NCBI GenBank assembly: GCA_039809865.1
Contig: JBDHVW010000040.1
Location: 2,731 to 66,730, forward strand
Source of the DNA: Vulcanimicrobiota bacterium
GTDB taxonomy: Bacteria; Vulcanimicrobiota; Xenobia; Xenobiales; QWHO01
Direction: 5' to 3'
DNA: 64,000 bases
Part shown: one piece after another, positions 1 to 64,000 of the stretch
Position numbering within the stretch: the first letter of the stretch is position 1
How the letters are laid out: each line of letters opens with the position of its first letter
Notes under the pieces: generated by a model
The model's database searches: none
What the model was told of the DNA's origin: nothing
Seen by the model: only the letters and a program-made list of their open reading frames with translations
Position numbers and translations under genes: made by a program

Positions 1-663
1 CTCGTAGAGCTTGAGCACGGCCGGCGCGTCGGCTTTGCTAACCTCCACGCCGTTCTTGGGGATCATCGAGAAGCTGGCCGTCTCCACCTTGAAGCCGGCG
101 GCTTCCAGGGCTTCTTTGACCACGTGCAGGTCGGTGGGCTCGGTGACGACCTCGAAGCTCTCCTCGTCCGAGGTGAGATCCAGCGCTCCGGCCTCCAGGG
201 CCACCTCGAGCGCCTTCTCCTCGTCGTGCTTCTCGCGCGCCACGCTCAGTACGCCCCGGCGGTCGAACATCCAGCCCACACACCCGGTCTCGCCCAGGTT
301 GCCGCCGTTCTTGCTGAAAAGCAGGCGCACCTCGGAGGCGGTGCGGTTGCGGTTGTCGGTGGCCGCCTCCACAATCATCGCCACTCCGGCGGGGCCGTAG
401 CCCTCGTAGACCAGCTCTTCGATCTGGGCTTCCGCGGCACCCTGAGCCCGGTCGATGATGCTTTTCACGTTGCTCATCGGCATGTTGACGCTGCGCGCCT
501 TCATGATGGCCATCTTCAGCCGGAAATTAGCCTCGGGGTCTGCGCTGCCGTTGCGGGCCGCCATCAGGATCTCGCGCGAGACTTTGGTAAAAGCCGCCCC
601 GCGCAGGGAGTCTTGCTTCCCCTTGCGGATACGGATGTTTTTCCATTTGGAATGGCCGGCCAT
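1..663 (-). CDS. yebC: YebC/PmpR family protein (runs off the window edge, 3' end missing)
   Basis: The minus strand from ATG at 663 reads [18 protein letters not shown]... and later EELVYEGYGPAG, both hallmark YebC motifs. Its start overlaps the asnS stop (TGATG). It is absent from the ORF track because it has no stop inside the window. Confidence 0.93.
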   Translation of the reverse strand, partial: MAGHSKWKNIRIRKGKQDSLRGAAFTKVSREILMAARNGSADPEANFRLKMAIMKARSVNMPMSNVKSIIDRAQGAAEAQIEELVYEGYGPAGVAMIVEAATDNRNRTASEVRLLFSKNGGNLGETGCVGWMFDRRGVLSVAREKHDEEKALEVALEAGALDLTSDEESFEVVTEPTDLHVVKEALEAAGFKVETASFSMIPKNGVEVSKADAPAVLKLYE

Positions 664-1976
664 CAGGGATACAGCCGATACAGGGTGCGCGGGAACGCGA
701 TCGTCTCGCGGATGTGCTCGATGCCGCAGATCCAGGCCACGGTCCGCTCCACGCCCAGCCCGAAGCCGGAGTGCGGCACGCTCCCGTAGCGGCGGAGATC
801 GACATACCAGGAGTAGGCTTCCTCGGGGAGGTTGTGCTCCTTGATGCGGGCCTCGAGCAGCGCCAGATCTTCCAGGCGCTGGCCCCCGCCGATGACCTCG
901 CCATACCCCTCGGGCGCCAGCATGTCGGCCCCCAGCACCGTCTCGGGACGATCCGGGTCGGGCTTCATGTAAAATGCTTTCACCGCTGCCGGGAAATGGT
1001 GCACGAAGACGGGCCTGTCAAACTGCTCGCTGACGACGGTCTCGTCGCCGCCTCCGAAATCGCCGCCCCAGGCGAACTCGACGCCCTTCTCGTTGAGAAT
1101 CTTGACGGCATCGTCGTAATGCAGGCGCGGGAAGGGCGGCACGATGGCCTCGAGCTTACCCAGGTCGCGCTCGAGCACTTCCAGCTCGCGGCGTCGTTTG
1201 GCCAGGCACTGCTGGACGACGTAGGAAACCATCTGCTCCTGGACTTCCATGTTCTCCCACATGTCCACGTAGGCCATCTCGGGCTCGACCATCCAGAACT
1301 CCATCAGGTGGCGACGGGTTTTGGATTTCTCGGCGCGGAAGGTGGGTCCGAAGGCGTAGACCTTGCCGAACGCCATGGCAGTGGCCTCGTTGTAGAGCTG
1401 CCCGGACTGGCTCAAGAAGGCGCTGTTCTCGAAGTATTTCGTCTCGAACAGGGTGGTGGTGCCCTCGCAGGCGCTGGGCGTCAGGATGGGCGTGTCGATG
1501 CGCAGGAAGCCGTTGTCATCGAGCCAGTCCTGGATCGACTTCATGACCTGGGCCCGGATCCGCAGGATGGCGTGCTGGCGCTGCGAGCGAATCCAGAGAT
1601 GGCGGTGGTCCATCAGGAAGTCGGTCCCATGGTCCTTGGGCGTAATCGGATAGCCTTCCGCGTTCTGCAGCACCTGCAGGTTGTCGACCATCAGCTCGTA
1701 GCCGCCCGGGGCGCGAGCGTCTTCCTTGACGGTGCCCTCGAGGATGATGGCGGACTCCTGGCCCATCGAGCGGGCCAGCGCAAACATCTCTTCGCCCACG
1801 TCGGCCTTGCTCAGCACGCCCTGGATGCGTCCCGAGCCGTCGCGGAACTTGAGGAAGCAGATCTTCCCGGAGGAGCGCATGTTGTCCAGCCATCCGCAGA
1901 GGCGGACTCTCTGCCCGGCGAATTCGCCGATGCGGGCGATGGTGGTTTTGGGGAGAGCGGTGGTTTCGGTCGACAT
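663..1976 (-). CDS. asnS: Asparagine--tRNA ligase
   Basis: N-terminal OB fold ([14 protein letters not shown]), class II motifs [21 protein letters not shown] and [14 protein letters not shown], plus ACEGTTTLF. Start placed at the MSTETT ATG (1976), not at the ORF-track 2252. Confidence 0.93.
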
Positions 1977-2034
1977 GGCCGCAGATTTTGCGCGCGAGCG
2001 GGGCTTATCCTGCCTTTGATCGAACTTGGCTTGA

Positions 2035-3138
2035 ATGAAGTTCCGTAGAAATATAGCGACGACAGGAGCGGTCAAAAGGGCTTCGACGACAGGAGCGGTC
2101 AAAAGGGCTTCGACGACAGGAGCGGTCCCGGCGATAGCGACGACCGGAGCGGTCCGAAGGGCTGCGACGATGGGGGCCGTTGGATGTGTCCTGGCGTTGT
2201 TGCTGGTGGCGGCGATGCCTTCGCCCACGCTGATGCTGCAGAACGACGGCACGCTGTTTCTCTATGAAACCTCCGCGCCGGCCGTGCTGGAGCGGTCGAC
2301 GGCGGACCTTTCGCGCTATGGCGCCGTGGATGACCGTTTGCCGGTGCGTCGCGTGGACCTTCCCGGGGTCAAAGGCGACCTCATCGACGGCGATGTGGCG
2401 GACAACACCACGTATTACTACCGCCTGGCGCTGGACGGCGCGTTCTCGCCCGTCTGCTCGGTGACCACCCCGAACCGGCCGGTGCCCCCCCTGACAGCGC
2501 CGTCCATCCTGATCGACAAGGTAAACTACTACCTGGAGCTGCGCGATGGCGGGGTTCCGGTAAAGCGCTATCCCTTCTCGATGGGCAAGCGGTGCGGGCG
2601 CAAGGTCTGCCTCGACCGCGCCTCCACGCCCGAAGGCCGATTCCGCATCACGGGCATCCAGTTCGAGTCGAACTACTATGCGGCTTACGACCTGGACTAC
2701 CCCACCGCCGTCGATAAGGCGCGCTACGCTTTCTACAAGAAGCACGACCTCTTGCCGGAGCCGGGCCGGCCGATCGGGGGCGACATCCAGATCCACGGGT
2801 CGGGCGACTGGTACGAATGGAATTGGAACCTCAACAGCAACTGGACCTGGGGCTGCGTCGGCCTGCGAGATTTCGACCTGGACGAGCTCCTGGCCCAGGA
2901 GCAGATCGGCCCGGGGACCCCGGTCACCATCGTGGGCACGGAGATCACCCGCGAGGATCTGGCAGCGATCGATCAGTGCGACCGGGCCGCCGTGGCGCGC
3001 GCCCTGCAGCGGGAGCTGGGCGAGGGGGCACGCTGCGACAGCGAGTGGCTGGGTCGCTACCAGCTGCGCAAAGGACTGCCGGTCACGTGCCAGGCGGACG
3101 CGCGCACCCAGAAGCTGCTGGGAGTGCTCAAGCCCTGA
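2035..3138 (+). CDS. L,D-transpeptidase (YkuD family), exported, with FN3-like segment and C-terminal peptidoglycan-binding-like tail
   Basis: [12 protein letters not shown]...KRYP...TPEGRF...LDYP...IQIHG...WTWGC gives the His/Cys catalytic pair. Hydrophobic signal [12 protein letters not shown]. The true start may be the ATG at 2170. Confidence 0.82.
2057..2181. repeat. 27-bp tandem repeat, 5 copies, degenerating
   Basis: Unit cgacgacaggagcggtcaaaagggctt starts at 2057, 2084, 2111, 2138 and 2165, and encodes (A/S)TTGAVxxx repeats. Confidence 0.9.
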
Positions 3139-3239
3139 CCTTTTGCAGCGCCAACATGAGACCGATCACGCCCAGACATGCCAGGACCGCCATCAGGCCC
3201 CCCGTCTCGAGTTTTTGTCCCGTGCGGACCTGCCCGGCC
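3128..3239 (-). pseudogene. Orphan 3' gene remnant ending in a transmembrane helix, cut by the IS end
   Basis: The minus frame reads [36 protein letters not shown] starting right at the IS terminal repeat. Confidence 0.45.
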
Positions 3240-4807
3240 GTACATGTTTAGCGGATACCCCGTCGGGAAATCGGCAAGCAGCGGCCAAGCCGTTGTAGAG
3301 TCTATGGTGGCGGCGTCCTGAATGTGAGCGGGCCTAGCCGTCGCGGGGCCAGCGGACCAGAGTGCTCAGGCTGCCCCAGCTCTTCAGGGCTTCGAGCACG
3401 ACTGCGGTGAAGTCGACGCCTTGCTGACGGCAGGTCGCGAAGACGCTGGTGAGCGTCTCGGTGACTTTGGCTCCGCGCTCGGTCTTGTTCCCGGCCGAGA
3501 TCTTGCGGCTCAGCACCAGCGGACGGAGCTGTCGCTCGGCGAGGTTGTTGGTGGCGTCTACGCCTTCTTGATAGAGGAACGTGAGGAGGTTGGCCTGGTG
3601 CTTGCGCAGGCGGTTGGCAATCTTGAGGTTCTTCGAGTCGGTAATCTTGCCGGCCAGGAGCTCACCGATCCGGTGGCCGATGTTGGCGCGGCGGCGAGAA
3701 AACTCGTCGGCATCGAGTGTCGCCCGCTCGGCCGCAAGAGTGATCGCCTCTTTCAGGAGCGCGATGGCCCGTCTGGGAAAGTTCACGGCTCCCCGGGTCT
3801 GGAGGCGTTCGATGTCCTTCAGGGTGCGCAGGAAGTGGGCCAGACACTTGGACTTCAGTTCGTAGGGAAGGACGTTGTAGACCGCCAGGCAATCGCTCAC
3901 GAGACACCCACCAAAATTGGGTCCGAGCACCCGAAGAGCAACCTTGTGAGACCTGCTGTTGGTGATGACGAACAGCGTGAATTGGTCGTTTGCGAAGACC
4001 CAGGCCCAGTTCGTGAGCGACCGGACCCACCAGCCAGTCTCATCAACGTGCGCCACCTTGCCGCTCCGGATTGCAGCCGCGATGGCTTGGTAGGTAGCGT
4101 CCAGGCACTGCGCCGTGTTCGAGAAGATCCCGAAGAGCCCACCCGCACTGACCCGGAGCCCGAACTGGTCTTGCAGCACAGCTGCAATCTTCTCAAGCGG
4201 TGCACCCAGCTGCACGCGCAGGCGTACCGCAAACGCGGCCGCGTTCGGTCCGATCGACGTTCCGGCGGCACCAGTGGCGACCGAGATCTGGTCAGGATGC
4301 CGTCGATGGGTTCGGCACTTGCAGCACGGGCAGAATCCGCTTGTCGTAACGAACCTGCGTCGATGGACAGTCATGACGGGCAGCTCGTCGACGAACTGCT
4401 CTTGAGTGCGAAGATCGATGAGGGCGCCGCCGCAGTGCTCACAGCCTTGCGGCGGGTCGACAACGACCGTCTCGTCGACTTGCTCCGGTTGCGGCCTCCA
4501 GGCGGCCTGGTGGCCCTTCGGACGGCCCGGAGGCTTCTTCTCGGGCTTGGGCTCCTCGCGCCGGAACGGAGCCGCTTGTCGCTTGGGTGCCCTCTGCGCC
4601 TCAAGCAGCATTGCCTCCGTCCGCTCCTGACGAGCCTTCAGCTCCGCATTCTCGGCTCGCAGCTTGGCGTTCTCCTCGCGCAGTTGCTTGAGCTCTGCCA
4701 GAAGGGCCTTGATCTCGTCGGCTTGGGCCATAGAACGAGCCTTCGATCTCGCAGGCCAAGTACCTTGCGCATCCTTGAACTTTTTTCACAATGCGCTAAA
4801 CATGTAC
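3240..4807 (-). mobile_element. IS66-family insertion sequence, single-ORF (ISBst12-like), 1568 bp
   Basis: Terminal inverted repeats gtacatgtttagcg (3240-3253) and cgctaaacatgtac (4794-4807) flank one TnpC ORF. No target-site duplication is visible. Confidence 0.88.
3334..4731 (-). CDS. tnpC: IS66 family transposase
   Basis: N-terminal coiled coil, KKPPGRPKGH, Zn finger CEHCG...CPCC, HVDETGW, LVSDC, KCLAHFLR and ATNNLAERQLRP. Confidence 0.95.
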   Translation of the reverse strand: MAQADEIKALLAELKQLREENAKLRAENAELKARQERTEAMLLEAQRAPKRQAAPFRREEPKPEKKPPGRPKGHQAAWRPQPEQVDETVVVDPPQGCEHCGGALIDLRTQEQFVDELPVMTVHRRRFVTTSGFCPCCKCRTHRRHPDQISVATGAAGTSIGPNAAAFAVRLRVQLGAPLEKIAAVLQDQFGLRVSAGGLFGIFSNTAQCLDATYQAIAAAIRSGKVAHVDETGWWVRSLTNWAWVFANDQFTLFVITNSRSHKVALRVLGPNFGGCLVSDCLAVYNVLPYELKSKCLAHFLRTLKDIERLQTRGAVNFPRRAIALLKEAITLAAERATLDADEFSRRRANIGHRIGELLAGKITDSKNLKIANRLRKHQANLLTFLYQEGVDATNNLAERQLRPLVLSRKISAGNKTERGAKVTETLTSVFATCRQQGVDFTAVVLEALKSWGSLSTLVRWPRDG

Positions 4808-5102
4808 TGAGAGAATGGTATATGGACTCCGCCCTAGGACGGTCAATGTGGGCGCACCAATAGGCCGCGTGGTCCATAGCCGCCGCTCCCAATGTAGTCC
4901 CCGGGTGGGCTGCGGCTAACGCCAGGAGGGCATCGACCCCCTCGGCAAACTTCTGCTTTTTGAATATCAGTTGCTCAGCCTGCAGGAACTCGGGGGTCAT
5001 CTGGAAGGGCTCATAGACCCGTGGCGGTTGGCCGAGACTATCGGATGTCTGCCAGAGACAGAGGCCCAGAGCTAAACCTAAGATCAATAGCGCTTTACGC
5101 AT
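4808..5102 (-). pseudogene. Exported helical (TPR-like) protein, 3'-truncated by IS66
   Basis: Signal peptide MRKALLILGLALGLCLW with a GGAGG SD upstream. The frame runs into the IS terminal repeat at 4807. Confidence 0.65.
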
Positions 5103-5118
5103 AGCTTCCTCCTAAGGT

Positions 5119-8104
5119 TCAGGGTACGGGAGTTGCGAAAGGCATCGGCCCGTTGCCAAAATTCAGCTTTGGAGGGTCCGTATTCCACTGACCGCTGGGC
5201 ACTCGCCACACTTTCGAAACCGAATTCTTGTCAATCCGCAATGAATTTGTATTCTGATTCCTCAATATCTTGAACGGGATATAGTAGTAGTTGCCGCCGT
5301 CGAACGCGCAGGCATTGAGAAGGCTGTCGTCCCCGCCCGCTTTCCAGGCTTTGAGGTTGGCCCAGACCCAGGACTCAGCCTCCTTTCCCCCTCTCGCGCC
5401 CAACTCGGCGCGATAGAAGCTCATAGCTGTCTGGTCGGCCAGAAGGGCAACCGGGCCGGCATAACCAAGCAGGTTGGTGCCCGGGATCAAGGCGTGCCAC
5501 AAGGCCCCCCCAAATTGTCGGTCGGCAACCGGGGCGTTGGGGCCGTGGTCCTGATGCAGGTTGTTGTAGTCGTGCAGGTCCAGTGCCTCGCAGCTGGTAA
5601 GGTAGAGCGTTCGTAGTCCCCCAAACGCTCCCGGTGGCAGCAAGTCGGGAATCAGAAGGTCTCCGAAGGCTGGCACGCTGTCCTGGCCGAGATCGATCCC
5701 CCCGTCATGTCCTCCATGCTGGTCAATGAGCAAGACCTCGGCCGGGTGCTTCACCTTGACGGTGGCCACCAGGGGAGTGACCAGTCCCTCGTTCGCGGAT
5801 CCCTTTTCCTCCAATCTCACCAAGACCGCCTCAAAACCGAGCGCGAGCACATTGTCGCGGCTGTTGTCCGCCGAGGTCGGAGGAATGTCCGGGGGGCTGG
5901 TGAGATTGGTGACCGGAAGACGGAATTTCTCGTCGAGCACCCCGAGCGCAGCAGCGCTCCCCGTGTAGGGCTGCACCGCTCCGAAGAGTCCGGCAAAGTC
6001 TAGATACTGGGTGCTTTGAGCGCTGCCGAAGATGCCTCTGGTCCCGCAGTAGGTATGGTCGGCCAGGCCAGTCGACTTGATCAAATCCGGAGCGAGCAGG
6101 ACGAGGCCCTCCCAGAGGTCCAAGAAGGTACCATCGGGGCCCTTGACGCGGGTCAAGGTCATTTCCTGACTGCCCTGGCTGAGGGTGCTCTCGAGGACGA
6201 CCTTGAGATGCTCGGGCCCCTCCACCACCTGGTGCTGGGCATCCTCGAACCGGAGGTCGCGGGCGCGAATCTGCCACGTACCGGTGCTCGGATTGACCTT
6301 CTTGAGCAACTCCCAGCGGTCCCGGCCATCAGGAGTCGTCAGGTCATGGGGGCCGGGCATCTCCAGCGCCACCCGACGTACCGCGCCCTTGGGCCCGCTC
6401 AACACCTCATCCGTCAGAACCTCGAGCTGAGGATTCGTTTGACCCGTCACTCGGAAGAGCGCCTCGGCCCTCTCGAGCACGCATGGCCCCGGGTCGCCTG
6501 CACGGGCGACCATCCTGGCCTCACTGACATCCGTGCCACCGCCCTCGCTGCCACCCGACTCGCAGGCCGTCGCTACCAGCTCAAACTTGTAGTCCGTCGG
6601 GTCCAGCGCCACTCCTTCCACTCTCGCATCCCAGTCGATGGCCGGAAAGCGGATCGAAGCCCCCAAACTCTCGTCGGGGAGAAAGGTCCTGATAAGCTTT
6701 CCAGTATCCTTCTTGCGAACTTCCAAGACCCAGTCATAGCTAGGGACGGTGTTAAAGCCGACCGCGGCCAGCCTGGCCCGGTAGTGCAACTTGACCGGCT
6801 CGGTAGACCCCTCTGGGATGGCATCGGGATCCAGGGTCTCTGGCGTCACCTCATCCGAAATGAGGAGAATTCGCTGCCCGGGCACGACACTGTTGCGAGA
6901 GGCCCGGTAGCGCACTCCTTCGTAGGCCTGCGCTGATGCCTCAACCGTGTAGGGAAAAATCGGCGGGTCACCCGCGGCACGCGATTGGAGCTCGAAGAGC
7001 GACCGGTCGCAACATCCGTTGGGGCATTGCGCCCGTGGAACCAGCCGAAGCCGCCTGGGTAGGTCCCCCCTTGCGGCCGTCAGGGCCAGGTCGGCGGGCG
7101 ACCAGGTAAAGTCGATGCTCGCTCCTGGCTGTTGCCCGGTATCGGCTCCGATGGCGTCGATGAAAGCCTTCCAGGCCGGCTGGACCAGCTCGCTCAGGTC
7201 GTCCCAGTGGAAGGCGTTGGTAATCTGGACCGGCTCGGGAGGGTCGCCCGTGGCAATTTCGACGGCCGGAAACGGATCGTCAAATGCGATTCCCTTCTGG
7301 CGATAGGTCTCGGTCCGAATGTGGGTTCCGTTCTGGCTGGCCGAAAGTGTGTACTCTCCCGAGTAAGCAGACCGAAAGACCGGCGTGAGGGGGAAAGAGC
7401 CGGACTGAGTCGCGATCTCCTCGTCTCCCGTATCGAACAGCACGACGTTCCCAACGGTGGTCTTTACCTTGAAGTAGTCTGTTGTGACGCCACCGACGGT
7501 TGCCTGCCTCCAGCGATAATCCATCGTGTAGGTCAGCACGTTGGTGTCCAGGATGTTGTTCTCGTCGAATTGCCCGGCAGTCGCTCCGTTGTCCTGTCGT
7601 TGCTCGTGGATGTACACGGGCCGCGGCAGCGGCAGGCTCCAGGTCCAGACGATCACGCCATGCTCCTGCAAAGGGGCGCCAAAGCCTCTGGGCGCAACCC
7701 CGTTGAACAGGCCAATGAGCAAGCCGTCCGGCGTGTAGGCCTGATAGGGCTGCGTCGAACCCTGCAACTGGTAGACGTTCGAGCCGACGATCTGGGAAAG
7801 CTCGGAAGTCGAGCCTGAACTGCTTACGAAGCGCTGGGGGTTGCGCCGAAAGCGCGCCTGGCGCAAAATTTCCCTGGCCTGCGCTGGGTCACCAGGAAGA
7901 ATTTGGAGGCCCTGGTCTGTGTCGGCCGCCAATCCCACGGCCACAAAGCTCTTAGGGTTTGGCTGGAGGGTCAGAGAGCTTTGCTCTGCGGCGCCGCCCC
8001 CCCCCCCCGACAGTCGTGCTGTCCCCGCATGCCGAGAGCCAGAGAAGTGAACCGACCAGGGAAAAGCCCAGCAATCGTTTCAAGATATTGCTTCTAGTCG
8101 GCAT
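5119..8104 (-). CDS. Large lipoprotein (~995 aa if in frame) with FlgD/Ig-like domain and C-terminal caspase-hemoglobinase-like (His-Gly/Cys) domain; frameshifted at a G12 tract
   Basis: The ATG at 8104 gives MPTRSNILKRLLGFSLVGSLLWLSA-CGDSTTV (lipobox), followed by 12 G, one base out of frame with the 941-aa ORF. WVLEVRKKDTGKLIRTF...IDWDAR...YKFEL is FlgD-like. IDQHGGH...TLYLTSCEAL suggests a His/Cys dyad. Confidence 0.65.
7997..8008 (-). repeat. Homopolymer G12 (C12 on + strand) just after the lipoprotein signal peptide
   Basis: Counted directly in gcgccgcccc ccccccccga. Confidence 0.95.
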
Positions 8105-8201
8105 CGATCCCCCAAGAATGCTTTCTAGCCGAACTCCTTCGGCCTCGAGCCACCAATCGCCTTCATTAAATTTCGTTCAATACTCAAACGTGGCTCGAGC
8201 T

Positions 8202-10778
8202 CTACCTGCGCCGCCGCCTTTGTCTGGCCCAATCCTCCAGATCGAGCCGGTTGATGAGAAGATTGTCGAGCAGACGAACGGCCCGAATGCTTCCACCTTT
8301 TATGGCCCGGGCGATTGTTGCCCTGGTGGTCCCCACAATCCGGGCGGCCTCTCTCTGGTTGATGATCAGAGGCAACGGGCCCGGGTCGAGACCCGACCGC
8401 TCCAGAAAATCGCGCCACCATGGCTCCAGCTCCTCCGGGCGCGCGGCCGCCCCCAGGGGCTTCAAAACGTCGGGCTCGATTCCGGTCAGAAGGGCCATCT
8501 GCTCGGCTGACACCATATGCCGTGAGCGGTACCAAGCCTGCAAGTCGTCCGGGGCGAACATATATTGGAAGAGCTTTCCCTTGAAGCTCTGGCGCCGGGC
8601 CGGCAACTGCCCCCGGAGGGCCGCCTGGTGGATCAGATCGCGTTTGCAGCCGAGCAAGTCCGCCGCCTGCACCACGTCGAGCGCGCCCGGGATGCCGGCC
8701 TCGGCCGGCGCCACCTCGGCGAAATACTGCTTCGCAAACTCAAGGACTGCCTCGCGAGGCAAGAGATAGACCGGTCGGTTTCCGACGGAAATCTTTTGGG
8801 CTGGCAGCTTGCCTTGCCCATGGGCCCTCCTCAAAACATCGATGGAGACTCCGGTCAGCCGGGAGGCCTCCTCAAACTTGACGAACTCCTCCTGGATGGC
8901 GGGGGGTAAAGCAAAGGCTCGCCTCTCCTCGAGCTGTGCCAGCCATGGCTCCATCTCTTCGCGTCGCACCACCAGACCACGCCGGAGGCCCAGAACTCCC
9001 TGGGGGAACCAGGCCCTGATCGCCCGGAGCTTGTTGGCTCGAATGGCATTGCCGATGGTCACGGTCGAAATGCCCAGTTTCTCGCTCCAGCCACGCACGC
9101 TCAGAGCGCCTTCGGGCGGAAGCTCCTGGCGCAACCACTCGGTGAAAACGGAACGCTGGACCAGGAGGCGATAGCCGCAGCCATCCGGTACGGGCCTTTT
9201 CACACCCGGAAAGCGGCCCTGAGCGATAAATCGGCCCAACGAATTCGGATGAAATCCGCTCAGCTCGGCGGCCTGGCTCAAGCTCAACAGCTCCCCGAGG
9301 TTTTCGTCCGGATGAAACTCCAGTCTTGCCTTGTAGCTCGAGGCCCATTCCTGGAGCTGCTCGCCCCGAACCACGAACCACCTCAGACGGCGATGAGTGC
9401 GCTCCTCGGCGTGCAGCTCGCCCTGCTGGATCGCTCTGCGGATGACGCACGGGTGAAGGTGAACCGTCCGACCTGCCTGGAGAATGGAATAGCAGTCAGG
9501 CTCGACGGGGCGTTCGATCGTGCGAAAGCTTGCCGCCAGGTCGAGATCCCCTCGCAGGATTCGATAGCTGAAGCCGAACTGGCCGAGGCCGGCGACGCGC
9601 TCGCCGGGCAATTCCCCACGAAGGAGCAGTCCCCGTAGCCTCCGAGCGTGGACGCCGGTCAGGTGGGCCACGGTCGGCAGAGGGAGACGCTCGTTGCAGC
9701 TCAACCACTCCTCAAAAACCGTCTGGTCCAAAAATTGCGGCTTCCTCGGGTCGGCGGCAAGCTCCCCCGCGCGCAGCGCCTTGAGAATGCAGCCGATGGG
9801 AGCCCCGGCTCGGCCCGCTGCCTGAACCACCGTCAGCCCGGCGCCAGAGGCCACGTTTTCCAGAACTCGCTTGAAACCACCATAGCGCGCCTTGACTTGA
9901 CCCCTGAGCCATTCGTCGGCCTGGCGTAGCTCCTCCGAGCTGCCAATTCCGATCAGCTCGCGAAGCCCCAGAACGGCTTTGAGAATACCCGGCGGAGCGC
10001 CGTCGTCAGGCCACTTCTGAACTGGCTCCTCGAGCCTGGAGAGGGACAGGCCGGCCAGGGCGACGGCTTCCTCCGGGGACTCCCAGAAACGCTGGATACA
10101 CTCGGTGAGAGCCCGATTCCGGGCCAGATCGACGGCAGCAACCTGGCGCGTGAGGCCGCCCATGAGGCGCAACCGTCCCAGGACTTCGTTGGGAGACAGC
10201 ACCGGCCCCGTTAGAAAATGCTCTGGCAGAAGCGGCTGAGGCAGCGGCAGCCAGGTGCTCTCGCGGAGAGCCTCACGGGCCGTGCCGAAGTGGATCCAGA
10301 TATCCCGCAGCAGGCGGCCAAACCCTCGCCGCGCGAGCCGGCCCTCGTCGAGTGGCAGCCCGCGCTCGGCAAGTTGCGCCACTGCCAGAGCCGTGGCCCC
10401 GCGCGACCAGTGCCGGCGTGGCATATACTCCACCCGCACTCCGGCGAGCAAAAGCGCCTCGGTCCACCCCCCGAGCCGTCGCACAGCCAGGGCGACGAGA
10501 GACGCGTCAGGAAACTTTCCGCGGGGTAGCTCGGCTCCGTCCAGAATTGCGTCGCGCAGCTCCGTCCACATCTGGATCGGCGGGCGACCTCTCCTCCAGC
10601 GGCCCCGAGCGGCCGCCACGAGCCTCCAGGGCAGACCAGCTTCCTGCAGGGCCGCCACCCACGTTCCGTAGCGGTCTAGTGCCTCTCGATAGACAGCGTG
10701 GCCTGCGACCCGAATGGCCTGAGAAGAGGGGATGGGTCCGTGCTCGGCCCACAACGAGCGAAGGGTGGCTTCGATCAT
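8202..10778 (-). CDS. Multi-repeat putative DNA-binding protein: ~5 'FGSW..AL..AG'-type repeats plus ~8-9 tandem excisionase/MerR-like HTH units
   Basis: N-terminal repeats RYGTWVAALQEAGL, RLGGWTEALLLAGV, HFGTAREAL, RFWESPEEAVALAGL. Then units such as LSLSQAAELSGFHPNSLGRFIAQGRFPG, LDVVQAADLLGCKRDLIHQAALRGQLPA and INQREAARIVGTTRATIARAIKGGSIRA. Confidence 0.75.
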   Translation of the reverse strand: MIEATLRSLWAEHGPIPSSQAIRVAGHAVYREALDRYGTWVAALQEAGLPWRLVAAARGRWRRGRPPIQMWTELRDAILDGAELPRGKFPDASLVALAVRRLGGWTEALLLAGVRVEYMPRRHWSRGATALAVAQLAERGLPLDEGRLARRGFGRLLRDIWIHFGTAREALRESTWLPLPQPLLPEHFLTGPVLSPNEVLGRLRLMGGLTRQVAAVDLARNRALTECIQRFWESPEEAVALAGLSLSRLEEPVQKWPDDGAPPGILKAVLGLRELIGIGSSEELRQADEWLRGQVKARYGGFKRVLENVASGAGLTVVQAAGRAGAPIGCILKALRAGELAADPRKPQFLDQTVFEEWLSCNERLPLPTVAHLTGVHARRLRGLLLRGELPGERVAGLGQFGFSYRILRGDLDLAASFRTIERPVEPDCYSILQAGRTVHLHPCVIRRAIQQGELHAEERTHRRLRWFVVRGEQLQEWASSYKARLEFHPDENLGELLSLSQAAELSGFHPNSLGRFIAQGRFPGVKRPVPDGCGYRLLVQRSVFTEWLRQELPPEGALSVRGWSEKLGISTVTIGNAIRANKLRAIRAWFPQGVLGLRRGLVVRREEMEPWLAQLEERRAFALPPAIQEEFVKFEEASRLTGVSIDVLRRAHGQGKLPAQKISVGNRPVYLLPREAVLEFAKQYFAEVAPAEAGIPGALDVVQAADLLGCKRDLIHQAALRGQLPARRQSFKGKLFQYMFAPDDLQAWYRSRHMVSAEQMALLTGIEPDVLKPLGAAARPEELEPWWRDFLERSGLDPGPLPLIINQREAARIVGTTRATIARAIKGGSIRAVRLLDNLLINRLDLEDWARQRRRRR

Positions 10779-10792
10779 GGGCTACGGACTCT

Positions 10793-11233
10793 TTAGAAGT
10801 AAATCCAGGGGCTGGCCGGGACGCCTGTCAGTTTCTCCTGCGCCTGGTCGAGGTCGCGCAGGAACTGCGCCTGCTCTTTGGACTCTTCCTTCAGGCTCGC
10901 TTCGCGGTTCTCCAGGCCCCGATGGGCCAGGTAGAGCCCTACGGCCACGCCGCCCAGGACCATCCCGCGGGTGACGTCGCCGGTGGCGGCGTTCAAGAGG
11001 GCGGAAAACCCGATCCCGAAGGCCCCGCCTCTGGTCATCGCGCTGCCGATACCGGCCCAGGCCGTCTGCTTGCCGATGTGGTTGAGCTCTTGGAAACCGT
11101 TCTGGCGGATCTCATCCAGGTCGTTGCCCGGAGTGGCCTCGAGGCGATCGTTGTACGAGTAGCGGGCCGGAGTTTCGGGGCCGGGCGTGGGCACATAGGA
11201 AACCAGCTGCGGGCGGGCGACGGAGATCTGCAT
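10793..11233 (-). CDS. Hypothetical membrane-associated protein with Gly-rich hydrophobic hairpin
   Basis: MQISVARPQ... start, with AWAGIGSAMTRGGAFGIGFSALL and MVLGGVAVGLYLA. It ends 14 nt before the multi-HTH gene. Confidence 0.65.
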   Translation of the reverse strand: MQISVARPQLVSYVPTPGPETPARYSYNDRLEATPGNDLDEIRQNGFQELNHIGKQTAWAGIGSAMTRGGAFGIGFSALLNAATGDVTRGMVLGGVAVGLYLAHRGLENREASLKEESKEQAQFLRDLDQAQEKLTGVPASPWIYF

Positions 11234-11284
11234 GCGGTTACTCTGGCTGGAAGCACTGAAAAAGACCTGAACACATTTTCGGGA

Positions 11285-11313
11285 TTGACAGCTCCCTGGA
11301 AAATGAATATTGT
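11285..11313 (+). promoter_or_regulatory. Sigma70-type promoter
   Basis: TTGACA (11285-11290), a 17-nt spacer, then TATTGT (11308-11313), in an AT-rich intergenic patch. Confidence 0.72.
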
Positions 11314-11318
11314 GCAAG

Positions 11319-11535
11319 CGTCGGCCTACAACGCCGACCGAATCGGAAAGCGATAGACCGACGCTCCAGGTTGGCGAAACAGCCTGGCGGGCTGCCAGAA
11401 ACCGAGACTGGCAGGGTCTCGATTGCGCAAGCGCGAGACTGGCCTGGCTACAATGCCAGGAGTGGCCGGTGAGGACGGGGCCGGCTAGCCAATTCCCCAT
11501 GGTTCTTGCAAAGCCACCGCGAGGTGGCTTTTGTG
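11319..11535 (+). ncRNA. Candidate structured small RNA (~215 nt, 7-8 consecutive hairpins)
   Basis: Lies between the promoter and a terminator. Back-to-back stems GTCGGC/GCCGAC, CCAGGTTG/CAGCCTGG, CTGCCAG/CTGGCAG, GTCTCG/CGAGAC, CCTGGC/GCCAGG and TGGCCGGT/GCCGGCTA. No convincing ORF. Confidence 0.6.
11510..11535 (+). terminator. Intrinsic terminator
   Basis: AAAGCCACC-GCGA-GGTGGCTTT followed by TGTGTT. Confidence 0.7.
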
Positions 11536-11548
11536 TTATCCTGGCGCA

Positions 11549-12172
11549 ATGAGAAAGCTCTCCGTGTTGCTCGCGCTCCTGATGCTGCTGCCCCTCGTGG
11601 CTCAAGAGCTCAAGCATTATTCCAACAGCCCCTACAAGTTCAGCTTCGACTATCCGGCCGACTTCGAGCTGAACGAAGACCAGGAGCAGCTCCGGAAGAT
11701 CATGGACACGGGCCAGGACGTCATCGACACTTCCAAGATGTCCCCCGAGCTACGCGACGCGATGACGCACGTCGGGCCCCAGTTCATCCTGGGCGCTCCC
11801 AGCGGCGCGGTGATGGTCTGCCTCACCACGCCGGTCAACGAAGCGCAACTGGCCGTGCCCACGCTCGACCTGGCCCGCGCCAGCCTGAAGGAGGCCATCG
11901 TCACCATCCCGGGCAGCAAGACGCTCTCCGAGCCCGCCGAGGTGATGATGGGCGACAATCTGCTGGTCCGCTACGAGCTCGAGCTGCAGGTGAAAGACGA
12001 GACCACCACCCGCCAGGTGCAATACATGGTGCGCAACTCCGAGCTCCGCGCGCTCTACCTGTTCGCGGTCACCTCGGACTCGAGCACGTTCGGGACCGAC
12101 GTGGTGCCGTTCGAGACCATCATCAAGAGCCTCAAGCTCGATTTCGCCACCAGCGACCGCGGCCAGGGCTAG
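11549..12172 (+). CDS. Exported protein, PsbP/DcrB-like fold
   Basis: Signal peptide MRKLSVLLALLMLLPLVA, YSNSPYKFSFDYPADF N-terminal motif, and FETIIKSLKL end. TGnTATCCT lies 6 nt before the ATG. Confidence 0.7.
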   Translation: MRKLSVLLALLMLLPLVAQELKHYSNSPYKFSFDYPADFELNEDQEQLRKIMDTGQDVIDTSKMSPELRDAMTHVGPQFILGAPSGAVMVCLTTPVNEAQLAVPTLDLARASLKEAIVTIPGSKTLSEPAEVMMGDNLLVRYELELQVKDETTTRQVQYMVRNSELRALYLFAVTSDSSTFGTDVVPFETIIKSLKLDFATSDRGQG

Positions 12173-12174
12173 AT

Positions 12175-12223
12175 GGAGATGGGAGATGGGAGACGGGAGA
12201 CGGGAGACGGGAGACCGGAGATC
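12175..12223. repeat. 7-bp tandem repeat GGAGAY(G/C) x7 between convergent genes
   Basis: ggagatg ggagatg ggagacg ggagacg ggagacg ggagacc ggagatc. Confidence 0.9.
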
Positions 12224-12224
12224 G

Positions 12225-13097
12225 TTAAATGATTCCGTCTTCGCCCAGGGGGCGGTCGGGGGCGGGTCCTCCGCCGGCATCCAGCCCGTATTCCCGCTTG
12301 GCGTGCTCGATGAGCACGCGGCCCGAGCTGATCATCTGCTCGGCCTCGGGGATGATCTTGAGGGCGCGGTCCAGGACGCTCTGGTCGAGCCGCTCGACGA
12401 AGGTGCGGGAGATGCGGCACGCCTCCTGAAGCGTGCGCAGGCCGGTCTTCACGCGCTCGAGCCCGAGCAGATAGTGCTCGTTGTCGAACATCGGCAGGTA
12501 GCTTAAATCGGCGTATTCGTTGCCGACATCGAGGTTCAGGCTCTTGACGCGGCCGCTGAACAGCACCGGCTGCAGCTGGTGGGCCCGCACCTGGGCGATC
12601 AGCGTGCGCAGGCGCTCGCACGACGGGTTGCTCTCGGCCTTGCCCAGGCGCAACGGGGAGGCTTCCTCCTGCTGCTTGGTCTCCCACAGCGAGCGCTCGG
12701 GCGTGAGGTTGCGGCCGCAACTCTCGCAATTGGTCATCCAGAGCTGGTTGATCGTGCCGCATTGCGAGCAGGTCAGCTCGAACGAGATCTTCTTGCCGAC
12801 CGTCAGCTCCTCCACCCGCGTCTGGAGCGCGGAGAGGTAGCTGCGCACCGTGGCCAGCTCCTGCTCGAAGCTCGACTGCAGGGTGCCGAGGTAGGCGCGC
12901 AGCTCGTCCTCGGAGAGACCTTCGGCGGCGCACAGCTCGGCCAGCTTCTCGTGGCTCGACAGGGCCTCTCGCACGGCCGAGAGATACTCCTGGAAACTGG
13001 CCCCCGCTTTGGCGCCGCGCAGGGTCTGCACCACCTCTTCCGCGGGCGCGGGGGCGGACGAGCCGAGCAGACCCTGAAGCAGCGACATCCAGCTCAT
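12225..13097 (-). CDS. Hypothetical helical protein with a zinc ribbon
   Basis: CSQCG...CESCG motif and genome-typical codon usage. Starts 1 nt after the DUF1152 stop. Confidence 0.7.
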   Translation of the reverse strand: MSWMSLLQGLLGSSAPAPAEEVVQTLRGAKAGASFQEYLSAVREALSSHEKLAELCAAEGLSEDELRAYLGTLQSSFEQELATVRSYLSALQTRVEELTVGKKISFELTCSQCGTINQLWMTNCESCGRNLTPERSLWETKQQEEASPLRLGKAESNPSCERLRTLIAQVRAHQLQPVLFSGRVKSLNLDVGNEYADLSYLPMFDNEHYLLGLERVKTGLRTLQEACRISRTFVERLDQSVLDRALKIIPEAEQMISSGRVLIEHAKREYGLDAGGGPAPDRPLGEDGII

Positions 13098-13098
13098 A

Positions 13099-14055
13099 TC
13101 AGTGCGGGATCGGTTCCCAACCCTTCATCGGAGGATACTGCTTGCGAAACTCGCTCACCACCCGCTCCACGTCCGTGTAGCTGCGGGTTTGCAGCAGCTC
13201 CTTGAGGTAGAGGCAGCGCCGACACACGGCGTCGACCTCGTAGGACCAGTACTGACTCATCAGGGGACTGATGAACAGCTTCGACCCTTTCGTGCGCCAG
13301 GTTCGATGATGATCGCCAAAATGCCCCTCGAGAGCCGATGCGATGGAATTCGAGACGACGCTGGGCGACCCTGGCAGGGCCAAGTTCGCAAAGTCGACCG
13401 CCTGCAGGAAGAGCTGCGCCTCGGGCATCTCCGGCAAGAGCGAGAACGCGCCCAGAAAGCCACCGCGCTTCTGCAGCGCGGCGGTGTTCTCGAGAAAGCT
13501 GGCGTGGCACACTCCGTCGAACGCGTCGACCCCGAAGCCGAGGCAGGTCAGCACGCGGTAGGGCACGTCCTTCAAGCCGTGGACGGCCGCCAGGCTGGTG
13601 AGATCCTCGTGGGGGGTGCCCAGGCCCACCTCGTCGCCGCGCATCAGGCTGTCGGTGCCGCCGTCGACCAGTACGATGGCATCGAGTCCGAGCCAGTCGG
13701 TGAGCTTGCGCCAGGCGTCGGCCAGCGTCACGACGCCAGTGCGCGAGAAGCAGAAGATGGAGATCTTCTCGCCGTGGGTCTGGAACCACTGGCAGAGCGT
13801 GCGCTCGGGGAAATACTCGTCCGAGCCCCGGGTGTCGACATCGATCTCGGTCAGGGCGGGCGCGATGCGGCGCCCCGTCTCGGGCCGAAGCGAGGCAAAG
13901 GACATGTTGCCCAGATAGACTTGCTCCACGCGGGGACGCAGATAGAAGTAGAGCGGTAGCCCCACATACAGATCGAAGCCGCCCCCCGCGCCGCACAGCA
14001 GCACCCGGCGGGCCCGCGAGAGGCGCTGCAGGACGGGCGGAACACCAAAGTCCAT
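13099..14055 (-). CDS. DUF1152 family protein
   Basis: LCGAGGGFD, DAIVLVDGGTDSLMRGDEVGLGTPHED and CLGFGVD. Confidence 0.85.
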   Translation of the reverse strand: MDFGVPPVLQRLSRARRVLLCGAGGGFDLYVGLPLYFYLRPRVEQVYLGNMSFASLRPETGRRIAPALTEIDVDTRGSDEYFPERTLCQWFQTHGEKISIFCFSRTGVVTLADAWRKLTDWLGLDAIVLVDGGTDSLMRGDEVGLGTPHEDLTSLAAVHGLKDVPYRVLTCLGFGVDAFDGVCHASFLENTAALQKRGGFLGAFSLLPEMPEAQLFLQAVDFANLALPGSPSVVSNSIASALEGHFGDHHRTWRTKGSKLFISPLMSQYWSYEVDAVCRRCLYLKELLQTRSYTDVERVVSEFRKQYPPMKGWEPIPH

Positions 14056-14122
14056 GAGGCTCCAGGTTCGACTGTGGAGGGGAACAGCCTTTCCGCCTCC
14101 CGTCGATATCCGTTAGCCGCTC

Positions 14123-14650
14123 TTATCGTCGGTTTCCGTCGCCAAGCTTTGCCACCATCCGATCGATCGTGTTGCGGTTGCGCATCGTGGCCGGCCCCCC
14201 GAGCAGCTTCTCGAGCGCCGCGCCGGAGAACTTCGAGTCCATCATCTGGCCGTGAACCAGCCACCAGAGCTCGCGGCCGGTCACGGCAAACTCGTCCTCG
14301 AACTCCGCGAGCTTCTGCACGAAGCTCTTGGGCGGCGGCTCTTTGAGGAAGGCCACATGGACCCGGCCGTCGGTCTTGCCGAACGGGTGCCGGGCGGCGA
14401 TGGCCTTCAGCTCCTTGACGCTCCGGACGAAGGTGTCCACCTTATAGCCCAGAGCCTTCTGCAGGTCCGCCTCGAGTTGTTTCTCCAGAGCCCCGGCGCT
14501 TTCGCGAGAGGTGAGGATGACGTTCCCGCTGGCGATGAACGTGGAGACCTCCTCGTGACCGGCCTCTTCGAGGAGGCGCTTGAGGTCCGCCATCTTGACG
14601 GTCCGCCCTCCGACGTTGATGGCCCGCAGGAAGGCGATGTAGACCGGCAT
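14123..14650 (-). CDS. DUF1697 family protein
   Basis: YIAFLRAINVGG...TFIASGNV...ATMRNRNT, with a GGAGG SD before the ATG at 14650. Confidence 0.9.
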   Translation of the reverse strand: MPVYIAFLRAINVGGRTVKMADLKRLLEEAGHEEVSTFIASGNVILTSRESAGALEKQLEADLQKALGYKVDTFVRSVKELKAIAARHPFGKTDGRVHVAFLKEPPPKSFVQKLAEFEDEFAVTGRELWWLVHGQMMDSKFSGAALEKLLGGPATMRNRNTIDRMVAKLGDGNRR

Positions 14651-14724
14651 GGTTCCTCCGACCGGAAACAAATTGGACATGTTTTGCGCGAGAAATGTCA
14701 AAGCTAATAAGGCACACTTAAAAC

Positions 14725-14928
14725 ATGCTGAAAACAGCCCCCGGCCCCAAAGGTTTCGCTCCGGAAGACTTCCGCATTCTCTGCGCGTGGTGCCGGGAGG
14801 AGATGCGCTCGAACTCGGCTACGCCCCCCTCGTCGGGCGAGGTTCCCGAGTCGCACGGCATCTGCATCCCCTGCGCTCTGCGCCTGGGACTGCCCCCCGA
14901 GCGCCTGCCGCAACTGAACGTCGCCTGA
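14725..14928 (+). CDS. Small zinc-binding protein (CAWC...SHGICxxC)
   Basis: LCAWC and ESHGICIPC motifs, preceded by an AT-rich promoter-like region. Confidence 0.65.
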   Translation: MLKTAPGPKGFAPEDFRILCAWCREEMRSNSATPPSSGEVPESHGICIPCALRLGLPPERLPQLNVA

Positions 14929-14989
14929 CAGGAGCCTTCCCGCTCGCTTGCGAAGGTCGCGCCCGATTCTGACCCGGGAGCACCCTCTC

Positions 14990-16123
14990 ATGCGCGTTTT
15001 GTCGCTCATCTGTCTGATTCTGCTGGGACTGGTCTTGCCCTTGCGGGCCGAGATCGTCCCGGTTCCCCCCGATTTCGAGCTGGACAAGCAGTTGCCCGGC
15101 TCCGATCCCTACTGGATCATCCGCCCGACGTTCTCGTACGACGGCAAGTATATCGCCGGCTTCTTCAATTCCACCAAGGTCCTGACCGTGTGGGAAGTGG
15201 CCTCCGGCAAGGTCGTCAAGGAGATCGGCCCGGGCGTTCACAAGCTCGATTCGATCGATGGTCTCGAGTTCACGCTCGATTCCAAGCAGATCATCCTGCT
15301 GCGCAACTTCCAGCCCATGAAGTGGATCGACTGGAGCGCCGGCACGGTGACCAAAGAGCTGGCCACCAACGCGGACCCGAAGAAGATCATGGACTACAGC
15401 TTCAGTCCCGACCAGGGTCTGGTGGCCATCGCCACGTCGACCGGCGTGGCCCTGTGGGACGTGAAGGCGGGCAAGAAGCTCAAGACCTTCGTCGAGGGCA
15501 CGCCCATCTGCTCGGTGGACTGGCTCGAGTACACCCCGCCCAAGCAGAAAAAGGTGCGCCTGCTGGCCTACGGCAAGCCGCTGATGCCCCCCAACACCAC
15601 CTGGAAGGACGTGGCCGGGATCATCGACATCGATTCCGGTAAAGTCACGCCCATCCTGAACGACATCCCCGCCGACAAGAAGGTGGACGGCAAGATGACG
15701 TTCTCCTTCGTGCGCTGGGAGTGGGGCGGACAGTACCTGCTGGTGACCTACTGGAACCTGCCGCCCAGCCAGAAGGCCGGCGCGGTGCTGGTGGACACGT
15801 TCACGGGCAAGTACCTGGCCAACCACGATCTGGAGGAGCTGGCGGTGGGCTGGGCCCCGCGCTATCTGGGCAAGCCGTTTTACGGTTTCGAGGTGGCCAC
15901 CTGGGACATCACCGGCAACCCCTACAAGACGGCCGCCCAGTTCCTGGTGCCCACCAGGAAGGAAGGCCTGAAGATCCTGGACACCATCAACGAGACGGTG
16001 ATCCCGATCCAGTCCATCTCGGTCAACCGCACGGGCACGATGGCGGCCATCACCACCAAGCCCGACCCCACCGCCCCCAGCCAGCTGTTCCTTTACAAGC
16101 TGGTGCCTAGGAAGACGCCTTAA
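14990..16123 (+). CDS. Exported WD40-like beta-propeller protein
   Basis: Signal peptide MRVLSLICLILLGLVLPLRA. Blades FSYDGKYIA...VWEVASGK and FSPDQGLVA...LWDVKAGK. Confidence 0.8.
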   Translation: MRVLSLICLILLGLVLPLRAEIVPVPPDFELDKQLPGSDPYWIIRPTFSYDGKYIAGFFNSTKVLTVWEVASGKVVKEIGPGVHKLDSIDGLEFTLDSKQIILLRNFQPMKWIDWSAGTVTKELATNADPKKIMDYSFSPDQGLVAIATSTGVALWDVKAGKKLKTFVEGTPICSVDWLEYTPPKQKKVRLLAYGKPLMPPNTTWKDVAGIIDIDSGKVTPILNDIPADKKVDGKMTFSFVRWEWGGQYLLVTYWNLPPSQKAGAVLVDTFTGKYLANHDLEELAVGWAPRYLGKPFYGFEVATWDITGNPYKTAAQFLVPTRKEGLKILDTINETVIPIQSISVNRTGTMAAITTKPDPTAPSQLFLYKLVPRKTP

Positions 16124-16487
16124 GCGCCTCGTCGAACGCGGCCGGGTCGGTGTAGAGCCTCATCAGCTCGCCCAACTCGGCAAAGCGCTTCACGAATTCA
16201 GCCGAGAGCTGGATGAACTTCGAGCCGGTGAGCATGTTGATGCATGTGAACCGGCTCTTGTTTTTGCCCAGATAGAGGGCCCAGGCCCCGCTGACATCGA
16301 TGCTGGCGGCTTTGGCGTCGCGGGCGTCGATGAAGAGCTCGACTTTCCGGTCGAGGAGGTGCTTGTCGAGCAGAACGAAGGGCGCCTGGTCATACTGGCC
16401 GGCATCCTGGCCGTCGAAAACGACCAGCACCACGCTGGGCGCGGGGCGGGTGATGGTGATGGCTCCGTGCTCGGATTCGAGTCGCAT
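16107..16487 (-). CDS. Small STAS/SpoIIAA-like hypothetical protein
   Basis: Alpha/beta pattern VVLVVFDG...LFIDARD...YTDPAAFDEAL. The fold call is tentative. Confidence 0.55.
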   Translation of the reverse strand: MRLESEHGAITITRPAPSVVLVVFDGQDAGQYDQAPFVLLDKHLLDRKVELFIDARDAKAASIDVSGAWALYLGKNKSRFTCINMLTGSKFIQLSAEFVKRFAELGELMRLYTDPAAFDEALKASS

Positions 16488-16513
16488 CCTTAGAGCTTCT
16501 GGAAAACAGAAGA

Positions 16514-16538
16514 GGCTTCCTCGCCAGGCGGGGAAGCC
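16514..16538 (-). terminator. Probable intrinsic terminator
   Basis: GGCTTCC...GGAAGCC hairpin followed on the minus strand by TCTTCTGTTTT, downstream of the 16565 gene. Confidence 0.5.
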
Positions 16539-16564
16539 ACTTCAGCCCTCAGGCAGAAAAAATC

Positions 16565-16774
16565 TTACTTTTTGAGAGCCGCGCGGGTCAGTTCGCCCTG
16601 GCGCTGGACTTCCAGCACCAGGCGGCGGATGCACACGCTGTAGAGCACTGCCAGACCGGGCTGGTCGCCGAAGCTAATGGTAGCACCGGCGGGCAGCTCC
16701 AGGTTGAGCAAGGGCCCCATCGTATCTTCGAGCGCCCTGATTTTGGCGTCGATCGCGTCAATGTTTTCAGCCAC
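16565..16774 (-). CDS. Small hypothetical protein (69 aa)
   Basis: GGAGG SD then GTG at 16774: (M)AENIDAIDAKIRALED... Confidence 0.55.
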   Translation of the reverse strand: MAENIDAIDAKIRALEDTMGPLLNLELPAGATISFGDQPGLAVLYSVCIRRLVLEVQRQGELTRAALKK

Positions 16775-16892
16775 TGTATCCCTCCCAGTGTTCGATGGAA
16801 TTGCCTGCCGTTCGACGGCCATGTTGATCTGCCTTCCGCGGTGAAGAGTTTTCTTCCCAAGGCGAGGGGGACGTGCTATACTGCCGCCCGTT

Positions 16893-18506
16893 ATGCGTAA
16901 AGTTTCCCTGTTGCTGCTGCTCTTGATGTGCTTCTACGGCTGCTCTGGAGGCGGCTCCGCCGGCGACCCACCCACGGTGGACGCGGGCCCCGTGCCGGGC
17001 GGCCCGATCGTGATCGACGACGGGGGCGGCAATCCCCCGCCCGTGGCGGTGAACGACCCGGGCAACTCCCTGGCCGCCGCGCTCAATCGCTCCACTCCGC
17101 CGGGGCTGCCGGCCAGTCCTCCGCCCCTGGTGGCCGGGGCCTCCCCGCGTTCCGAGCGCGCCCTGGGCGCCACCTACAACCTGGTGGCCGGCTGGAACGT
17201 GCTGAGCTTCCCCTTCGGACGTGTCACCGCGGCCTCGGGCTTCCGTTATCAGCTCTACGGCTACTCGCAGGGTAATTTCTTCGCGGTCGACCCGGTCAAC
17301 AACCCCGGGGCCATCGACACCCGTCTGGCCTATTTCGCCTACTCCGATGGCGCGGTGAGCGTGAACGTCTCGGGCGAGTCCAACGACGGCGAGCTTTCCA
17401 CCGTTCCGCTGAACCAGGGCTGGAACCTGGTGGGCTGTCCTTTCGAGAGCCCCATCTTCTTCTCGACCATGAGCGCCAGCCAGCCCGGCCTCACGCGCCG
17501 CCTGGAAGACGCCGCCGGCTCCTGGATCGATCGCACCATTTACGGTCTCTCGCCGCAGGGCGCGCTGGTCACCGACGACCTGCTCGGCCCGAGCAGCTTC
17601 AATCCTTTCGAGGCGCGCTGGGTGTACGCGTTCTCCGACACCGAGCTCAACCTCAACCCGGTCCCGCCCTCTCCCCCGCCCATCCTGGGCAACATCTCGT
17701 CTGCCTCGGCTCAGGCTGGGGACCTGCTGGTGCTCACGGGCAGCGGCTTCGGCGCTCCCGAGAACGGGCTGGTCACCATCGGCGGCATCCCCGTTCCGGG
17801 GACCTCCCTGCAGAGCTGGAGCGGCTCCGCTATTCAGCTGATCGTGCCCCCGGGCGTGCAGAGCGGCAGCGTGGTGGTGTTCGTCAATCGCTACCCCTCC
17901 AACCCCGGCATCGTCACCATCACCAACGCGGGCGTCGGTACGGCCTCGCTGAGCGGCCTCGTGCAGTCGTCGGGCGGCGTCCCGCTGAGCGGCGCCCAGG
18001 TGACGCTCGACTCGGGCCAGACCGCGCAGACCGGCGCGGACGGCACGTTCTCGATCGCCGACATCCCTGCCGGCGACCACCTGGTGTTCGCCCAGGCGCT
18101 GGGCTACAAGCGCGGGGCGGGCTTGCTGAGCTTCGCGGCGGGCGATCAGCGCTCGCTGCTGGTGGAGCTCTCGCCCCTCACGGGCGGTGGTTCCTCGGGC
18201 GGCAGCGGCTCGCAGCAAGAGCGCGGCAACCTCTACATCGCGGTGTCGCCCTACTTCGTGGGCAACACGCGCTATTTCGTCAGCCGCATCGAGGTCCAGG
18301 AGTACGGCAACCACGCCAACCGCTGGAGCGACATCAACTCGGCCGATTTCGGCGACAGCGAGTATGACCTGACCTGCGACGGCGCCTACATCGGCCGCAG
18401 CTACACGATTCACATCGTGTGGAAGAGCGGTTCGGACGAGATCGCCAGCACGTTCTACCGGACGTTTTATCAGAACGGCCAGACGGAGCGGTTTACGACG
18501 CCTTAG
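16893..18506 (+). CDS. Lipoprotein with two GWN-type repeats, an IPT/TIG domain and a carboxypeptidase-regulatory-like domain
   Basis: Lipobox FYG-C; LVAGWNVLS and LNQGWNLVG; LVLTGSGFG...SWSGSAIQLIVP; LSGAQVTL...TGADGTFSI. Confidence 0.8.
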   Translation: MRKVSLLLLLLMCFYGCSGGGSAGDPPTVDAGPVPGGPIVIDDGGGNPPPVAVNDPGNSLAAALNRSTPPGLPASPPPLVAGASPRSERALGATYNLVAGWNVLSFPFGRVTAASGFRYQLYGYSQGNFFAVDPVNNPGAIDTRLAYFAYSDGAVSVNVSGESNDGELSTVPLNQGWNLVGCPFESPIFFSTMSASQPGLTRRLEDAAGSWIDRTIYGLSPQGALVTDDLLGPSSFNPFEARWVYAFSDTELNLNPVPPSPPPILGNISSASAQAGDLLVLTGSGFGAPENGLVTIGGIPVPGTSLQSWSGSAIQLIVPPGVQSGSVVVFVNRYPSNPGIVTITNAGVGTASLSGLVQSSGGVPLSGAQVTLDSGQTAQTGADGTFSIADIPAGDHLVFAQALGYKRGAGLLSFAAGDQRSLLVELSPLTGGGSSGGSGSQQERGNLYIAVSPYFVGNTRYFVSRIEVQEYGNHANRWSDINSADFGDSEYDLTCDGAYIGRSYTIHIVWKSGSDEIASTFYRTFYQNGQTERFTTP

Positions 18507-19561
18507 GGGGCCGGGACCTTTTCCGGGATGACCTCCTCGACCAGTTTGCGCTGGCCGTGGGAGGCTTCCACCAGGAACACGCTCTTGCGCGGGATGCGCT
18601 GCCCTTCGTCGAAGCGCAGCGTGCCCGTCAGGCCGTGAAACTCGCGGGTGTCGCGCATGGCCTTCAAGATGTCGTCCAGGCTGCGCGTGCCCGCGCGCGT
18701 CAGCGCGCTGGCCAGCAGCATCACCGAGTCGTAGCCCAGGGCCGAGAACGCGTCCGGGGGCTCTCCGTAGACCCGGGTGTAGCGTTGCACGAACTCGGGA
18801 TGCTGGTCGAGGAAGGCGTGGGTGGTGAAATAGACTTGGTCCAGCTGCCAGCCGGCCACGTCCAGACTGTCGCCGCCCAGGATGGGGCCTTCCCAGCCCG
18901 AGGAGCGCAGCGAGGTCGCTTTTTCGATGGCTTTGTCGGGGCCCACGGCCAGGAAGACGACGTCCGCTCCTGCGAAGTCGTTGTCGGTGGTGGTGCCCCC
19001 GAGCTGCTCGAATCTTGTCTGGAAGTAGCCTTTCAGGAGGCGAGTGTATTCCATGTCCGGGTCGGCCACGATGGTGGCCTTCTTGAAGCCCTGGCGGGCG
19101 GCCCACTCGGCCGCCGCGGCCGCCTGCACGTTGTCGCCGAAGCATGCCATGAACAGGTAGTCGGGCACCTCTTTGGGCAGACGGGGCGAGGTGGCGCCGC
19201 TCGTCAGGAAGACGCGCTTGAAGGCGGCGGCTTCGGGAGCGGCGGCCAGCACCATGTCGGTATCGCTCAGGCCCACCACGGCCAGCGTGGTGCGGTCGTC
19301 GGCCACGATCTCGCGGGTCTTCTGCTTGAGCACGGCCGGGTCGGAGCGCCCGTCTTCGAGGCGCAGTCGCACTTTGATTCCGTGAATGCCCCCGTGCTCG
19401 TTGATGTCGTCGGCCGCCAGACGGGCGCCCCGGCTGGCCGGCAGGTCGAGCGCGGCTTGTGCGCCGGTCAGGTTGAAGATGGCCCCGATGACCAGGGGAT
19501 TGGGTTGGACCGCCCAGGCCGAGGCGGCCACCAGGAGCAGGAGGAGCAAAAGGCGTTTCAT
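18503..19561 (-). CDS. Branched-chain amino acid ABC transporter substrate-binding protein (LivJ-like)
   Basis: Signal peptide; IGAIFNLTG...GARLAADDINEHGGIHG; ALGYDSV; FHGLTGTLRFD. Confidence 0.85.
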   Translation of the reverse strand: MKRLLLLLLLVAASAWAVQPNPLVIGAIFNLTGAQAALDLPASRGARLAADDINEHGGIHGIKVRLRLEDGRSDPAVLKQKTREIVADDRTTLAVVGLSDTDMVLAAAPEAAAFKRVFLTSGATSPRLPKEVPDYLFMACFGDNVQAAAAAEWAARQGFKKATIVADPDMEYTRLLKGYFQTRFEQLGGTTTDNDFAGADVVFLAVGPDKAIEKATSLRSSGWEGPILGGDSLDVAGWQLDQVYFTTHAFLDQHPEFVQRYTRVYGEPPDAFSALGYDSVMLLASALTRAGTRSLDDILKAMRDTREFHGLTGTLRFDEGQRIPRKSVFLVEASHGQRKLVEEVIPEKVPAP

Positions 19562-20790
19562 GGCTTCTCTTCGTGGGATTTCAGGATCAGCCGCACGCCC
19601 CACTTCCAGGTGAAGTAGGACCAGGTCCAACGCGCGAAGACGAGCAGGCGGCTCTGCAGGTCGGCGATGCGGAACAGATGGAGCCAGAGCCAGGCGAACC
19701 AGGCCGGGAAGCCGGTGAGCTTGAGCCAGCCCCACTGGAAGACAGCCGCCGAGCGCCCCAGAGTGGCGATGCTCTCGCGGCCCTTGAACTGGAAATTCTT
19801 GGTAGGTTGGTTTTGAAGTTGTCGGAGGATGTTGTTGGCGGCGTGTTTGCCCTGCGCCATGGCGACCGGGGCCACGCCGGGCAAGTTCCTCAGGCTGGTC
19901 ATGTCGCCCACGCAGTAGATGCGGTCGGCGATGCGCAGGTCGTCCTGCACCTGCACGCGTCCGGCGCGGTCGTGACCGGCGGGGAGGGCTCGGGTGAGAT
20001 CGGTGGCCTGCACGCCGGCCGTCCAGACGATGGTGTGGGCCTCGAGCTGACGGGTCGTGGTGGCCACATGGTGGGGGCCGACATCGCTCACCGGCTCGCC
20101 CAGCCAGACCTCCACGCCCAGGCTCTCCAGGTGGCGCCGGGCGCTCTTGGAGAGCTTCTCGGAGTAGCCGCTCAGGATGCGATCCCCGGCCTCGATCAGC
20201 ACCACGCGGGCCGCCTCGGGGTGGATCTCGCGAAAATCCCAGCGGAGCACGTGCCGCCGGAGCTCGGCGAAGGCTCCGGCCAGCTCCACGCCGGTCGGTC
20301 CGCCGCCGACCACGACGGTGGTCATCAGGCGCTCGCGTTGCCGGGGGTCGGTTTCGGTCTCGGCCTCCTCGAAGCCGAGCAGCACGCTCTCGCGGATCTG
20401 GAGTGCCTCGCGGGCCGACTTGAGCCCGGGCGCGTGCCGGGCCCATTGATCTTGCCCGAAGTAGGAGCTCTGCACGCCCAGAGCCAGGATGAGGTAGTCG
20501 AACTCGAGGTGTTTGCCGTGGCCCAGGGTGACGGTGCGGGACTCGGGATCGACCGCCTGCAACTCGCCGAGTTGCACCGTGACGTTGCGCTGTTTGCGCA
20601 TCAGGGCGCGGATCGGGGTAGCGACTTCGGCGGGGCTCAAGCCGGCGCTGGCGACCTGGTAGAGCAGGGCCTGGAACAGGTGGTGGTTGTTGCGGTCCAC
20701 CAGGGTGACGTCGACGTCCTGGTCTTTGAAGGCGCGGGCGGCCGAGAGGCCGGCGAACCCGGCCCCCACGATGACGACGCGAGGTCTCAC
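19558..20790 (-). CDS. ndh: Type II NADH dehydrogenase
   Basis: VVIVGAGFAG, NHHLFQALLYQVA, VVVGGGPTGVELAG and LPGVAPVAMAQG. The GTG start overlaps the upstream stop. Confidence 0.88.
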   Translation of the reverse strand: MRPRVVIVGAGFAGLSAARAFKDQDVDVTLVDRNNHHLFQALLYQVASAGLSPAEVATPIRALMRKQRNVTVQLGELQAVDPESRTVTLGHGKHLEFDYLILALGVQSSYFGQDQWARHAPGLKSAREALQIRESVLLGFEEAETETDPRQRERLMTTVVVGGGPTGVELAGAFAELRRHVLRWDFREIHPEAARVVLIEAGDRILSGYSEKLSKSARRHLESLGVEVWLGEPVSDVGPHHVATTTRQLEAHTIVWTAGVQATDLTRALPAGHDRAGRVQVQDDLRIADRIYCVGDMTSLRNLPGVAPVAMAQGKHAANNILRQLQNQPTKNFQFKGRESIATLGRSAAVFQWGWLKLTGFPAWFAWLWLHLFRIADLQSRLLVFARWTWSYFTWKWGVRLILKSHEEKP

Positions 20791-21446
20791 CGGGCGCGGC
20801 CCAGGAAGACGGCGTGGTGAGCGGCGCGGGAGCGTACCTTGTGGGTGGTCGCGTCGGAGAATCCTGCCTGGCGCATGCGCTGCTCGAACTTCTTGTCCTC
20901 GGCGGCGCTCCACACGGCGAGCACGCCGCCGGGGTGGCGCAGCGCTTTCTTGGCGCGCTTGATGCCGGCCAGCGAGTAGAGCTTGTCGTTCGACTCCCAG
21001 GTCAGCGCGTCGGGGCCGTTATCCACGTCCAGCAGCACGGCGTCCCAGTCGGCGCCGGGCTTGAGCAGCTCGTCCACGTCGCCCAGGTGGACGCGCGAGC
21101 GCGGGTCGTCCAGCGGGTTGCCCGCCAGGTGCCCGAGCGTGTGCTGGTTCCACTCGAGCACCTTGGGCACCAGCTCGGCCACGGTCACCTCGGCGGTTTC
21201 GGGCAGCACGTCCAGGGCGGCGCGCAGCGTGTGGCCCATCCCGAGCCCTCCGATGAGCACTCTGGGGTTGGGGTTCTTGAGGCCCTTGCAGCCCAGCCTG
21301 CTGAGCTCGATGGCGGAGACCTCGTTGCGGCTGCTCATCAGCCCGGCCCCGTTGATGATGATGGCGTATTCTTTGCCCCGGCGGTTGAGCAGCATCTCTC
21401 CGCCATCGGAGAGCGTGGTCTTGTCGAGCGTTTCCCAAGGTTGCAT
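20787..21446 (-). CDS. Spermidine-synthase-like SAM-dependent methyltransferase
   Basis: RVLIGGLGMGHTL, VAELVP and DAVLLDVDNGP. Start MQPWETLD at 21446. Confidence 0.85.
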   Translation of the reverse strand: MQPWETLDKTTLSDGGEMLLNRRGKEYAIIINGAGLMSSRNEVSAIELSRLGCKGLKNPNPRVLIGGLGMGHTLRAALDVLPETAEVTVAELVPKVLEWNQHTLGHLAGNPLDDPRSRVHLGDVDELLKPGADWDAVLLDVDNGPDALTWESNDKLYSLAGIKRAKKALRHPGGVLAVWSAAEDKKFEQRMRQAGFSDATTHKVRSRAAHHAVFLGRAR

Positions 21447-21665
21447 TCGGGTAGGATAGCCCAGGCGGGGGGGTGGCGTAAAGAGTCGGGCTGGTGGGCG
21501 GCTCTTGAGGTGAATCACAAAGTCGGGCGTTTCCCCTCGACCCACAGCTGATAAGAGTCGCGCTGTTGCTGCGGCCGTCCCCACCGCGACCTGGATGCCT
21601 GGAGACAGGCGTTTTGGAGGGGTTAGCCTCCTCGTAGACCAGGAGGACACGCCTATTTCGAGGTA

Positions 21666-22073
21666 ATGGTGCTGGACCTGCTGCACAAGATGGGCTACGG
21701 AACCAACCGTTCCGAAGTGAAGCGGGTGGGCGGGGTGGTCGATAGTGGCATCGATGGGATCGTCACGCTCGATCGGCTTGGCTTCGAGAAGGTCTACGTG
21801 CAGGCCAAGCGCTGGCAAAGCTCGGTAGGTCGACCCGAGATTCAGGCCTTCTACGGGGCTCTAGCCGGACACCGAGCCACCAAAGGTGTATTCATCACCA
21901 CCTCGAGCTACACCGCGGCCGCCCGAGATTACGCCCAATCCATCGAGCGAGTGGTGCTGGTGGACGGCGCCCCCCTGGCCGAGCTCATGATCGACTTCGA
22001 AGTGGGCGTTTCCGGGCGGGTGCTTCGCGTACCGCGAGTGGACGGTGACTACTTCGAGGAGGGAAGCGACTGA
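21666..22073 (+). pseudogene. mrr: Mrr restriction endonuclease catalytic domain only (N-terminus absent)
   Basis: YFEVMVLDLLHKMGYG, DSGIDG...VYVQAKRW and KGVFITTS. An in-frame TAG lies shortly upstream and there is no Mrr_N domain. Confidence 0.75.
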
Positions 22074-22091
22074 CGGTGCCGATGTCTGCTA

Positions 22092-22685
22092 TCAAGCCAA
22101 CGGGGACGACTTTCCCGTGCTCAACCAACCGGCGATTCGGTCCCTCAGCTCCTTAAGCTCTGGGCAGACCGCCAGGAGTCCCTTCCACTCTTTGGATAGG
22201 GGGTCCATAGCCCTTTTGTAACCCCCTCCGAGCTCTTCGTCCCACCCCATCTTCTCCAGGAAAGGCCAGGCGAATCTTTCCTTAGGATCGCACTCGGCCT
22301 GGATATCGGCCCAGTTCTTGAAGCCAGAGCGATACAAAGCCAGCATCCAGACCTCGAGCTCTTCTCTCGGCAGGCACGCGATCAATCTGTCCTGGTGCTC
22401 CAACTCACGCGCCGCAGCCTTAGTGGAGTTCTTCTCGCGATCGCAGTCTCGATCGACGATCAGAAGGAAAAGATTGACCATCGGATTATCGGTCACGATC
22501 TCCTCGACGACCTGCTGGCTGAGGGCCTGAGACGCGCCTCTCAGCCAGGGGTCATAAAGGACCTCGATGCGGGCGATTCTGCTCAACTCGGCAAAAATTT
22601 TCTCTACCACCGGCTTCAAGATGTATTGATCGTTGGCGGGATCTTCGGGAATGATCAATACTTTCAAAGTGCGCGCTCCAGCCAC
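22092..22685 (-). CDS. TOPRIM-like partner protein (DUF4276/RloB-like)
   Basis: IIPED...D, LIVDRD (DxD) and ELEVWML motifs. Overlaps the ATPase 3' end. Confidence 0.65.
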   Translation of the reverse strand: MAGARTLKVLIIPEDPANDQYILKPVVEKIFAELSRIARIEVLYDPWLRGASQALSQQVVEEIVTDNPMVNLFLLIVDRDCDREKNSTKAAARELEHQDRLIACLPREELEVWMLALYRSGFKNWADIQAECDPKERFAWPFLEKMGWDEELGGGYKRAMDPLSKEWKGLLAVCPELKELRDRIAGWLSTGKSSPLA

Positions 22686-23884
22686 CGTGTTGTAAAGAGG
22701 TATTCGAAGCCCTTCTTCTTTACGAGAGACTCGAAATCAGGCAACGCTCCGAGGCGGCGAATCACACTTCCCGGGCTCTGGTCGGAGCGAGCAAAGAGAA
22801 GGGCCGAAGAGAGTGTCTCTGGCTTCAGCCTGTGCAAGAGCAGAGGGGAGTGGGTCGTGGCGATCACCTGGAAACCCCTCTTGGCGGTGAGTTTCTCCAG
22901 GAACTCGGCCATCAGGTGAACGCGGCTCGGATGAAGCCCATTCTCGATCTCCTCGATTAACAAAACGGTGCCTGGGCGGGCGGTGAGCACCGCGGCCAAG
23001 GTTCCCAAGAAACGGAGAGTGCCATCGGAGAGGCTGCGGATCGAAAGCTCTTTGCCATCTCCCTCGATCAACTTGAGCATCACGTCTCCAAGCTCAGTCT
23101 CGACGAAGTCTATGTCCTTGACCTCGGGTGCGCAGAGAGCCGACAACCAGTCAACCAGGGACTTCTTCCGCTCTGGATTGCGGGCAAGATCGAACAGCAC
23201 GCTCGATAGGTGCTGCCCCTCTGCTCCCAGCTCGCGGATATGCTTGGGCACGTAGTCGCGCATCTTGCGAGGGTTGAGGTCGAGAAACAGCATCGAGCCG
23301 AACGCCGCGAGAGCGTGTGTTTGAGCCTCCAGAACCTTGGGCGCGAGCGAAGGTAAAGCCTCTACCTGGCCAACCACACTTCGGTGGGCGGAATACTTCT
23401 GCGAAAGGCTCTTACCCTGGCCGACCCTTCTCAGAGCCACGGTCAGGGTGCCCCCCGCGCCGAGCCCTTTTCCAGCGCCGAGAGTCTTGGCGGCGCTGTC
23501 GAACCAGTAACGTCCCGATTTGTCCCACAGTCGTTCGCGGGTGACCAGTGGCTCTGGCCTGAGCTTGCAGTGAATCAGATGGTCAACAGAGATACCATTG
23601 ATCTGCCACAAGGATCGAAGTCCGAACGACTTCGTCCCACTACGGGCAACTTCCGCTACTCCACCTCGGATTCCAGGCCAGATCTCGCGCCCTCCTTCAC
23701 TGCGGCCTCGAAAGATCTCCGTCAAAGGCATGTGGAAGCTAATGCCCTGCAGAAATCTCAAAGCATCCAGGAAGTTACTCTTCCCCGAGGCGTTGGCGCC
23801 AATCAGGAAGGTAAGCGGAGCTAGAGGCAGCGGATCTGTTAACTTGAAGCTTTTGAAATCTTTGAGCCTGACTACTTTCAGCAT
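22664..23884 (-). CDS. ABC/SMC-like ATPase (AAA_21/AAA_15 type)
   Basis: Walker A GANASGKS, signature LSDGTLR, Walker B LLIEEIENGLHP, and H-loop ATTHSP. Confidence 0.9.
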   Translation of the reverse strand: MLKVVRLKDFKSFKLTDPLPLAPLTFLIGANASGKSNFLDALRFLQGISFHMPLTEIFRGRSEGGREIWPGIRGGVAEVARSGTKSFGLRSLWQINGISVDHLIHCKLRPEPLVTRERLWDKSGRYWFDSAAKTLGAGKGLGAGGTLTVALRRVGQGKSLSQKYSAHRSVVGQVEALPSLAPKVLEAQTHALAAFGSMLFLDLNPRKMRDYVPKHIRELGAEGQHLSSVLFDLARNPERKKSLVDWLSALCAPEVKDIDFVETELGDVMLKLIEGDGKELSIRSLSDGTLRFLGTLAAVLTARPGTVLLIEEIENGLHPSRVHLMAEFLEKLTAKRGFQVIATTHSPLLLHRLKPETLSSALLFARSDQSPGSVIRRLGALPDFESLVKKKGFEYLFTTRWLERAL

Positions 23885-23902
23885 GACTTGAGCTTTCCAG
23901 TC

Positions 23903-26900
23903 TCATTCTTCATCTTCGTCTGCTTCCAAGTCCAGCTCTAGTTCCTCCTCGTCGGCTTTCTCCGCTTTCCGGGCCCGGCGCTTGGCCTCGGCCTCGCGGA
24001 GCTCACGCACCTTGCCGGGGTGATCCGACTCGAAGGCGGCGCGGGCGTCGTCCGAGCCTTCCTCGTCCAGGCGGAAGTCGGGGCCGAGCTCGTCCGGAGA
24101 TTGGAGGCGTAACTCCCACTGGTAGGCTTTGTCGGGGTGATACCGCCAGAAGCAGCCGTGGGCCACGGCCAGGGACGGGTCCTGGCGGCACTTGTCCTCC
24201 ACCCGCGTGGGGAAGTAGCGGCGCGCCAGGTGGGCCCAGTCGTAGTCTTTGCGACCTTTGGCGGTGCAGAGTTCGGTCCACCAGGCGGCGGGGTCCTTCT
24301 TCCACTGGGGCTCCAGCACCGGCCACAGGGCGGCGGCGTTGATCATCACGCCGTCGTCGAGGTCCATCCGGAAGCGGGCGTCGGCCTCGCGCGGGGGGCC
24401 TTTGGGGGCCGGCGGGGCGCCTCGCTCGGCGATGTCCTGGACCTTTTTGACGAACGCGAGCATCTCCTCATAGTGCCCCTGCACCTCATTGGAGCGCGCC
24501 TGCGCGCGGGCCTGCGAGGCCCGGTCGCCCGTGGTGCGCGCCTCAGACAAGTCGGCCAACTCGGCTTTGAGGCGATTGAGCTCGGGCTGGAGGTGGTCGG
24601 CCAGCAAGACCTGCAGCGTGCTGTCGTGCCAGCGGTGGATGGAGCACCAGGCCACGAAGGTCCGCTTCTCCGACGAGAGCGGGAAGTAGATGGGACGCTT
24701 CTCGTAGCGCTTGAGGTGGTCCTCGGGGAAGAATTTGGTGCGCAGGTAGTCCCTGAGGTCGGGGGTCCTGGGAGCGATGGCCTTCTGGTGGACCTCCCAG
24801 GCGTCGCGCAGGGGTTGCGTGGCGGGGTGCTCCAGGCCGTCGGGGCCGCCCGCGTCGGTGAGGAAGAGAATGCCGTGCGGGAGCGCGTTGGATGGGGCGT
24901 CGTCGAGGATGCCCTCGCCCTGGGCGCCGAAGCGGCCGAGGGCCACGCCCAGGGCGTAGGAGAGGTGGTCGGCGGGGGGCTCGGGGTCTTCTGTTGCGTC
25001 GTAAGGAGGGAGGGGGGCGCCTGGCTCGCGGTCGACGGCGCGCTGGGCCCAGTCCTGGGCGGTGCGCCAGGGCGAGGGGCCGGGGCGGCGGAACTCGACG
25101 GAGGTCTCGCGGGCCTGCTCGTGTTGGGTGAAGGCCTGGTCGAGCCGGGCGTAGATTTCGTCGGCCGATTCGATGGGGAACAGGGGGAGGCGGTTGACGT
25201 CGCCGACTTGGAAGCTGACACTTGGATTCAGGGATTCCATTACTTCGCGGGCTGTGGTCGAGTTCATGAGGCACAGGGTCTGAGGAATGTTTGCCGGAAA
25301 GACTGATGAACCTTTGTCATCAAAGACGCTGAGATAGCGGTGTGCGCGAGCCGAAAAATTCGCGCCGATCATAGAGAACGCTATCCCCGGCTTGAACCAA
25401 AACCGTTCATTCTTGGGATATGAGCGTTCGTACAGAAATATCTCTGCGCAGGCTAGAGCCCAACGCATTACCGTGTCAGCTGGCTCCAACCAAACCTTTC
25501 CGGCTGCGCCCTTTATGTAAGGAACCCAGAATGCGGTGGGTTTTCTAACCAGAGTCGAAATAGCTAATTGTAGATGGAGATGTTGAGGGTCGATCTCCCA
25601 GATTGTTCTCAAAAAACGGGTGTTGTCCGCCGTGACCATTCCAACGCAAGCAGCTGATTCATCTCCAAGTTTGGGCGCATCAGCATAGCGGAACAGAAAG
25701 GTTTCGTCCCACCAATAAATAAGAGGATGCCCAGGAACCAACGACAGTTGATTAGGCTCAAATTCGAAACGATTCTCTCCACTCAGCAGTGTTGCAGCCT
25801 TTCGTCTTGAGCGTCTAGCGTCACGCGATGTGTCGTGGAAGAGCGTCGGGAGAACGGCAACGCTTTTGGCGCTAGCCGAGGCCTTTCTGAAAGCACTGAC
25901 TACAACGGCTACAACCTCAGAATCCAAGACGGTCTCGAATGCTCCACGGTCAAGATCGCATAACAGCTGTAGACCTCCGCGCTGAAAGAGCGACGCTCTC
26001 AGTCGAATGAACTGCCCCAAAAACATCCATCCTCGTAGCGTCAGCAGGGCACTCAGCCCTCCGGGTAAGCAAAGGTCGAGGCCCCGCATCAAGAAGGCCG
26101 AGTAAAGGTCACTCTTGCCCTCTGGATACTGCACTCCCAGATAGCCAAAATTAACTGCTTTTGCTGTCCCCTGATAAGGCGGGTTCCCCACCACCAGATC
26201 ATACTGCCCCTCCCGCACCATCCGGACAAACCGCACCCCGGCGGCCAACTGCTCCCCCCGCAGCCGCAACCCCAGATCGTCCCCGTGCGTATGCTGCGCC
26301 ACGAACCGCTCCAACTGCTCCACCAGGCTGGTGCGCGCCTCCTCCAGCGTCAGCTCCAACTGGCGCGGAGGCGCCGTCCCGAACAACACGCCTTGCGTCG
26401 GCAGCGAGCGGGCGAACCCCACTGTCCGCTCGTGCTCGGACAGGGCCTTCTCCACCGCGTCGCTCACCTTCAGCAAGCTCCCCAGCGAGTCGGCCCCCTT
26501 CAACGCCTCCACTACCTTCCGGGTCAACAACGCGGGAACCCCGGTCTCGCGCTCCACCGCCTCGAGCAGCTCCACCAGCGCCGGGTCGTCCTTCGGCAAG
26601 GCCCCCAGCCCCAGGTTGGAGGCCACCAGGTTCACCTGCCCCGGCGCGGCCTCCGGAGAATACTGGCGCATCTTCAGCCACAGCGCCGCCGCGGCGATCT
26701 GGACCGCGCGGGGGTCGATGTCGATCCCGTGCAGGTTGCGCTCCACGATCCAACTCGCGATCTGCGCGGAAGTCCAGCTCTCTCCCCGATGCCGCGCCTC
26801 TTCCTCATACAGCGCGGTCAACAGCGAGAAGGCGATCACCAGGAAGTGCCCCGAGCCACAGGCCGGGTCCAGCAACCTCAGGTCGCGCAGCGACGCGGGC

Positions 26901-27910
26901 GCAAACGACGCGGCATCCTCGGGCAGCGAACGCGGCACCCAGTACTTCCAGCGCTCCTCCTCGTCCGACTCGAGGGGCATCAGCGCTTCGAGCGAGACCT
27001 CCTCGCGCTCGCGCTTCCGCCGCCAATCGGCGCGTCGGGCCTCCAGGCGTTCCAGAGTGCCGTCTCGCACCACCTCCGCCGTCCAACCGTTGCGAGCGCA
27101 GACAGCGAACCAGAGCTGGCCCAGGCTGTTCTGCAGCAGCCACTCCACCATGTAGCGGTCCGTGAAGAGCTGCGTCTTGGCAGCGATCTCGTGGCTCTCG
27201 ATCTTGCCGCCGGTGCGGATCTTCTCGTCCAGAGCCTCGCGCTCGGGGTCGTTCCAGAACTGGTAGACCCAGCCCAGCAGCGTGTCGTCCCCCCACAGGC
27301 TGGCGCGGTCCTCGGGGGGGAGGTCGGTGCCCTCCAGGCTCTCCACCACCGCGCGCAGCGTGGCCGGCGGGACGGGGATGAGCGCGTTCAGGCCCACCTC
27401 CCCGAAGAGTCCCGGCAAATCCAGGGCCAGCTCCTCGAAGACGAAGTGAAGCATCAGGCCGTAGCCGTCATCCTCCTCGGCCGCCAGGGCCGGGCCGAAC
27501 TCGCGCAACTCGCGGTAGCCGGGGCTGGCCCAGCCGCCCGTGAGGGAAGGCACTCGCACCAGCCCCAAAGCCTCCATCTGGCGGAGCACGACGAGGCGGT
27601 TGAGCAGAGTGGCACCGGCCAGCTTCACCGCCGACGCCAGGTGACGGACACGAGCCTGCTCCAGGGTCTCTTTGCCCCCCCGGGAGCCCGAACGGGACTG
27701 CTCGTCCAGCCAGCGCTCCAACCTCGCCCGGCCGGCGGTCCGCTCGGCGGAGAGCTCGGCGCGCTGGGCAGGCAGACCGAGCCGATAGACGGACTCGAGC
27801 TCGCGCATCAGGTCGGTCAGGAGCTGCTCGCGCAAGCGGCGCACGGTGGACGCGAGCCAGGCCTTCGCTTCGGAGGTCATGGTGGTGGAGCGGGCCGCCA
27901 TGGTCTTCAA
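23903..27910 (-). CDS. pglX: BREX type-6 adenine DNA methyltransferase PglX
   Basis: GWVYQFWN, TQLFTDRYMVEWLLQNSLG, LDPACGSGHFL, GNPPY, MDLDDGVMINAAAL and KDYDWAHLA. Start is TTG 27910 (AGGAGG SD) or ATG 27901/27880. Confidence 0.9.
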   Translation of the reverse strand: MKTMAARSTTMTSEAKAWLASTVRRLREQLLTDLMRELESVYRLGLPAQRAELSAERTAGRARLERWLDEQSRSGSRGGKETLEQARVRHLASAVKLAGATLLNRLVVLRQMEALGLVRVPSLTGGWASPGYRELREFGPALAAEEDDGYGLMLHFVFEELALDLPGLFGEVGLNALIPVPPATLRAVVESLEGTDLPPEDRASLWGDDTLLGWVYQFWNDPEREALDEKIRTGGKIESHEIAAKTQLFTDRYMVEWLLQNSLGQLWFAVCARNGWTAEVVRDGTLERLEARRADWRRKREREEVSLEALMPLESDEEERWKYWVPRSLPEDAASFAPASLRDLRLLDPACGSGHFLVIAFSLLTALYEEEARHRGESWTSAQIASWIVERNLHGIDIDPRAVQIAAAALWLKMRQYSPEAAPGQVNLVASNLGLGALPKDDPALVELLEAVERETGVPALLTRKVVEALKGADSLGSLLKVSDAVEKALSEHERTVGFARSLPTQGVLFGTAPPRQLELTLEEARTSLVEQLERFVAQHTHGDDLGLRLRGEQLAAGVRFVRMVREGQYDLVVGNPPYQGTAKAVNFGYLGVQYPEGKSDLYSAFLMRGLDLCLPGGLSALLTLRGWMFLGQFIRLRASLFQRGGLQLLCDLDRGAFETVLDSEVVAVVVSAFRKASASAKSVAVLPTLFHDTSRDARRSRRKAATLLSGENRFEFEPNQLSLVPGHPLIYWWDETFLFRYADAPKLGDESAACVGMVTADNTRFLRTIWEIDPQHLHLQLAISTLVRKPTAFWVPYIKGAAGKVWLEPADTVMRWALACAEIFLYERSYPKNERFWFKPGIAFSMIGANFSARAHRYLSVFDDKGSSVFPANIPQTLCLMNSTTAREVMESLNPSVSFQVGDVNRLPLFPIESADEIYARLDQAFTQHEQARETSVEFRRPGPSPWRTAQDWAQRAVDREPGAPLPPYDATEDPEPPADHLSYALGVALGRFGAQGEGILDDAPSNALPHGILFLTDAGGPDGLEHPATQPLRDAWEVHQKAIAPRTPDLRDYLRTKFFPEDHLKRYEKRPIYFPLSSEKRTFVAWCSIHRWHDSTLQVLLADHLQPELNRLKAELADLSEARTTGDRASQARAQARSNEVQGHYEEMLAFVKKVQDIAERGAPPAPKGPPREADARFRMDLDDGVMINAAALWPVLEPQWKKDPAAWWTELCTAKGRKDYDWAHLARRYFPTRVEDKCRQDPSLAVAHGCFWRYHPDKAYQWELRLQSPDELGPDFRLDEEGSDDARAAFESDHPGKVRELREAEAKRRARKAEKADEEELELDLEADEDEE

Positions 27911-28007
27911 TTGCACACCTCCTGCGGTTCTAAGGATTGGCTTTGCGCCGGCCGAGACCGGATCCTCCATCGTAGGGAATTCACGTCCTCGACCGGAAAT
28001 GCGGGGG

Positions 28008-28346
28008 ATGCGAGTGTATCTGGTCGCAATGGAAGGCTCGCTCCTGTGGAACGGCGAGCACACCCCCTGGACCCGCGTGGAAGCGGACTCCCCGGAGGAG
28101 GCGGCCTCCCGGCACGTGGCCAATCTACACGACCACTTCCGCCAGCCCCGCTTCATCGAGGGGGTCAACGTCCTCGAGCCCGAGGTCTACTGCCCGGCGG
28201 ACGACTGCTGGCCCTGCGCCACCACCTCGACCGGGCCCTACGTCGTCAAACTGCCCGGGCAGGCCGACTCAGAGGCGGTCGCAGTGCTGGTCGACATCTG
28301 GCATTTCGTCGCGGGGCGGCAGATCCCGCGACATGGGCCCGACTGA
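28008..28346 (+). CDS. Hypothetical protein
   Basis: Open frame with typical codon bias, divergent from pglX. No family recognised. Confidence 0.55.
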   Translation: MRVYLVAMEGSLLWNGEHTPWTRVEADSPEEAASRHVANLHDHFRQPRFIEGVNVLEPEVYCPADDCWPCATTSTGPYVVKLPGQADSEAVAVLVDIWHFVAGRQIPRHGPD

Positions 28347-28349
28347 GCT

Positions 28350-29339
28350 TCACGGATTGGGGACCAGGCGCATGCGTCCCCCGCAAAGGTGGCAAACCGT
28401 GCGGAAGTAGCCTCGCTGCGAAGCAGCCATCCCCGCGATGTAGCTGAGGTATCCAAAGTCGTGGCAGCGTGAGCACTCCAGGCGGCGGCGGTGCTCTCCA
28501 TCGTAAAAGGCCAGTGGGTGGAGGCCTGGCTCGATTTCGAGCGACCAGCCGTCACGCTCGGCCCAGCGCTGAAGTTGAATCGAAGTTGCCAGACGGCGCT
28601 CTTCGGGGCAACGGCTCAAGCGGACCCGCGCGTGGGTGTCGTCCACAGCATAGATATCGCCCAGCACTTCAGCTTCGGGACGGTACGACCGGAGTCGCGT
28701 CAAGTCCGTACCGGCAAAATACCAGGGAGTGACAAGTCCCTTGCAGTTGTCGATCCGGACACGAAAGGCCGGCAAAGGGTCCGCGGGTGCGAAGACCAGG
28801 CCATCGAGCAGCCAGGGCCGCCCTTCTCGAACCGGGATGCTGTCCAAGAGCTGCTTCAGTGGCAGGCCCCTTTGACGAAGAACCTCCCAATCCAGAAGAG
28901 GCACGTCAAGCGCCGCAGCCGCGCGCTCCAAGTCTCCTGCTTGCGGTTCGTGGATGCTCGCAGGGGGATAACCAAGCGCCAGAATCCGTCCGTGAGAAGC
29001 CTCGACTCGATTCCCATGGAGCACCAGATCGCCCCAAAATGCGCACAGCGCGGAAGCCATCTCCATTCCGTAGTAGCCATCTTCGCCCAGGATGAGCGGA
29101 GTGCTCCATCCGGAAACGCCACAGCAGCACTGGGGTTGAGCCGGGGGATGGTCGACCCCCTTGAGCCCACCCAGAAGGCAGCCGCTGTCTTCGTGAGGCC
29201 GGCGCTCGGCCAGATCCACCGTGTTCAGGCAGGGAGCCTCGGGATGGAAAAAGGAGAGCCCCCGCTCACTGACGACCAGCTCGTGAAAACCGAGCACGGC
29301 CTCGTGTTCCTCTCGTTGCAGGACAGCGTAGGACTTCAT
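28350..29339 (-). CDS. Hypothetical Cys/His-rich protein with C-terminal zinc ribbon
   Basis: HPPAQPQCCCG...FWGDLVLH and CSRC...CHLCGG. The ATG overlaps the upstream stop (ATGA). Confidence 0.6.
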   Translation of the reverse strand: MKSYAVLQREEHEAVLGFHELVVSERGLSFFHPEAPCLNTVDLAERRPHEDSGCLLGGLKGVDHPPAQPQCCCGVSGWSTPLILGEDGYYGMEMASALCAFWGDLVLHGNRVEASHGRILALGYPPASIHEPQAGDLERAAAALDVPLLDWEVLRQRGLPLKQLLDSIPVREGRPWLLDGLVFAPADPLPAFRVRIDNCKGLVTPWYFAGTDLTRLRSYRPEAEVLGDIYAVDDTHARVRLSRCPEERRLATSIQLQRWAERDGWSLEIEPGLHPLAFYDGEHRRRLECSRCHDFGYLSYIAGMAASQRGYFRTVCHLCGGRMRLVPNP

Positions 29340-29596
29340 TGCTTGCCTCCTCTTGAGCGCGCCGCACGACAAACATTGCAAAGCGCCGGGGACCACCCGA
29401 CGATCGACGAGCAGTAGACTGTCGTCCGAGTCTCCGCGCAGTAGGTGAGCATCCCGGGGCGAGGGGCCCTCCTCCGTCGGCAGACTCCGCACAGTCGGCC
29501 CTCGCAGAGGCAGCTGATGGTCCGTCCCAGCAACTCGCCCCGCGGCTCGCCGCAGGTCGGACAGAAGGTGAGGCAGTTCGGCAAGGCGTGCTCCAT
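29336..29596 (-). CDS. Small Cys-rich (multi-CxxC) protein
   Basis: CPTC, CLC, CGVC and CNVC within 86 aa. Translationally coupled to the next gene. Confidence 0.55.
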   Translation of the reverse strand: MEHALPNCLTFCPTCGEPRGELLGRTISCLCEGRLCGVCRRRRAPRPGMLTYCAETRTTVYCSSIVGWSPALCNVCRAARSRGGKQ

Positions 29597-29617
29597 GGGA
29601 CTATCCTCTCACGGACA

Positions 29618-29636
29618 ACTGACAACCAGTGTCAGT
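29618..29636. promoter_or_regulatory. Perfect palindrome ACTGACA-N5-TGTCAGT between divergent genes (candidate operator)
   Basis: actgaca accag tgtcagt, seen directly. Confidence 0.55.
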
Positions 29637-29676
29637 CGCTGAAGGGGACTTCCAGGTTTCCAGGAACGAGCCCGGC

Positions 29677-30162
29677 ATGGCCAACTTCCTCATTATCGCC
29701 TCCGACATTCCGCCGCTCGAGGGCGAAGCGGTGAAAGCCCCGGACGTGTACAACCTGATGATGGACCACGCCTGCTGGGAGTTCCCCCCGGCCGCCCCCC
29801 ACCTCAGCCAGCTGAAAAAGGGCGATACCCTGGTCTTCTACCTGGGCGGCAACCACGCGCGCTATTTCGCCGGCGAGGCCGTGATCGCGGGCGAGTTCGA
29901 GGAAATCGGCAAAAAGAGCACGACCACATTCGATCGGGTTAAGATCCCGTTCTTCCATTTCCGCCTGCCGCTCACCAGGATCGAACGCTACGCCCCCGGG
30001 GCCACCAGCCTGGACGACATGATGGACCTGAGCTTCGCGAAGGAGAAAGAGATCACGCGGCCCTACATCGGGCTCTTGCTCCGCGTGGGAATGCGCAAGC
30101 TCACTGACGAGGATGTCGCCTTGTTGCGTAAGAGGGCGAAGCGCGCCCCGGCCCGCAACTAA
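29677..30162 (+). CDS. EVE/PUA-like domain protein
   Basis: W...LSQLKKGDTLVFY...FAGEAVI...LSF...GMRKLTDEDVALL matches the EVE pattern. Confidence 0.7.
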   Translation: MANFLIIASDIPPLEGEAVKAPDVYNLMMDHACWEFPPAAPHLSQLKKGDTLVFYLGGNHARYFAGEAVIAGEFEEIGKKSTTTFDRVKIPFFHFRLPLTRIERYAPGATSLDDMMDLSFAKEKEITRPYIGLLLRVGMRKLTDEDVALLRKRAKRAPARN

Positions 30163-31771
30163 CGCGCCGCCCCTTCTCCCAGCGCTCGCACGCCCGGGTC
30201 CACACCAGGTCGAAGGGCGCCCGCCCGCTCACCTGCAGCAGCCCCAGGTGAATCAGCCGGTGGCAGGCGCTGCACACCAGCACCAGGTTCCAACCCTCGT
30301 CCGGACCCCCGCGCGAGCGGAAGAGCACGTGGTGCACGTGCAGCTTGCCCCGGCCGGTGCAGCCCGGGGCCTGGCAGCAGTGGCCGTCACGCCGACGGAT
30401 CCGGCCCTTGCGACCTCCCCCCCGGAACGACCCATACTGCTGAATGAACAGCTCGAACATGCGCTTCAGGCAGGCCCCCGGCGCCGCAAACAGGCTGTCG
30501 CCGGCCAGGTCGATCCCCTCGTAGAGCAGCGGCACGAAATCTCTCGGCACCATCCAGCCGACCCGCGTCCGAACTTCTTCCGACACCTGGACAGGCCCCA
30601 TCTGATACTCGATCCCGAAACGCCCCACCGCCAACGCCTGGACCGCCCCGCGAGCGGCCAGCACCAGAGAGCCGTCCACGGGACGCTGGACCAGAGTCGG
30701 CAGCAAACCGGCCGCGCCCGGATCGGGAGGCCGCTCGCCCGGATTGGGGGCGCGCCACATCCACGAACAGAACTCCTCGAACCGGAACGTGGCCTGCCAC
30801 CTCACATGGCGCACCCAGCGCTCCAACTCGGGCAGGCTCACCGCCGCGGCGAACTCTGTCCAGGTGTTGGAAACCCCGGCATCCAACAGCGGCAAAACCA
30901 GCAGCGCCCGCTCGGGCGACAGACCCTGCAGGCCGGGATGCCGCGCGCAGCCGTGCGCCAGGGCCATCCGCTTGTAAGCCGTACTGCGACTGATCCCAAG
31001 CTCCTCACGAGCGATGCGCCCCACAGTGGAGCGCTTGCCACCCCGAGCGACGAGATGCACCAACACCTCACCCTGGCGAAGCGCCACTCTCTTGCGCTCC
31101 TCCAGCAAAGCCAGCGCTAGCTCCTGTAACTCGACCGGCTCGCTCGGAAGCACGGGCGCGACCAGGTCGACCGGGAACGCGCAGCCTTCAACAACCGACG
31201 CGGCCGGCCGGGGCGGCAGCAAGACCTCGTCGTAAGCCATCCTCTCCTCGCCCGACAGAAACTCGGCCACGGCATACTCCAGCACCTCGGCCCGCGGAAC
31301 CCGGGCCTCGAGATGACCGCGAGCCGCCTCGCGCACACGCCGCCACGCCAGCACTTCGTTGCCGGTCAGCTCGAACGAGACGTAGACGAGGTCGGGCTCG
31401 CTCTCCAGCTCCACCTCCAGACTGCGCCGCAGCGCACGCACACCCAGACGCTCGGCCTGAGCGATACGCGCAGAAACCTCAGCAGGGGAAGCCCGACGCA
31501 GGCAAGGCAACAACAACTCGACCTTGGCCGGACAAAGACGCCCGGCCGTAAAACTGGCCCGGAGCTCAGGGTGCCGATCCAGGCCCGCGGCCAGCTCCAC
31601 GAAGCGCCGAGCCGTGCTGATGCTCAGGTCCAGGACCTCTTCGACATAAGCATCCCAACGGCCATAGCCGAGTTGCTGAAAAGCCTGGCGAGAAAGGGCG
31701 GCCAGAACGTGACCGAGCCGATAGACAAGCGCCCAGTCGAGGCGAGCCAAACACTGCAGGTCGAAATCCAT
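30101..31771 (-). CDS. HNH endonuclease with duplicated N-terminal (DUF222-like) region
   Basis: RRDGHCCQAPGC...HVHHVLFRSRGG...NLVLVCSACHRLIH. Internal repeat EEVLDLSISTARRFVELA...RHPEL versus REELGISRSTAYKRMALA...RHPGL. Confidence 0.8.
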   Translation of the reverse strand: MDFDLQCLARLDWALVYRLGHVLAALSRQAFQQLGYGRWDAYVEEVLDLSISTARRFVELAAGLDRHPELRASFTAGRLCPAKVELLLPCLRRASPAEVSARIAQAERLGVRALRRSLEVELESEPDLVYVSFELTGNEVLAWRRVREAARGHLEARVPRAEVLEYAVAEFLSGEERMAYDEVLLPPRPAASVVEGCAFPVDLVAPVLPSEPVELQELALALLEERKRVALRQGEVLVHLVARGGKRSTVGRIAREELGISRSTAYKRMALAHGCARHPGLQGLSPERALLVLPLLDAGVSNTWTEFAAAVSLPELERWVRHVRWQATFRFEEFCSWMWRAPNPGERPPDPGAAGLLPTLVQRPVDGSLVLAARGAVQALAVGRFGIEYQMGPVQVSEEVRTRVGWMVPRDFVPLLYEGIDLAGDSLFAAPGACLKRMFELFIQQYGSFRGGGRKGRIRRRDGHCCQAPGCTGRGKLHVHHVLFRSRGGPDEGWNLVLVCSACHRLIHLGLLQVSGRAPFDLVWTRACERWEKGRRVSCGPGRASPSYATRRHPRQ

Positions 31772-31866
31772 GACGACAGCTCCCTATCGGGAAAGTCAGC
31801 TGTCTCCGGAAACCGGCTCAAATCAACTCAACCAGCTACAGAGGAATTTTCAACGCCAATCGGGAG

Positions 31867-33501
31867 CTACCTGCCCATCAACTGGCGAATTTGCTCGGAG
31901 TTGGTATACACGAACAACCGGTGCCGCGCCCGCGAGCAGGCGACAAACAGGTCCTGTCGTTCGAACTTCCCCTCGCGAAAATCACCCACGTCCACGAGGA
32001 TCATCACCTCGGCCTCCAACCCTTTGAAAGCGCGAATGCTGGAGAACCAGACACCCTTTCCGGCCATCCAGGCCTCCACGTCCTCGAGCAAAGCATACCT
32101 CCCCAGCGGTTCGGTACGCAGACGAGAATTGGCCGGCTTATAAGGACTTAACAACGCAATCCGCGAGGCTGGCAGGGAGAGCTCGCGGAGCAAGGCCGTG
32201 CAAGATTGTCGCAGCTCCGAGTCGTCGGCAAAGCCGCGCAGCTCAGGCTCCACCCCGTCGGGACAATGACGAGGGCTCCTGATCGGGAAGCCGATCACCT
32301 GTCCGCAAGAGCGGGCGATCGCGCGCGTGTTGCGACAATTCTCTCTCAATGCAAAAGAAAAGCCCTCGGGGAACCTCATCCCTGTTCCGAACAGATTCTG
32401 CGCCCGGTCATAGAAGATATACAGCGGTCCACCCGGCTCTCGCAGCAGCGACTCGATTCCCAGCCACCACTCGTCGTGAAAATCCTGACCCTCGTCGACC
32501 ACGATGGCATCGTAGCGGTCGGTCGCGATGTCGGTGGCATCCAGCAACAGCTCGACGGTTCGGTGTCGCCAGAAATGCTCGCTGTCCTTCTCCGGGGGCG
32601 CCCATTCGAGTCCCGCTTTGTCGCAGAACTCCGCGCAGATTCCGTGGAAGTGGGCAATCTTCAATCCGTCCAGCACCGGCGCACGCTGCCGCAGCCAGTC
32701 GGCCAGCTTGCGGTTGTAGCACAAGAGCAGCGCGGATAGACCCTCGTTGGCGTAGGCTTTGGCACGCTCCAGCGCCAGCATCGTCTTGCCCGACCCGGCC
32801 GTGCCCTCGATCCGCACGCGCGCGTTGGCGTAAAGGCCCTCCAAGACCTCGCTCTGGTCCTGAGTGAGCTGCACCAGCAACTCCTCATCTTTGTCCATGT
32901 CCCGGCTGAGCGACGCCACCAGACGGAACGTCGACTGCAAGGCCTTCCGGAGCTCCTCGACATCGTGCGGCAGCATGTCCACCGGCCGCTGGTCGCGCGC
33001 CCACGAGCGCAAGGTGTCCTGTACCCGCTTGCCCAACTCGGGCAGGTCGCGAGCGCCGTAAAGGACCGATCCATGGGCGCCCGGAGGGAGCGTGCCCTGG
33101 TAATCGCGGTCCGGGAAGACGACCCCATAGCCAAACGTGCAAGGGAACTCGCCGCCCTTGATGAACCGGGCCCGCTCGGCGATTTGCTTGCGAAGCGCGT
33201 GCGTGCCGGTCAGGGCCTGCGCGAAGGGGTCCTTCATCGGCTCGCCGTTCTGCCACCAATCCCGGGTGGCCGGGTCGTAGGAGACATCGCCACCCTTCAC
33301 CTCCAGGACCAGCATGCCGTAACGAGGATGCACCAGGATGAGGTCGATCTCGCTGGCTTCCAGAAAACGCTCGCGGCGCAGCCAGTTGTAGGAGTAGTAG
33401 CAGCTCCAGGTGTCGTCCAGCGTCGCCAACAAAGCTTTGAGGACGTCCCGCTCGGAGCGCGTCTCGACGGCGGTGGGGTCGATGCGGGGGTAGAGCCTCA
33501 C
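31867..33501 (-). CDS. NERD nuclease fused to an SF1 (UvrD-like) helicase
   Basis: SE...EIDLIL...VLEVKGG...PFAQA; GTAGSGKT; IVVDEGQDF; ENCRNT; FKGLE...VACSRARH. Confidence 0.88.
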   Translation of the reverse strand: MRLYPRIDPTAVETRSERDVLKALLATLDDTWSCYYSYNWLRRERFLEASEIDLILVHPRYGMLVLEVKGGDVSYDPATRDWWQNGEPMKDPFAQALTGTHALRKQIAERARFIKGGEFPCTFGYGVVFPDRDYQGTLPPGAHGSVLYGARDLPELGKRVQDTLRSWARDQRPVDMLPHDVEELRKALQSTFRLVASLSRDMDKDEELLVQLTQDQSEVLEGLYANARVRIEGTAGSGKTMLALERAKAYANEGLSALLLCYNRKLADWLRQRAPVLDGLKIAHFHGICAEFCDKAGLEWAPPEKDSEHFWRHRTVELLLDATDIATDRYDAIVVDEGQDFHDEWWLGIESLLREPGGPLYIFYDRAQNLFGTGMRFPEGFSFALRENCRNTRAIARSCGQVIGFPIRSPRHCPDGVEPELRGFADDSELRQSCTALLRELSLPASRIALLSPYKPANSRLRTEPLGRYALLEDVEAWMAGKGVWFSSIRAFKGLEAEVMILVDVGDFREGKFERQDLFVACSRARHRLFVYTNSEQIRQLMGR

Positions 33502-35591
33502 GGCAGCGCCCCCGCCAGATACCGCAACGTGCCAGGGATGTCCACCAGATAATCCCGCACCACCTCCAGCGAACGCTGCCGGGGCAAAGCCTCCTGGAAC
33601 TTGCTCAGCCGGTAGTCGGGCATGGCGCGCAACAGGTCATCCCCCATCGCTTCCCAGGTCTCGAAAGAGGCCAGCTCGCGCAGTGCGGTCTCCACGGCGA
33701 CGCTCCCCTCGCGCCGCACCCGCAGGCGGAAGTTGTCCGCCGCCACGGTCCATCCGAAGCGCAATCCGAGGCCATACTTGAGGGTCTGGTTGACCGCCCC
33801 GCCAGCGTAGGTCCAGACCAGCTCGTCCTCGGGGCCCACCTCGACCGTCAGCCGGCCGTGCCCGGCGCGCTCGGCTCGCAACGAGTCAACTCGTGAGCGG
33901 GCCGTCTCGTCCAGGTAGGGCAGCGAAGGCGGGGACCCTAGCAGAGCGGCCATCTTGCGGCACACGTCGTAGCCCAGGAACTGGGGGATATAGCCCGCCC
34001 AGGTCGGCTTCTTGCCGGCCGGGGCAGGCACCACTTCGAGGACCCGCTCTTTGTGCAAAACCTGCCGCACGAGCCAGGCCCGGCCGCCCAGCAGAAACGA
34101 GCTCATCTCGGGCACCAGCTTGTCCACGAACGACTGCTCCAGCGAGCCGACGTCCCGCCCTCCCTCGGTCAGCACGCGATAGAGCTGGGGGGTGGAGAAG
34201 ACGGCGTACATCTCCATGAAGTTCTTGCGGCCAAAAACCCGCTCGGCCTTCTCCCCCATCGAAAGGAGGCCCCCGGACCGGAAGAGGTAGTCCTCCCGGA
34301 CCATGTGCTCGACCAGCTCGTCGAACTCGGCGCGGGTGATCCCGGAGAAATCGGGCACGTGACCGAGCTCGTCCCAGCAGCCTTCCGGACTGACGCCGCC
34401 ATACTGCAGGGTCAAAGCCAGCAGCTGGTGGACCAGCACCGGCCAGCAGCGAGTCTGGACCTTGACCGACTCGACCCATCCCTCGCGGGCCAGCTCGACG
34501 AGCGCGGCCGCCTGCAGCACGACCTCGGCGTCCTGGCACAGGAACAGGGTATTGGCCTTCTGGCCGGCGCGCCGCCCCGTGCGCCCCATCCGCTGCAGGA
34601 AGGAAGACACGGTGGACGGTGACTCGGCCTGCAAAACCCGGTCGAGATCGCCCACGTCGATGCCCAGCTCGAGCGTCGAGGTGCAGGCGATCATGGCGTT
34701 GGTGCCGTGATGAAAGCGGTGCTCGGCGGCCTGGCGCTCCTCGAGCGAGACAGAGCTGTGATGCACGAAAACATCGATCCCGCGGCCCCGCAGCCGCTGG
34801 GCCACCGCTTCGGTGAGGGCCCGGCTCTGGCAGAAGAACAGGCTCTTCTGGCCCTGGGCCACCCCGGCGGCGTTCCTGGCCACGGCCTCCTCGCTCTCGC
34901 AGTAGCGGATCCGGATCTCGCGCGCGCTGGGGGGTTTGGGCGGGTCGACCACGCGCCCCTCGCGCCGGGAAGAGCCGCGCAGCCAGACCAGGATGTCTTG
35001 CGGGTTCCCCACCGTGGCCGAGAGCCCGATGCGCTGGACGTCGTGCTTGGAACAACGAGCGATCCGCTCGAGCACGCACATGAGGTGGGCACCGCGATCC
35101 GTGCCGGCCAGGGCGTGGACCTCATCGATGACCACGGCGCGCAGATCGGCGAAGAGTTTGGGATGCGGCACCTTGGGAGAGAGCAACATCACCTCGAGTG
35201 ACTCGGGCGTGGTCATCAGGAGCTCCGCAGGCTCCTTCAGGAAGTGCCGCCGGTCGGTGGCGCTGGTGTCGCCGTGCCAGAGAAAGCGACGCAACCCAAC
35301 CATCTCGGTGTAGGTCCCCAGGCGCTCGGCCTGGTTGTTCAGCAAAGCTTTGATGGGAGCGAGGTAGAGGGCGCCCACCCCCGTCGGCCGAGACTCCATG
35401 AGCTGGGCCACGACGGGGAACATGGAGGCCTCGGTCTTGCCGCCCGCCGTGGGGGCCAGGATGACCGCGTTGCAGCCGTCCAGGAGAGCTGCGCCCGACT
35501 CTTCCTGAACCGGGCGCAGACTGGTCCAGCCCAGCCGAGACACGATCGCTTCTTGCAGACGAGGCGGGAAGCGGGCGAAGGTGTTGGCCAC
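33498..35591 (-). CDS. brxHI: BREX Lhr-like SF2 helicase
   Basis: APTAGGKT, TTPESLE, DEVH, SAT, TSTLELGIDVG and QRMGRTGRR. Follows brxD. Confidence 0.85.
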   Translation of the reverse strand: MANTFARFPPRLQEAIVSRLGWTSLRPVQEESGAALLDGCNAVILAPTAGGKTEASMFPVVAQLMESRPTGVGALYLAPIKALLNNQAERLGTYTEMVGLRRFLWHGDTSATDRRHFLKEPAELLMTTPESLEVMLLSPKVPHPKLFADLRAVVIDEVHALAGTDRGAHLMCVLERIARCSKHDVQRIGLSATVGNPQDILVWLRGSSRREGRVVDPPKPPSAREIRIRYCESEEAVARNAAGVAQGQKSLFFCQSRALTEAVAQRLRGRGIDVFVHHSSVSLEERQAAEHRFHHGTNAMIACTSTLELGIDVGDLDRVLQAESPSTVSSFLQRMGRTGRRAGQKANTLFLCQDAEVVLQAAALVELAREGWVESVKVQTRCWPVLVHQLLALTLQYGGVSPEGCWDELGHVPDFSGITRAEFDELVEHMVREDYLFRSGGLLSMGEKAERVFGRKNFMEMYAVFSTPQLYRVLTEGGRDVGSLEQSFVDKLVPEMSSFLLGGRAWLVRQVLHKERVLEVVPAPAGKKPTWAGYIPQFLGYDVCRKMAALLGSPPSLPYLDETARSRVDSLRAERAGHGRLTVEVGPEDELVWTYAGGAVNQTLKYGLGLRFGWTVAADNFRLRVRREGSVAVETALRELASFETWEAMGDDLLRAMPDYRLSKFQEALPRQRSLEVVRDYLVDIPGTLRYLAGALP

Positions 35592-35594
35592 CGG

Positions 35595-36899
35595 CTAGAA
35601 CTGCACCAGCTCGTAGCCGCCTGCGTCGTCGGGCTCCTCCTCATACAACGGCTTGCCCTCGAGCAGGGCGGTCTCCTCCGGCTTTGGCTCGGCCGGCTCG
35701 AGTTTCTCGAGCTCGCGAGGGTCGTAGGCCTCGTGCTGATCCACCAGGTCGAGCATCCCCACGAACTGGCGCAAGAACTGGCGTGGCACCACCCCCACGT
35801 CACCCCGGAACCCCTCGGTTACGCGGCCCACGAGTGCATCGATGACCTCGCGGGAGACCTTCTCCTGCACCCGCTTGTCCCCCCGGTAGAGGTCGCGCAA
35901 GCGAATGGCCACGTTGCGCAGTCGCACCGCGTCGAAGGGACGGAGCTCGAGTTGAGGCTGCCGCAGGTTGACGAAATCGCCCGACTTCTCCAGCTTGACC
36001 CGATCGTGCAGCGGAGCCAGGCCCTGCACTCCTCGACTGGTGTCGAAGAAATCCGGGGTCCCGGTAAAGACCCAGAGCAGACCTTTGAAGCTGTCGCTGG
36101 AGTCGATGATCTGGCGGATCCCGTTGAGCGATTTCTGGCGCGAATCTTTGCGCATGCGCAAGATCGTCTCGGCCTCGTCCACCACGATGACCAGGCCTTT
36201 GTAGCCCGCGGCTTTGATGATCTCGAGGATGCCGTTGAGGTAGTTCATCGCGTCCTGGCTCGAGATGTCCCCCCTCACCTGGGCGCGACTCTTGGCGGCC
36301 GCGGCCACGTTCTGACTGCCACAGAGCCAGGAGAGCAGGGAGCCGGCCTCGGCCAGCTTTCCCTCTTGCTTGAGCTCGAAGATGGCCGTGATAACGCGCA
36401 CCATGTCCTGAGGAACTTTGCCCCGGGTGGCTGACTGCAGGTCGTCCTTCAGCCGCGCCACCACGCGCTGGTCGAAGTCGGGGGCATCCTCATCGGCACC
36501 GGCTGCCAGGAGGCCTTCCTCCACCCGGCCGATCCAGCGGTCCAGGATGTCGCCCAGCGCGGAGCGCTCGCAATAGGCGGTGGAGAGCTCCTGCATGACC
36601 TTGCGATAGAGCTCGTCGAACTTGTAGAAGTGGAGGTCGTTGTCGGACACCACCACGAAGCTGGCGGCGAAATTTCGCTCCAGGGCGTCCAGCATCACCA
36701 GCCGGGACATGAACGTTTTGCCGCAGCCATAGCCGCCTCGCAAGAATTTGAACGCGCCTTCGCCATCCTCGGCGATCTTGAGCTGACGGGCCAGCTCGGC
36801 GCGAGGGCCCTCCACGCCCACGGCAAACGTATCCAGCCCGCGCTGGGGCACCACGCCGGAGCGCAGGCGCTCGAAGATGTGCTCGATATCTTTGGCCAA
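35595..36899 (-). CDS. brxD: BREX ATP-binding protein BrxD
   Basis: LRSGVVPQRGL, RGGYGCGKT, VVDEAE, and GVQGLAPLHDR...NLRQPQ. Confidence 0.9.
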   Translation of the reverse strand: MAKDIEHIFERLRSGVVPQRGLDTFAVGVEGPRAELARQLKIAEDGEGAFKFLRGGYGCGKTFMSRLVMLDALERNFAASFVVVSDNDLHFYKFDELYRKVMQELSTAYCERSALGDILDRWIGRVEEGLLAAGADEDAPDFDQRVVARLKDDLQSATRGKVPQDMVRVITAIFELKQEGKLAEAGSLLSWLCGSQNVAAAAKSRAQVRGDISSQDAMNYLNGILEIIKAAGYKGLVIVVDEAETILRMRKDSRQKSLNGIRQIIDSSDSFKGLLWVFTGTPDFFDTSRGVQGLAPLHDRVKLEKSGDFVNLRQPQLELRPFDAVRLRNVAIRLRDLYRGDKRVQEKVSREVIDALVGRVTEGFRGDVGVVPRQFLRQFVGMLDLVDQHEAYDPRELEKLEPAEPKPEETALLEGKPLYEEEPDDAGGYELVQF

Positions 36900-36908
36900 G
36901 GTGCCTCC

Positions 36909-39707
36909 TCAGTCTTTCAGATAGCGCTTGCCGGCGCCGGTGGTTTCCACGCGGACGCTGAAAGGCAAGTAGCGCAAGAAGGATTCCCATTCGAGGGTGA
37001 AGCGCCGGATGACCGAGCGCCTCTCCAGGATCGTCCGGACCTCGGCCTCTTCGATACTGGCGAACTTCTCGATGTGCTGGAAGACGCGCACGATGGCCGG
37101 CTCGTCGAAGTGGTCCACCCAGGAAAGCGCCTCGGGAGTCGCGGCCGGGGCCGGCCCGGTGGCGATCACATCGAAGAATTCTGCCAACGGGAGAGCCTCG
37201 ACGTTCTCGGTGCCGTCCGGATGGTAAAGCTCGAGGTGCACTCGGGCAGCTCCACTGCCCTGGAGCTTGAAGAACACTTCGGCTTCCTGACCGAGCTCCA
37301 GGTGCAGCTGCTGGTTGACGAGCCGGGCGCCCTGCGCCTGCTGGATCAGGACCTCGACCTTTTCCGCCCCGCGCACCCGCAGCGCGATCGGCAAAACGGG
37401 CGGCACGGCGTAGCCCAGGACCCCCTCGGAAACATCCTGAAGCGTGACTCTGAGCCGGCTGTAGTCCATGAACGGAGCCAGCACCTGGGCCGCGAGCCGA
37501 TAGCGGGCCAGCCCGAACGACGCCGGTCCCGTCCGATAGGAGACGCTGAGCACGGGAATGACGCGCTCTTGCAGGCTGTTCCCCCCGTGAACGAAGGTGC
37601 TGGCGCCGGTCACCTTCCTCTTGAACACCCGGCTGTCGCGCAGGAACATCAGGTGCCCTTCGGCATTCCCGTAATTGAGCGAACGGAGAGGCACCGTGGC
37701 CATCGATTCGTCCCGGATGGGAGTATCGGTCAGGATGAAGCGGCGGTCGACCTCTCCCCCGTGATAGGTGCACGGCTCGCGCGAATCGTCCAGCAGGAGG
37801 AAGCCGTGGTCGGAGGAGATCACGAACTCGTCCACGCCCGCATTGCGCAGATGCTGAACGGCCGAGCGTAGCTGGCCCAGCCAGCGGTCATAGGTGGCGA
37901 GGCCGATGTCCGACTCGCCGGACTCGTCGATCTCCCGGCTGTGGACCACGATCAGGGCGGCACTCTTGACCTGTTTGGCCAGCTTCTCGGGAGCGGTGTT
38001 GATCACGTCGAGCAGGGTCAACCGCAAGGGAGTACGGCGGGAGCCGCTGTGCAGACTCAGGCTGCGCTCGCCCATGGCGCGCACTCGCTGCTCGGTGTTT
38101 CGCACCGAGTATTCACCCGCCCGAAAGCCGTTGAAGGGCTTGTTGTCCAGCATCAGGTTGCCGTCTCGGGAAACCGGAGCCAGCACGTTCATTCCCACCG
38201 CCGTGATGCTGGGCAGCTCGGAGTAACGGGCCTTCAAGTGGACCTGACCCTCGAGCTGCTCGGCCAGCTCCACCGCCATCTCGAAGCGCAAGGCGTCCAC
38301 CATGAAGAACGCCACGCGCCCGTCCGCGCTCTGGGTCATCGGATGCACGACCTGCTCGTAGAGCTGCCGCTGCTGGAGCAGGGGGGGTGGCAAGAATCCA
38401 TGCTCGCTGCAGAGGTCGGAGAAGGCGGCCGTCAATTCGTCCAGCCAGTCCCGGTAACGGCGGCGCACCTGGCTGCAGGCCCCCTCCAGTCCCGTGAAAT
38501 GGGGCAGCTGGGGATTGAGGAGCTGCATCCTCTCCTGCTCGAAGTGGCGGTGAGAGCGGTCCACGGCCTGGGCGCCGCCGGGGCCGGTGTAACGTTCCAG
38601 CGCGTCCTCCAGGCTGCGCGCGCCCCGCAGGGGTTGACGGCAATCGACCAGGGACTTGCCCAGGCGGGCGGCGCTCTGGACCAGGCTCCATTCCTGGCGT
38701 CGAAACAGGTCTCGTTGCACCCAGACCGAGGGGGCTTCCAGGCGTGCCGTCGACCAGGTCAGGGCCTGGCCCCAATTCTCGTCCTGCAGGCAGGCCACCG
38801 CGGCCTCGAGCAGGCGCGTGTCCTCACGGCTGAACGTGTCGATCTTGCCCAGCTCCTCGGCGGTTCCCGCCTGCAGCTCCGGCTCCAGCAGGGTCTCCGT
38901 CTCCAGAGCGTAGGCTCGATACGATTCCGGAAAGCGGTCTCGCAGGTGATTCACCAGCGCCAGACTGGTCTTCTTGAGGGGCGCCGACAGCGTGGCCAGA
39001 GGGCGCAGCTCCGGCATCTGGGGAGCACGGCCCAGGTCGTTGACGTACTCCACCACCAGCAGCCACCCGACCCAGGTTTCCGTCAGGCTGCGCAAGCTCG
39101 GCTCGAGACCGAAGAACTCTTCGAACTCGGGGGAGAGCCCCGTGTGCCGGGCCAGAAACCGGCGCAAAGTCTCGCGGTCCTCCGGCTTCTGAATCTGGCG
39201 AACCAGCTCACCGGCCGGTCCCACGAGGCCGTCCAACACCCACTCGGGCTGCAAGGACTTGAGGAAGTCGTCCTCGGGGCTGAAGCCCTCCAGCCAGCGC
39301 TCGGCCTCGTCCAGCGTGTAGCCACCGCGGGCGAGAAACCGCTCGGTCTCGGCCGGGGGGACGCGGCCGGCGGCGACCTCCCGAACCAGCGTATCCAGGG
39401 ACCGTTCGAAACGGGTTCCGGCGCGATAGGCCTCCAGCAGCGGGGTCTGGCGGATGGAGGTCTCGTTATGCCCGGGCACGTGGACCAGCAAGGGGGCTGG
39501 GTCGAGCCCTTCGTGCAGGTTCTCGAGCGCCAGCATGGATTCGAGAAAGCTCCCCCGAAAGGCGACCACGGGCGCGAAAAAATCGTTCCGCTCCAGCAGG
39601 CGGTCCACGAACGGAGTGTAGACGCCCTCCTTGTCGAGCCAGAGGACGAGCCCGCGCTCGCGCAGGCGCCCGGTGATCTGCTTTTCCAGAGTGGCGGTCA
39701 GGCTCAT
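36909..39707 (-). CDS. pglZ: BREX PglZ (alkaline-phosphatase-fold) protein
   Basis: FMVDALRFE, LPSITAVGM, ISSDHGF and FVHGGNSLQERVIP. The ATG at 39707 overlaps the brxC stop. Confidence 0.92.
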   Translation of the reverse strand: MSLTATLEKQITGRLRERGLVLWLDKEGVYTPFVDRLLERNDFFAPVVAFRGSFLESMLALENLHEGLDPAPLLVHVPGHNETSIRQTPLLEAYRAGTRFERSLDTLVREVAAGRVPPAETERFLARGGYTLDEAERWLEGFSPEDDFLKSLQPEWVLDGLVGPAGELVRQIQKPEDRETLRRFLARHTGLSPEFEEFFGLEPSLRSLTETWVGWLLVVEYVNDLGRAPQMPELRPLATLSAPLKKTSLALVNHLRDRFPESYRAYALETETLLEPELQAGTAEELGKIDTFSREDTRLLEAAVACLQDENWGQALTWSTARLEAPSVWVQRDLFRRQEWSLVQSAARLGKSLVDCRQPLRGARSLEDALERYTGPGGAQAVDRSHRHFEQERMQLLNPQLPHFTGLEGACSQVRRRYRDWLDELTAAFSDLCSEHGFLPPPLLQQRQLYEQVVHPMTQSADGRVAFFMVDALRFEMAVELAEQLEGQVHLKARYSELPSITAVGMNVLAPVSRDGNLMLDNKPFNGFRAGEYSVRNTEQRVRAMGERSLSLHSGSRRTPLRLTLLDVINTAPEKLAKQVKSAALIVVHSREIDESGESDIGLATYDRWLGQLRSAVQHLRNAGVDEFVISSDHGFLLLDDSREPCTYHGGEVDRRFILTDTPIRDESMATVPLRSLNYGNAEGHLMFLRDSRVFKRKVTGASTFVHGGNSLQERVIPVLSVSYRTGPASFGLARYRLAAQVLAPFMDYSRLRVTLQDVSEGVLGYAVPPVLPIALRVRGAEKVEVLIQQAQGARLVNQQLHLELGQEAEVFFKLQGSGAARVHLELYHPDGTENVEALPLAEFFDVIATGPAPAATPEALSWVDHFDEPAIVRVFQHIEKFASIEEAEVRTILERRSVIRRFTLEWESFLRYLPFSVRVETTGAGKRYLKD

Positions 39708-42700
39708 GAGACGATCCGAACCCGGATCCCAGGTTTCAATTGGGCTGTCAGGCGTTCGCGCACCTGGGCCAGCCAGGCGTCCACCTCGGCCACGTCGGAG
39801 AACTCCTGGCCGGTGGTGCGCAACTTCACTGGGACCACATGCACGTGCTCGAGGATCTCGTCTAGACGCCGGTTGCAATCTTCCTCGGCCTCCTCGAGGC
39901 GGTTGGGAACCGAGTCGCGCAGGAAGGCCAGGCCCGGTTGAGTCGCCTCGGGGCTGGTCTCGCACCGGCTCTCGCGCAAGGGGCGCAGCACGTGATCGGC
40001 CTGCTCGGGCGTGAGACTGCTGAAACCGGCTCGCAACACGACCCGCCCGCGAAGCTCCTCGTAGAGTTCTTCCTGGTGTCGCAAGTAGTCTGCGCGGACT
40101 TCGCGGTAGCGAGCCTGGATGCGGTCGGCTGACTGCTGGAGCTCTCCCAGGTCTTTCCAGGGTTGACTGGCCTCGAGTTGCCGGTCCAGAGCGACCCAAT
40201 CGGCGGCCAGCTGCTGCTCGAAACCGACCTGGCTCAGTTGCTCGAATTCGATGGTGCGAACCCGGTTCAGATGGTTGAGCTCTTTGAGGGCGAGCTCGGT
40301 CAGGTCGTTCAGGTAGTCGTTGAGCAGGTGCAGTCCGTCCGCGAGCTCGTTGAGGTGCTGCTTGACCGTAAGGAGAGTGTCCTCGACCAGCCGCGAGCTG
40401 ACACACTTGGCCAGAACGGTCTGCAGGCGATCGAGAGCCGGGGGCACGTCGGGTTGCCGGGGAAGCCGGTTGAACCGTCTCTGCAGCTCGCGCAACCGCT
40501 CGGCCTGGGCCGGAAAGTGCTTGAAAATGGCATCCGCCAGATGTTCGTTCTCGGGGTCCGTCTCCAGGCTCAGTTTGCTCTGTAAGAATTTATGGATGGC
40601 GATGCGGTCACGGCCCGTGAAAACTTCGGAGGCCGGAAAGATGTCGGCCGCTTTGAAATCCTTGTCCTTGCGGAACAGGTCCTGGACATCGGGGTCGTTG
40701 ACGGACGTGATCTTGGTGCCCGAGGAGCGCAAGAAGACCAGGCTGCCACGCAACAAACCCAGCACGCAAGCGCGCACGACGTCGGGAGCGTAGCCGCAAG
40801 GCGGACCTCCGAATTCGCTCAGGAGGTTGGCGCCGGTGACCCCGCTCTGGGCTGCGATGTGCTCGCGAATCTTGGTCGGCACCTCGCCCTTGCAGGTGGC
40901 CCGATAGCGGCCCGAGTCCAATTCGAGAATCCCCAGTCCCTTGACGAACTTGTCGCTCACGCCGCTCAGGTTGTAGTCCAGCAGTTGCTTCATGTCGCCT
41001 TCGGTGATGGCCAGGTCCAGGTAGTGAGGGTACAGCCCGGGCAGGGCTTCCTCTGCGGCCGACTGCACGACACTGGCGAAATTCCGCGCGTAATTCTCCC
41101 GTGACAGCTTGCGGGCGCGAAAGTAGAGCTCGCCCTCGAGGTAGCACTCGGCGACCAGGCGGGCGACCTCCTCCTCGAGATGGTCGAGCCGGGTCTGCTC
41201 GTCGTAGACGAAACGCCTCTTGGTCTCCGGCAGAGACTGCAGGCGCGGCGCATAACGCCCCACGATGTGCTGGGAGCGCACCAGCTCACGCGTCTTCGCC
41301 TCGAGGGCGGCGGCCGGGCCGTTGACCCAGATCAGACGGTTCCGGCGCAGTCCGGAGTCGCTTTCTTTGAGCCAGTTCTCTTCCTTGCGGTCCTCCTGAC
41401 GCGTCAGGAAGTGAAAATCGAAGGCCACCACAGCCGCGTCATTGGGGGCCAGCAAGCGTTCGTCGCGGGCGCCCTGCCCATAACTGAAGCTGGCCGCCAG
41501 CGGGAAGGGGCGGTTTTTGAATTTGGGGCGTCCCGCCTGGCCCAGGAGGTCGCGCAGCTTCTCGCGCACCAGGTCGCTGATCGCCTGGCTGGTGACTCCG
41601 TAGGAATCGCGCTCGCGCGACCACTCCTGGCCGGCCGAGCTCTGAATCTTGTAGCCCGTCTTCTCGGAACGGGACAAGAACCCGAGCTCGTTGAGCTTCT
41701 CCAGGGCCCGGCTGATGGCTTCGACCTGACTGCCGGCCCCCAGGCGCGCGTAGAGACAGCTGGCCACCAGCTCGGGGGTGGTCGGCTCCAGGTCCTGGAT
41801 CAGCTCGAGCAACGCCACGGCCTTGGCCACCTTGACGGCCAGCTCATCCCGCGAGAGCTCCTCGTGATTCCCCAGCCGGGCCATCGTGTTCTGCACGTCG
41901 GCGTCCAGGGCGGTGTATTGGACGTCGTAGATCTGGTCGATCGTCAGGAGGCTCCCCAGGGGCTGCTGCCCCAGCTTCAGCTCCCGAAACAGCTCGCCCA
42001 GCAGCTGCAACAGGCCGCGGATGGCGTGATCGTCCCCCTTCACTCGGGTGGAGCGAGCTCGAAGATTGCTGGTAATCTGCATCAGGAGGTCGACCTGGCC
42101 GGGCAGCATCGGATAGACTTCGAGGAAATCGAGATCCGTGATGCCGTCGCACTTGTAGCCATAGAGCTGGAGGTCGGGACGGTGCTGATCGAACAGCTCC
42201 TTGAGCTCCTTCACTTTGTCGGGAGCCTTCTTCAGCAGACGCTTGTGGACCACGTCGCGGATGTTGGTGGGCGCCAGGTGCACTCGCAAGCGGGGCGGGA
42301 AGCGGTCTTTCAGTTTGGCGATGTTGCTGCCCTCGAGGTCCTCCTCGAGCTTCTGCTGGCCGGTCGCCAGCAACCACACCCGGCCCTTGAGCCGCTGCCC
42401 CAGCGCAGCCACAAAGCTCTGGAGCTTGAGCATGCGGTTCTCGTTGGCGTGGATGTACTGGCTCACCTCGTCGACCACCAGGAAGAGCGTCTTTCCGGGG
42501 GCCCGGAAGCCCAGCATCGACTCGAGGTCGCGCACCGTCTCGTCCACCGACGTTCCAGCGCCGGTCTTGTCGCCGGTGCGGATGTCGAGCCAGGACACCG
42601 GGTCCTCGTAACGGGTGGGGAACATCTCGTGCATGACCTCGGAGAAATGATCCTCGGCCAGACTCTCCCTGCGGGCCTGCTGCCAGGGCTTGCCGAGCGT

Positions 42701-43309
42701 CTTCTCGGCCATCTGGAGGAACTCCGGATACTTGCCGTCCTGCTCGAGCTTGAGCTCGAAGTCGGCCACGGAATGGCTCTGGGGGCAATACTCCAGCCGC
42801 TCCTGCAGCTGCCGCTTGACTGCGCTATGGATGTGCTCGTCATCGCGAGCCACCGCCCCGATGTCGAAAACGACCGCGAGCGGGTCCACCTTTGCCCGCA
42901 TCTTCTCCCAGGAGGACCGGAGCTCGTGCTTGAGCGGAGAATCGTCCCGGCTCAACAGCGCCTCGGCCAGACTGCGCCCGTCGGGAAGCTGCCGGTTGTC
43001 CAGAGCCAGTCCCAGGAGCTTGGCGAAGCTACTCTTGCCCGAGCCGTAGAAGCCCGAGATCCAGCACGCCGGAAGCTCCGAGCCTCCCTTCTTGTCCAGC
43101 TCGGCGGCCAGAGCTTCCAGCAGGTGCACATACTGCTCGTGGATGCCGTCCTTGATCTTCTTGCGACGGTCGTCTCCCTCGGCATAGCCTCCGGTGATGA
43201 TGTACTCGCCGACCTCGGCCTCGAGCTTCTCGGGCTTCTGCTCGTGGAAGTAGATCACGGGTGGGATATCGCGGGTTACGTCGGCTTGGAAGATCTCCGA
43301 GATCAGCAT
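39704..43309 (-). CDS. brxC: BREX P-loop ATPase BrxC
   Basis: IFQADVTRDIPPVI, WISGFYGSGKS, VVDEVSQY, ATGQQ and KLKDRF. Confidence 0.92.
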   Translation of the reverse strand: MLISEIFQADVTRDIPPVIYFHEQKPEKLEAEVGEYIITGGYAEGDDRRKKIKDGIHEQYVHLLEALAAELDKKGGSELPACWISGFYGSGKSSFAKLLGLALDNRQLPDGRSLAEALLSRDDSPLKHELRSSWEKMRAKVDPLAVVFDIGAVARDDEHIHSAVKRQLQERLEYCPQSHSVADFELKLEQDGKYPEFLQMAEKTLGKPWQQARRESLAEDHFSEVMHEMFPTRYEDPVSWLDIRTGDKTGAGTSVDETVRDLESMLGFRAPGKTLFLVVDEVSQYIHANENRMLKLQSFVAALGQRLKGRVWLLATGQQKLEEDLEGSNIAKLKDRFPPRLRVHLAPTNIRDVVHKRLLKKAPDKVKELKELFDQHRPDLQLYGYKCDGITDLDFLEVYPMLPGQVDLLMQITSNLRARSTRVKGDDHAIRGLLQLLGELFRELKLGQQPLGSLLTIDQIYDVQYTALDADVQNTMARLGNHEELSRDELAVKVAKAVALLELIQDLEPTTPELVASCLYARLGAGSQVEAISRALEKLNELGFLSRSEKTGYKIQSSAGQEWSRERDSYGVTSQAISDLVREKLRDLLGQAGRPKFKNRPFPLAASFSYGQGARDERLLAPNDAAVVAFDFHFLTRQEDRKEENWLKESDSGLRRNRLIWVNGPAAALEAKTRELVRSQHIVGRYAPRLQSLPETKRRFVYDEQTRLDHLEEEVARLVAECYLEGELYFRARKLSRENYARNFASVVQSAAEEALPGLYPHYLDLAITEGDMKQLLDYNLSGVSDKFVKGLGILELDSGRYRATCKGEVPTKIREHIAAQSGVTGANLLSEFGGPPCGYAPDVVRACVLGLLRGSLVFLRSSGTKITSVNDPDVQDLFRKDKDFKAADIFPASEVFTGRDRIAIHKFLQSKLSLETDPENEHLADAIFKHFPAQAERLRELQRRFNRLPRQPDVPPALDRLQTVLAKCVSSRLVEDTLLTVKQHLNELADGLHLLNDYLNDLTELALKELNHLNRVRTIEFEQLSQVGFEQQLAADWVALDRQLEASQPWKDLGELQQSADRIQARYREVRADYLRHQEELYEELRGRVVLRAGFSSLTPEQADHVLRPLRESRCETSPEATQPGLAFLRDSVPNRLEEAEEDCNRRLDEILEHVHVVPVKLRTTGQEFSDVAEVDAWLAQVRERLTAQLKPGIRVRIVS

Positions 43310-43310
43310 C

Positions 43311-43940
43311 CTAAAACGCCTCCGAGGAATAAATGCGGGGCCGATAGTCTCGGTCCGGCTCGAACTCATCCATGAAACTGAGCGCCGTCTTGTCGCGCTG
43401 TACTCCGGGATAGAGCAGGACGACCGGAATTTGCCGGGTCTTTCCATCGAGATGCTTGAGCAGGGTGGAGGAGCGGTAGAACGGATAGAGTGCGCCCACG
43501 CGCTTGATCCAGATCAGCGTTTTCTCGGTGTCGTGGGGTTGCGTGTCGGCAAACTGCTCGATGATGCGCACCACGTCAGCCGCCAGGCCCTCTTCCCCCG
43601 AGATCAGCTTGCCGACCTGGTCCTTGACGCGGTTGAGGGCTCGCTCGGGGTCGCGCTCGAACTGACGCTTCTCGGTGGCGATCAACTTATCCAGAGACTC
43701 CACGCCTTTGAGCCGTTGCAGGAAAAGGCGCTGCATCGAGATTTCGAGCACATTCCAACCTCTGAGCTTGAGGTCGTCCGAGAGCTGGCGCACCCTTTTG
43801 CGCAGGTCAAACTCGGCCTCCGGCCCGTAGGGCAGAATCGCAAAGCGGTAGTTGCGCATGGTCGAAATGCGCGGCCCCTCGTCGGCCAGCAGATCGCGCT
43901 TCAAGGCCTCGAAGGCATGCGACAAACCCGTGGCACTCAC
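43311..43940 (-). CDS. brxB: BREX protein BrxB (DUF1788)
   Basis: FAILPYGPEAEF, VGALYPFYR, PVVLLYPG and YRPRIY. The GTG overlaps the brxA stop. Confidence 0.88.
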   Translation of the reverse strand: MSATGLSHAFEALKRDLLADEGPRISTMRNYRFAILPYGPEAEFDLRKRVRQLSDDLKLRGWNVLEISMQRLFLQRLKGVESLDKLIATEKRQFERDPERALNRVKDQVGKLISGEEGLAADVVRIIEQFADTQPHDTEKTLIWIKRVGALYPFYRSSTLLKHLDGKTRQIPVVLLYPGVQRDKTALSFMDEFEPDRDYRPRIYSSEAF

Positions 43941-44686
43941 GAGAGCACCTCCTCGGCCCAACTGGCCAGGTCGGGATGCTCGAACTCGAGCTCGTGGACA
44001 TTGCCCATTCGTGCGAATCGCACATAGGGCAGCTTCCTGACGCGCGACTCCCATTCCAGGGGGTCGATTCCGACCGAGCCTAGATAGGGGTTGTCTCGCA
44101 GGCTTCCCTGAAAGTGAATCCCGCGCAGCAAGTGCATCAGGTAACCGAGCGCCCGGTCGCTGACGCGCGGCAGCTTCAGGCTGCGCGAAGTCTTGTTGCC
44201 CTCGCATAGACCTGCCTCCGTGGCGCAGGACAGGAGGCCGGCCGCCATGCGCTGACTGGTGGAGGGGGCCCAACGTCCCTCCGTCTTGCGGTCGACAAAG
44301 CGGACCGTGGTCGTGCGGTCGATTGTCGGAGTCGGATGGGCGCGCCGCTGGGGGAGCACGCTACCTGAAAATTCGCGGTACAGGGGATCGGAAAGCTGCA
44401 CATGCCAGTGGCAGAGCAGGGCGCGTTCGCGGGGCTCGGCCGGGTCCCAGCGATGCAAGACCGCCCGGGCCGGAGGAAAAGCGTCGAATCGGTGGGAGAA
44501 GTTGAGCAGCAGGTAGCGCACGCGGGCCATCGCGCGACTCCCGAACCAGCGCTCCTCGAAAGCAGTCTCGACCCCTTCGCGCTCGGGACGTTGCCAGTAA
44601 GCCCGGCTATCTTCGGCCGCCAGCCCCAGGCGCAGCAGGCGGGTGTGGATCTCGGTGGTTTCGGACGGTTTCTCCAGCGCGATCAC
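43937..44686 (-). CDS. brxA: BREX protein BrxA (DUF1819)
   Basis: HTRLLRLGL, CHWHVQLSDPLYREF and WAPSTSQRMAAGLL, positioned between brxE and brxB. Confidence 0.82.
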   Translation of the reverse strand: MIALEKPSETTEIHTRLLRLGLAAEDSRAYWQRPEREGVETAFEERWFGSRAMARVRYLLLNFSHRFDAFPPARAVLHRWDPAEPRERALLCHWHVQLSDPLYREFSGSVLPQRRAHPTPTIDRTTTVRFVDRKTEGRWAPSTSQRMAAGLLSCATEAGLCEGNKTSRSLKLPRVSDRALGYLMHLLRGIHFQGSLRDNPYLGSVGIDPLEWESRVRKLPYVRFARMGNVHELEFEHPDLASWAEEVLS

Positions 44687-45237
44687 AGGCGGTAGAACGG
44701 TGCTGGGTAGGTTTGGGGGAAGGGCAGATGCGCGCCCGCCAGGCGAAGGCAAGCCTCGGCGAGGTCTTCCGGCATCGGGCCCGGCAATTCGCGACCGGTC
44801 GAGCGTAATTCGTAGGGCGGCTGCTGCAGAGCGCTCTCCAGGGCGGCACGGTCGAACCGGGCCGAGGGACGGAGGTCGATTGGCAGCGACAGCGCCGCCT
44901 CGGGCTCCGCCTGGCTCAATTTGAGCTCGCGGATGCGCTCGCCGAGTTTCTCGTCCACTTCAAAGCCCCAGAAGTAAAGAGAACGCAGGCCATCGGGGTG
45001 GCCCGTGGCGTTCCTCGCCTTGAGATCGGCCAGGAAGGCCGCCCGGCGGACAGCCTCTAAAGCCGCCCAACGATGCGTTCGGGGGAGAAGGCGCTGCATG
45101 AAATTGCCTCCCCCATCTTCGTCCACCAGATCTGTGCGCCACCACTTCAGGCGAGGAGACTCGCCCGCCCACGCCAGCGCGAATTGCCAGGCGAGAATCT
45201 GATCGATCGTCTTGCGGGGAATGGCGGTGAGCTCCAT
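44683..45237 (-). CDS. brxE: BREX type-6 protein BrxE
   Basis: QFALAWAGE..RLKWWRTDLVDEDGGG...LPRTHRWAALEAVR, and C-terminal YPAPFYRL. Confidence 0.82.
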   Translation of the reverse strand: MELTAIPRKTIDQILAWQFALAWAGESPRLKWWRTDLVDEDGGGNFMQRLLPRTHRWAALEAVRRAAFLADLKARNATGHPDGLRSLYFWGFEVDEKLGERIRELKLSQAEPEAALSLPIDLRPSARFDRAALESALQQPPYELRSTGRELPGPMPEDLAEACLRLAGAHLPFPQTYPAPFYRL

Positions 45238-45258
45238 TCTGCGCGGTTCGCGCCGGAT

Positions 45259-48200
45259 TCAGATGTTCCCCTGCACAGATGATCCGGTGTCGCCGAGATG
45301 GTCGCTCAAGCGAGCCTCACGCACTCCGTAGAGTCCAGCGTAGGCCACCGGCTCGGCCGCCAAACAGGACCACGCCTCAGCATAGCTGGCCACCTGTCCC
45401 GCATAGCGCTCGACCAGCTCCTCGAGGCTCTTGCGGTCCGTCTTGTAATCGATGATCTCCCAGCCTTCCTCGCCCTCGAGGGCCACGTCGATGACGCCGA
45501 AGAGCAGCCTGTCGGCCACTTTCCTTCCGAACGGAACCTCCACCAGCCGTCGTCCTGCCTGCATCGCTCTGGTCCAAAACTCACTGGCCTTGACGGTTTC
45601 GACCGTGTCCAGCGCCAGCGGGATCAATTCGGCCAGTTCGGGCACCTCAAAGGTAAACCAGCGGGCCAGACGTTCGAGCTCGTCGCGGCCAAGCTCGGGG
45701 CGGCGGACCTGGTGCTCGAGCAAGCGGTGGATCAGCTCGCCCCACTCGGCGCCCGAATCCTGACGCTCGCTCTGCAGCACCTGTTCGGGAACCGGGACGG
45801 ACCAGACCTCGAGCTTTTGGCCGTCGTTTCTGGCTGTGACCGAGGTTCTCGACCAGGTTGGCTGGCGCGAGGCCTCTCGCGCCGCTTCCCAGTCCGGAAG
45901 CTCCAGGGATTCCTCCGGAGTCGCAGGCCCTACCTCTTGATCCAAATGGGGAAGATCTTCGCTCAGAAAGCGGTCGAAGGGCAGCCAGGGACGCTGCGCC
46001 CTGCCGTCGGTCCCGCTCCATTGACCCACCACCAGGACCTCGCGAGCCCGGGTCGCTGCCACGTAGAGCAAGCGAATCCGTTCGGCTTCCAGATAGCCTC
46101 TCTCGGCCTGTTCGTGGGCATCCCAGTCGGCCGGCCGGGCAAAGACCTGAACCTGGCCCTGAATGGAGAGGTAACCCCTGGCCCCGCCCTCGTCCCGCAC
46201 GATGCGCTGGTCCACGCGCACGGGGAAGCCCCCGGTGGGTGAGGCCAGAAACACGACCCGGGCCTCCAGACCTTTGGCCTGATGCAGGTTCATCAAGCGC
46301 ACCACGTCGGAACGACCGCAATCCAGAGCCAGCGGCTGCTCCAAGCGCGCCAATGTGAGCGTACGCAGCGCTTCGGAGAGTGTGACCCCGTCCTGGCTCA
46401 GCAGACGCACCTGGTCGGCCACCTGTAGGAGCTCGGAGGTTCCCCCTCCGCGCGAGGCGGCCAACGCGACCAGTCCGGTCTTCTCCAGCACCCGTTCCAC
46501 GGCCGCTCCCATCGGAAGCCTTCTCACGAGCTCACGATAGTCTTGCAGCGCCGCAAGAGCCCGACACACCTCCGTCTCGCCGGTCTCGGAACCGAGGAAG
46601 AAGCTTCCTCCTGCGTGCCGGTGACGAAAGAGCGTGTCGTCATCCAGGCCGAAAAGCGGCCCGCGCAAGACTCCCACCACCGAAACCTCGTCCTGAGGAT
46701 CGCCCAGAACGGCCAGAAGCTCGAGCAGCGCGTCAACCAGCTCTTCCTCGCGCGCGTGGCCTCCGGTCACCTCGTGGGGAATTCCCCGCGCCGCCAGAGC
46801 CTGCGCGTACAGGCCCAGATGCTCCCGCTTCCAGGTAAGGAGCATGAAATCGCCCGGCTTATAGGCGGACCCGTCGATCCAGGCCGCGATGCGCTCGGCC
46901 TCGCACGCGGCAGCCTCGGTATAACGCTGACAGGTCTCGACATTGCGCCACACGGAGGCCGGGCCTTCCTCCACCGGCTCGAGAGGCGAGAAGGCGGCCT
47001 GCTCGTGAGTCGGCTCGGCAGGAAGCAGCTGGCCGAACACCTCGTTGGTCCACTGGCACAGGCCGGGACGGGAGCGAAAGGAAGTCGACAGGGCGATCAC
47101 CTCGTCCATGCGCTCCCGCACGAGATTGTAGGTCTCGATATCAGCGCGCCGGAAGCGGTAAATGGACTGTTTGGGGTCCCCTACGATGAAAAGGGCGCCG
47201 GGGCGAAGTTCCAGCTGGCTCCAGTCGCCCGCCTTCTGACCCGCCCTCGCGGCCAGGTAGAACAGCACCTCGGCCTGGATGGGGTCGGTGTCCTGGAACT
47301 CGTCCACGAAGAGCCAGCGGAAGCGATTCTGGAGCTTCTCGCGCACTTCCCCATTCTCACGCAGCAAAGCGGCAGCGGTGGTGAGAAGGTCGTTGAAATT
47401 GAGCAGTCCGCGGCGCCGGCGCTCGGAGGCGTAGACCTCGCGAACCCGGTTGAGAAGCGCCAGGCTTACGCCGTACAGATAGGCGCGCCAGTCCGTCAGG
47501 AACCTGAGGGCCACGCTCTGCCGAAACGGCTCGAGCAGCGCCCGGACCTCTTCGGTGTGGGCACGCTTCTCGTCTAGCTTGCCGCCCGGCCACCACTTGA
47601 AGACGAACTTGAGCTCGCTCTCCCAGAATCGCAAGAGAGTCAGCAAGTTGAACTGGGAACGCTCGGCGTAGCGGAGCTTCCGCAAGAACTGGTCGCAACG
47701 CTCCAGGACCTTGCAGGTGACTTCACGGGGAACTTCTCGGGGCATCAGCGGCTCCAGGTCGGACGCGAGCTTTAGAGCCGCATCCCACACCGGCGCCGGA
47801 TCGGGTCGGTCCATGGCCGGCGCCTCGAAACGGACCTCGCCGTTGTCACAGACGATCCGCAGCGCCTCGAGCAGGTCGGCGGGCCGCGACCCGGACTCTC
47901 CCAGTTCGCGAGCGGCGCGCACGCCCTCGGGATGCTCCAGGCAACGACGAAAGAAGTGAACGCGCAGAGCGGTGTCCTCGGCGTCGTCCGTCTCGCGGAA
48001 GCCGGGAGAGATACCGGCCTCCACCGGATATTCTCGCACCAGCCGACCACAGAACGAATGCACCGTCCCCAGGAACATGCGGTCCAGGTCGCGCAGCGCC
48101 GCGGCCAGGTTGGGGGAAGGCTCGAGCCGATGGGCCTCCTCGAGAGCGAGTTGCAGACGACCCCGCAACTCGGAGGCCGCCTTGCGCGTGAAAGTGACAG

Positions 48201-48360
48201 CCGCCATGTCCTGAACCAGGAAGAGACCGGTCCGAAGTCCGGCCACCATCCGCGAGGACAGGCTGTGGGTCTTGCCGGAACCGGCGGGAGCCTCCACGAT
48301 GAGGTTCCGGTCCAGCCGAGTCCGAATGGCGTCGCGCGCCGCCTGGTCCGGAAGCTTCAC
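45259..48360 (-). CDS. addA: AddA/RecB-like UvrD helicase with C-terminal PD-(D/E)XK nuclease
   Basis: APAGSGKT, VDEFQDT, VGDPKQSIYRFR, HQAKGLE, LLYVAATRA and GVID...IIDYKT. GTG start at 48360. Confidence 0.85.
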   Translation of the reverse strand: MKLPDQAARDAIRTRLDRNLIVEAPAGSGKTHSLSSRMVAGLRTGLFLVQDMAAVTFTRKAASELRGRLQLALEEAHRLEPSPNLAAALRDLDRMFLGTVHSFCGRLVREYPVEAGISPGFRETDDAEDTALRVHFFRRCLEHPEGVRAARELGESGSRPADLLEALRIVCDNGEVRFEAPAMDRPDPAPVWDAALKLASDLEPLMPREVPREVTCKVLERCDQFLRKLRYAERSQFNLLTLLRFWESELKFVFKWWPGGKLDEKRAHTEEVRALLEPFRQSVALRFLTDWRAYLYGVSLALLNRVREVYASERRRRGLLNFNDLLTTAAALLRENGEVREKLQNRFRWLFVDEFQDTDPIQAEVLFYLAARAGQKAGDWSQLELRPGALFIVGDPKQSIYRFRRADIETYNLVRERMDEVIALSTSFRSRPGLCQWTNEVFGQLLPAEPTHEQAAFSPLEPVEEGPASVWRNVETCQRYTEAAACEAERIAAWIDGSAYKPGDFMLLTWKREHLGLYAQALAARGIPHEVTGGHAREEELVDALLELLAVLGDPQDEVSVVGVLRGPLFGLDDDTLFRHRHAGGSFFLGSETGETEVCRALAALQDYRELVRRLPMGAAVERVLEKTGLVALAASRGGGTSELLQVADQVRLLSQDGVTLSEALRTLTLARLEQPLALDCGRSDVVRLMNLHQAKGLEARVVFLASPTGGFPVRVDQRIVRDEGGARGYLSIQGQVQVFARPADWDAHEQAERGYLEAERIRLLYVAATRAREVLVVGQWSGTDGRAQRPWLPFDRFLSEDLPHLDQEVGPATPEESLELPDWEAAREASRQPTWSRTSVTARNDGQKLEVWSVPVPEQVLQSERQDSGAEWGELIHRLLEHQVRRPELGRDELERLARWFTFEVPELAELIPLALDTVETVKASEFWTRAMQAGRRLVEVPFGRKVADRLLFGVIDVALEGEEGWEIIDYKTDRKSLEELVERYAGQVASYAEAWSCLAAEPVAYAGLYGVREARLSDHLGDTGSSVQGNI

Positions 48361-51236
48361 GGGATCTGGGATGCGCGACGCCGGTAATCGAGCATCTGGT
48401 TCTCGGGTTGGGCCAGCTTGGCCCGCGAGGCGTCTCGGGTGTTGACCCGGCAAGCGGATTTGTAGTCGCAGTAGAGGCAGTCCGTGGCGGGGTCTTCCGT
48501 GTGAAGGAAGGCGCCGGACGTAAGGGGTTCGAGAATATCGTTCAGCAGCGCGGTCAGGGCCGTCTTGCTCGGGTAGGGCAGCTCGACGCGGCCCTGCTGC
48601 GAGTGGGCCGCGGGAAAGTAGTAAGAGCTGCCGCGGACCTTCTCGCCGGACAAGATCTCGACCACCAGGGCATAAACAGCGTGTTGCAGCACCCGGCCGC
48701 CCTGAAAGATGGCCCCGCGCGGCGCCTTGTGCTTGCGGCCGGTCTTGTAGTCGACGACTTCGAGTCCGTCGGGCAGGCGGTCGATGCGGTCGATCCTGCC
48801 GCGCACCTGGAGTGTCCATCCTCCCAGCTCGAGAGTTACTGGCTCGACCCGGGCCAGGGGCTCGTCCGAGGTGTCTTCCTGGCCGAAGGCAACCTCGAAG
48901 CCGATAGGCTGGCGGTCTCCCTGACCCGCTTCGAGGCTGAGGAAATTCTCCAGGTCGCGGCGGAGTTGACGCGTTTCCTGGCGGGCCACGGCCTCGCCGG
49001 GCGGTGGTACGGACCTGCGAAGCTCCAGCAAAGCGGCTTCCAGAAGGCTCATCAGACGGGGTTTGTCGCGGTCGGGAACGACGGTCCATCCGCGCAGGCG
49101 CAATTCGCGGTAGAACGTTGCGAACAGATCGTGCAGCAGGGTTCCGCGGGCGGCCGGATCCAGCCACTGATCGGGATCGGGACGCTCCAGGTCGAGGGGG
49201 CGAAGCCGGAGACCCCGCTCCAGGAAGAAGCGAAATGGACAGGCGGCCAGGCCCTCCAGGCGGCTGACCGAGATGGGCTCGCCGGTCTTCCTCGGGTCCA
49301 GCAGCTCGCGCGCCGAGGGGACCAGACCGTCATAGCCGGTGAAGCGATCCGAGAGCCGCTCGTTTCGGGCTGCAATCCCGGCCGCCAGGAACGGAAACCG
49401 GGCCAGCACGGGCCCCTTTCGAGCCAACCACCACTCCATCTCGCCCGCTCCCTGCGGATGAGGATAGCCGGCCGGCTCCCCCAACCACTCTCGCAGCTCG
49501 TGGAAATCCTTCAGGGGCCGGACGGCGCGGGCTGCCTCGAAGAGGAGCCAGGAAGGCAGTAGCTCCCCTCCGGTGCGCAGGTCGCGCGCGCTGAAGCTGT
49601 AGGTAACCTGCCCGGTCAAGCCCGCCAGCCGCTCGCGGACCGTGAAGAGCCGTTCCTGACTCCGGTCGTCGGACCGCGCCAATCCCGGATGCAGAGCGGC
49701 TCGTTCGGTATCCGAGAGCACGGCGTCCTCAGGCTGGCTTCCGGCCAGGCGGCCTTCTTCCATGGCGATCAGGAAAGTGTGAGGACGTCCGGTCAGGCCC
49801 ACCCGGTCGAGATGGGTAACGTGGATATAGCCGGGCAGGGCGCGCGAGCCGCCAAAGCTCAGAGCCTCGAGCTTCTGGCGCAGCCAGCGGACGGTTTCCT
49901 CCACGCTCAGACGCTCTCCCTGGAGCAAGAGCAGCTCGTCCATCGCGCGGAGAAGCCGCTGACGCGCGGCGCGGTCGTTTGGCGACGGGGTCGGCACGTC
50001 CGTCTCGAGGATGGACATCAATCCGCGCACCCAGGTGGCCCAGTCCGCGCTGTTCTCCGAATCGACCGGCAGCCTGCGGAGCAAACCCGCAATCCACCGG
50101 CCCAATCGCGTGATCCGCGCGCCCTGCTCGAGGTCTGGCTCCTCCTGGCTCCGGGCCCGTTGAGTCAACCAGGATTTCAGGTTCTCCAGGCGCAGTTGGT
50201 AGGTTTCGCGGCCCCAGGTCGCCGCCGAGCGCGCCAGCAGGTGACCGGCCGACCAGGCGGGCAGCTCGGGCGGCCGCAGAAGCTCGGACAAGAGAAGCTC
50301 GCGCAGGTCGAAAGCCGAGTAATCGTGCTCGATCCAGGTCAGAAGCCCGAGCAGGGCCTGGCCAGGCTTCGAGGCCGCCACGGGGAGTCCGGGCTCGAAC
50401 GTGGCGGGCAACTCGTAAGCGGCCAGCTTGTCCCGCAGCAATTCAAACGAATCGGGGTCGGCACTCGCGATCTCGACCTGGTCGAGAGGCAGGTCGCGGA
50501 TGCGGCGCAAGACCTCGAGGATCTCGGCATCGCGTCGCCCGGCGTGGAAAAAGCTCGTGTCGGCGGTCTCGGTTGCGATCGGGTGCCGTTGGGCGCCGGC
50601 CAGCCTTCGCGGCAGGGGCAAGTCGGGTGCGTGAGCGGGGATTTTGATGCCCGCGAGACCATCCAGGAACTGCCGCTCCAGCGGTGCCCAGAGGGTGGAC
50701 GGCAATTCGAGCACGAGGTCCTCGGGCTCGACCGTGGTGCTGCGGGCTTCCTGGTAGATGGTGGCCCGGTCGGCGATCTTTTGGCGGGTCAGATACTCCT
50801 CGTAGGCGCGGAGCAAGGCCGTCAGTTCGGACTTCTTGGGTTCGCGCAACACCTTGGAGAGCTGCTGGTAAGTGATTCCAGCCATCCGGCATTCTCGCAG
50901 CGTGGCCCAGAGCACCTCTGCCATTCCCGGTTGCTCGACAAGGTCTCGAAAGTAGGGTTTGGTGCGCGGCGGCAACTCGAGCAAGAGTTTGTGGACCAGG
51001 CTGGGTCCCAGTCCTTCGGGCTTGGGATTGAGTCCGCGCGCCAGGAGCTCGGGAGCGGCCGCTTCCAGGGCGAGCTCGAACGGAGTTGTAAAACGAAAGT
51101 TAGCCCAGTCCTGACCCTCGTGGAGAAGGCGCTCGGCCAGAGTCCATTTCAACGAGGCATAAGGAAGAAAAATCCATTTGGTGCGAGTTCGCTCGCTCCG
51201 TGCCAGTTCGGCCAACTGTCGAAGGAAGGGCTTCAC
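48357..51236 (-). CDS. addB: AddB-like protein with PD-(D/E)XK nuclease and four-Cys (Fe-S) motif
   Basis: SVSRLE..AACPFRFF, RGTLLH, GRIDRID...VVDYKTG and CLYCDYKSAC. Confidence 0.82.
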   Translation of the reverse strand: MKPFLRQLAELARSERTRTKWIFLPYASLKWTLAERLLHEGQDWANFRFTTPFELALEAAAPELLARGLNPKPEGLGPSLVHKLLLELPPRTKPYFRDLVEQPGMAEVLWATLRECRMAGITYQQLSKVLREPKKSELTALLRAYEEYLTRQKIADRATIYQEARSTTVEPEDLVLELPSTLWAPLERQFLDGLAGIKIPAHAPDLPLPRRLAGAQRHPIATETADTSFFHAGRRDAEILEVLRRIRDLPLDQVEIASADPDSFELLRDKLAAYELPATFEPGLPVAASKPGQALLGLLTWIEHDYSAFDLRELLLSELLRPPELPAWSAGHLLARSAATWGRETYQLRLENLKSWLTQRARSQEEPDLEQGARITRLGRWIAGLLRRLPVDSENSADWATWVRGLMSILETDVPTPSPNDRAARQRLLRAMDELLLLQGERLSVEETVRWLRQKLEALSFGGSRALPGYIHVTHLDRVGLTGRPHTFLIAMEEGRLAGSQPEDAVLSDTERAALHPGLARSDDRSQERLFTVRERLAGLTGQVTYSFSARDLRTGGELLPSWLLFEAARAVRPLKDFHELREWLGEPAGYPHPQGAGEMEWWLARKGPVLARFPFLAAGIAARNERLSDRFTGYDGLVPSARELLDPRKTGEPISVSRLEGLAACPFRFFLERGLRLRPLDLERPDPDQWLDPAARGTLLHDLFATFYRELRLRGWTVVPDRDKPRLMSLLEAALLELRRSVPPPGEAVARQETRQLRRDLENFLSLEAGQGDRQPIGFEVAFGQEDTSDEPLARVEPVTLELGGWTLQVRGRIDRIDRLPDGLEVVDYKTGRKHKAPRGAIFQGGRVLQHAVYALVVEILSGEKVRGSSYYFPAAHSQQGRVELPYPSKTALTALLNDILEPLTSGAFLHTEDPATDCLYCDYKSACRVNTRDASRAKLAQPENQMLDYRRRASQIP

Positions 51237-51390
51237 CAGACTTGAGTTTCTGAATTGCCCGCAAATTCCTTTGACGGCCAGCGCACATCGATCGAAATCG
51301 ACTGGCTTCGAGCCCTGAAGTCGGCGAGTTGCTTGGATTGCTCCTCACCTGGGCGGCCCGACTGCCGGCGCGAGGCCGGACACTCATGAA

Positions 51391-52011
51391 CTAGAGGTCC
51401 ACCACCAGAGGGGCGTTGGTGGGCTTGTAGCGCAGCGTGCAGATGCTGGCGTTGGCATAGATTGTGTGCTCGTCGCGGGCCAAGCCGTAGCTCTCGTGGA
51501 TATGGCCGAAGAGGTGCAGGCGGGGGCGGACCGCGCGCAGGCGGTCGCGCAGGTCTTCACAGCCGACAGCTCGCCCGTCGTAAGTGACGTCAAGTTGGCC
51601 GAGCGGTGGGCCGTGCGTGATCAGGACGTCGGTGTCGTCGGGGATTTGCGCCCAGATCGCCGCCAGCTTCGGACCTCGGTCGACGTTGAAGGCCCAATCG
51701 CAAAAGCGCGGCTGCCATGGGCTGCCGTAGATCTTGAGCCCCTCGAGCTCGAGCATCTCGTCTTGCAGATAATAGGCGTTCGTAAAGAGTTTGCGAGCGG
51801 ACGGGTCGTGTTCGAAACAAAAATCATGATTGCCCGCAATAACCACCTTGTGGCGGTGCGGTAATCTTCCCAGCCAGCCATTGAAATGCTCGACGTCAGG
51901 TAACTCGCCATGATTGGTCAAGTCACCGGCGTGCAGCAGGATGTCCCCGTCGGGAACCACCGGAATCTTGTGATGTCGGGCGTGGGTGTCGCTGAGGAGG
52001 ACCAGCCTCAC
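51391..52011 (-). CDS. Calcineurin-like metallophosphoesterase (239FB/MPPED-like)
   Basis: SDTH, HAGD, GNHD, ITHGPP and FGHIHE. Confidence 0.9.
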   Translation of the reverse strand: MRLVLLSDTHARHHKIPVVPDGDILLHAGDLTNHGELPDVEHFNGWLGRLPHRHKVVIAGNHDFCFEHDPSARKLFTNAYYLQDEMLELEGLKIYGSPWQPRFCDWAFNVDRGPKLAAIWAQIPDDTDVLITHGPPLGQLDVTYDGRAVGCEDLRDRLRAVRPRLHLFGHIHESYGLARDEHTIYANASICTLRYKPTNAPLVVDL

Positions 52012-52589
52012 CAGCGGGCTTCGACCGCGATGCCGATCTCGCCCACGTCGTCGAACGTGAGCAGGCGGGTCTCCAGGCCCTGCTTCTTGCAGACGTCCAG
52101 AAAGCGGTTCATCGGCTCGGGCAGCTTGAGCCCGCGCGTGAGCCAGCGCGACAGTCCGGAGCGCTGGCCCAGCTGCTCGCGCACCGTGCGCACCCACTTG
52201 AGAGCGGGACGCGAGGTGACGTCAGTCACACCCAGCTCGGCCAGCCAATCCTGGATGTTCCCGAAATTCACCGGGCCCAGTTTGCGGATATTGGGATAGG
52301 ACTCGTTGTCGGGCTCGGTCATGATGCGGCGCACCTCGTCCAGGATCGCCTGCCTCAGATCGTAGGTGCAGCCCACCACTTGAAAAACCAGCGCGTTGTC
52401 GTGACCACGCTCGGCGGCCTGACGCACCTTCTCGGGCAGCTCCTCGATGCCGACCTGGACCCAGGTGTGCAGGGCGTCCTCGGCCAGCTTCTCGCGACCC
52501 TGGGCCACCTTGCGCACCAGCGCGATCTTCTCGTGGAGCAGTTGATCCTTGGCTTTCTTGGCGCTCTGGCGCAGCTCGTCGACATCCAT
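52008..52589 (-). CDS. Hypothetical protein
   Basis: MDVDELRQSAKK... with typical codon bias. The stop overlaps the phosphoesterase GTG. Confidence 0.65.
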   Translation of the reverse strand: MDVDELRQSAKKAKDQLLHEKIALVRKVAQGREKLAEDALHTWVQVGIEELPEKVRQAAERGHDNALVFQVVGCTYDLRQAILDEVRRIMTEPDNESYPNIRKLGPVNFGNIQDWLAELGVTDVTSRPALKWVRTVREQLGQRSGLSRWLTRGLKLPEPMNRFLDVCKKQGLETRLLTFDDVGEIGIAVEARW

Positions 52590-52609
52590 CGACCTTCGAT
52601 TCGCTCTCT

Positions 52610-55600
52610 TCAGACGCGGTCCTCGCTCGCGAACACCTTCAACCCCATCGGACGCGCATCGCTCACCAGCAGGCAGCGATGATATCGGCCGGCGCGCTCC
52701 ACCAGGCCGTTCACGATGACCGCCCCCTCGCGCCCCACGATCAGCTTGAAGCGCTCGTAGACCGACGGCATCAGCACGCACTGCACCCGCTCGGTCTCAT
52801 CCTCGAGCAAGAGAAACATCACCCCCTTGGCCGTGGGCGGCCGCTGGCGCAACACCACCAGCCCTCCCACGCAAATGCTCTGCTTGTCCCGGGCCGCGTG
52901 CAGGTCGGCGATGGGACGCACCCCGCGCCGCTCCAACTCGGCCCGGTGCCGCGCCAGAGGATGGGCCTGCGGGCTGAAGCCCTGGGTGGAGTAGTCCCAG
53001 GTCATCGTGAGCTCGGCCGCCAGCGGCTGCAGCTCGGGCAGCAGGTGCGAGTCGGCCGGCTCCACCAGCAGCGGCAGCTGCTCGGGACCGCTCGGGCGGG
53101 CGCGCAGGCGCCGGCTGCGGGGGGCGCGCGGCCCGCCCGAGGGACCGCCCGGACGCAGGCGCGGCGCCTCCACGTAACCGCCCCCGGCCCGAGCCCGAAA
53201 CAGCCCCACGCGCCAGAGCGCGTCGCGCCGCTCCAGGCGCGCGTCGAAGGCGCCCGCGCGGGCCAGCGTCTCCCACAGGTCCACCGGCAGGTCGGCCCGT
53301 ACCAGGAGCTCGTCCAGCGAGCCCGCGCGCCGCTGGACGAAGCGGGTGGCCTGCTCGGGCGAGAAGCCGTTGACGGCCGTCAGCGGCAACCGGATGGCGG
53401 GCTCGCCCCGGTAGAGCTCCAACCGGTAGCGCACCCCCGAGCGCCAGGCGTCCACCGGCAAGATGCGGACGCCCATGTGGCGGATCTCCTCCAGCACCGT
53501 GCTGCGCGGGAAAAAGCCCGGCAGATGCTGGAGAAACGCGGCCATGTAGGCGGCCGGATGGTGCCGCTTGAGGTAGGCCGAGTGGAACACGGTGCGCGCG
53601 AACGCGGCCGCGTGCGAGCGGCAGAACCCGTAGCCCACGAACGCGCTGACCTGGCGGAACACCTCCTCGGCCAGCTCCAGCGAGACACCCTGCGTCTTCA
53701 TCGCCCCCTCCACGAAGCGGGTGCGCATGTTGCGCATGCAGCCCGGATCGCGGAACTTGCTCATCAGCCGGCGGAACTCGTCCGCCTCGTCGAGCGACAT
53801 GCCGGCGAACTGGTGGGAGATCTCCAGCACCTGCTCCTGGAACAGGATGACCCCGTAGGTGTCTTTCAGGATCGGCTCCATGCTCGGATGGGTGTACTCG
53901 ATCGGCTGATTGCCCGTGATCCGCTCCACGTAAGGATTGACCATCTTGCCCTGCAACGGACCGGGGCGAAACAGGGCCACCTGGGCCACCAGGTCGCGGA
54001 AGACCCGCGGCTGCGTGCGCGAGAGCAGGCTGATCTGCCCGGGGCTCTCGATCTGGAACAGACTGAGCGTCTTGCCGCTGCGGATCAGCTCGAACGAGGG
54101 CTCGTCGTCCAGAGTGAGGTCGTCGAGGGGGATCTCGGTGCCGTCGAAGGCCCGTTGCAGCTCCAGCGCCTCCGAGAGCACCGCCAGCATGCGCAGGCCC
54201 AGCACGTCGAACTTGATCAGCCCGAGCGCCTCGATGTCGTCCTTGTCGAACTGCAACTGGCGCACCCCGCCGGCCGAGGTCTGCACAGGCGAGAAACGGC
54301 TCAGCGGCTCGCGCGCCAGCACCACTCCCCCGCTGTGCAGCCCCAGGTGGCGCGGGCAGCCCAGGATGCGCTCCACCAGCTTCAGGACGGTGGCGATCGG
54401 CGCCTCCGCGCCGAGCACCTCGGCCAGCTCTCCCTGGCGCGCCTTGAGGTCGTCCAGGCCGTCCCACGGCCCGAGCAGGTGGCCGGTGCGGTCGACCTGC
54501 TCGGGCGTGAACCCCAGCACTTTGAGCATGTCGCGCAGGGCCAGCTTGAGGCGATAGGTGATCACGTTGGCGGTCATGGCGCTGTGCTCCACGCCGAAAC
54601 GCCGCTCCATCCAGGCGATGACCTCCTCGCGCCGCTCCGAGTCGAAGTCCACGTCGATGTCGGGCATGCCCTTGCGGCCGCGGTGCAGGAAGCGCTCGAA
54701 CAGCAGGTTGTGGGCCTGCGGATCGACCGCCGTGATGCCCAGCACGTAGGCGATGATCGAGTTGGCCGCCGAGCCGCGCCCGGCGCAGCGGATGCCCTGC
54801 GAGCGCGCGAAATCGACCACCTCGCGCACCACCAGAAAGAACTCCTCGAGCTGCAGGTCCTGCACGACCTTCAGCTCATGCTCGAGCTGCTGGCGCGCCT
54901 TCTCGCGCGAGTCGTAAGCCTGGCGTGCCTGGAGCACCTCGGCGGGCACCACGGGAGACACCAGAGGGTCGACGGTCGACAGTCGACAGTCGACAGAGGA
55001 AAGTTTCTTGGAAGCCTTGGGCGCGGGTTCGAGGTCCCACCCCAATCCGGGTGGGCCATAGGCCGCCATCGCCATGGGGGCCTGCCTTTGCAGCTGCGGT
55101 GCTGGCTCGCGGCTGATGCCGGCGCGGGCCGGCACGCCGGCCGGGTAGCGCTTGTCCCAGCCGGCATAGCAGAGCTCGCGCAGGTAGTCGGAGGGCTGGC
55201 GCCCCGCGGGCAGCTGGGCGGTGGGCGGGGTGATCTCCTCGGCCAGGAGCTCCATCTGGCAGCGCTCGGCCACCTCCAGCGTGCGCGCCAGCGCCTCCGG
55301 ATAGGGCACCCGGCGCGCCAGCTCGGCCGCGTCGCACAGGTAGGCGCTGTCGTTGACCGGACGCTCCGGATGCGGATCGCCCACGCTGATCCCCAGTCGC
55401 ACGCAGCTCAGCGCGTCATACACCGCGTAGTCGTCGGGCCCCGCGTAGCGTACCGCGTTGCTGGCCACGGTGGGCACCCCGGTGCGCTCGGAGAGACGCA
55501 CCAGCTGGCGCATCCCCTCGACGTCGCCGGGCTGCAGCCGGTTGGCCAGCTCCACGTAGAGGCGCCCGGGGAACAGCTCGCCCAGCCGCTCCAGCCACTC

Positions 55601-56089
55601 TTCCGCCTGGGCGTAGTGACGGCGACGCACCAGGCGGTCGAGCAGGCTCTCGGGACCTCCGGTCAGGCAGAGCATCGAGCCGGTGCGTCCACGCAGCTCT
55701 TCCAGTGCCAGCGAGCGCGGCTCTTGCTTGCCAGGCGGCACGACCTCGGGCGCCTCGGCCAGCCGCTCGCCGGGAGCCATCAGCGAGTCGGCCGAGAACC
55801 CGTGCACCAGGCTGCACAGCTGGCAGAGCTGCTGATACCCTTCGCGGCTGGTCACCAGCAACACCAGTGGGAACCCTCCGGCATCCAGGGTGGCCCCGAA
55901 GATCGGCCGCACCCCGTAGCGCCGGCAGGCCGCCGCGAACCGCACCAGCCCGTAGACCCCGTGCCGATCCGTCAGCGCCACCGCCGGCTGCCCGTGCCGC
56001 GCCGCCTCGGCCACCAGCGCATCGGGGGCCGCGCCCCCGGCCAGAAACGAGAACCAGCTGCGCGCATGCAGGTGCACTACGGAGCTCAT
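52610..56089 (-). CDS. dnaE2: Error-prone DNA polymerase III alpha subunit (DnaE2/ImuC type)
   Basis: HARSWFSFLAGG PHP start, GRGSAANS, MPDIDVDF, PRHLGLHSGG, YGFCRSHAAAFA and RQRPPTAKG. Confidence 0.85.
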   Translation of the reverse strand: MSSVVHLHARSWFSFLAGGAAPDALVAEAARHGQPAVALTDRHGVYGLVRFAAACRRYGVRPIFGATLDAGGFPLVLLVTSREGYQQLCQLCSLVHGFSADSLMAPGERLAEAPEVVPPGKQEPRSLALEELRGRTGSMLCLTGGPESLLDRLVRRRHYAQAEEWLERLGELFPGRLYVELANRLQPGDVEGMRQLVRLSERTGVPTVASNAVRYAGPDDYAVYDALSCVRLGISVGDPHPERPVNDSAYLCDAAELARRVPYPEALARTLEVAERCQMELLAEEITPPTAQLPAGRQPSDYLRELCYAGWDKRYPAGVPARAGISREPAPQLQRQAPMAMAAYGPPGLGWDLEPAPKASKKLSSVDCRLSTVDPLVSPVVPAEVLQARQAYDSREKARQQLEHELKVVQDLQLEEFFLVVREVVDFARSQGIRCAGRGSAANSIIAYVLGITAVDPQAHNLLFERFLHRGRKGMPDIDVDFDSERREEVIAWMERRFGVEHSAMTANVITYRLKLALRDMLKVLGFTPEQVDRTGHLLGPWDGLDDLKARQGELAEVLGAEAPIATVLKLVERILGCPRHLGLHSGGVVLAREPLSRFSPVQTSAGGVRQLQFDKDDIEALGLIKFDVLGLRMLAVLSEALELQRAFDGTEIPLDDLTLDDEPSFELIRSGKTLSLFQIESPGQISLLSRTQPRVFRDLVAQVALFRPGPLQGKMVNPYVERITGNQPIEYTHPSMEPILKDTYGVILFQEQVLEISHQFAGMSLDEADEFRRLMSKFRDPGCMRNMRTRFVEGAMKTQGVSLELAEEVFRQVSAFVGYGFCRSHAAAFARTVFHSAYLKRHHPAAYMAAFLQHLPGFFPRSTVLEEIRHMGVRILPVDAWRSGVRYRLELYRGEPAIRLPLTAVNGFSPEQATRFVQRRAGSLDELLVRADLPVDLWETLARAGAFDARLERRDALWRVGLFRARAGGGYVEAPRLRPGGPSGGPRAPRSRRLRARPSGPEQLPLLVEPADSHLLPELQPLAAELTMTWDYSTQGFSPQAHPLARHRAELERRGVRPIADLHAARDKQSICVGGLVVLRQRPPTAKGVMFLLLEDETERVQCVLMPSVYERFKLIVGREGAVIVNGLVERAGRYHRCLLVSDARPMGLKVFASEDRV
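54968..54995. repeat. 7-bp tandem repeat GTCGAC(A/G) x4 inside dnaE2
   Basis: gtcgacg gtcgaca gtcgaca gtcgaca, read as SVDCRLSTVD in the protein. Confidence 0.85.
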
Positions 56090-56122
56090 CGAATTTTCCT
56101 CGTGTAGTTTCCCACGTTTTTG

Positions 56123-56152
56123 ACCTTACCACACCCGCGTTGTTTTCGTCAA
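56123..56152 (-). promoter_or_regulatory. Sigma70-type promoter of dnaE2
   Basis: Minus strand TTGACG, 18 nt, then TAAGGT, with TG of an extended -10. A CGAA-N3-TTCG palindrome lies just upstream (56159-56169). Confidence 0.55.
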
Positions 56153-56207
56153 ATTTAACGAAGCATTCGAAAATGAACTCTCCGGGTGGGCGTCACGTAT
56201 CCCTGCT

Positions 56208-56687
56208 ATGCGAGCGACGGTCCTCTGGATTTTTGTTCTCGTCACCCTCACAGCGGTCTTCTCCCCGATGTCCGTCCGCTCAGAGAAGAGACGGGCAGCC
56301 CCCCCGCTCACTCTCGACGGGATCTCACTGGGAATGACGCGTTCCGAAGCCTCGATCCAACTAGAGAAGAGATACGGCGGAGACATAGAGCCTATCTGCG
56401 GAGTGAAGACCTGGGTGGAGTACGGCCCTGACGACCGCGTCACTCGAGTCGAGGGAATGACGCTGTCCAACGGCTTGCGGGTCGACGGCCAAGTAGAAGA
56501 TCTGAGGGGCCTGGGAATCCAACTCCGGACCTTCAACCTACCGCAAGTCTACCGGGTCAAAGAGCTGAAGCTGACCGTGGTGACTGTCGAGTGCTTCATC
56601 GACAGGCTGATCCTAGAGAACGACTTCTCAGACAAGGAATTCCCCCCGCCACGCGGTCCACTTGCGCCGAGCGGAGCGCATCGCTGA
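56208..56687 (+). CDS. Exported hypothetical protein
   Basis: N-terminal hydrophobic segment and TLDGISLGMTRSE. Confidence 0.55.
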   Translation: MRATVLWIFVLVTLTAVFSPMSVRSEKRRAAPPLTLDGISLGMTRSEASIQLEKRYGGDIEPICGVKTWVEYGPDDRVTRVEGMTLSNGLRVDGQVEDLRGLGIQLRTFNLPQVYRVKELKLTVVTVECFIDRLILENDFSDKEFPPPRGPLAPSGAHR

Positions 56688-56756
56688 CATCATAGAAAGC
56701 AAACGCACCCGGCGCCGTGCGCGAGTGCGAAGCGACCACCAGCCCCGTGGTGAGGC

Positions 56757-57371
56757 TCAGTCGAAGAACCTGATCGACGAGAGCGGCACCGCGCCGCCGG
56801 CCTGGGGAGCGGCGTCGGCCGGGGTCTCGGCTGGCCGACTGGCGCGCAGGGCGTCCAGGGCCTGAGCGCCTTCCCAGGTGATGCTGAGCCAGCCCTCGGT
56901 CTGACCGGCCGGAGGCACGACCCAACCCCGACGCTCCAGCTCTTTGAAGACCGGAGCGCAATCGTGACGGCTGAACTTGGTCTCGTTCATGATGCGACCG
57001 GCCTGAGCGCGATCCTGGTTCTGGCTGGCGGCCTGAAAGCGCTGGGTGGTCTCCATGATCTTGAAACGGCGATCGGCAATCTTGTCCATGACCGCCTGAT
57101 CGACCAGCTTGTTGGCCTCGACGTGATCGATACCGGCGGGCAGAATCACGACCTCGTTGCCCACGCGCTTCTCGAGCAAGGACTTGTTGTGCAAAGCATC
57201 GACCAGGTTGCGGCCGTTGGGGCCGATATCCAGCTCGAGCTTGTCGCGGCCCGTCGAAAAGGCGCTCTGACCAATATCATTCTTGCGTAACCACTGCACG
57301 ACGTCAAAACGCGCCTCATCCGCGTAAAAGCTGTGGTACATAGCCGCCAAAAGCTCATCCTGAACGTTCAC
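56757..57371 (-). CDS. Hypothetical protein, possibly two winged-helix units
   Basis: GGAGG SD plus GTG. LVDALHNKSLL...ILPAGIDHVE and FKELERRGWV...ITWEGAQAL resemble wHTH C-termini. Confidence 0.6.
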   Translation of the reverse strand: MNVQDELLAAMYHSFYADEARFDVVQWLRKNDIGQSAFSTGRDKLELDIGPNGRNLVDALHNKSLLEKRVGNEVVILPAGIDHVEANKLVDQAVMDKIADRRFKIMETTQRFQAASQNQDRAQAGRIMNETKFSRHDCAPVFKELERRGWVVPPAGQTEGWLSITWEGAQALDALRASRPAETPADAAPQAGGAVPLSSIRFFD

Positions 57372-57453
57372 TCTTCCTCCGGTCCACCCTGCTCTCTTTG
57401 TCTGTCGTGACTAAGGTTCGCTCGCCAGACGGCCATTTCCTGTGGCTAAACGC

Positions 57454-57488
57454 AACGGGTCCCGGACCTGTCAGGCCCGGGACCCGTT
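57454..57488 (-). terminator. Strong hairpin/terminator after the stress operon
   Basis: AACGGGTCCCGG...CCGGGACCCGTT 12-bp stem. Confidence 0.65.
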
Positions 57489-57507
57489 CGTGCGACTCCA
57501 AACGATC

Positions 57508-58002
57508 TCAGCGACCGTTGGCGCCTACCGTCTCGGCCCCTCCGAGGAAGCGCTGGACCGCGCCATCCATCATCTCGGACAGCGCCGGCTTGATCGTCTC
57601 GCGGGCCACGTCGCGCATCATTCCGATGAGCATCGTGAAGGCCGCGCCCTTGACCATCTTCAGCTCGGCGTCGAACATCGGCACCAGCCGATCCGCCAGA
57701 GAGCTGCCCCGGGTGTGCTCGTGATGGGCGCCATGCTTGCTCAGCATGTGGCCCACGGCTGCACCGAGGACGATGGAGCCGGCAAAGAACGTCCAGGGAC
57801 GTTCGTTCACCTGATGCGACAAGCTGACGGTCTCCTTCACCTTCTCGATCCCCTCCCCGACCACATCGCGCGCCTCGCGCACGGTGCCCCGGACCTCGCT
57901 CTCGAGACGGCCGAGCTTGTCGCTCAGGGCCGCGCGAGTGCCTTCGATATTGCGCCGGATCTGCTCCGGCTCTTTCTCTAGGTTGTCCCTGCTGCTATCC
58001 AT
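57508..58002 (-). CDS. DUF3618 family protein
   Basis: PEQIRRNIEGTRAALSDKLGRLE and VNERPW...GAAVG. Confidence 0.75.
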   Translation of the reverse strand: MDSSRDNLEKEPEQIRRNIEGTRAALSDKLGRLESEVRGTVREARDVVGEGIEKVKETVSLSHQVNERPWTFFAGSIVLGAAVGHMLSKHGAHHEHTRGSSLADRLVPMFDAELKMVKGAAFTMLIGMMRDVARETIKPALSEMMDGAVQRFLGGAETVGANGR

Positions 58003-58394
58003 CGAGCATTCTCCTTCATCGTCTCAATCGTCTGGTGGGGCACGAAATCAGTCTTCTCGGCGGCGCTCCGGCCCAACGAGAAACTGACCGCGGCTCCCAC
58101 GCCGTAAAGCAAGCCCACGATGCCGAACGAGGCGCCCAGCGGGATCGCAAACGCCCAGCTCAGCAGGTGAACCAGCCCGAACGAGAGCATCAACGTGGCC
58201 AGACCAGCCAGCGCAAGGCTCGCGCTCATGCCGACAGCGGCTTCCTTAGCGGTCACCAGCTCGGACTTCAGCTCGGCTTTCGCCAGAGCCACCTCCTGTC
58301 GAAACAGGGTTTGCGTGTCCTGCACGATGCCGCTGACCAACGGAGGGATGTTGGTCTCCGCCTCGGCCTTCACCTGACTGAGCTCGCGCATCAT
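57978..58394 (-). CDS. Holin-like (YhjD/Phage_holin_3_6) membrane protein of stress operons
   Basis: TLFRQEVALAKAEL, two TM helices, and PHQTIETMKEN. Confidence 0.8.
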   Translation of the reverse strand: MMRELSQVKAEAETNIPPLVSGIVQDTQTLFRQEVALAKAELKSELVTAKEAAVGMSASLALAGLATLMLSFGLVHLLSWAFAIPLGASFGIVGLLYGVGAAVSFSLGRSAAEKTDFVPHQTIETMKENARWIAAGTT

Positions 58395-58900
58395 GACCTG
58401 GTTCTCCGGGCCGACAGGATGCTGCCGAGCAGGATACCGAGGCCGAATCCGACCACCATCGCCTCGACGGGGTGGTTGCGGATGAGTCCGGTCGCCTTCT
58501 CGCTCAGGTCGTCCACTCCGTTCTCCTGCAGGAACTGGCCGCCGGCCTCGAGCCGATCCGCCACTCCCGTCATGCCGCGATCGCGCGCCTTGTCGGCCGC
58601 GGCCGAGAGCTTCTCGCCCATGCTGAAGAGCGAGCGGTCCGTCTTGTCGTGCAGGTCGGCCGCCATATCGGAGGCCTTCTCCTTGAGCTGGGCGGCCTTC
58701 TCGGGGAAGTTCTCCTTCAAGTCCGCGGCTTTGTCCTTGAGCTCGGAGATCTTGTCGGAGGCGGCGCTCTTGAGGTCAGCCGCTTTCTCCTGCAGATCGT
58801 TTTTGAGCTCGGAAGCCTTATCCTTGAGGTTGCTCGCTGCCGCGGAAGCTTTCTCCTTGAGATCGCTCTGGGCCTGATCGAATTCCAAATCTTGAGACAT
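58391..58900 (-). CDS. DUF883/ElaB-like protein with LEA-like 11-mer repeats
   Basis: Repeats of LKEKA/LKDKA, and C-terminal IRNHPVEAMVVGFGLGILLG. Confidence 0.78.
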   Translation of the reverse strand: MSQDLEFDQAQSDLKEKASAAASNLKDKASELKNDLQEKAADLKSAASDKISELKDKAADLKENFPEKAAQLKEKASDMAADLHDKTDRSLFSMGEKLSAAADKARDRGMTGVADRLEAGGQFLQENGVDDLSEKATGLIRNHPVEAMVVGFGLGILLGSILSARRTRS

Positions 58901-58987
58901 GATCGTGTGTGTCCTCCTGCCAAGTTCTACTAGCAGTGTAGGACAGACGCGAAAAAGGCTGCAGAGAAGCCCGTCCCTCTTCGAAGG

Positions 58988-59554
58988 TTACTGGCGTCCT
59001 GCCAGGCAAAGGGTGCGGTAGTCCGGACGCTCGCCCGCATGCTCCGCGCGCCAGGCCTTGACGACCTGGCCGTTCTCCACCAGAATCGCCCCGCCCAGCT
59101 GATGCCAGTCGGCGGTCGGCCAGCTGGCGCCGTGGCGGCGCGCCTCCCAGGCGCGGCTGACGACCTGCCAGGTCAACTGGAAGCGGCCGAGGCGATAATG
59201 CCGGTAGAGACTGGCCTCCGGGTCGGAAAAACGGGGAACGTCGCCCAGGCCGGCGGCGCCCAGCGCCCGGGCGGCCTCCTCCTCGGTGTTGAGGTGCACC
59301 AGGGCCAGCGAGACGCCCAGTTCGTCGCGCAACTTGGCCAGATCGCTGACAGCCTCGCGACAAAAAGTGCAGCCAAAATGACGCAAGAAAACGATCAGCA
59401 GCGGGCCCGACTGCGAGAGCTGCAACAGCGATTTGCCCTGATTGGTGACCGCCTGCCCGAGGTCGCGCGGCAGCATCTGGCGTCGCCGGGTGCGCAGCCA
59501 GAACAGAAATCCGAAGAAGGCCCCGGAGGCCAACAGCAGGCCGAGTTTTCTCAC
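58988..59554 (-). CDS. AhpC/TSA-like (SelL-related) redoxin with N-terminal membrane anchor
   Basis: LIVFLRHFGCTFCRE (CxxC), SDPEASLY and QLGGAIL. The GTG overlaps the upstream stop. Confidence 0.8.
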   Translation of the reverse strand: MRKLGLLLASGAFFGFLFWLRTRRRQMLPRDLGQAVTNQGKSLLQLSQSGPLLIVFLRHFGCTFCREAVSDLAKLRDELGVSLALVHLNTEEEAARALGAAGLGDVPRFSDPEASLYRHYRLGRFQLTWQVVSRAWEARRHGASWPTADWHQLGGAILVENGQVVKAWRAEHAGERPDYRTLCLAGRQ

Positions 59555-60204
59555 AGGTAGACCACCACTTCCGCTTTCTTGAGCAAACGACCTTCGTGGC
59601 GAAAGCCGCGGCTCACGCAGCGGTCGACGCGATCGCGCTGCGAGGGGTCGGTCCCCCGGACAACCTTCAAAGCGTTCTGCTCGTTGGGGTTGTAAGGACT
59701 GCCGGAGGCAGGGCGAATCTCCTCCAGGCCGGCCGCCTGCGCCAGAGTCGTGAGGCGGCCGTCGAGGGTGCCAAAGAATGGCAGGTCGGGATCGTGGGAC
59801 CGACGCGACGCCTCGCACAGCTCGACCAGCTCGGGGACCAGCAGAGTGCTCAGGTTGACCAGCGCCAGGCGCAACTCGTCCATGCCAGCGTCGCTCGAAG
59901 CGATGCGTTGCGCCTCGCCGGCCAGCGTCTCCAGGGGGCTGAGGAGGGCGTCGGGCGCCTCGTCGATGAGAGCGCGGGCAGCTTGCTCGATGCGCCGGGC
60001 GAATTCCCACAGGGCCCGGTGCTCGGGATCGGCCGGAGGAGCGCTCTCTCCCCCGCCGAGCCGCCTCTCCAGCGCTTCGATGCGAAGCCGCAAATCACGG
60101 TTTTCGTGGAGCAAGCGCTCCATCAACTCGCGCTGAAACTCCTCCTGCGTGTGAAAAAGCTCCTCGCGAATGCGCCAGATCTCCTCGCGGAGAGAGTCGT
60201 CCAT
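59551..60204 (-). CDS. GrpE-like protein
   Basis: Coiled coil followed by GLEEI.P..GSPYNPNEQNAL...RGFRHEGRLLKKAEVVV. Confidence 0.75.
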   Translation of the reverse strand: MDDSLREEIWRIREELFHTQEEFQRELMERLLHENRDLRLRIEALERRLGGGESAPPADPEHRALWEFARRIEQAARALIDEAPDALLSPLETLAGEAQRIASSDAGMDELRLALVNLSTLLVPELVELCEASRRSHDPDLPFFGTLDGRLTTLAQAAGLEEIRPASGSPYNPNEQNALKVVRGTDPSQRDRVDRCVSRGFRHEGRLLKKAEVVVYL

Positions 60205-60206
60205 GG

Positions 60207-63200
60207 TCAATAGGCCTTTCCGTAGTCGGTGCTGGCGATCGGTTCGAACTCCATCGGCTCGTGGCCCTCCAAAGTAAGCGTCAGGCGAAGCGAGAGATCC
60301 GGCAGCACGCGGAAGGTGAGCTCGACCTCCTCCAACTCGAAGGGGTCCATTTCGTCCGGAACCTCGATGTCGAACTGGCGGATCGTCTCGATATCCGGAT
60401 TGGGTCGGCCCTCGACGTCGAGCAGGCGCTCTTCCAGGCCGGTATTCTCCAGCACCGGCAGGACGTTCATGCCGGGTTGCAGGACCACGCCGGGCAGCGT
60501 GACGGTGAGCCCCTCGGGCGGGATGGCCACCCCCGCGCCCACCAGCTCGTGAAAATAGGCGTGCCCGGCGTCCACGACCTTGATGCCCAGCCGGCTGGTC
60601 GTGGCGGTCAGGCTCTGCTGCTGGCGCGCCAGGCGCACGCGCACGCTGGGGCGCAGGGCGCCGGCCGCGATCTGCACTCCGCTGCCCACCTTGCCGGGCA
60701 GATGCGTGGTGCAGGCGCCTTTGACGACACACTCCTTGGCTTCCTCGGGCGTCACGTAGCGGCAGGCGGGATAGGCCGCCCGCAAGACCTCGTCCACGGC
60801 CGGTAGTTTGGAGGCCTTGCCCACCCGCAGCAGCACGTCTGGCTGGGCGAGCTGGTGATTGGCCAGGAGGCGAGCGATGACCTCGACCGTCTCCTGCAGG
60901 CGCGGCCGCACGCGCTCCTGAACCTCCTCCAGCAGCGGAGCCCCGGCCTGCTTGAACAGGAAGCTCCCCGGCACCATCCGCTCCTGGCCGTCGAAGCGGA
61001 AGGTCAGGTTCTGGAACGTGGCCCGCACCTCGTCCTCGGGGGCCCGGCTGGCCAGGGCCACTTTGAGGCGCTCGGCCCAGAGGCGCAGGGTGTTGCGATT
61101 GGTGCGGGCAGCCAGGCTGGCGTCCTCGCCGGGGAGCTCGACCTTGCCCGCGTTCTCGGAGAGGCGCACGGCGCGCAGCAATCGCTCCACCAGCAGCTCG
61201 CGCACCACCGCGGTGACGTCCTCACCGCCCATCCAGCGCTGTCCGCTGGCCCCGAGCACGGTGGGGGTCACCACGTAGCCGTAGGCGTGCTCGCCCGCCA
61301 CGCTCTCGCCCACGATGCCCTGCAGCAGCTCCTGGCGCGTGAAGACGCGCTCGCGCGGAGTGCCGTCCACGCGGTAGCTGAGCATCACCTTCTCGTTGAC
61401 CTGCGCGTTGTGGGCCAGGCTGCGGAAGTCGGGCTCGGCGCCGGCGGCGCGCACGCAGCTGTCCACGAACTGGCCCAGCACGAAGCTGTTGCTGGCGGCC
61501 AGCTCCTCGTCCTCGCCGGGCAGAGCCACGGGAAATCCCGTCTCGCGCCGCAGGATGCCCTGGCAGTGCTCCAGCAGTCGCTTCATCAAACGCACCGGCA
61601 TGGGCTCGGCCACCTGGCCCCCGGGACGCAGCTTGCGCTGGGAGTCGATGCGGAGCAGCGTGATGTCCAGCGTGCCCCCGCCGTAATCGTAGACCAGCAG
61701 ATGATAGGTGAGCTCGTCGGTGCTCGCGGCCTCGTGCAGCGGGGCGTGGCTGCGCCAGTCGTTGAGGTAGTGCAGCGCGGCTCCCACCGGCTCGTGCAGC
61801 GTGGACGGCTCCTCGCTGGCGTCAAAGGCCGGCCCGAAGCGTTTGCGCTGCTCCTCGAGCGCATCGAAGGCGGCCGTCTTGAGCTCCTCGATCTGGTGCA
61901 TCGAGAAGCGTGAAGGGTGGGTGATCAGGCAGCGGCGCAGCACCAGATCGGCCCGCCCCTGCGAGGCCAGGTGCTCCATCGCCTTCTCCACCACGTGGGC
62001 GTAGAGATCGCGCATCGCTTGAGCGGGAGTGAGAGCCACCGTCTCGGCGGGCTCGTCCACGGGCACGACCTCGAAGCGAAAATCGCGATCGCCCAGGCGG
62101 CGCTTGGCGCCCGAGACCACGGCGCGGGCCGCCGCCGCGTGGCCGGCCTGCTCCCAGGCCCAGGTCCCGGTGCGATAGCGGCGGGCGGCCACCATCTCGA
62201 GATAGCACAGCACCGAGGGCATCGTCTGCGCCGAGCTTGGCTCGAACTGCGTGCCCAGCGGCGCATCGCTCAACAGCGAGCCCTCGGAGTCGAGCGCCAG
62301 CAGGTCGACCTTGCGGTTGTCGTCCACCAGGGCGGCGCAGGTATTGGTGGTGCCCAGATCGACCACCAGCCAGCCCGGATACTCCGACGCCTCCCGGCGC
62401 CGCACGCGCACGTAGTAATCGCGCGCCAGGGGATCGTTGGAGATGAAACCGAGCCGCGCCGTGCCGTCCTCCACCGCGCCGATCGTGAACATGAGCTCCA
62501 GGGATTCTCCGGTGGCGATCCGCCAGGGCAGCGGAGGCGCGTCGGGACAGGTGAACCAGGGAGCGTCGATCTCGAGCTGGTGGATGACCAGATCCAGGCG
62601 GCCGCGCGCGCCGGGCGGGCCATTGGAAACGACCACGCGCACGGGTCGGTGGTCGCTGACGCGCAACAGCAGGTCGAAATCCAGCCGGCGACTTTCGGGA
62701 AACGGCGCCACCGTCAGCTCCGGTCCGAGCACGAAGCCCACCTCGAGCGGCACGTCCAGCGGCAGTCCCTCGCCCCGCGTGCGGGTTCCCCGGTCGGTGC
62801 AGCGCAAACGCAGGGAGGCGCGCCGCTTGAGCCCTTCGGTCGAGGCGGAGGCCGAGTCGCGCAGGTCCTGGGCGGTATCCGGCCGCACCCTCAGCCGCAG
62901 GGGAATGCGCGCCAGTTGGCGAGCGTCCATCTCCAGGGGATACTCGACCGTCTCGGCCAGCTCCAGGTCGGCCCATGTGCCGGTGAACTCGGGCGGCGAT
63001 TCGAGCCACAGGTGGCCGGTGCGCAGCAACAGCACGCCGTCGATCACGGGCTGGCTCTCCGGCAGCAACAGCACCTCCTGCGTGGCCAGGTCGAGGCTGA
63101 ACTCGGGCGGGGGCGAGAACTCCAGCGTGCCGGTCGCGATCAGGGGCGCCACGCCGGGCGAGCCGGGCACCTCCACCTGGATGCGCGCCTCCTGAACGGA

Positions 63201-63554
63201 GTCTTCCTTACCGGGAACTTTCAGACGCGAGATGCCCACGTGCACGGCCTGACCTGGCGCGAGCGGCTGGGGCACGAGCGCGGCCGTGTCGAGGCCGAGC
63301 CAGGCGGACTCGGAGCGCACGTCGTCTTGACCCACGGTGACCGTGCCGGCGTCCCCGACGTGCCGCACCAGCACGCGCATGGCGGGGCGGCGCTCGCGGT
63401 TGAGAACGGGCGGGTCGAGCGGAAACCACTCCTCGCCCTGCTTGTATTCGAAGCCCACCTCGAGCTCGACGAGCCGCCCGCCGCACCAGGCGCAGAACGA
63501 GTCGGTGGGCAGGAGGGTCCAGCCCAGACAGGACGGGTCCTGGCAGGTCAGCAC
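60207..63554 (-). CDS. Hsp70-family protein with N-terminal Zn ribbon and Ig-like domains
   Basis: CQDPSC...FCAWCG; VDLGTTNT; ITHPSRF; HEPVGAA; YDYGGGTLDI; MGGEDVT; VGKASKLP; KECVVKGA. GTG start at 63554. Confidence 0.85.
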   Translation of the reverse strand: MLTCQDPSCLGWTLLPTDSFCAWCGGRLVELEVGFEYKQGEEWFPLDPPVLNRERRPAMRVLVRHVGDAGTVTVGQDDVRSESAWLGLDTAALVPQPLAPGQAVHVGISRLKVPGKEDSVQEARIQVEVPGSPGVAPLIATGTLEFSPPPEFSLDLATQEVLLLPESQPVIDGVLLLRTGHLWLESPPEFTGTWADLELAETVEYPLEMDARQLARIPLRLRVRPDTAQDLRDSASASTEGLKRRASLRLRCTDRGTRTRGEGLPLDVPLEVGFVLGPELTVAPFPESRRLDFDLLLRVSDHRPVRVVVSNGPPGARGRLDLVIHQLEIDAPWFTCPDAPPLPWRIATGESLELMFTIGAVEDGTARLGFISNDPLARDYYVRVRRREASEYPGWLVVDLGTTNTCAALVDDNRKVDLLALDSEGSLLSDAPLGTQFEPSSAQTMPSVLCYLEMVAARRYRTGTWAWEQAGHAAAARAVVSGAKRRLGDRDFRFEVVPVDEPAETVALTPAQAMRDLYAHVVEKAMEHLASQGRADLVLRRCLITHPSRFSMHQIEELKTAAFDALEEQRKRFGPAFDASEEPSTLHEPVGAALHYLNDWRSHAPLHEAASTDELTYHLLVYDYGGGTLDITLLRIDSQRKLRPGGQVAEPMPVRLMKRLLEHCQGILRRETGFPVALPGEDEELAASNSFVLGQFVDSCVRAAGAEPDFRSLAHNAQVNEKVMLSYRVDGTPRERVFTRQELLQGIVGESVAGEHAYGYVVTPTVLGASGQRWMGGEDVTAVVRELLVERLLRAVRLSENAGKVELPGEDASLAARTNRNTLRLWAERLKVALASRAPEDEVRATFQNLTFRFDGQERMVPGSFLFKQAGAPLLEEVQERVRPRLQETVEVIARLLANHQLAQPDVLLRVGKASKLPAVDEVLRAAYPACRYVTPEEAKECVVKGACTTHLPGKVGSGVQIAAGALRPSVRVRLARQQQSLTATTSRLGIKVVDAGHAYFHELVGAGVAIPPEGLTVTLPGVVLQPGMNVLPVLENTGLEERLLDVEGRPNPDIETIRQFDIEVPDEMDPFELEEVELTFRVLPDLSLRLTLTLEGHEPMEFEPIASTDYGKAY

Positions 63555-64000
63555 TTGGGTTGCTTCTGCAGGTGGTGGCGGATGGCCACGGCGCTGATGA
63601 GGAGAATCGGGATGATGTAGGGCCCAAAGCTGTCGTAGCCGAGCACCAGCGTGGCTCCCAGGATCAGCAGGCCCTCCGCCTGCGAGATGGGCCGCCGGAA
63701 CTGCTGCAGCGACAGCGCCAGGCCCGCGAAGGAGCCGATAGCCGCAGCCACGGGCGCCAGCCAGCCGGGCCAGTCGAGCCCCTGGCAAAGCTGCACGAAG
63801 ACCGTGCCGATCAGCACGGTGCCGCCGATCACCGTCAGCAGGAAGCGGCCCAGCTCGCGCTGGTTGGCCTTGTGACGGCGGACCAGCCCCAGCATGCCCC
63901 CCACCATCAAACCGAAGATCCCGGGCATCAGAAAGCCTACCACCACCTGCTCGGCGGGCACCTGCCCCACCATCAGCCCGGTCGCCCCCAGCACGCCGAA
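63548..64000 (-). CDS. Polytopic membrane protein (5' end outside window)
   Basis: Several consecutive hydrophobic helices. The stop overlaps the Hsp70-like gene start. Confidence 0.7.
   Translation of the reverse strand, partial: FGVLGATGLMVGQVPAEQVVVGFLMPGIFGLMVGGMLGLVRRHKANQRELGRFLLTVIGGTVLIGTVFVQLCQGLDWPGWLAPVAAAIGSFAGLALSLQQFRRPISQAEGLLILGATLVLGYDSFGPYIIPILLISAVAIRHHLQKQPKC

Follow-up and report, generated by a model that had tools for sequence, protein, structure and literature searches.

Within the window, by which we mean the whole 64,000-base stretch of DNA analysed, a predicted RNA gene lies on the plus strand between a divergent gene for a 146-aa predicted membrane protein and a downstream gene for a 207-aa protein (Table 1). 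The putative sigma-70-type promoter in front of it matches 10 of 12 consensus positions and is the single occurrence of the pattern TTGACA-N16-18-TANNNT across both strands of the window, where 0.06 sites would be expected and 6 of 100 shuffles hold at least one. Counterparts are found in two related loci introduced below, as TTGACA-17-TAGATT in L001, with the same 7 nt to the first hairpin, and at the same site in L002, where it was identified by reading. The predicted promoter is strong and conserved in position. The RNA would begin at the first G of P1, 7 nt past the -10 hexamer, and would have its 3' end within the U tract after the terminal hairpin, a 9-bp stem (11510-11531, loop GCGA) followed by TTTTGTGTT. 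This hairpin is kept in L001 and L002, with a basal G-C to A-U double change between these two; the tail beyond it in L001 is U-poor, and the terminator scan made no call there. A previous sequence-only reading had described a TTGACA-17-TATTGT promoter, 7-8 back-to-back hairpins and an intrinsic terminator. The promoter, now seen to be the sole such site in 64 kb, and seven or eight hairpins were found where it had placed them; the terminator stem and U tract are likewise present in the window, as is the TGnTATCCT that it had noted 6 nt before the downstream ATG (11549), in the form of the -10-like TGTTATCCT at 11534-11542.

Table 1. Features of the RNA locus and its immediate neighbours (window coordinates)
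Feature	Position	Strand	Description
146-aa predicted membrane protein gene	10793..11233	-	divergent; no known family
Sigma-70-type promoter (predicted)	11285..11313	+	TTGACA (11285-11290), 17-nt spacer, TATTGT (11308-11313)
Predicted RNA gene	11320..11538	+	~218 nt; putative ends from promoter, terminator and conserved promoter-to-P1 spacing
P1 hairpin	11320..11338	+	GUCGGC-CUACAAC-GCCGAC, 6 bp
27-nt nearly invariant segment	11339..11365	+	CGAAUCGGAAAGCGAUAGACCGACGCU; from alignment of three sequences
P2 hairpin	11366..11387	+	8 bp, GCGAAA loop
CGGG linker, conserved	11388..11391	+	part of the GGCGGGCUG motif ahead of every P3 copy
P3 hairpin	11392..11414	+	CUGCCAG-AAACCGAGA-CUGGCAG
P4 hairpin	11416..11439	+	GUCUCG...CGAGAC with inner UGC-GCAA-GCG hairpin
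P5 hairpin	11443..11460	+	CCUGGC-UACAAU-GCCAGG
P6 hairpin	11464..11486	+	GGCCGG-UGAGGACGGGG-CCGGCU; conserved CCAGGAG (11456-11462) just 5'
Terminal hairpin T and U-rich tail	11510..11538	+	AAAGCCACC-GCGA-GGUGGCUUU, tail UUUUGUGUU
207-aa protein gene	11549..12172	+	signal-peptide-like N-terminus; downstream, outside the RNA; GC3 0.88

Homologs of the element are found at the syntenic position in L001 and L002, loci from two Candidatus Xenobia (phylum Vulcanimicrobiota/Eremiobacterota) MAGs of uncultured bacteria distantly related to that of the window; L001 derives from a bioreactor. Genome contigs were searched with the 146-aa protein family as query, and the RNA sequence itself was run against plasmid and phage collections. 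Directly upstream of the 146-aa homolog (10001-10456 in both loci, 57-58% identity) there are about 60 nt and then a different gene, with no RNA; the RNA homolog was located by blastn about 1 kb further away, the intergenic region aligning at 79-80% identity over 87 nt (E 2e-15 and 2e-16) and over further segments. A covariance model of the 5' domain scored 113-127 bits on the three orthologs. Among 16 window proteins tested, three match the two loci, namely the 146-aa membrane protein, a zinc-ribbon protein and a DUF1152 protein; these neighbours, 57-79% identical, flank the RNA in the same order and orientation, and everything beyond differs. The gene inserted beside the RNA is that of a ComB-like phosphatase in the two relatives and that of the 207-aa protein in the window. 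The predicted RNA keeps its place while the genes directly beside it differ between genomes, and the 146-aa gene, the RNA, the convergent zinc-ribbon gene and the DUF1152 gene apparently form a conserved block in Candidatus Xenobia, in a synteny comparison that amounts to two lineages. At the DNA level, window and L001 share 77% identity in the 5' domain and 69-77% in the three flanking genes, while between L001 and L002 the RNA is 96.6% identical versus 87.0-92.8% for three neighbouring genes.

Downstream of the RNA, both L001 and L002 have a convergent gene and none that is co-oriented; 7 nt separate the terminal hairpin from the end of this convergent gene in L001. The 207-aa gene has no match in either locus, and its product has one relative among the 5.8 billion proteins searched; since it begins only 18 nt after the terminator stem and 11 nt after the U-rich tail, read-through into it is possible in the window. 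An IS66 transposase gene lies 6.5 kb from the RNA. A link to the operon of a multi-HTH protein, offered earlier as speculation, finds no support: the 10.9 and 20.5 kb around the RNA homologs contain no match to that gene.

The relatives' RNA is about 640 nt long, about three times the window copy, and contains the P2-P3 core three times and P4-P5-P6 twice. Its internal repeats score 22-35 bits with the 5' domain model, and the repeated motifs comprise GGCGGGCTG (three copies each in L001 and L002, one in the window RNA), CCAGGAG (two) and CCGGTGAGG (two). The window RNA is probably the one-unit form of a modular RNA, whose core consists, in order, of CGCUCC, P2 (loop GCGAAA), GGCGGGCUG, P3 (loop containing CCG) and GGGG.

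Helix by helix, covariation is seen in the predicted stems, and the sequence of several loops and linkers is constant. P1, whose pairs were scored by coordinates as the MAFFT alignment had its 5' arm one column off, has one pair that is G-C in the window and A-U in both relatives, a double change, and its loop sequence varies. The segment that follows is invariant across the three sequences at 23 of its 27 columns, and the window and L001 agree at 24. RNAalifold puts part of it in a helix, and a 4-bp helix of UCGG (11343-11346) with CCGA (11358-11361) is possible; since this pairing is invariant, covariation neither supports nor refutes it. P2 has four pairs altered on both sides and one on one side, with one pair unpaired in L001 and L002, around a GCGAAA loop that is identical across all orthologs. 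In P3, all 42 cells are paired over seven copies (six distinct), two pairs change on both sides (C-G to U-A and A-U to G-C), and CCG is present in all loops. The outer stem of P4 is retained in 5/5 copies with one U-A to U-G change, its interior being variable. The 5-bp CCUGG/CCAGG stem of P5 is invariant in 5/5 copies, its loop being replaced by inserts of 58 and 61 nt in L001 and L002. P6 pairs in 24/24 cells; one of its pairs has changed on both sides, from G-C to U-G, and another on one side, and its 11-nt loop, UGAGGNYGGRG, is nearly invariant; taken alone, P6 was not significant in the shuffle control (93/500).

Counted over all helices, 9 of 48 pairs carry substitutions in both partners and still pair, 3 carry a substitution in one partner, and at 2 positions pairing is lost in at least one sequence. 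For P2 and P3 together, 95.6% of 45 cells pair versus 23-42% with slid partners, and 4 of 500 shuffles reach the observed value. Across seven units, in an alignment fitted to the model, 93% of 100 cells pair versus 22-52% when slid, double changes fall in 7 of 15 pairs, and the covariation score was reached by none of 500 shuffles. The 22 substitutions between L001 and L002, read against a structure derived from the same two sequences, divide into 11 unpaired and 11 paired positions, and all 11 paired changes preserve pairing, two of them as double changes. The sample comprises three genomes, two with 96.6% identical RNA; because these two are so close, the evidence for covariation comes from about two lineages and from paralogous repeats, a sample too small for a test of the R-scape type.

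Thermodynamic folding is less discriminating. The plus strand from 11315 to 11535 has a minimum free energy (MFE) of -105.5 kcal/mol versus -84.9 +/- 4.7 in shuffled sequences (z -4.41; none of 200 equally stable), and the minus strand folds nearly as well (z -4.08). In a GC-corrected sliding-window comparison the RNA region ranks 21 of 1595 (z -2.07), so that its fold is unusual, yet not the window's extreme; the top-ranked stretch, 16121-16780, is a coding region. Fold stability by sliding window discriminates RNA genes weakly. The comparative structure model of the RNA has an energy of -84.3 kcal/mol, the unconstrained MFE being -101.0. The G-U pairs of P2, P4 and P6 and the loops GCGA, GCAA, UUCG and GCGAAA are compatible with the plus strand only. 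Mutually exclusive pairings are present in the window copy: CGAGACTGGC occurs twice, so GUCUCG may pair with either copy.

A known RNA family is ruled out by Rfam 15 and ARAGORN. The 4227 Rfam 15 models gave no match in the whole window; restricted to 11100-11700 they gave five matches with E 0.59-8.9, the best at 14.5 bits against gathering scores of at least 37, and on L001 8300-9200 three matches with E 0.62-4.5, the best at 19.2 bits against a gathering score of 47. ARAGORN found no tRNA or tmRNA genes in the window. Codon-position GC over the RNA is flat, at 0.57-0.60 in all six frames, whereas the genes have a GC3 of 0.75-0.9; indels of one and two bases lie inside the conserved part of the RNA, and the arms of P2 are rewritten by paired changes. 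Coding is excluded by the one-base indels together with the flat codon-position GC, and the open reading frames over the RNA (80 aa plus, 274 aa minus) are rejected on the flat GC and the frame-breaking indels. The RNA gene is at present unannotated or overlapped by spurious ORFs, here one of 274 aa on the minus strand and one of 80 aa on the plus strand. A model search of 95,381 bases found no second copy in the window or beyond one locus in L001 and L002, and blastn in distant mode (E <= 0.01) found no match to the RNA in the plasmid and phage collections; a multicopy REP/MITE is rejected on both results.

The homologs and the covariation that the sequence-only reading had proposed to look for were thus both found, the former with a conserved promoter in the two Xenobia MAGs and the latter as compensatory changes in stems across three genomes. 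Of the outcomes it had named as refuting, neither a hit to a known family (nothing reaches a gathering score in Rfam 15) nor a multicopy element (no further copy in the sequence searched) was seen. Its core inference, an undescribed stand-alone structured RNA, is supported by the lack of an Rfam match, syntenic homologs, compensatory changes and a single copy in the sequence searched. We put the probability that 11320-11538 on the plus strand is a real stand-alone structured RNA gene of a new family at about 80%. That it is a gene for a structured non-coding RNA, present once and transcribed on its own, we regard as likely, with the mechanism as no more than the leading guess.

How such an RNA might act is less certain. 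Its earlier description as a possible protein sponge had been prompted by a motif shared by two hairpins, GGC(C)UACAAYGCC, which reads GGCCTACAACGCC at 11323-11335 and (T)GGCTACAATGCC at 11445-11457. The motif is indeed present in the window, but it is not conserved in L001 and L002, where the P1 loop is GGCGAC/GCGA, nor is it enriched in the 64-kb window, which has 7 matches with at most two mismatches versus 4.5 expected, 19 of 100 shuffles reaching 7. As a conserved site the motif is therefore rejected, and with it the original ground for the sponge; a protein-sponge role is a guess that now rests on the repetition of the core module in the relatives. Our leading guess is an RNA that acts in trans and has a protein or a ligand as its partner. 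We envision a transcript that runs from the first G of P1 to the terminal hairpin; its hairpins would display the fixed loops and linkers for recognition by a protein or, with lower probability, by a small ligand, and module copy number might set the amount of partner bound, as in a sequestering or scaffold RNA. This binding or sequestering mechanism specifically is tentative, and we would sooner doubt than assert it. More speculative still is the idea that the P2-P3 core is a dedicated recognition module for a specific protein or ligand, its dosage tuned by one to three copies in one abundant RNA, which would make a new sequestering or sensor class in an uncultured phylum, perhaps joined with the conserved zinc-ribbon, DUF1152 and 146-aa membrane neighbours in a new ribonucleoprotein.

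Alternatively, the RNA could be a trans-acting base-pairing sRNA, with the segment 11339-11365 or another fixed loop as its seed and hairpins that only stabilise it. The constancy of that segment, beside neighbouring proteins only 57-79% identical, would fit such a role, and its own promoter and terminal hairpin with a U tail are as in classical sRNAs. However, the duplexes of the segment with 9 gene starts in the 64 kb of the genome searched and with 4 in L001 lie within background (mean -16.6, sd 3.5 kcal/mol), the single exception, at -25.2 kcal/mol, being a gene without a homolog in L001 or L002. Part of the segment is set in a helix by RNAalifold, it is found in the first unit only, the modules repeated in the relatives being hairpins, and a length of about 640 nt with three repeated units is atypical of a seed-type sRNA. 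We consider this reading unlikely.

The conserved block raises another reading, in which the RNA is a subunit or dedicated regulator of the 146-aa, zinc-ribbon and DUF1152 neighbours and the four make up one functional module. Only these three of the 16 window proteins match L001 and L002, and they do so around the RNA. Different genes are nevertheless inserted on either side of it (the ComB-like phosphatase and the 207-aa gene), and DUF1152 is widespread, with 4397 relatives at E <= 1e-5 that carry names from several phyla, whereas the RNA has so far been seen in Xenobia only. Searches of Pfam, NCBIfam, PADLOC, PDB sequences and the ESM Atlas returned for the neighbours DUF1152, DUF1697, a weak zinc-ribbon and 'hypothetical protein' clusters only, with no recognisable RNA-binding domain found, and a full-text literature search found no paper that mentions DUF1152. 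With the synteny drawn from two lineages, such a module seems to us quite improbable.

It is very improbable that the region is a non-functional GC-rich spacer with chance hairpins and a bidirectional terminator, conserved by ancestry, or a decayed repeat or mobile-element remnant. GC-rich DNA does fold here on both strands, the coding stretch 16121-16780 folds even better, a transposase gene lies nearby, and the unit is tandemly repeated in the relatives. Against this stand the double compensatory changes in 9 of 48 pairs with invariant loops, a 5' domain at least as conserved in DNA as the flanking genes (77% versus 69-77%) without coding constraint, a promoter held at a fixed distance, and the lack of any other copy in 95,381 bases or of a plasmid or phage match. 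Finally, a riboswitch or attenuator that acts in cis as 5' leader of the gene for the 207-aa secreted protein, with the terminator as expression platform, is suggested by the co-oriented element directly upstream, the terminator stem ending 18 nt before the ATG and the mutually exclusive pairings around the two copies of CGAGACTGGC, but is rejected on synteny as extremely improbable, since the 207-aa gene is missing from L001 and L002 and the homologous RNA there runs into a convergent gene, in keeping with the earlier view that this is not a simple leader; the gene's single relative in 5.8 billion proteins, the lack of an Rfam aptamer match and the -10-like TGnTATCCT 6 nt before the ATG argue the same way.

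Read as a stand-alone modular RNA, the element invites comparison with several known systems, whose general features are taken here from common knowledge. Sequestering RNAs of the CsrB/RsmZ type carry many GGA (ANGGA) motifs, mostly in hairpin loops. Like CsrB, RsmY and RsmZ, the RNA would come from a stand-alone gene that has a promoter of its own and closes with a terminal hairpin; it presents fixed sequences on successive hairpins, and its module number varies by species, here one unit versus three P2-P3 cores in L001 and L002. Unlike them, it shows no GGA enrichment, with 3 GGA motifs in 232 nt in the window and 12 in 657 nt in L001 and L002, about the base-composition expectation, and no Rfam Csr/Rsm match; a CsrA-type sponge is rejected on the GGA counts. 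Its repeat, moreover, is a ~50-nt two-hairpin core within ~100-nt repeats, in contrast to the short GGA hairpin of CsrB. 6S RNA is rod-shaped, with a closing stem of the 5' and 3' ends and a central bubble. The RNA described here resembles 6S and Ms1-type RNAs in being about 200 nt, highly structured and stand-alone with a strong housekeeping-type promoter, but in the comparative model its hairpins are all local, one after another, and there is neither a conserved helix joining the two ends nor a central bubble; its length triples in the relatives by module repetition, and it has no Rfam 6S match. Tandem-aptamer riboswitches such as the glycine riboswitch share repeated modules, invariant loops and linkers and a terminator-like hairpin that follows, but no co-oriented gene lies downstream in L001 or L002 and no known aptamer model matches. 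A further parallel is with raiA, OLE, ROOL, GOLLD and similar Rfam families, which are likewise conserved, covarying, multi-helix, lineage-restricted RNAs with no assigned function; the present RNA matches none of the 4227 Rfam 15 models, and in the window it is far shorter than the large representatives of this group.

Vulcanimicrobiota (Eremiobacterota) are a widespread phylum with almost no cultured members, and in the part of the literature open to full-text search we found no paper on their non-coding RNAs. A promoter-driven, covarying RNA with a core present one to three times would rank among the first regulatory RNAs defined in Vulcanimicrobiota. The covariance model can be used on Xenobia MAGs to annotate the RNA gene, which would be a well-suited subject for learning what a modular RNA built of hairpins binds.

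With a probability of about 0.8, the element studied here is a genuine structured RNA gene that had not been described before and that founds a new family, and this family is of a familiar kind, that of stand-alone bacterial sRNAs. The sequence-only reading had described a promoter, a series of hairpins downstream of it, an intrinsic terminator and a TGnTATCCT motif ahead of the downstream ATG, and all four are found in the window. The motif GGC(C)TACAAYGCC is likewise common to two hairpins, as it had stated, but is specific to the window copy and has no counterpart in relatives. The predicted promoter appears strong and is conserved in position; TTGACA-N16-18-TANNNT occurs once in 64 kb over both strands, with 0.06 sites expected and at least one in 6 of 100 shuffles. 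The transcript would extend from 11320 to about 11538.

Features of the RNA locus and its surroundings in window coordinates
Feature	Position	Strand	Remark
27-nt unit, three copies (two identical in tandem, one 85%)	2057-2164		start of ORF 2035-3138
IS66-family transposase gene	3334-4731	minus	Pfam DDE_Tnp_IS66, E 1.3e-39; ~6.5 kb from the RNA
858-aa multi-HTH protein gene	8202-10778	minus	four HTH_17 stretches (E 6.5e-32); N-terminal homing-endonuclease-associated HNH_repeat; PADLOC 'mad1' match spanning one HTH
146-aa predicted membrane protein gene	10793-11233	minus	borders intergenic region 11234-11548
Candidate promoter TTGACA-17-TATTGT	11285-11313	plus	sequence match
Predicted structured RNA	11320-11538	plus	~218 nt
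Nearly invariant 27-nt segment	11339-11365		between P1 and P2
Exact 10-nt direct repeat CGAGACTGGC	11403-11412, 11434-11443		within the RNA; 2 matches, 0.34 expected
GUCUCG	11416-11421		
17-codon ORF MVLAKPPRGGFCVILAQ	11498-11551		crosses terminator hairpin; stop overlaps 207-aa ATG (ATGA)
Terminal hairpin, 9 bp, then TTTTGTGTT	11510-11531	plus	sequence/fold
TGTTATCCT (TGnTATCCT)	11534-11542	plus	6 nt before 207-aa gene ATG at 11549
207-aa protein gene, signal-peptide-like N-terminus	11549-12172	plus	borders intergenic region 11234-11548
Zinc-ribbon protein gene	12225-13097		
DUF1152 protein gene	13099-14055	minus	highly conserved; matches at ~50% identity carry names from several phyla
Unlisted small gene, ~126 codons	16107-16487	minus	GC3 0.81; in most stable 220-nt folds (z -3.6)

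Rfam 15 at gathering thresholds returned no match in the whole window, in agreement with the earlier view that this is not a known RNA family. In E-value mode, five matches appeared in 11100-11700, all of them weak (E 0.59-8.9; no score above 14.5 bits, with thresholds of at least 37). The best of them is the terminator hairpin, and the homologous region of one relative, L001, gave three that were equally weak. The window holds no tRNA or tmRNA, and plasmid and phage collections contained no match to the RNA. A multicopy REP or MITE origin, raised in the sequence-only reading as a possible refutation, finds no support, as no repeat family of the window contains the element and a covariance model of its 5′ domain scores nothing better than E 0.18 elsewhere in the window. 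In titles or the opening parts of abstracts, the papers found on Eremiobacterota non-coding RNA and on Xenobia mention no such RNA.

A search of 5.8 billion proteins found one relative for the 207-aa protein and eight for the 146-aa protein. A genome-contig scan with an alignment of the 146-aa family yielded two loci from 237 pattern matches, L001 from a Candidatus Xenobia MAG and L002 from a Candidatus Eremiobacteraeota MAG; the class Xenobia is placed in the phylum Vulcanimicrobiota. No such RNA lies immediately upstream of the 146-aa homolog in either locus; a BLASTn comparison, of the kind proposed earlier, located it about 1 kb beyond in both, with relative orientation kept (window intergenic region, 87 nt at 79-80% identity, E 2e-15 and 2e-16; further segments of 31 nt at 93.5% and the terminal hairpin). 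The order in L001 is the 146-aa homolog, an inserted 2-phosphosulfolactate-phosphatase-like (ComB-like) gene (177 bits, below the NCBIfam cut-off of 330), a candidate promoter TTGACA-17-TAGATT at 9096-9068, the RNA and a convergent homolog of the zinc-ribbon gene, which ends 7 nt from the terminal hairpin of the RNA and is followed by the DUF1152 gene. In L001 a 171-nt tandem repeat (10578-10925, 2.0 copies, 92% matches) lies just downstream of the gene for the 146-aa homolog and extends as far as the end of the contig; L002 10400-14000 showed no array of this kind.

Of 16 window proteins compared by tblastn, three match the loci: the 146-aa (57-58%), zinc-ribbon (57-59%) and DUF1152 (79-80%) proteins. 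The only synteny common to window 10793-14055, L001 6632-10456 and L002 6596-10456 is this small block of 146-aa gene, RNA, convergent zinc-ribbon gene and DUF1152 gene, and the insertions beside the RNA differ: the relatives carry the ComB-like gene on one side of it, whereas the window carries the 207-aa secreted-protein gene on the other. The position of the RNA is therefore kept although its adjacent genes vary, and the gene that follows it in the relatives is convergent rather than co-oriented. This rules out that its conserved function is that of a leader or riboswitch, and agrees with the earlier judgement that it is not a simple leader. The speculative tie to the multi-HTH operon did not hold up, since the multi-HTH gene has no match in these loci; nor does the 207-aa gene. 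In the window the 858-aa gene and the 146-aa gene appear to share an operon (14-nt gap), but the flanks in L001 and L002 do not contain the 858-aa gene.

Helices of the RNA tabulated from coordinates, window against relatives
Helix	Sequence comparison	Change
P1	GUCGGC/GCCGAC to GUCGAC/GUCGAC in relatives	1 double change
P2	window CCAGGUUG-GCGAAA-CAGCCUGG to relatives CCGCACGA-GCGAAA-UCGUGAGG	4 double changes, 1 single, 1 pair missing; loop unchanged
P3	CUGCCAG/CUGGCAG in 3 copies, CUGUCGG/CCGACAG in 4 paralogous copies	2 double changes
P4	U-A to U-G	1 single change
P5		stem invariant
P6	G-C to U-G	1 double change, 1 single
Terminal hairpin	at its base, G-C in L001, A-U in L002	

The covariation that the sequence-only reading had suggested looking for appears as double changes in P1, P2, P3, P6 and the terminal hairpin, in a comparison of three genomes, two of them near-identical. 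Across all helices, both partners differ in 9 of 48 pairs and one partner in three, and two positions are unpaired in some sequence. For P2 and P3 together, 95.6% of 45 cells pair against 23-42% with slid partners; shuffling attained the observed values in 4 of 500 cases. P3 alone pairs in 42 of 42 cells over seven copies (covariation score reached by 2 of 500 shuffles), and P6 in 24 of 24 over five, with a score that is not significant by itself (93 of 500). L001 and L002 differ by 22 substitutions in 647 nt, 11 unpaired and 11 paired in the RNAalifold structure; all 11 paired changes keep pairing (two are double), an outcome favoured by the fact that these two sequences were also the ones used to predict the structure. 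Window and L001 share 77% identity in the 5′ domain (flanking genes, 69-77%), and L001 and L002 share 96.6% over the RNA (three neighbouring genes, 87.0, 88.3 and 92.8%; 146-aa gene, 96.7%). In L001 no good U tract follows the terminal hairpin.

In both relatives the element expands to about 640 nt. Searched over 95,381 bases (window, L001 and L002), the 5′ domain model scores 113-127 bits on the three orthologs and finds two extra internal matches per relative (22-35 bits, E 1e-8 to 6e-5). The repeated core consists of CGCUCC, P2 with a GCGARA loop, GGCGGGCUG, P3 and then GGGG. Over the seven units, in an alignment fitted to the model, 93% of 100 cells pair against 22-52% when slid, 7 of 15 pairs show double changes, and none of 500 shuffles reaches the covariation score. 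The relatives also have two copies of the P4-P5-P6 block. Their P1 loop reads GGCGAC/GCGA, and in place of the P5 loop they have a 58-61-nt insert that P5 encloses, of which an 18-nt stretch is identical between both copies. These internal repeats make the window RNA the minimal, one-unit form.

The plus strand of 11315-11535 folds at -105.5 kcal/mol against -84.9 +/- 4.7 for shuffles (z -4.41; 0 of 200 as stable), and the minus strand reaches z -4.08, which leaves the strand undecided as far as folding energy goes; the G-U pairs and GNRA/UUCG-type loops fit the plus strand. After GC correction, 11321-11540 ranks 21st of 1595 windows of 220 nt (z -2.07), which is weak evidence by itself because the top-ranked stretch, 16121-16780, turned out to be coding; the small gene within the most stable folds likewise makes fold stability alone no marker of RNA genes here. 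Codon-position GC in the intergenic region is flat at 0.57-0.60 in all six frames, against a GC3 of 0.75-0.9 in window genes, so that a 274-aa minus-strand ORF and an 80-aa plus-strand ORF over the region are not credible genes; one- and two-base indels within the conserved part also argue against coding. The TGnTATCCT motif may, by its position, fit a leaderless mRNA, and transcription may read through from the RNA into the 207-aa gene.

Because stems vary while loops and linkers stay fixed (the GCGAAA loop, CGGG linker, CCG-containing P3 loop, CCAGGAG and 11-nt P6 loop) and whole modules are repeated within one RNA, we tentatively interpret the hairpins as sequence-specific binding sites. 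The RNA would then act in trans and would sequester or scaffold a protein or, less likely, bind a ligand; this remains a doubtful reading. Its main rival is a base-pairing sRNA using the nearly invariant 27-nt segment, whose complementarity to neighbouring gene starts stays within background over the 64 kb searched. The RNA may be linked in function to its three conserved neighbours, but the analysis lends this no support: neither an RNA-binding domain nor a known function was recognised in their proteins, and DUF1152 proteins have a very wide distribution (4397 relatives at E <= 1e-5). The DUF1152 protein of the window has no solved-structure relative by sequence, and no literature was found under that name. 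A Csr-type sponge fails by its usual criterion, as GGA is not enriched in the RNA. With two copies of CGAGACTGGC, GUCUCG could pair with either, and these alternative pairings may reflect a switch or chance; a comparable second CGAGA is seen by eye in L001, inside P4a. The family stands out by the modular expansion seen in relatives and by its home in an uncultured phylum.
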